From Microcoleaceae cyanobacterium (GTDB taxonomy: Bacteria; Cyanobacteriota; Cyanobacteriia; Cyanobacteriales; Microcoleaceae): a stretch of DNA of 19,211 bases. Where the stretch lies: contig JBOFUV010000114.1 in NCBI GenBank assembly GCA_051652765.1, forward strand, positions 1 to 19,211, written 5' to 3'. The position numbers and the translations under genes were made by a program. The notes under the pieces were generated by a model that saw only the letters and a list, made by a program, of their open reading frames with translations, had not been told where the DNA came from and searched no databases. The number at the start of each line of letters is the position of its first letter. Positions within the stretch are counted from its first letter, which is position 1. Below, piece by piece: positions 1 to 19,211 of this stretch.

Positions 1-392
1 GCAAATTTGGCGAATACTTCTGCCTCTGTCATATCTAAGGTTTGATTGGCAAATTTATAGTAACTAGGTTTCATGTCTATAAAGATTTGCTCCTTGAGTT
101 CAAACTCAATTTCATTTTGAAAAAGACCTGCTGGGACAAAATATTCATTGGTCGCTAACAACCTGTAGAAAATATGCGTACCGCATTCACCACAAAAAGC
201 TCTTTCAGCCCATTCTGAGGACTGATACACTTTGAGTTGATCAATGCCGTCTATCTGCACATCTGACTCGCAGGATACAACTAGTGCTGGTCCACCTCCC
301 CATCGCCGACACATTCCGCAATGACAAGCATCTATACTGGTTTTGTCTGGCGTTCTGACGGTTATTGCACTACAAAGACACTTACCATCCAT
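1..392 (-). CDS. GFA family (glutathione-dependent formaldehyde-activating / CENP-V) protein; 3' end runs off the window
   Basis: Not in the ORF track. Manual translation from ATG at 392: MDGKCLCSAITVRTPDKTSIDACHCGMCRRWGGGP...SSEWAERAFCGECGTHIFY..., giving the CxC, CHCxxC and FCxxCG Zn motifs of GFA. GAGGAG RBS 6 nt upstream. Confidence 0.9.
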   Translation of the reverse strand, partial: MDGKCLCSAITVRTPDKTSIDACHCGMCRRWGGGPALVVSCESDVQIDGIDQLKVYQSSEWAERAFCGECGTHIFYRLLATNEYFVPAGLFQNEIEFELKEQIFIDMKPSYYKFANQTLDMTEAEVFAKF

Positions 393-435
393 TCTAATCT
401 CCTCTATATTCCAGTGATTACTGCCTGATTTTGGC

Positions 436-522
436 ACATAACGGCTCAAATCAGCGGCGGCAAGCAACCGCGAACTCAACACCAGTGGCTTTTGACCGTC
501 CGCTGCATTTGAATTGTCATGC
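436..522 (-). repeat. attC-like recombination site 1 (87 bp)
   Basis: Minus strand: GCATGAC-aattc-AAAT(G)CAGCGG(A)CGG...CCGCCGCTGATTT-gagcc-GTTATGT. R''/R' cores, paired inner arms with two extrahelical bases. R'' carries an AAC>GAC change. Confidence 0.85.
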
Positions 523-530
523 GGCGATCG

Positions 531-1157
531 CTAACAACCAGCCTTCAAGACTTGTTCAGCCGTCAGTTTCAACTCTGCGAAGGTTGGAGAGACGATAGTT
601 TGACCGCCTCGAAATTGCTGGATTTCATACTCCCCATCTATTAATATACAGACAGAAAGGGTAGGTTGTTTGGGTTTTCCAATGTGTCGAGTACCCCCCA
701 ATCCTGCATAGTCTGCAATCCAATATTCGGGGATGCCTAAAGCCGCGTAGTCCTCAACCTTACGGGCATAATCGTTTTGCCAGTTGCTACTCACAACTTC
801 CGCCACAAATTTAATCGAACTACCTAGAGTCAAGATCGACTGGTCAGACCAAAGCAGTTCTTTGGTAAGTTCATCTCGATTGACAACGGCAACATCAGGT
901 CGAAATGCTGTCATCGCCTTGTTAGAAGGGCGCAATAGTCCTCGCTGAAGGACAAACCAAGGCAAGCCAGCGCCGTCGATCTGCACACAGACCTTTGTGG
1001 TGATGAAGGCTGCAACTTCTTCATGCAAGCCTGTTGGTTCCAAGTCGAATACCTCTCCATCAATTATTTCATAGCGGTTATCGCCACCATAACGAGCGAT
1101 AAATTCGTCAAAGCTGAGTGGCTTCTGTTGTACTGGTTGGTCGATTGCAAGGGTCAT
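531..1157 (-). CDS. Uma2 family (PD-(D/E)XK-like) putative endonuclease
   Basis: RYEIIDGEV, FRPDVAV, VAEVVS, DYARKVEDYAALGIPEYWIAD and SPTFAELKLTAEQVL are typical Uma2 motifs. Confidence 0.9.
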   Translation of the reverse strand: MTLAIDQPVQQKPLSFDEFIARYGGDNRYEIIDGEVFDLEPTGLHEEVAAFITTKVCVQIDGAGLPWFVLQRGLLRPSNKAMTAFRPDVAVVNRDELTKELLWSDQSILTLGSSIKFVAEVVSSNWQNDYARKVEDYAALGIPEYWIADYAGLGGTRHIGKPKQPTLSVCILIDGEYEIQQFRGGQTIVSPTFAELKLTAEQVLKAGC

Positions 1158-1221
1158 AGATCAACTTAGCCCAATCAATGCCTTTAGTTTACCAGATCGA
1201 ATATGTGACGGCTGAAGCGCC

Positions 1222-1584
1222 TTATTTATGAATCATTTTATTGCCTTCGGATTCTTCGCTGAAGTCCCAGAATGGTCTGATTTCGATATACCCTTTGGCT
1301 CTGGCACAGGGGGTATTAGCGATCAGTTGAACTACCTCATCAACATCCTTTGCTTCAATGATGGAAAAGCCAGCGAGGGGAGGTTTTGGCCTAGCAAATG
1401 ACTCATTCTCAGTAGTCAGATTACCGCTCCAATTCGTAACGGTTACCACCGTTGTTTGCACGGCGGCAAGGAAATCTCCTCGACTCTTCAGCATTTCATC
1501 TTGCTCAAGAACCTCAGACTGTTCTTGCTTGGTCATAGCTTTCCAATCGTCTTCACCCCCATACGCTAAACACAAAAACTTCAT
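1222..1584 (-). CDS. YciI/DGPF family protein
   Basis: MKFLCLAY start, LAGFSIIEAKDVDEV and PCARAKGYIEIRP motifs; AAAGGAG RBS. Confidence 0.8.
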   Translation of the reverse strand: MKFLCLAYGGEDDWKAMTKQEQSEVLEQDEMLKSRGDFLAAVQTTVVTVTNWSGNLTTENESFARPKPPLAGFSIIEAKDVDEVVQLIANTPCARAKGYIEIRPFWDFSEESEGNKMIHK

Positions 1585-1642
1585 TTTGTTGCTCCTTTAG
1601 GATGCATTGTATCAGTGCGAAGTTTGGCACTTACCCTTTGCC

Positions 1643-1730
1643 GCATAACGTTCCTGCTGAGCGGCTGCAGACAAACTTTGCAACTCAACCGACCCTATTG
1701 GAGCATTCCGGTGCAGTGCGGTTGTTAGAC
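1643..1730 (-). repeat. attC-like recombination site 2 (88 bp)
   Basis: Minus strand: GTCTAAC-aaccgcactgcaccgg...gcagccgctcagcaggaac-GTTATGC. Length and core spacing match sites 1 and 3; the arms are more divergent. Confidence 0.8.
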
Positions 1731-1792
1731 ATTGCTAAACTCCTACTAATATTAACCGACTACATCGACAGGTTCACCGCTTCTACCTTGAT

Positions 1793-2167
1793 TTAGCGAT
1801 TTAAGACATCATTTCGATGAGTGATAGAACCTACAATCTGCACTACTTCGTCAATTAAAGCTTGGGGAACTTCCATTTCAACTAAGGTGGCAACTAAATC
1901 CTCAGCGATCGCATCAAAATGGCTATCGGTTAAACCCATCTCAGTCACTAATTCTTGATGCGCTTCTCTCATGGTACGACCATTCCAGTGCTGGACACCA
2001 CCGAAAGCGTAAGTCATAAAGGCTTTTTGATGTTGCTTCTGTTGCTGCATATCTGTATGAGCGAAGAAGTGTTGAACCCGCTCATCTGCCAAGACCTTTT
2101 CATAAAACTTTTCTACAGCTAGATCAACGGCTGCTGCACCACCAAGTTTGTCATACAGTGCGCTCAT
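1793..2167 (-). CDS. glbN: Group I truncated hemoglobin (cyanoglobin, GlbN type)
   Basis: LYDKLGG..AVDLAVEKFY, HQKAFMTYAFGG, MREAH and HFDAIAEDL motifs. 124 aa with His46, His70 and His117 at the Synechocystis GlbN positions. Confidence 0.92.
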   Translation of the reverse strand: MSALYDKLGGAAAVDLAVEKFYEKVLADERVQHFFAHTDMQQQKQHQKAFMTYAFGGVQHWNGRTMREAHQELVTEMGLTDSHFDAIAEDLVATLVEMEVPQALIDEVVQIVGSITHRNDVLNR

Positions 2168-2315
2168 TGAAAATCACTCCACAATTACATTGACTTTAAA
2201 TTTGACACGAGGCAGATGGGAGAATCTAAAGTGTCCAATTATCTAAAAGATTGGATCATGGACAAATGAGCAATTCATCTACTTTGATGGCTCACTTCGT
2301 TGGAGCGAGGGCGAT

Positions 2316-2402
2316 GTCTAACGGCTCAAATCAGCGGCGGCAGACAACCTCGAACTCAGCACCAGCAGCTTTCGACCGTCCGCTGCATTTGAATTGTTAT
2401 GC
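2316..2402 (-). repeat. attC-like recombination site 3 (87 bp)
   Basis: Minus strand: GCATAAC-aattc-aaatgcagcggacgg...ccgccgctgattt-gagcc-GTTAGAC. The inner 73 nt differ from site 1 at 7 positions by manual count. Confidence 0.9.
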
Positions 2403-2422
2403 CGCAACTTCTAGAGTCTTTA

Positions 2423-2767
2423 TTACTCTTCGTCTCCTTCAGTATCAGCTTCTTCAAATCCCAGCCAGAAGAGCAACACGTCCTCAACTTCTACCATTTG
2501 TTCAGGGGTTAGACTGCCCAACTTGCGTAAAAGCTTTGCATGAGGAATTGTGACAATGTTTTGCACATCAAAAGTTCCCTCTCGAAGAAACTTAACTTTG
2601 ACGCGCACTTCAAATCTTGAGCCGCGTGGGCTTGTTGTATGTGGAATTAGACTCACTAAAGCGCGGTCTTGATTAAGAACAGGAATACTAACTACTAAAC
2701 AAGGTCTGACTTTTGCTACATAACCCAGATCAACTAACCAAACTTCACCACGGTCAGGATTACTCAT
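2423..2767 (-). CDS. Type II toxin, PemK/MazF family endoribonuclease
   Basis: RGEVWLVDLG..KVRPCLVVS, LIPHTT, VQNIVTI and LRKLGSL motifs. Start placed at ATG 2767 (MSNPDRG), overlapping the end of the upstream gene. Confidence 0.88.
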   Translation of the reverse strand: MSNPDRGEVWLVDLGYVAKVRPCLVVSIPVLNQDRALVSLIPHTTSPRGSRFEVRVKVKFLREGTFDVQNIVTIPHAKLLRKLGSLTPEQMVEVEDVLLFWLGFEEADTEGDEE

Positions 2768-2951
2768 ACAGGGCTTCTTGCTCATCTAATTCTAGAAAAA
2801 GCCCCTCAGCATTCAGAGCTAAATCTTCATCAGACAAGGGTGGAAAATCTAAGTAAATTGTCCGTTTCAGAATCTCTAATACCAAATCTAGCCGCTCTGA
2901 GTCTGTCAAGCGGTCAAAGGTATTCAAAAGTTCTTGCACTAAAGCAGTCAT
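2760..2951 (-). CDS. Putative antitoxin (small acidic protein) paired with the MazF-like toxin
   Basis: 63 aa (MTALVQELL...LELDEQEALYE) with a very acidic C-terminus, overlapping the toxin start by 8 nt. The ORF-track TTG start at 2996 falls inside the attC-like site, so ATG 2951 is preferred. Confidence 0.72.
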   Translation of the reverse strand: MTALVQELLNTFDRLTDSERLDLVLEILKRTIYLDFPPLSDEDLALNAEGLFLELDEQEALYE

Positions 2952-2987
2952 AGCTGGTTCCCTATATCTGTTGATAGGATAACACAG

Positions 2988-3053
2988 GCTTAACAAGGAT
3001 CTCAGCCATCGCTAATAGCAGTGAGGTACGTTCGTATCAGTCAGGTGTTAAGC
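2988..3053 (-). repeat. Short divergent attC-like site (66 bp)
   Basis: Perfectly complementary cores GCTTAAC...GTTAAGC. R' GTTAAGCC matches the toxin-antitoxin cassette's R'' (GTTATGCC at 2396-2403) at 7/8. The inner arms pair poorly. Confidence 0.55.
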
Positions 3054-3270
3054 ACAAGAAGAGTATGAACACGGCACTCTGCATCAAGGCTACGGACTTC
3101 CCTTTAAAACTCGGTACTACCTCAGCAACTCGCGCCTGTAACGTTTCGCTTAGCACTGAAAAGGTCAATTGCTAGCACCTGAAATGTTGTGCGCCTACCC
3201 ACTATGCAGAACACGCCCTGTTTGAAGTCAATAAACCCCAAGTTATCTGCGGTGGTAGTCTGTGGGCTAC

Positions 3271-3341
3271 CAGTGGCTGCAAGAACCATTGATATCTCCA
3301 CCAGTTGCTCTAGGCAGTCCGCTGCAACCGAATTGTTATGC
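3271..3341 (-). repeat. attC-like site 4, truncated (R' end missing)
   Basis: Minus strand: GCATAAC-aattc-ggttgcagcggactgc...gcagccactg, then unrelated sequence. The GNAT stop TAA lies inside GCATAAC. Confidence 0.75.
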
Positions 3342-3815
3342 ATCCGGTTTATGCAGTGATTTTAGGTAAACGATCTTATCAACCCCAGCAGCATAGAAAT
3401 CTCTAATTCTCGCTTCCTCTGTGTAACCGCTCTTGAGGTAAAACGTTCGGACGTATTCAAAGTCTTCAGTACCAGAAGTTTCGACCAGCAGCACACGTTC
3501 GCCGCGATTTGCCAGCATTTGCTCAACGTATTCGAGTAGCATCTTACCGCGTCCTTGCCGCTGGTAGTCAGGGTGAACAGCAATTAAATACAGATTCCAA
3601 GTCCCTTCAGTCATGCGTTCCGGTGCAACATATGCAACACTTACCAGACCGTTATCATCGTCAGTGAGCCAGAAGTCACGACTATTACCGTTGCTATCAA
3701 AATGCTGAGTGAGCAGTTGCAAGAGTTCCTTTATCTCGTTCGGCTCGAATGGCACAGATGCCTCGGCTACAGCGATCAGTGCCGAAATATCATCAGGTGT
3801 TGCAGGTCGAATCAT
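3336..3815 (-). CDS. GNAT family N-acetyltransferase
   Basis: MIRPATPDD start, IAVHPDYQRQGRGKMLL acetyl-CoA motif A, RTFYLKSGY. Start moved to ATG 3815 because the longer start lies in the operator region. Confidence 0.9.
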   Translation of the reverse strand: MIRPATPDDISALIAVAEASVPFEPNEIKELLQLLTQHFDSNGNSRDFWLTDDDNGLVSVAYVAPERMTEGTWNLYLIAVHPDYQRQGRGKMLLEYVEQMLANRGERVLLVETSGTEDFEYVRTFYLKSGYTEEARIRDFYAAGVDKIVYLKSLHKPDA

Positions 3816-3862
3816 AGCGAACTCCGTATGGGTGTAAATCCGTTCAGTCGTTGGCGGCAAAA

Positions 3863-3906
3863 TTACAACAGTTGTTATAACTTTAAGCGGCATAACAACT
3901 GTTATG
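3863..3906. promoter_or_regulatory. Two palindromic putative TetR operators in the divergent GNAT/TetR promoter region
   Basis: TTACAACA-GT-TGTTATAA (3863-3880) and perfect CATAACA-AC-TGTTATG (3891-3906); the two are inverted copies of one motif. Confidence 0.7.
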
Positions 3907-3955
3907 ATAAACCATCAAGATAATTGTTTCATCTTGCTGTAACCCAAGGAGAGTT

Positions 3956-4564
3956 ATGAGTTTTGACGATTCCTCTTCGAGGAGGCTACGCCAACGCCGG
4001 ATTGAAGTCGCTAAAGCCGCATGGCAGGTGATTGTTCGTGAAGGATTGGATCGCACTAGTATGCGGGCGATCGCTCAAGAGCTTGGTTCTTCGACTGGGG
4101 TTGTCACCCACTACTTTCGAGACAAAGAAGCACTCATTTTGTTTGCCTTGGAACAAGTTTTTGAAAATATTGTAGAGGATATGAAAGCCTGTGCCGATCA
4201 ATGGCAAGGAACTGAGAGACTAGAGAAAATGATTTTTTTGGCGCTCCCGATGGAATCGATTGATAGAGATGATTGGAAGGTTTGGGTGGCATTTTTGGGT
4301 TATTCGATCGGGCGTGAACACTTAGTTCAGGAACACCGAAAACGCTATGACTCTTTACGTCAGGTTATTTGTCAAGAGTTATCTGACTTACAAGCGGTTA
4401 AGCTGATTCGAGGCGATCTTGATTTAACCCTTGAAGCCAATGCGCTCATCGCGTTAGTGGATGGCATTGGCACTGGAGTTGTCATCTGTTCTGAGCAGTT
4501 CTCGGTGGATCAACAAAAATACCTCGTGCGGCGACACATCAATTCCTTACAATCGTCATTTTGA
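3956..4564 (+). CDS. TetR/AcrR family regulator (BetI-like C-terminal domain)
   Basis: HTH: GLDRTSMRAIAQELGSSTGVVTHYFRDKEAL; C-terminal LIALVDGI; AAGGAGAG RBS. Confidence 0.93.
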   Translation: MSFDDSSSRRLRQRRIEVAKAAWQVIVREGLDRTSMRAIAQELGSSTGVVTHYFRDKEALILFALEQVFENIVEDMKACADQWQGTERLEKMIFLALPMESIDRDDWKVWVAFLGYSIGREHLVQEHRKRYDSLRQVICQELSDLQAVKLIRGDLDLTLEANALIALVDGIGTGVVICSEQFSVDQQKYLVRRHINSLQSSF

Positions 4565-4613
4565 ATAGCGATGAGTCCGTTTTCAATCGCTGCCAACTCG
4601 ACCAATCGAGGCT

Positions 4614-4717
4614 GCATAACGTTGCCCATCACCCGCCGCAGATAACCTTGAACTCCCAACCAATCATCTCTCGGCGATCGGTGTTGGGGTAGCTGGCTGA
4701 CTCGTTATCCGTCATGC
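4614..4717 (-). repeat. attC-like site 5 (R' intact, R'' side degenerate)
   Basis: Minus-strand 3' end ...ctgcggcgggtgatgggcaac-GTTATGC; the opposite arm is imperfect. R'' candidates are GGATAAC (4710-4704) or GCATGAC (4717-4711), the latter overlapping the upstream gene's TGA. Confidence 0.65.
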
Positions 4718-5320
4718 CAAACCATAACTCTTCACGGATTCCAACGAAATATCTGGCAGGTTATGGAGCATGTCATCCCATGTATGCTGTGATTGCAATG
4801 CCTCTACAACAATTTGAAGTGGTTCAGAAAGAATTGCTGGAAAATCTGCCTCTTCGGGAAACTGGATCTTATACGCTAGCTGCTCTTGAGGTGGAGTGAA
4901 CTGAGCATTGACTCCTGTTTTGTTGCCTCTTGCATCAATTCGATACCATCCAACTTCGGGCAAATGAATTGCGTTGAACCCGTGCAAACTATACGGCGCG
5001 CCCTTGTCATCAATACTCAACCGCTGATAACAAAATCCTGCTGGAATCTGGTTTGCCCGTAGCAGTGCTGCTAGCAGATGACTCTTAGCAAAGCAATAAC
5101 CTGTCCTGTGTTGAAGCACATCTGATGCTCGGCAGGTCACAGGATTCATCTGATAGTCATAACTGTGACAAATTTCATCTCGCACCCATTCAAAACATGC
5201 TTTTGAGAACGCTATTGGTGTCTCACACCCTGACGCAATTTGCTCAGCACATTCCATAATATTAGAATGCTGCCAGTTGATGATTTCACTCGCCTTCAAA
5301 TACTCTTCCATATCAATCAA
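4712..5320 (-). CDS. Transglutaminase-like family protein
   Basis: Cys-His-Asp triad context: GYCFAKSHLLAALLRA, LHGFNA, GWYRIDARGN. Confidence 0.88.
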   Translation of the reverse strand: MIDMEEYLKASEIINWQHSNIMECAEQIASGCETPIAFSKACFEWVRDEICHSYDYQMNPVTCRASDVLQHRTGYCFAKSHLLAALLRANQIPAGFCYQRLSIDDKGAPYSLHGFNAIHLPEVGWYRIDARGNKTGVNAQFTPPQEQLAYKIQFPEEADFPAILSEPLQIVVEALQSQHTWDDMLHNLPDISLESVKSYGLA

Positions 5321-5374
5321 TACGAATGCTGAAGCTTCAATTTCAAGAAGATTGCCAGCAGTTTAAAGCCACTG

Positions 5375-5815
5375 CTATAACTGTAGTACGTAGTGGTAGA
5401 AATCTTTATCCTTAGCGTATCCGAGTGATTCATAAAGAGATTGAGCAGCCATATTAGAAGCTTGAGTTGCTAAAATAATTCGGACTGCTCCTGTTCGCCG
5501 TGCAAAATCCTCTGCTGCACTAATTAGTGACTTTGCAACTCCCTTCTTTCGATATGATTCCTCCACGAATAAATCGTTCAGAATCCAGATAGGTTTCATC
5601 GACACTGAGGAAAAACTGGGGTAAAGCTGCGTAAAACCGACCATGTGGCTATTATCGCGGATCACAAATATTATCGAATCTCCTCTCTGAAAACGCTCTT
5701 GAAGAAATTTTCTGGCCGCTTCAAGATCTGAAGGTGATTTGTAGAAAACGCGATATTGGTCAAACAATTTCGACACTTCCTCAAGGTGTTCAAAATGCGC
5801 TTGAAAAACTTCCAC
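5375..5815 (-). CDS. GNAT family N-acetyltransferase
   Basis: LFDQYRVFY, GFTQLYPSFSS, WILNDLFVEESYRKKGVA and AQSLYESLGY motifs. GTG start with GGAGG RBS. Confidence 0.9.
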   Translation of the reverse strand: MEVFQAHFEHLEEVSKLFDQYRVFYKSPSDLEAARKFLQERFQRGDSIIFVIRDNSHMVGFTQLYPSFSSVSMKPIWILNDLFVEESYRKKGVAKSLISAAEDFARRTGAVRIILATQASNMAAQSLYESLGYAKDKDFYHYVLQL

Positions 5816-5837
5816 CTGTTATCCTCCAATTAAAGGG

Positions 5838-6371
5838 CTAGGGAACCTGAATGGGTTGGACAAACTGACGATTGGCTCGCACAAAACATTGACTTGGCCC
5901 ATCGTTGCCAAGGGTTCGCTTTACAAACATCCAAGGGTTTTGCTGAGTATCATAAACAATCCCAAATCCAGCGGGGCCAAGATTGATCTCAAAGCGCTGA
6001 CCGGGCTGGAGCGTGCCAACAATTGACCAGGTTTCAATTTCTAAAGGAATGGTGCTGCTTGCACCGACTAGTTCTTCATAGCTCCAATTGCTCATCCGAC
6101 ACTCGACCTCTCGGGCCGGAGTCACAACGGCTTGCCAGGTGACTTGGGGCGATCGCTGATAATCACCATTGTCTAGGGGTTTGGGTTCAGAAAGTTTGGG
6201 TTCAGAAGGTTGGGCCTCTACAGGTTGAGGCAGGACAACCGAGCCTTGGGTCAAGCTTTGAATAGACGGGGGGGAGTGCAAGCATCCCATTACCCCCAAT
6301 CCCATTACACCAATCCCTAGCACTCTTTTCAGACGTTTGCTAATTGGAATCATACTTTGCATATTACTCAT
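5838..6371 (-). CDS. Hypothetical protein, possible lipoprotein
   Basis: Basic N-terminus (KRLKR), hydrophobic stretch, lipobox-like GVMGC, then a Pro-rich linker with a duplicated SEPK(L/P). No family recognised. Confidence 0.6.
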   Translation of the reverse strand: MSNMQSMIPISKRLKRVLGIGVMGLGVMGCLHSPPSIQSLTQGSVVLPQPVEAQPSEPKLSEPKPLDNGDYQRSPQVTWQAVVTPAREVECRMSNWSYEELVGASSTIPLEIETWSIVGTLQPGQRFEINLGPAGFGIVYDTQQNPWMFVKRTLGNDGPSQCFVRANRQFVQPIQVP

Positions 6372-6389
6372 GCATATTGCTTATGCAGA

Positions 6390-7730
6390 TTAGTCAATCA
6401 TTGCTCCCGTGAGGCTGAATGGCCGCACTTCGGTTACTTTTACTTTCACCGATTGACCCTGCAATTCCGCCAGATTTCCAGAGAAAAAGGTTAAGCGATT
6501 TCCACGGGTTCGTCCCATCACTTGAGTTGAATCTTTAGGATTCGATCCTTCGACCAGAACTTCTTCGATACGTCCCTGATACCGTTGCGATCGCTCTGCT
6601 GCTTTCACCCCCACCAAATGATTCAGCCGCTGTAACCGATCTGCTTTAACGTCTTCCGACAATTGATTGTCCCACTGAGCCGCAGGAGTATTGGGACGGG
6701 GAGAATAAGCCGCCGTATTCAACAGGTCAAACCCGATCTCTTCCACCAAGTTCAACGTGTTTTGAAACTGTTCCTCCGTTTCTCCGGGAAACCCAACGAT
6801 CGCATCAGCACTAATTGAAGCGTCAGGTATGGATTGACGAATGGTCTGAATAATCCGGCGATACTTCTCATGGGTGTAGCCCCGAGACATTGCTTTGAGG
6901 ATTTGATTGTCCCCGGATTGAAAGGGAATGTGAAAATATTCGCAGACCTTAGGCAGCTCAGCACAGGCTTGAATCAGGCGTTCAGTAAAGTATCGAGGAT
7001 GGCTGGTGGCAAAGCGAATGCGTTCAATGCCAGGAACATCATGAATAAAATAAAGCAGATCTGTGAGGGTGTGTTGATGGCGACCTGTTGGGGTTGAACC
7101 GGGTAAATCCCGACCGTAGGCATCAATATTTTGGCCCAGTAGGGTGATTTCTGCATAACCCTGACGACCCAGTGCTTCGATTTCCGCCCGAATGGCCTCT
7201 GGGGTGCGAGATTGTTCAACCCCTCGCACATTCGGCACAACACAATAGGTACATCGCTCATTACAGCCATAGATTACATTCACCCAAGCCGTAATCTGAC
7301 TATCTCGTCGGGGCTTAGTGATATCTTCAACGATTTGAATCGGTTCAGTTGCTACGACTTGGCCGCCCCTAAAAACCTGTTCGAGTAATTCTTGCAGCCG
7401 ATTGGCATGTTGTGGCCCCATGACTAAATCGAGTTCGGGCACTCGGCGCAACAACGCCTCCCCTTCTTGTTGAGCAACGCAACCTGCGACAACCAGGGTT
7501 AAACCTGGATCTTGATGCTTGCGTTTAGCCTGCCTCCCCAAGTAAGAATAGACTTTTTGCTCGGCATTGTCGCGAATAGTACAGGTATTGTAAAGAATTA
7601 AATCAGCATTGTTGGGGTCTTCAGCCCAAAGAAAGCCCATTTCCTCTAAAATTCCGGCCATGCGCTCAGAGTCTGCCTTGTTCATCTGGCAGCCAAAGGT
7701 TGTAATGTGGTAGCGACGGGAAGTAGTCAT
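6390..7730 (-). CDS. miaB: tRNA-2-methylthio-N6-dimethylallyladenosine synthase MiaB
   Basis: [24 protein letters not shown], radical [11 protein letters not shown] motif, [15 protein letters not shown] and a C-terminal TRAM domain. Confidence 0.97.
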
Positions 7731-7932
7731 CAACAGTACAGTTTAAAAAAGAAAGTAAAAAAATTTGAATTTAGCAGGTCTTAAATTTCTGAGCAGTGAC
7801 CTTGCCTGGACGCAAAGCAATACTATAGAGATCAAACAGGATTGAAAGCATAGACTTAAACACTGAGATTCTTATTATAATTCAGGCAAATCGCTTTCGT
7901 TGGGCGATCGCCCCAACAATTAGGGATAACCG

Positions 7933-8109
7933 ATGTCAAAGTGGACAAAACGCGGGCTGATTTTCTTGCTGCTGCTTGGATCTTTAGTCGCAACCCAGCA
8001 ATATCTTTATCTTGAGCTAGGCGTGATGACGGGATTCTTGCTGGCCGTCCTTTCGAAAGGAATGCGCCGCACGACTTCCCGGCATCGATCCGAAACCTCT
8101 AAACCCTGA
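7933..8109 (+). CDS. Small putative membrane protein (58 aa)
   Basis: MSKWTKRGLIFLLLLGSLVATQQYLYLELGVMTGFLLAVLSKGMRRTTSRHRSETSKP: two hydrophobic segments flanked by basic residues. AGGGA upstream and TATAAT at 7876-7881. Below the ORF-track length cutoff. Confidence 0.55.
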   Translation: MSKWTKRGLIFLLLLGSLVATQQYLYLELGVMTGFLLAVLSKGMRRTTSRHRSETSKP

Positions 8110-8208
8110 ATAGGTTCAATGCTCCTTGATCCCGTCGTTATAAACGTCATCTAGGAATCTACAGAATTTTTGGCAAGGTCAGTTCTGGGAGTTCTGACAT
8201 CTACTGAC

Positions 8209-9117
8209 TTACTCATTTAAATTAGAGAGTTTCAGGAGCTCCGGTAACGTCACAAATCGGTAACCTTGAGTTCTTAACGTTTCGATAATCACGGGTAATG
8301 CTTCTACAGTACGACGACGGCTACCCCCACCGTCATGCATCAGGACAATGGCCCCCGGATGAGCTTCCCCAACCACGCGATTAACGAGGGTTGTCACCCC
8401 CGGTTGTTGATAATCTTTCGTGTCAATTGACCACATGACGACAACGTAATTTCTGGCTTTTGCGTACTCTACAGCGCCGTTATTGAGAATGCCACCAGGG
8501 GGGCGAAAGAGTCGCGTTTTTGCCCCTGTGAGTTGTTCAAGTTTGGCAGAGGTATTGTCAATTTCCGCTGCCGCCATTGCAGAACTTAAGGCATGGTAGG
8601 GATGGCTCCAGGTATGATTGCCAATGGCATGACCTTCCTGAACGACTTGTTGGGCAATTTCAGGATATTCGAGTAAATTTTGTCCTAACACAAAAAAAGT
8701 GGCTTTTACCTCCTGTTGTCGCAAGATCTCTAAAATCTTGAGGGTGTCTGGCCACGGGCCATCATCAAAGGTGAGGGCGATCGCCTTGTCACCAGAGACC
8801 TCATCCCCTTGATGAATGAGGGTTCCTTGGTATCGCTTGGGAATCTCAAAGCTCTGTCTCAATGGATCAGACTGAGGATCTCGCTTGAGTTTCTGGGGAA
8901 TATAAAGCTCAGGACTGCCAATGGGTGGAATTTCTGGCTCCCAAGTTGGCACGATCAGGCGAGGTTGAACAGGGGCAGAATTGGGGAGCGCTGGGTCTTC
9001 ACTTGCGAGGGTAGACATTGAGAGCGGTTGAAAGCTCAGCAGGGAGATTGACACGCCCCCTAAACCTCTGACAATCTGCTTCAAGAAAGATGGAAACTGG
9101 ACTGAACGATGCATCAT
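8209..9117 (-). CDS. Polysaccharide deacetylase (NodB/CE4 family) with N-terminal export or anchor segment
   Basis: IALTFDDGP, ATFFVLG, GNHTWSHP, FRPPGG and IVLMHDGGG CE4 motifs. Confidence 0.93.
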   Translation of the reverse strand: MMHRSVQFPSFLKQIVRGLGGVSISLLSFQPLSMSTLASEDPALPNSAPVQPRLIVPTWEPEIPPIGSPELYIPQKLKRDPQSDPLRQSFEIPKRYQGTLIHQGDEVSGDKAIALTFDDGPWPDTLKILEILRQQEVKATFFVLGQNLLEYPEIAQQVVQEGHAIGNHTWSHPYHALSSAMAAAEIDNTSAKLEQLTGAKTRLFRPPGGILNNGAVEYAKARNYVVVMWSIDTKDYQQPGVTTLVNRVVGEAHPGAIVLMHDGGGSRRRTVEALPVIIETLRTQGYRFVTLPELLKLSNLNE

Positions 9118-9251
9118 TCCTGAAAAATAAGAAATTCTTACTCCAGTCTATTGAATCTATTTTTCATCGTCACTGCTTTGACCGAAGTTCAAATGCAGAC
9201 ATTCAGCGATGGGCTCAGGGATCAAAAAACCTGATTTAGACCTAGAAGTAG

Positions 9252-11867
9252 TTAAGAAAACTGGCTCGAATTTGAGTACAGTCCTTCTGCAACTACGGTG
9301 TAGACTCCATCCCACTCCTCGAGGGGAGGCGTTTCGAGGTAGGCTTGCGATCGCTCCAAATAAAGCTGAGTGACGCGATCCTGAGGGCGAAGAGCTTGAG
9401 CCTTTAGAAACTGCTGAATCGCACTGTAAAAATCTTGAGACAGATAGGCAGCCCTAGCCAGATCATATTGTTCTAAAAAGGCTTCAGTGTCTGGGGCCAA
9501 GGGTATGGCTTTAGCCTCCACTAGCTCATAAATATTCACGGCCTGCTGTTTGCCCCGCACCCGAACTTTATCGAGTTCCCGCACCCAAATTTGTTCAGGA
9601 CAGAGGGCATAGGTCATTTCGCTCAAGATAATGTCACATCGATAGAGTTTCGTTAATTGCTCTAGGCGAGAACTTAAATTGACACTATCGCCAATGACCG
9701 TATAGTCCATGCGTTTTTGTGAGCCAATATTCCCACAGACGACTTCCCCCGAACTCATGCCAATCCCAATCCGAATTTGAGGATGGAGACAGGCTTGATT
9801 GAGCTGTTGATTAAACACTTGTAGGCGTTGGCGCATTTCTAGGGCTGATTGAACGGCTAGCCAGCCATGATTTTTTTGCAGGGCCAAAGGTGCTCCGAAG
9901 ACAGCCATCAGGGCATCGCCAATAAATTTATCCAGGGTGCCTTCGTGGGCAAAGACTGCCTCAACCATGGTTTCAAAATATTGGTTTAACATCTGCACCA
10001 CTTCGGCGGCTTCTAAGTTCTCAGTAATCGTGGTGTAGCCTCGAATATCAGAGAACAAGATGGTAACCTCTTTCCGTTCGCCCTCCATCAGCGCGTCTTC
10101 CCCTAGGGCCATGACTTGTTCTGCAACTCCAGGAGTCATATAGCGGTACATCGTGGTTTTCATCCGCTTTTCGAGGCTGATGTCTTCTAACACAACCAGT
10201 CCTCCTCGGACTCCTCCTTCTGGATTGGTCAGAGGATTAATCGTCAAGTTGATACTGCGTTCAATCCGTTGTACCTCGGATTTCTGAAAGGTACTAGGAG
10301 GTGTTTGAGTCTGGTCAGTTAAGCCCCAAGAGCGATAAATCTCTGGATTAGTTCGATCGGGAATCACCAAGATCGACGTTTTCTGACCCGAAGCAACGGT
10401 CTCAGGCCCTTGTGGTTGGGTCACCAACCCAACCACAAGGGTCTGCTCAGGCACATAGTGGCGAGCAGCATACTGGAGACTGTCTTCTAAGCGCCAGCGC
10501 AAACTCTCAATCGGTACAACATCCCAAACCGAGCGCCCAATCAGCCGTTCCTCCCAGTATTGATACATTGGGTGAACGGGGTGATCCCCTTCCGAGTCTC
10601 GAGAACAGCCCAATAGCTCCAGGGCGGCATCGTTAATCGTGACAATTCTTCCCTGTAAATCCGTCGAAATTACCACATCAGACAGGCTTTGCAAAATATC
10701 TTTCTGATACTGTTTTTCAACCATGACACTTTCAAACAGTTGGGCATTTTGCAATGCCATGCCCGCTTGAGCATTAAAGGCGCGCAGAAACGCTTCGTCT
10801 GATTGAGTAAAGCTGCCCTTATGCTTATTAATCAGTTGAGTCACTCCAATCAGTTGTCCAGCAGGATTGTAGACAGGCATACACAAGATGTTGCGGGTTT
10901 GATATCCAGTCCGTTGGTCAATGGTTGGGTCAAACCGGGGGTCAATGTAGGCATCGGTAATATTTAACATTTGGCCTGTGGAAGCCACATAACCCACAAT
11001 GCCTCGGTTTGCAGGAATCCGAATTTCCATCATGGTTCTGCCATCTGCCTTGGCGAGTTTTGTCCACAATTCTTGAGTTTCCCGATTCAGCAAAAACAGG
11101 GTGCTGCGATCTGCCTGCATTAACTGTCTGGCTTGCTCCATCACGGACAACAAAGTCACTTCCAAGTCTAAACTTTGACCCAGAATCGTTGTGGCTTGCA
11201 ACAATGCCGCCACCCCTCGTTGATTCCGAGCTGCGACATAGAAAGATTGGCAACTTTCTAAAATAATCCCAATCGAGTCGCCAAAGGTACTAAATTGTTG
11301 TTCATCCTCAAGGGTAAAGGTTTGGTTTCCAGCTTTATTCAGGAGTCGAATCACCGCCACAATCTTTTGAGGATCTTGACTGCTAAAAATGGGAATACAG
11401 AGAATACTCCGAGCGTCATAATTGGGGGGTTCATCGACCTCCGGATTGAACAAATCACTCTTTTGAGCATCTGCAATATTCAGTGCTTGTCCAGAGAGGG
11501 CGACCTGACCGATAATCCCAACCCCAAGCGGGAGGCGAACCTCTTGAATTTCATCAGTTCCGTCTCGGACTGTTTTGTACCAAAGCTGCCGTCTCTCATG
11601 ATTGATCAGAAAGATGGTCGTACGATCCGCTTCTAAAATCTGGCCAACTTTTAGGGTAAAGGCATCCAGAAGTTGCTCTAGTAAAGTTTCTAAAGCCTCA
11701 TTGTTAATCAGATCAAGGGCATGAAGAGATTGCTGAAACTCAGCCGTGATGAAGTCTAAAATGCAGACAAACTCAGTGATCGGCAGATTTTTGACCTGTT
11801 CTGCCAGTAAACCAATCCGATCAGCTTGAGCAAGGGTAGCAAGGATACTACCAATAGGAGGAGCCAT
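9252..11867 (-). CDS. cyaB1: Adenylate cyclase, GAF-GAF-PAS-class III cyclase (CyaB1 type)
   Basis: N-terminus EFVCILDFITAEFQQ resembles Anabaena CyaB1. Two GAF NKFDE motifs (LNK...F..EDE; INK...F...DE), PAS segment (VISTDLQGRIVTINDAA), catalytic FSDIRGYT, DKFIGDALMA and DYTVIGDSVNLSSRLE. Confidence 0.92.
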   Translation of the reverse strand: MAPPIGSILATLAQADRIGLLAEQVKNLPITEFVCILDFITAEFQQSLHALDLINNEALETLLEQLLDAFTLKVGQILEADRTTIFLINHERRQLWYKTVRDGTDEIQEVRLPLGVGIIGQVALSGQALNIADAQKSDLFNPEVDEPPNYDARSILCIPIFSSQDPQKIVAVIRLLNKAGNQTFTLEDEQQFSTFGDSIGIILESCQSFYVAARNQRGVAALLQATTILGQSLDLEVTLLSVMEQARQLMQADRSTLFLLNRETQELWTKLAKADGRTMMEIRIPANRGIVGYVASTGQMLNITDAYIDPRFDPTIDQRTGYQTRNILCMPVYNPAGQLIGVTQLINKHKGSFTQSDEAFLRAFNAQAGMALQNAQLFESVMVEKQYQKDILQSLSDVVISTDLQGRIVTINDAALELLGCSRDSEGDHPVHPMYQYWEERLIGRSVWDVVPIESLRWRLEDSLQYAARHYVPEQTLVVGLVTQPQGPETVASGQKTSILVIPDRTNPEIYRSWGLTDQTQTPPSTFQKSEVQRIERSINLTINPLTNPEGGVRGGLVVLEDISLEKRMKTTMYRYMTPGVAEQVMALGEDALMEGERKEVTILFSDIRGYTTITENLEAAEVVQMLNQYFETMVEAVFAHEGTLDKFIGDALMAVFGAPLALQKNHGWLAVQSALEMRQRLQVFNQQLNQACLHPQIRIGIGMSSGEVVCGNIGSQKRMDYTVIGDSVNLSSRLEQLTKLYRCDIILSEMTYALCPEQIWVRELDKVRVRGKQQAVNIYELVEAKAIPLAPDTEAFLEQYDLARAAYLSQDFYSAIQQFLKAQALRPQDRVTQLYLERSQAYLETPPLEEWDGVYTVVAEGLYSNSSQFS

Positions 11868-12015
11868 TGTATGAGCTTACGAGGATGAAGGAGGTTGAAG
11901 TGACTCATGCAAGCATAAGCCTTAAATTTTAGACGTTACAACCTAGTTCGTCAAAGTTTTTCACGATAGTTCATTTCCCCTACATTAACTATTATGAAGC
12001 TGTTACGAGGAAATG

Positions 12016-13149
12016 TTACGCAGCTGTCGGCAGGGAACGTTGGTTGAGCTGAGTTTGATAGTATTGTCGTAACTGTGCTGTTGCCGCAGTCCAGCCCCAA
12101 CGCTCTGCTTCTTTGCGAGCACTCTGCCGCAGGGTTTCTCGTTCTTCCGGTTGGGAGAACAATTGCTGAGTCGCACGGATTGCTCCTTGGGGCTCTGCCG
12201 GATCAAACAGATAGCCATTGACACCATCCGTAACAATATCTGGAATTCCCCCAGAACGGGCCGCAACGACTGGAGTCCCGGCTGCCATTGCTTCTAACAG
12301 CACTAACCCCAAAGTTTCTGTCCGAGACGGAAAGATGAACGCATCGGCTGAAGCATAGGCCGCTGCCAAATCCAGTCCCTTCAGATAGCCAACAAAGTGA
12401 GTTGGGGTGCCGACAAAGTGTTGTTCGAGGGCTTGCCGATGGGGGCCATCTCCCACTAACGCCAGTCGAGCATTGGGGATTGCTTCTAGTACAAACTTAA
12501 TTTGGTCAATTTCCTTCTCGGCCCCTAACCGTCCGACATACAGCAACAACGGGCTGTCAGGATGGCCTTGACTCAGGCGATCGCGCATTTCTGCACTTGC
12601 AAAGTGAGGTTGAAACATTTCGGTATCCACGCCCCGCTGCCACAGATCGACCCGTTCAATCCCATGACTCTGAAGTTCTTCTACCATTGCCGTTGAGGTG
12701 CAGAGGTTCAAATCTGCCTGATTATGGGCTGAGCGCAACAACCCCCAGAGAACCTCTTCCAACATGCCCAAGCCATAGTGATGTAGATATTGGGGCAAGT
12801 GGGTGTGGTAAGACGCAACCAGGGGCAAATTAAACTTCTTGGCATAGTACAGTCCCCCCACGCCCAACACCGCTGGATTGGCGACATGCACCAGATCAGG
12901 CTGAAATGCCTCAAGCTGACTGCCAATCCGAGGGTGAGGAATGGCAACTTTCAGCTCAGGGTACAAGGGTAAAGGAAATCCTTCCACCCCGTAAATTTTG
13001 CAACCCTTGTACTCTTGTAATCCACCCTCGGGACAAATGATTAAAACTTCATCTCCTGCTCGGTGAAGCTGTTCTACTGTGTGACGCAGCCGAGTTACAA
13101 TCCCGTCAATCTTAGGCAAAAAGGTTTCTGTAAACAGCGCAATTCGCAT
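12016..13149 (-). CDS. sqdX: Sulfoquinovosyldiacylglycerol synthase (GT4 glycosyltransferase)
   Basis: MRIALFTETFLPKIDGIVTRL, ASYHTHLPQY, WQRGVDTE and PSRTETLGLVLLEAMAAG are characteristic of cyanobacterial SqdX. Confidence 0.88.
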   Translation of the reverse strand: MRIALFTETFLPKIDGIVTRLRHTVEQLHRAGDEVLIICPEGGLQEYKGCKIYGVEGFPLPLYPELKVAIPHPRIGSQLEAFQPDLVHVANPAVLGVGGLYYAKKFNLPLVASYHTHLPQYLHHYGLGMLEEVLWGLLRSAHNQADLNLCTSTAMVEELQSHGIERVDLWQRGVDTEMFQPHFASAEMRDRLSQGHPDSPLLLYVGRLGAEKEIDQIKFVLEAIPNARLALVGDGPHRQALEQHFVGTPTHFVGYLKGLDLAAAYASADAFIFPSRTETLGLVLLEAMAAGTPVVAARSGGIPDIVTDGVNGYLFDPAEPQGAIRATQQLFSQPEERETLRQSARKEAERWGWTAATAQLRQYYQTQLNQRSLPTAA

Positions 13150-13319
13150 ACCGCAGTCAGTTTGGAATAAAAAATCTTGTCACCCCATCATCTCAGAATT
13201 TGAGGTCAGGTTAACACTTTTTCCCAGGAATGAACTGGTCTTGGCCGCTCTGGTTTTGATAAGCTCTTGATCATCTAGAGTTCTACATCAGGACTGGCGA
13301 GATTATCTCAGTCTCTATG

Positions 13320-13345
13320 CAGAAATCTTTAACAGAAATCTTTAA
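13320..13345 (+). repeat. 13-bp perfect tandem repeat in the divergent sqdX/SDR intergenic region
   Basis: CAGAAATCTTTAA x2. Confidence 0.8.
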
Positions 13346-13403
13346 TAGATTGACATCTGGTTTTGTTTCGGGTTTTGACTTTAAATTGGATTGAAGACTT
13401 TTT

Positions 13404-14210
13404 ATGATGATTGATTTAACTGGAAAAGTAGTTTTAGTTACTGGGGGCAGTCAGGGCATTGGCGCAGCGACAGTCAGAACCTTGCATCACATCGGGGCAA
13501 AGGTGATTTTGCACTATGGGAAAAACCAGAAGAAAGCCGCCGCCATAGCACAGGAACTAGGTCAGACCTCCTGCCATCTTGTCCAAGCAGACTTAACCCA
13601 GGAAAATACAGCAATTGAGCTATGGAAAAACGCAGTTTCGTGGCAGGGGAAAATCGATGTGATTGTCAATAATGCTGGGATGATCTCTCCTACCAGCCTA
13701 GAAGATGACTGGAAAACGTGGCATCACACCTGGCAACAAACTCTACAGGTGAATTTAATCGCAGTTGCTGATTTGTGTCGAGCAGCAATTCAGCACTTTC
13801 AAGATCAGAATATTCAACAACAGAAGATGCAACAACAGAATATTCAATCACAACAGGGCGGAATTATTATTAACATTGCCAGTCGTGCAGCCTTTCGGGG
13901 GGATCAGCCAGATTTCATGCATTATGCGGCCTCAAAAGGCGGGGTGATTTCCCTAACTCGCAGTATTGCTAGAGGATTCGCTAAAGACAATATTTTGGCC
14001 TACGCGATCGCCCCCGGTTTTGTCCGCACAGAAAGGATTGAAGCCTTGATCCAGACTTATGGAGAAGCTGTTCTGACCCAGGACATACCCTTAGGGAAAA
14101 TAGCTGCACCGGAAGATGTAGCAAATGTCGTCGCATTTCTAGCCTCTGGTTTAGCGCCCCACGCAACGGGAACAACCATTGATATCAACGGCGCATCCTA
14201 CGTTCGTTAA
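13404..14210 (+). CDS. SDR family oxidoreductase
   Basis: TGGSQGIG, VNNAG, catalytic YAASK and IAPGFVRT motifs. Confidence 0.93.
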   Translation: MMIDLTGKVVLVTGGSQGIGAATVRTLHHIGAKVILHYGKNQKKAAAIAQELGQTSCHLVQADLTQENTAIELWKNAVSWQGKIDVIVNNAGMISPTSLEDDWKTWHHTWQQTLQVNLIAVADLCRAAIQHFQDQNIQQQKMQQQNIQSQQGGIIINIASRAAFRGDQPDFMHYAASKGGVISLTRSIARGFAKDNILAYAIAPGFVRTERIEALIQTYGEAVLTQDIPLGKIAAPEDVANVVAFLASGLAPHATGTTIDINGASYVR

Positions 14211-14313
14211 AACTTGCCATCTTGTCGCTTTTCCAAGTAGTAAAACTCTGTTCTACTACTCGACTACAACAGGTGTGATATTTTCTAACTTCTGTGAAGC
14301 AGAGGTTTCAGGG

Positions 14314-14733
14314 TCAACTTTGACAGCGATCGCACACTCCTTGAACAATGACTTCATAGCTCTCTGCCCGAAGTCCCGGACGAAGATTAGTCAAATTCAG
14401 GTGCTGGAAGGTGTCCCAGGCAATATCTTCAATTGCACCACAGCATTTGCAGCGAAAATGATGATGACAACTCATGTTGGCATCGTAGCGAGAGACTCCT
14501 TCTTCTAGTAAGACCTCTCGAACCAAACCTACGTCTCGCAGGGCTTGTAGCGTAGTATAAATTGTGGCCTGGGAAGAGACGGGATGCTCTTGGTTGAGCA
14601 CCGTCAAAATTTGTTCCGCCGTTGGGTGTTCAATACAGGAGCGCAAATAGGAATAGACCGCAAATCGCTGAGGGGTAACTCGCAACCCCTTTGACTTTAA
14701 AACCTGAACGATTTTATCTGCCTGTTGATGCAT
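14314..14733 (-). CDS. perR: Fur family peroxide-responsive regulator PerR
   Basis: GLRVTPQR, HPTAE, SQATIY, HHHF, CKCC and CDRC motifs. Divergent from a type II peroxiredoxin, as in Synechocystis slr1738/sll1621. Confidence 0.85.
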   Translation of the reverse strand: MHQQADKIVQVLKSKGLRVTPQRFAVYSYLRSCIEHPTAEQILTVLNQEHPVSSQATIYTTLQALRDVGLVREVLLEEGVSRYDANMSCHHHFRCKCCGAIEDIAWDTFQHLNLTNLRPGLRAESYEVIVQGVCDRCQS

Positions 14734-14861
14734 GGCTATAGATACAACTCTCGATACCTTAAATAATTTTTGACCTATACTATAGCACTTTTACCAGAAG
14801 ATTTCTCAAGACAGAAAAGGCTGTATTTTTGAGTATTTATAACTATTGATAAATTCTTAAG

Positions 14862-14876
14862 TCAGAATTATTCTGA
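14862..14876. promoter_or_regulatory. Putative PerR box (7-1-7 palindrome)
   Basis: TCAGAAT-T-ATTCTGA, similar to the TTATAATnATTATAA PerR consensus, 60 nt upstream of the peroxiredoxin ATG. Confidence 0.7.
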
Positions 14877-14936
14877 GTTGCATCAGTGAAAGCTGAATCT
14901 CAGTAAACTCCTAGATGATTCATTCAAGAGGTTAGT

Positions 14937-15503
14937 ATGGTTGAGAATGTTCCTAATGTTGTGTTCAAGACCCGTGTTCGAGATGAGTCCATTTCTGGGC
15001 CTAATCCTTACCGTTGGCAGGATGTAACCACTCAGGAGATTTTTGGCGGCAAGCGCGTTGTTTTGTTTGCACTACCTGGTGCATTTACACCAACTTGTTC
15101 CTCAACTCACCTCCCTCGCTACGAAGAACTGTACGATGAATTCAAAGCTCAAGGAATTGAGGCAATCGTTTGTCTATCGGTTAATGATGCATTTGTCATG
15201 TTCCAGTGGGGCAAGCAGCAAGGGGCAAAGAATGTATTCTTGTTGCCGGATGGCAATGGTGAGTTCAGCCGCAAAATGGGCATGTTGGTTGAGAAGTCCA
15301 ATCTTGGCTTTGGAATGCGGTCTTGGCGCTATTCCATGGTTGTGAATGATGGCAAGATTGAGAAAATGTTTATTGAAGATGAGTTCGGTGACAATTGCCC
15401 AATAGACCCCTTCGCCGTTTCTGATGCAGATACAGTTCTGGCTTACCTCAAGGGTACCCAACCTCCGGTAGAAGCTGCACCTCGTAAAGAGTTTGTTGGC
15501 TAA
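14937..15503 (+). CDS. Type II peroxiredoxin (Prx5-like)
   Basis: [33 protein letters not shown] and [11 protein letters not shown] motifs. Confidence 0.95.
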
Positions 15504-15555
15504 TTGTCGGGTTACTGATTGGGAAGTCCTTTGATCCCGTTTCAAATAGTTGCTT

Positions 15556-15586
15556 AGGGTGAGCATCCACTCACCCTGTATTTTTT
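15556..15586 (+). terminator. Rho-independent terminator downstream of the peroxiredoxin
   Basis: AGGGTGAG-catcca-CTCACCCT followed by gtaTTTTTT. Confidence 0.7.
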
Positions 15587-15673
15587 GGGGTTGCTGAAAG
15601 AGTAATAGTCTATTTTGGTAGAGGAACTGTCCGATACTGCAAAATCTCGACTGACTTTGAGTAGCACAAACTC

Positions 15674-15724
15674 TTGCGGCACTACTTGACGGAGCGAAGC
15701 TCTATGTGCCAACTAGTGCCGCAA
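15674..15724. repeat. Intergenic inverted repeat (REP/MITE-like hairpin)
   Basis: TTGCGGCACTA (15674-15684) and TAGTGCCGCAA (15714-15724) form a perfect 11-bp stem with a nested GAGC-GAA-GCTC hairpin. Confidence 0.6.
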
Positions 15725-15910
15725 CCGTATTCTCTCCCTCTACTCTGGTCATGTAGGTCTTACTCACAATCTGGTCTGCCTCCTCGATGAATATCGGATA
15801 CACCTTTCATTTGGTTCTCTATGTATTTTGGGCTCTATCGCCTGAATGATGAAATTCAGAAACGATAGAGCTGTATTTTGTTAGATAGCCGATGACGAAG
15901 CTGAGAGAGT

Positions 15911-17716
15911 CTACGAGAAGATGTTGACCAGGCCCGCATCGAAGACATTCCCAAAGTCTTCAAAGGGTGCACTAGCAACAATCTCAGATGAGCCAGAACC
16001 ATTGAAGTTGCCAATCGCTACGGCTGTACCAAATCGATCACCAGCTTCGGCAATTCCTGCAACTCCAGAGAATCCCTGTTGGAAAAGTCGCACATTGGAG
16101 GAGGACGCACCACTTGCAGATCCAAAAGTTAAATGCACGGTTCCCACGTCATTGGTTGCGCCATTGTTAGAACCGGGAGCACCAATAATAATGTCTGCAA
16201 AGTTATCAGTATTGATCTGTTGAGCATCAATGCTAGCCCCGAACTGATCACCTGCCTGAGATAAACCCCCGAGCAGGTTACTCTTAGTAAGAATTTGGGG
16301 GTTATTGCTGGGGAAATTTTGGCCCTGGCGACCGAAGTAAACGTACCCTTGGCCAGTGGAGCTGTTGCTTCCTGGTGCACCAATAATCACATCATCCACC
16401 AGATCGCCATTAACATCAGCAACGTCGAGGGATTCTCCAAACCGATCCCCAGTCTTATCACTCACCCCGGCAAAGGACTGACCAATGAGGGTGTTGTTAG
16501 TTGTAGTGAGTCCGGTGGTGGAACCATAAAGCACATGAAACGCGCCTGAGAATGAGGCATTAGTATCAGGTGCACCGGGCGCACCAATCACCAAGTCGTC
16601 AAATCCATCCCTGTTGATATCCCCAGCAGCTAGAGCTTGGGCAAATTGAGTCGCGGGTGCTTCATTGCTGCCGAGAACACCAGGTGTGTCACGATGAAAT
16701 ACCTGCAGTCCACGGGTGGTAATTCCAGAAGACGAACCATAGTTAATTTGAACTGCCCCATCATTGTTTAGAGCGAGCGGATCTCCTGTCGCGACATCAT
16801 CTTTACCATCGCCATTGAAATCTCCAGTTGTCAGAGACGCACCAAAAATTACTGATCCAGGGAAGGAAGAGGACTTGACAATGGGCTGTTGTGCTCCCGT
16901 TAACCCACTATTTTTAACACCAAGCTTTACTGTTGCGCCAGCGCCACTTGTCCCTAAAACCAGATCCTCCACCCCATCTCCATTGATGTCACCCACGGCA
17001 AAGGTTTGACCATTGTTGACCAGATTGCTGGAGTTAAAGGTTTGGATGCCAGATTGACTTAAGCCACTACTCGAACCAAAGGAAACATGGGTCAATCCTT
17101 CATTTGGAGATCCGACTACCAGATCATCTCGACCATCGTCATTAAAATCTCCAGTGACTAGTCGGCGAGCGCTGAAGAAGCCACCGCCAAGCAGATCATT
17201 GGACTCTGGTGCATCTTGTACAAAGGCGCTCTGGATGAAAACAGAGTTTGCAGCTTCAGGGCCAGCAACGCCACTGACCACAACAGTGATTTCCCCTTTG
17301 TCGTTGTCCCCCGCACCCCGCAAGGTAATCGGTTGATTCACGAATCCCAGGCGTTGACTAGAGCCACTTTCAGTACTGATCACCTCCCCCGTTTGCACAT
17401 TGAGAAAGAAATTCAGGTCTTTTTTGCCTGAAAGCGGGTTGATATCAACCCGGGTATCAGGCCCTGTATCCTCTTCAATAATTTCAATTTTGAGCGGAAC
17501 AATTCCACCTAATTGACTGGAAGTATTGGTAAACGTCCAGGCTGTTCCTGGATTCAGGTCATCGTCTCCCTCAAACTTTTTACCTGGAAATACTTTTCCA
17601 TCAATCGTGACCGTTGAGCGAAAATCAGCTTCCCCAGTAAAGCTTCCGTCAAGATTATCTACTGTCTTCATCCGGGTAATCGATACGGTAACAGGCTCAT
17701 CAATAAACTGTGTCAT
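15911..17716 (-). CDS. FG-GAP (integrin-alpha beta-propeller) repeat protein with an N-terminal C2-like beta domain
   Basis: About seven repeats such as GDFNDDGRDDLVVGSP, GDINRDGFDDLVIGAP and DVNGDLVDDVIIGAP. Start moved to ATG 17716 (MTQFIDEP), which has an AGGAGA RBS. Confidence 0.85.
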   Translation of the reverse strand: MTQFIDEPVTVSITRMKTVDNLDGSFTGEADFRSTVTIDGKVFPGKKFEGDDDLNPGTAWTFTNTSSQLGGIVPLKIEIIEEDTGPDTRVDINPLSGKKDLNFFLNVQTGEVISTESGSSQRLGFVNQPITLRGAGDNDKGEITVVVSGVAGPEAANSVFIQSAFVQDAPESNDLLGGGFFSARRLVTGDFNDDGRDDLVVGSPNEGLTHVSFGSSSGLSQSGIQTFNSSNLVNNGQTFAVGDINGDGVEDLVLGTSGAGATVKLGVKNSGLTGAQQPIVKSSSFPGSVIFGASLTTGDFNGDGKDDVATGDPLALNNDGAVQINYGSSSGITTRGLQVFHRDTPGVLGSNEAPATQFAQALAAGDINRDGFDDLVIGAPGAPDTNASFSGAFHVLYGSTTGLTTTNNTLIGQSFAGVSDKTGDRFGESLDVADVNGDLVDDVIIGAPGSNSSTGQGYVYFGRQGQNFPSNNPQILTKSNLLGGLSQAGDQFGASIDAQQINTDNFADIIIGAPGSNNGATNDVGTVHLTFGSASGASSSNVRLFQQGFSGVAGIAEAGDRFGTAVAIGNFNGSGSSEIVASAPFEDFGNVFDAGLVNIFS

Positions 17717-18058
17717 GGGAGTATTCTCCTGGAGTGTTAGGTAGTGATTGAGTTGGGATTGCATCCCGCTCACATTTCCAACACTAATGGCAAATTTTGT
17801 AATTGTCGTTACATAAAATCTCATCACTTTAGAGATATCGAATTACATATAACTCTCACTGGCATTTATGAGAAAGCTCTTAATTTCCTTGAAAACGAGT
17901 CAAGATCGTGAAATCAACTCTTTTCTTGAAGGCGTTAATTGCTCTTTCAAGGCATTCTGGAATGAATAGACTTTTTCGTAAACTGACAAACCTCATATAA
18001 TCTCAGGTGAGGTTCATTAAGCTGCATTTCCTCCTGTTTCCACCCCTACTGACCCAGC

Positions 18059-19211
18059 ATGAACTTTGAAACAGCTCTCCAAATTGTCAGTGATGCAATG
18101 TTTGTGCAGTTCGGCAGGCGACTGCATGATGTGGAGATGCTTCTGTTCAAGGGAGCTTGGGACGGACAAACCTACGAAGTCATTGCTGAAATATCTGGTT
18201 ATTCTCCTAGCTACCTCACCCGAATTGCAGGGCCAAAGTTCTGGCAAAATCTGAGTCAAGCATTAGCAGAAAAGGTTGGTAAAACTAGCTTTCGAGCTGT
18301 TCTTGAGCAACAACATATTCGGTCAGTCAACACGCCATTGCTTAATGAACAGCCATTAAGTTTGTCAGGTTCATCCTCTGTCTCGTCCGCGTCTAAAACA
18401 CAAGAACCTCCCTGCATCGATTGGGGAGAAGCGCCTGATGTCACTACATTTTACGGACGACAGGCTGAATTGGATACCTTACAACAATGGGTAGTGAATG
18501 TTCGCTGTCGATTGAGCGCAGTCCTGGGCATGGGAGGTATTGGGAAAACTTCCCTAACCGCAAAGTTTGTGGAAACTCTGGTAGAGCAGTCTGATTGCCC
18601 CTTTAACCATATCATTTGGAGAACCCTCCGCAATGCCCCTTCAGTACAAGAACTTCTAACAGATTTAGTCCCATTTTTATCCGACCAACGGGACACCGAC
18701 ATAACCCGTAAACGTTTACTGCACTGGCTACAGCAGTCTCAGTGTTTGTTGATCCTCGACAACCTGGAGACAATTCTCCAAGGAGGGGATCGGACTGGTT
18801 ATTTCCGTTCAGGCTATGAAGACTATGGGGAACTATTGCAGCTTGTCGCTGAAACCCGCCATCAAAGCTGTGTAGTGCTGACCAGCCGAGAAAAACCTGC
18901 TGTTGTCGGGGTATTAGAAGGAATTGATAATCCGGTGCGATCACTGCGACTCAGCGGATCGCCAGAAGCAGCCCTGTCTTTGATCAATACCAAAGGATTA
19001 CTGGGGACAGAGGAGGAAAAGTATGAATTGGGCGATCGCTACAACAATAGTCCTCTAGCATTAAAGATTGTTGCGACTTCAATTCAAAGTCTATTTGACG
19101 GGAAAATTTCGTTATTTTTAGCAGAGGACACATTGGTCTTCAATGGCCTTCAACGCTTGCTAAATCAACAGTTTGAACGGCTATCTGAGCTAGAGAAAAC
19201 GGTCATGTATT
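18059..19211 (+). CDS. HTH-NB-ARC (STAND NTPase) protein; 3' end runs off the window
   Basis: Not in the ORF track. MNFETALQIV...FKGAWDGQTYEVIAEISGYSPSYL...GPKFWQNLSQALAEKVGKTSF is a cyanobacterial N-terminal HTH. It is followed by DWGEAPDV..FYGR, Walker A GMGGIGKT, Walker B CLLILDNLE, VLTSRE and NSPLALKI. Confidence 0.92.
   Translation, partial: MNFETALQIVSDAMFVQFGRRLHDVEMLLFKGAWDGQTYEVIAEISGYSPSYLTRIAGPKFWQNLSQALAEKVGKTSFRAVLEQQHIRSVNTPLLNEQPLSLSGSSSVSSASKTQEPPCIDWGEAPDVTTFYGRQAELDTLQQWVVNVRCRLSAVLGMGGIGKTSLTAKFVETLVEQSDCPFNHIIWRTLRNAPSVQELLTDLVPFLSDQRDTDITRKRLLHWLQQSQCLLILDNLETILQGGDRTGYFRSGYEDYGELLQLVAETRHQSCVVLTSREKPAVVGVLEGIDNPVRSLRLSGSPEAALSLINTKGLLGTEEEKYELGDRYNNSPLALKIVATSIQSLFDGKISLFLAEDTLVFNGLQRLLNQQFERLSELEKTVMY

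Follow-up and report, generated by a model that had tools for sequence, protein, structure and literature searches.

The cassette array and its attC sites

The locus studied here raises the question of how an integron-type cassette array can stand where no integrase is found beside it. The window, which is the whole stretch of 19,211 nt analyzed from a Microcoleaceae cyanobacterium, is an entire contig (C114), and the array continues past its left end. According to the extrahelical bases of the sites, the array lies on the minus strand, as do most of its genes. The three intact attC sites of the original prediction were reproduced exactly at positions 436–522, 1643–1730 and 2316–2402 of the minus strand (sites 1, 2 and 3; 87, 88 and 87 nt; 78, 59 and 92 bits, respectively). 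Sites 1 and 3 were identical at 76 of 87 positions and internally at 66 of 73, which agreed with the 90% internal identity predicted. Three short or damaged sites had also been expected, and the covariance model recognized two damaged ones on the same strand. Site 4 (3253–3341; 32 bits; HMM positions 2–71) retained R''-L'' and had lost L'/R', and site 5 (4614–4698; 40 bits; HMM positions 21–86), the most upstream, had lost the R''/L'' side. Two weaker remnants on the minus strand gave no match to this model, namely an uncertain attC-like hairpin of 59 nt (3134–3192; R''/R'-like ends, folding z −1.7) and a mini-site (3890–3915) in which R'' is directly followed by the GTT core. The mini-site was one base shorter than the attI cores of related cyanobacteria and unique in the genome, and it is possibly a delta-attI-type remnant. 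Two further candidates (2988–3053 and 1190–1225) were dropped, as neither gave a folding signal (z +0.5 and +0.9), and an Rfam search of positions 1–6500 returned no match.

The final cassette carries a GFA-family gene (3–407, minus strand; PF04828) and closes in a half attC (R''-L'' only) on contig C146, whose junction with the window (C114 minus to C146 plus) rests on a unique overlap of 139 nt. Further upstream, an Uma2 (PD-(D/E)XK-like) gene (531–1157; PF05685; PADLOC PDC-S03) and a YCII-family gene (1222–1584; PF03795) are followed by a truncated-haemoglobin cassette (1793–2167; PF01152) and a toxin-antitoxin cassette, all on the minus strand. The latter consists of a PemK/MazF-family toxin (2423–2785; PF02452) and a small upstream gene (2760–2996), a putative antitoxin named from its position alone, for which Pfam gave nothing and the Atlas clusters were labelled "hypothetical". 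Next come a GNAT acetyltransferase cassette (3336–3893, minus strand; PF13508, PF00583), a TetR-family regulator (3956–4564, plus strand; PF00440, PF13977) and a transglutaminase-like gene (4712–5320, minus strand; PF01841). The last is possibly a former cassette, and a weak attC (E 0.012) was found downstream of it in 1 of 28 homologous loci. The description of the sites as separating unrelated short genes needs amending, since Uma2 and YCII lie together in a single cassette and TetR points the opposite way within its own. Similarly, the overlap of stop codon and R'' is confined to two cassettes, GNAT and, once the contigs are joined, GFA; the stops at sites 1, 2 and 3 lie 9, 63 and 21 nt upstream of the site.

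Of 19 metagenome loci examined, 3 had the same start of the haemoglobin cassette, in two of them behind a different attC, and pieces of the toxin-antitoxin cassette were found in runs X1, X3 and X4 at 97–98% identity and in X2 at about 94%. A metagenome scan with the gene adjoining miaB detected no close strain. Six runs contained at most 0.06 of the words, with no RNA run among those listed, and an empty site for the window array was accordingly not obtained.

Evidence that the palindromes are attC sites

The covariance model (R1) was built from 47 sites of the same genome; window sites 1–3 were among them and the damaged sites 3253–3341 and 4614–4698 were outside the training set. The AAC and GTT cores were at least 90% conserved across the 47 sites, as predicted, with outer positions looser than the textbook consensus, and R'' of site 1 (GCATGAC) departs from the core consensus by one mismatch. 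In the model, 90.7% of cells were paired, including the L''/L' box, and the extrahelical T and C columns were close to invariant. Compensatory change was observed in 11 of 16 pairs, a level attained in 0 of 500 shuffles, and the reversed-genome control yielded a single match (E 0.33). For 57 cassettes, the start and the R'' of the same cassette agreed at 4.5 of 6 positions, compared with 2.9 after shuffling (maximum 3.5). The three window cassettes that were scored reached 6/6, 6/6 and 5/6, with the full agreement beyond the core at site 1 (6/6) and between the R'' of site 2 and the start of the globin cassette (6/6).

That the palindromes are REP-like repeats unconnected to integrons is hardly credible: REP-like repeats do occur in this genome and 17 attC clusters are single sites, but this reading is opposed by the covariation with extrahelical bases, the complementarity of cassette ends, the strand agreement with attI and the presence of IntI stubs. 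A scatter lacking both gene-sized spacing and a strand link to cassettes, as expected of REP/REPIN repeats, was not observed. As judged from these sequence features, the window contains a genuine integron attC array, for which recombination by IntI is predicted.

attI platforms across the genome

A model search of the assembly detected 84 attC sites in 37 clusters, so the dispersed system anticipated from the window is strongly supported; these counts are inflated relative to those of other genomes, as the model was trained on the source genome. Ten of the 37 clusters are headless, 17 are single sites and 17 still have an attI. The main feature lies beyond what the letters of the window could show: 22 scattered attI platforms, each composed of an attI with direct repeats, together with a 5' stub of intI in 17–18 of them. 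In all 16 testable cases, the platform was correctly oriented towards its array (attC within 6 kb downstream, on the right strand). Conservation among the platforms extended to the G|TT crossover, past which the sequence varied. They split into two subfamilies in a tree that was otherwise poorly resolved. Promoter scans (Pc) of one platform and of a gene-less cassette gave nothing convincingly above shuffles. A few whole platforms were embedded in arrays, and the majority of these lacked a clean junction at GTT.

It might be argued that a single ordinary complete integron was left unassembled and that all other pieces are fragments scattered by rearrangement. The assembly is a draft without short contigs, the C68 platform is cut by a contig end, and drafts are described as inflating CALIN counts (PMC9024848). 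We regard this as very improbable, because rearrangement can split one attI and cannot make 22, most platforms are internal to contigs, and the pattern recurs in closed genomes.

The head of the window array

CALINs are defined as at least two attC sites within 4 kb with no intact intI nearby (PMC4889954, PMC9024848). The window array has five attC sites, and no intact intI was found nearby. One of the attI platforms lies on the joined contig about 3.4 kb past site 1, downstream of the array, with its 21-codon intI stub at about 3.3 kb. To the right of the array, which is its upstream side, no attI or intI was found within the window, in agreement with the original prediction, and no array adjoins miaB in either the same-genus genome G001 or the sister species G002. 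The array is also distinct from a complete integron, as it has no intI or attI upstream and the platform is not at one conserved locus. Taken by itself, the window array is an ordinary CALIN, as first proposed.

Such an array could have been seeded without any platform, if IntI first inserted a cassette into the chromosome at a GWT (attG) and later cassettes were added at attC sites. Insertion at attG has been demonstrated experimentally in E. coli (10.1101/2022.09.11.507474), the window is without attI, headless and single-site clusters are frequent (10 and 17 of 37), and the upstream GNAT gene has a GTT at its 3' end. The start at this GTT, however, matches no R'' cleanly and is also present in a GNAT homologue; moreover, the first site is broken upstream and the 22 platforms are left unexplained. 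We therefore consider this course plausible for the window but rather unlikely. One-ended insertion, which would leave a clean attC|GWT at the distal end, was rejected, as such an end is absent both in the window array, which closes in a half attC, and in C30. Since the first site is cut on its upstream side, the window array would likely have lost its head by deletion or have arrived headless.

Search for IntI and its probable action in trans

No match above the cut-off of the IntI profile TIGR02249 was found in the genome, in which intI is represented by 5' stubs only, and no 3' piece of intI occurs in the assembly. The assembly has no contig shorter than 1,614 nt, so an intact intI flanked by repeats may be unassembled, and a known repeated cassette is indeed absent from the assembly. 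An unassembled intI also fits the explanation preferred below. One cassette was found both at the attI of C146 and behind an attC of C132 (98.7% alike), and a gene-less cassette of 132 nt gave 20 matches here and 0 in 250 other genomes. The near-identity of the duplicated cassettes and the restriction of the gene-less cassette to this genome suggest that IntI worked in trans after the platforms had spread. The prediction of an integrase acting in trans is supported, as regards action in trans, by the cassette traffic between arrays, but the integrase itself was not found; the arrays were likely served by a shared IntI that is now missing from the assembly.

Probable spread of the platforms

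An intI deletion junction at codon 21 with a common tail was identical in 12 of 18 stubs, and the remaining six end individually. These 12 copies were at most 94.8% alike, below the 98.7% of the duplicated cassette. One interpretation is that each platform came from outside as a separate complete integron with its own loss of intI, and that no non-autonomous unit exists. The six individual end points, the mutually different platforms of the closed genome G199, the occurrence of platforms across families and the frequency of intI pseudogenes (PMC2426708) are consistent with this. A junction and tail common to 12 copies are not repeatable by independent loss, although gene conversion among copies could yield them, and separate arrivals as the whole explanation appear improbable. 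Both subfamilies are common to G002, so repeated uptake from outside may explain part of the spread.

In our preferred explanation, the window array belongs to a set of 37 attC clusters, and the 22 platforms of the genome were probably spread by copy-and-insert and probably loaded in trans. Sites, orientation, copy numbers and junctions were read directly from the assembly, and from them we infer the following routes and history. An ancestral platform would have lost most of intI by deletion, after which the deleted form spread to 12 places; the remaining copies may have lost intI independently, and copies may have moved along more than one route. Cassettes would have continued to move among the arrays through an IntI whose gene has since been lost, was not assembled or came in from outside.

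The junctions were examined for traces of such routes. The platforms of C45, C67 and C101 start exactly at an IS4/5-family inverted repeat on the far side, and one of these three leaves its contig before reaching attI. The C50 platform has the other IS end distally and a near side without the tip, and its flanks are not adjacent in G001 or G002. A full transposase was not found in the assembly, and no target duplication was established at the IS-end platforms. One platform of the sister species has an attC joined to it, the junction being a GTT within intI. The far ends are generally ragged, and the GWT motif targeted by IntI terminates 2 of 19 truncation points, one of them at an attC; with so few, cutting of its own gene by IntI was rejected as the general cause of truncation. 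Spread driven by HIP1 was also rejected: C22 is the sole copy that ends at a HIP1 site, and the junction common to the stubs does not coincide with one. REP-like repeats were found close to 4 of 14 far ends and in 3.9% of random windows, an unmatched control because the windows include coding DNA. An empty site was indicated for the C146 platform: of 13 relative loci examined, 12 have the GT4 gene that stands behind this platform directly next to C30 genes, the link from C146 to C30 being drawn from a missing bridge and synteny. Synteny around C17, C64, C74 and C50 was too broken for empty sites.

Occurrence in other genomes and comparison with known systems

Of 40 hand-picked genomes from the order, 35 gave matches to the attC family but G001 gave none, and the suggestion of a lineage-specific system was therefore not upheld: the cassette system is dispersed yet not lineage-specific. 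G002 gave 10 platform matches at non-orthologous places. The closed genome G199 has 52 attC sites over the chromosome and at least 8 attI, and in the closed genome G032, 18 attC sites and 3 attI-like sites were detected while IntI gave no match. Platforms 93% alike were found in different families, and among 251 genomes the IntI N-terminus was present in 120 and the IntI-specific domain in 37. An example of an intact cyanobacterial IntI is that of G017.

Cyanobacteria are among the phyla listed with integrons (PMC4889954, PMC9024848). Cury et al. (2016) sought pseudogenes with an IntI C-terminal profile and located them near 15 of 279 CALINs (PMC4889954), and Neron et al. (2022) describe attI as not detected outside class 1 (PMC9024848). 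As far as the text covered in these surveys goes, both would miss the 5' stubs and the attI found here, where 17 of 37 clusters depart from CALINs in retaining an attI. A phylum-specific attC model for Cyanobacteria exists (PMC8352920); attI and platform copy number are absent from the text covered, and the sites here were scored by R1. In the main texts of the mostly open-access literature covered, no paper on multi-copy attI platforms or genome-wide amplification in cyanobacteria was found; genomes of this kind may appear in the supplementary tables of PMC4889954, PMC9024848 and PMC8352920.

The system resembles sedentary chromosomal integrons, such as those described for Xanthomonas (10.1101/2025.06.18.660453), in its homogeneous attC sites, toxin-antitoxin and gene-less cassettes, frequent intI inactivation and additional CALINs. 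In contrast, the Xanthomonas platform is fixed at one locus (ilvD), whereas 22 copies occur here in places not common to the sister species. SALIN/attG likewise involves cassettes outside the platform, and may explain headless clusters including that of the window, but it moves cassettes and not attI platforms (10.1101/2022.09.11.507474). In class 1 integrons flanked by MITEs or IMUs, a defective integron is similarly moved by element ends with a transposase in trans (PMC3575428), whereas here a minority of the platforms carry one fused IS end. The delta-attI-type cassettes are comparable as units that terminate in a site derived from attI and remain capable of recombination; they are known from class 1 and 2 mobile integrons, while here whole platforms stand in arrays in few cases (PMC12901181).

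Implications

The integron platform is usually regarded as immobile unless transposon-borne. We tentatively propose, at somewhat less than even confidence, that cyanobacteria may carry a non-autonomous, MITE-like mobile platform (an attI of about 300 bp with a 5' intI stub) that spreads within and between genomes and seeds many small arrays, which together make up one distributed cassette library served in trans. Standard searches target the C-terminal IntI domain and are blind to attI outside class 1. This genome provides 22 alignable attI copies, a consensus layout of a cyanobacterial attI and testable junctions. Should the platform itself be what spreads, active capture sites would be concealed in the CALIN counts of cyanobacteria, and the flow of cassette genes, including defence-like, toxin-antitoxin and metabolic genes, would be distributed over the chromosome. 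In that case, many of the "CALINs" of cyanobacteria would be active docking sites invisible to current tools.

Characterization of the attC Array

The draft genome (G000; 5.04 Mb, 158 contigs), of which the window is the complete contig C114, contained 3,231 occurrences of the octamer GCGATCGC, which we take to be HIP1, a marker of cyanobacteria. The three intact attC sites of the original prediction were found at 436-522 (site 1), 1643-1730 (site 2) and 2316-2402 (site 3), and the internal likeness claimed for sites 1 and 3 amounted to 66 identical bases of 73. When 47 attC sites of G000 were aligned, the bottom-strand fold paired in 90.7% of cells, with both-sided change in 11 of 16 pairs; this pairing level was reached by 0 of 500 shuffles, and slid controls gave 26-55%. 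A covariance model built from these 47 sites scored sites 1-3 at 59-92 bits and found damaged attC sites at 3253-3341 and 4614-4698. Since sites 1-3 were themselves in the training set, the independent evidence lies in the covariation, the matches in other genomes and the cassette-end test, in which 4.5 of the 6 bases past the crossover matched the cassette's own R'' (n = 57 cassettes) versus 2.9 after shuffling. At 3200-3290, the plus strand carries a part-attC-like sequence, opposite in strand to damaged site 4 and meeting it head to head.

The cassettes of the window encode GFA; YCII and Uma2; a globin; a PemK toxin with a putative antitoxin; GNAT; and an inverted TetR. Pieces of these cassettes were present in four unrelated metagenomes, with loose ends bunched at the attC edges, and the toxin-antitoxin cassette showed 94-98% identity there. 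Invariant gene content, named beforehand as the contrary outcome, was not seen: neither same-genus genome (G001 or the sister species G002) carried an array next to miaB. The predicted CALIN (an attC cluster without intI) is real, and we take it as a genuine example of an already known kind. Across the extracted loci L078-L094, the globin gene was a cassette in some and stood without attC in others, with similar upstream sequence in some, which provides material for asking how cassettes get made.

Elsewhere in the window, a divergent Fur-family regulator and peroxiredoxin (14314-15503) are likely a peroxide-stress pair, and 15-bp tandem repeats at 13791-13850 account for a glutamine-rich insertion within a short-chain dehydrogenase. 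Further on are an FG-GAP repeat protein (15911-17827) and a STAND/NB-ARC NTPase (18059-19210), the latter truncated where the contig stops.

attI Platforms in the Genome

A TIGR02249 profile search of G000 gave nothing above the cut-off, and its weak matches were 5' stubs of intI. We counted 18 stubs and 22 attI cores, a stub being present at 17 of the 22. These platforms were conserved to AATAACTAG|TT and variable past that point, had attI separated from intI by about five repeat units, and were oriented toward the array as in a classical integron in 16/16. The identical layout was found 5' of intact intI in other cyanobacteria. In the cyanobacterial attI regions examined, three to five units lay between attI and intI, exceeding the pair of direct repeats in attI1; each unit had IntI-box-like ends and a variable middle that was often palindromic.

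Twelve stubs stopped at codon 21, followed by one common tail and a 22-bp tandem repeat. Arrays of this repeat, variable in length, lay behind 13 platforms and at contigs C63, C101, C109, C134 and C145; it occurred once in G002, without a platform. Pairwise platform identity was 70-97% (median 86%, 126 pairs), and both platform subfamilies of G000 were also found in G002.

The attC clusters of G000 numbered 37, some of them joined across contig ends: 17 had a platform, 10 reached a contig end upstream, and 10, including the window's, were headless. The left end of the window had a unique 139-nt overlap with contig C146, on which the GFA cassette terminates in a half attC. Next come genes for a pentapeptide-repeat protein and a glycosyltransferase, and beyond them a stub platform opening a separate array. 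This platform, about 3.4 kb past site 1, lies downstream of the window's array and therefore cannot be its head. A seeding of the window's array at a chromosomal attG site is a less likely but fair alternative. In 12 of the best 13 relative loci (of 101 matching genomes), the glycosyltransferase had C30 genes as its direct neighbours, while in G000 a platform and cassettes sit between them, a link inferred across a missing contig. Judged by this gene order, the C146 platform would indeed mark an insertion.

The start of the platform copies on C45, C67 and C101 coincided exactly with an inverted repeat belonging to an IS4/5-family element (weak DUF4096 match), and the short target preceding the repeat was that of free copies of the element; the three copies had one inner junction in common and different outer flanks. 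In one G002 platform, a GTT within intI codon 70 forms the joint to an attC, the arrangement expected from an IntI reaction. The remaining copies had ragged ends. We favour an account in which platforms were copied and inserted via several routes and the inserted copies decayed later; as a whole we consider it probable.

Integrase Search and Cassette Traffic

Seven Pfam integrase matches in G000 appeared from their sequences to be other tyrosine recombinases. Queries with intact IntI protein and the 3' 620 nt of G002 intI found no 3' piece of intI in the G000 assembly. The assembly has no contig below 1,614 nt, and it lacks one repeated cassette required between contig ends; a repeat-flanked intI of about 1 kb could likewise be absent. 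The intI of G002 was full-length with one stop codon, and the nearest named relatives of its product were cyanobacterial.

The twelve shared-junction platform copies were at most 94.8% identical to one another. Against this divergence, one cassette occurred both at the attI of C146 and behind an attC of C132 (98.7% alike). A gene-less 132-nt cassette gave 20 BLAST matches across the G000 arrays (two being a single copy over an overlap), and cassettes common to G000 and G002 were 89-93% alike versus 65-80% for housekeeping genes. From these comparisons we infer that IntI stayed active after the stubs arose.

The gene-less cassette (e.g., C21:29907-30038, L235:5908-6039) had zero matches in 250 other genomes, and several copies carried an IS4/5-family element at one identical position. 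It is possibly a promoter or selfish cassette; a promoter scan of it found no convincing promoter. Two cassettes of very large size look like defence genes: one on C50 (L233:1823-5818) with an NTPase-TPR-CHAT reading frame of 1,332 codons, and one on C132 (L237:1919-4959) that pairs a DNA methylase gene with a partner.

Occurrence in Other Genomes

G002 had 10 platform matches, none at places in common with G000; G001 had a single short platform match and no attC. A survey of 251 genomes from the order matched the N-terminus of IntI in 120 and its IntI-specific domain in 37, and 23 had a full IntI over the cut-off; at E <= 1e-8, counted by hand, the first two became 93 and 35, and weak N-terminal matches may be other recombinases. 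With up to 24 candidates scored, G000 had at least 17 N-terminal matches and the next highest genome at least 8. The closed or near-closed genomes G199 (52 attC over its chromosome) and G032 (18) showed that dispersal is not an assembly effect. The attC-family survey matched 35 of 40 genomes, which is not a prevalence because these were hand-picked, many for bearing stubs.

In 20 regions upstream of arrays of the closed or near-closed genomes, 7 more attI-like sites were found (reversed control, 0). Platforms of G119 were 93% identical over 336-512 nt to those of G016 and G091, each of the three genomes belonging to a different family. A 50-kb stretch of G016 (C1:4450000-4500000, L036-L038) also contained a tandem series of at least 6 intI copies or remnants; several were followed by an apparent 3' end of prfA, a name judged from sequence.

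Relation to Published Systems

CALINs (PMC4889954), cyanobacterial attC sites (PMC8352920), intI pseudogenes (PMC2426708), attG insertion (10.1101/2022.09.11.507474) and MITE-flanked integrons (PMC3575428) are already in print, as far as the cited passages go. In the corresponding passages, Cury et al. used a C-terminal IntI profile in their pseudogene search (PMC4889954) and Neron et al. state that attI goes undetected outside class 1 (PMC9024848), so that such platforms would escape notice. Multi-copy attI platforms of cyanobacteria did not turn up in the literature searched. Relative to these published systems, the one to which the window's array belongs is a novel form, with the platform amplified to 22 copies and its integrase missing from the assembly.
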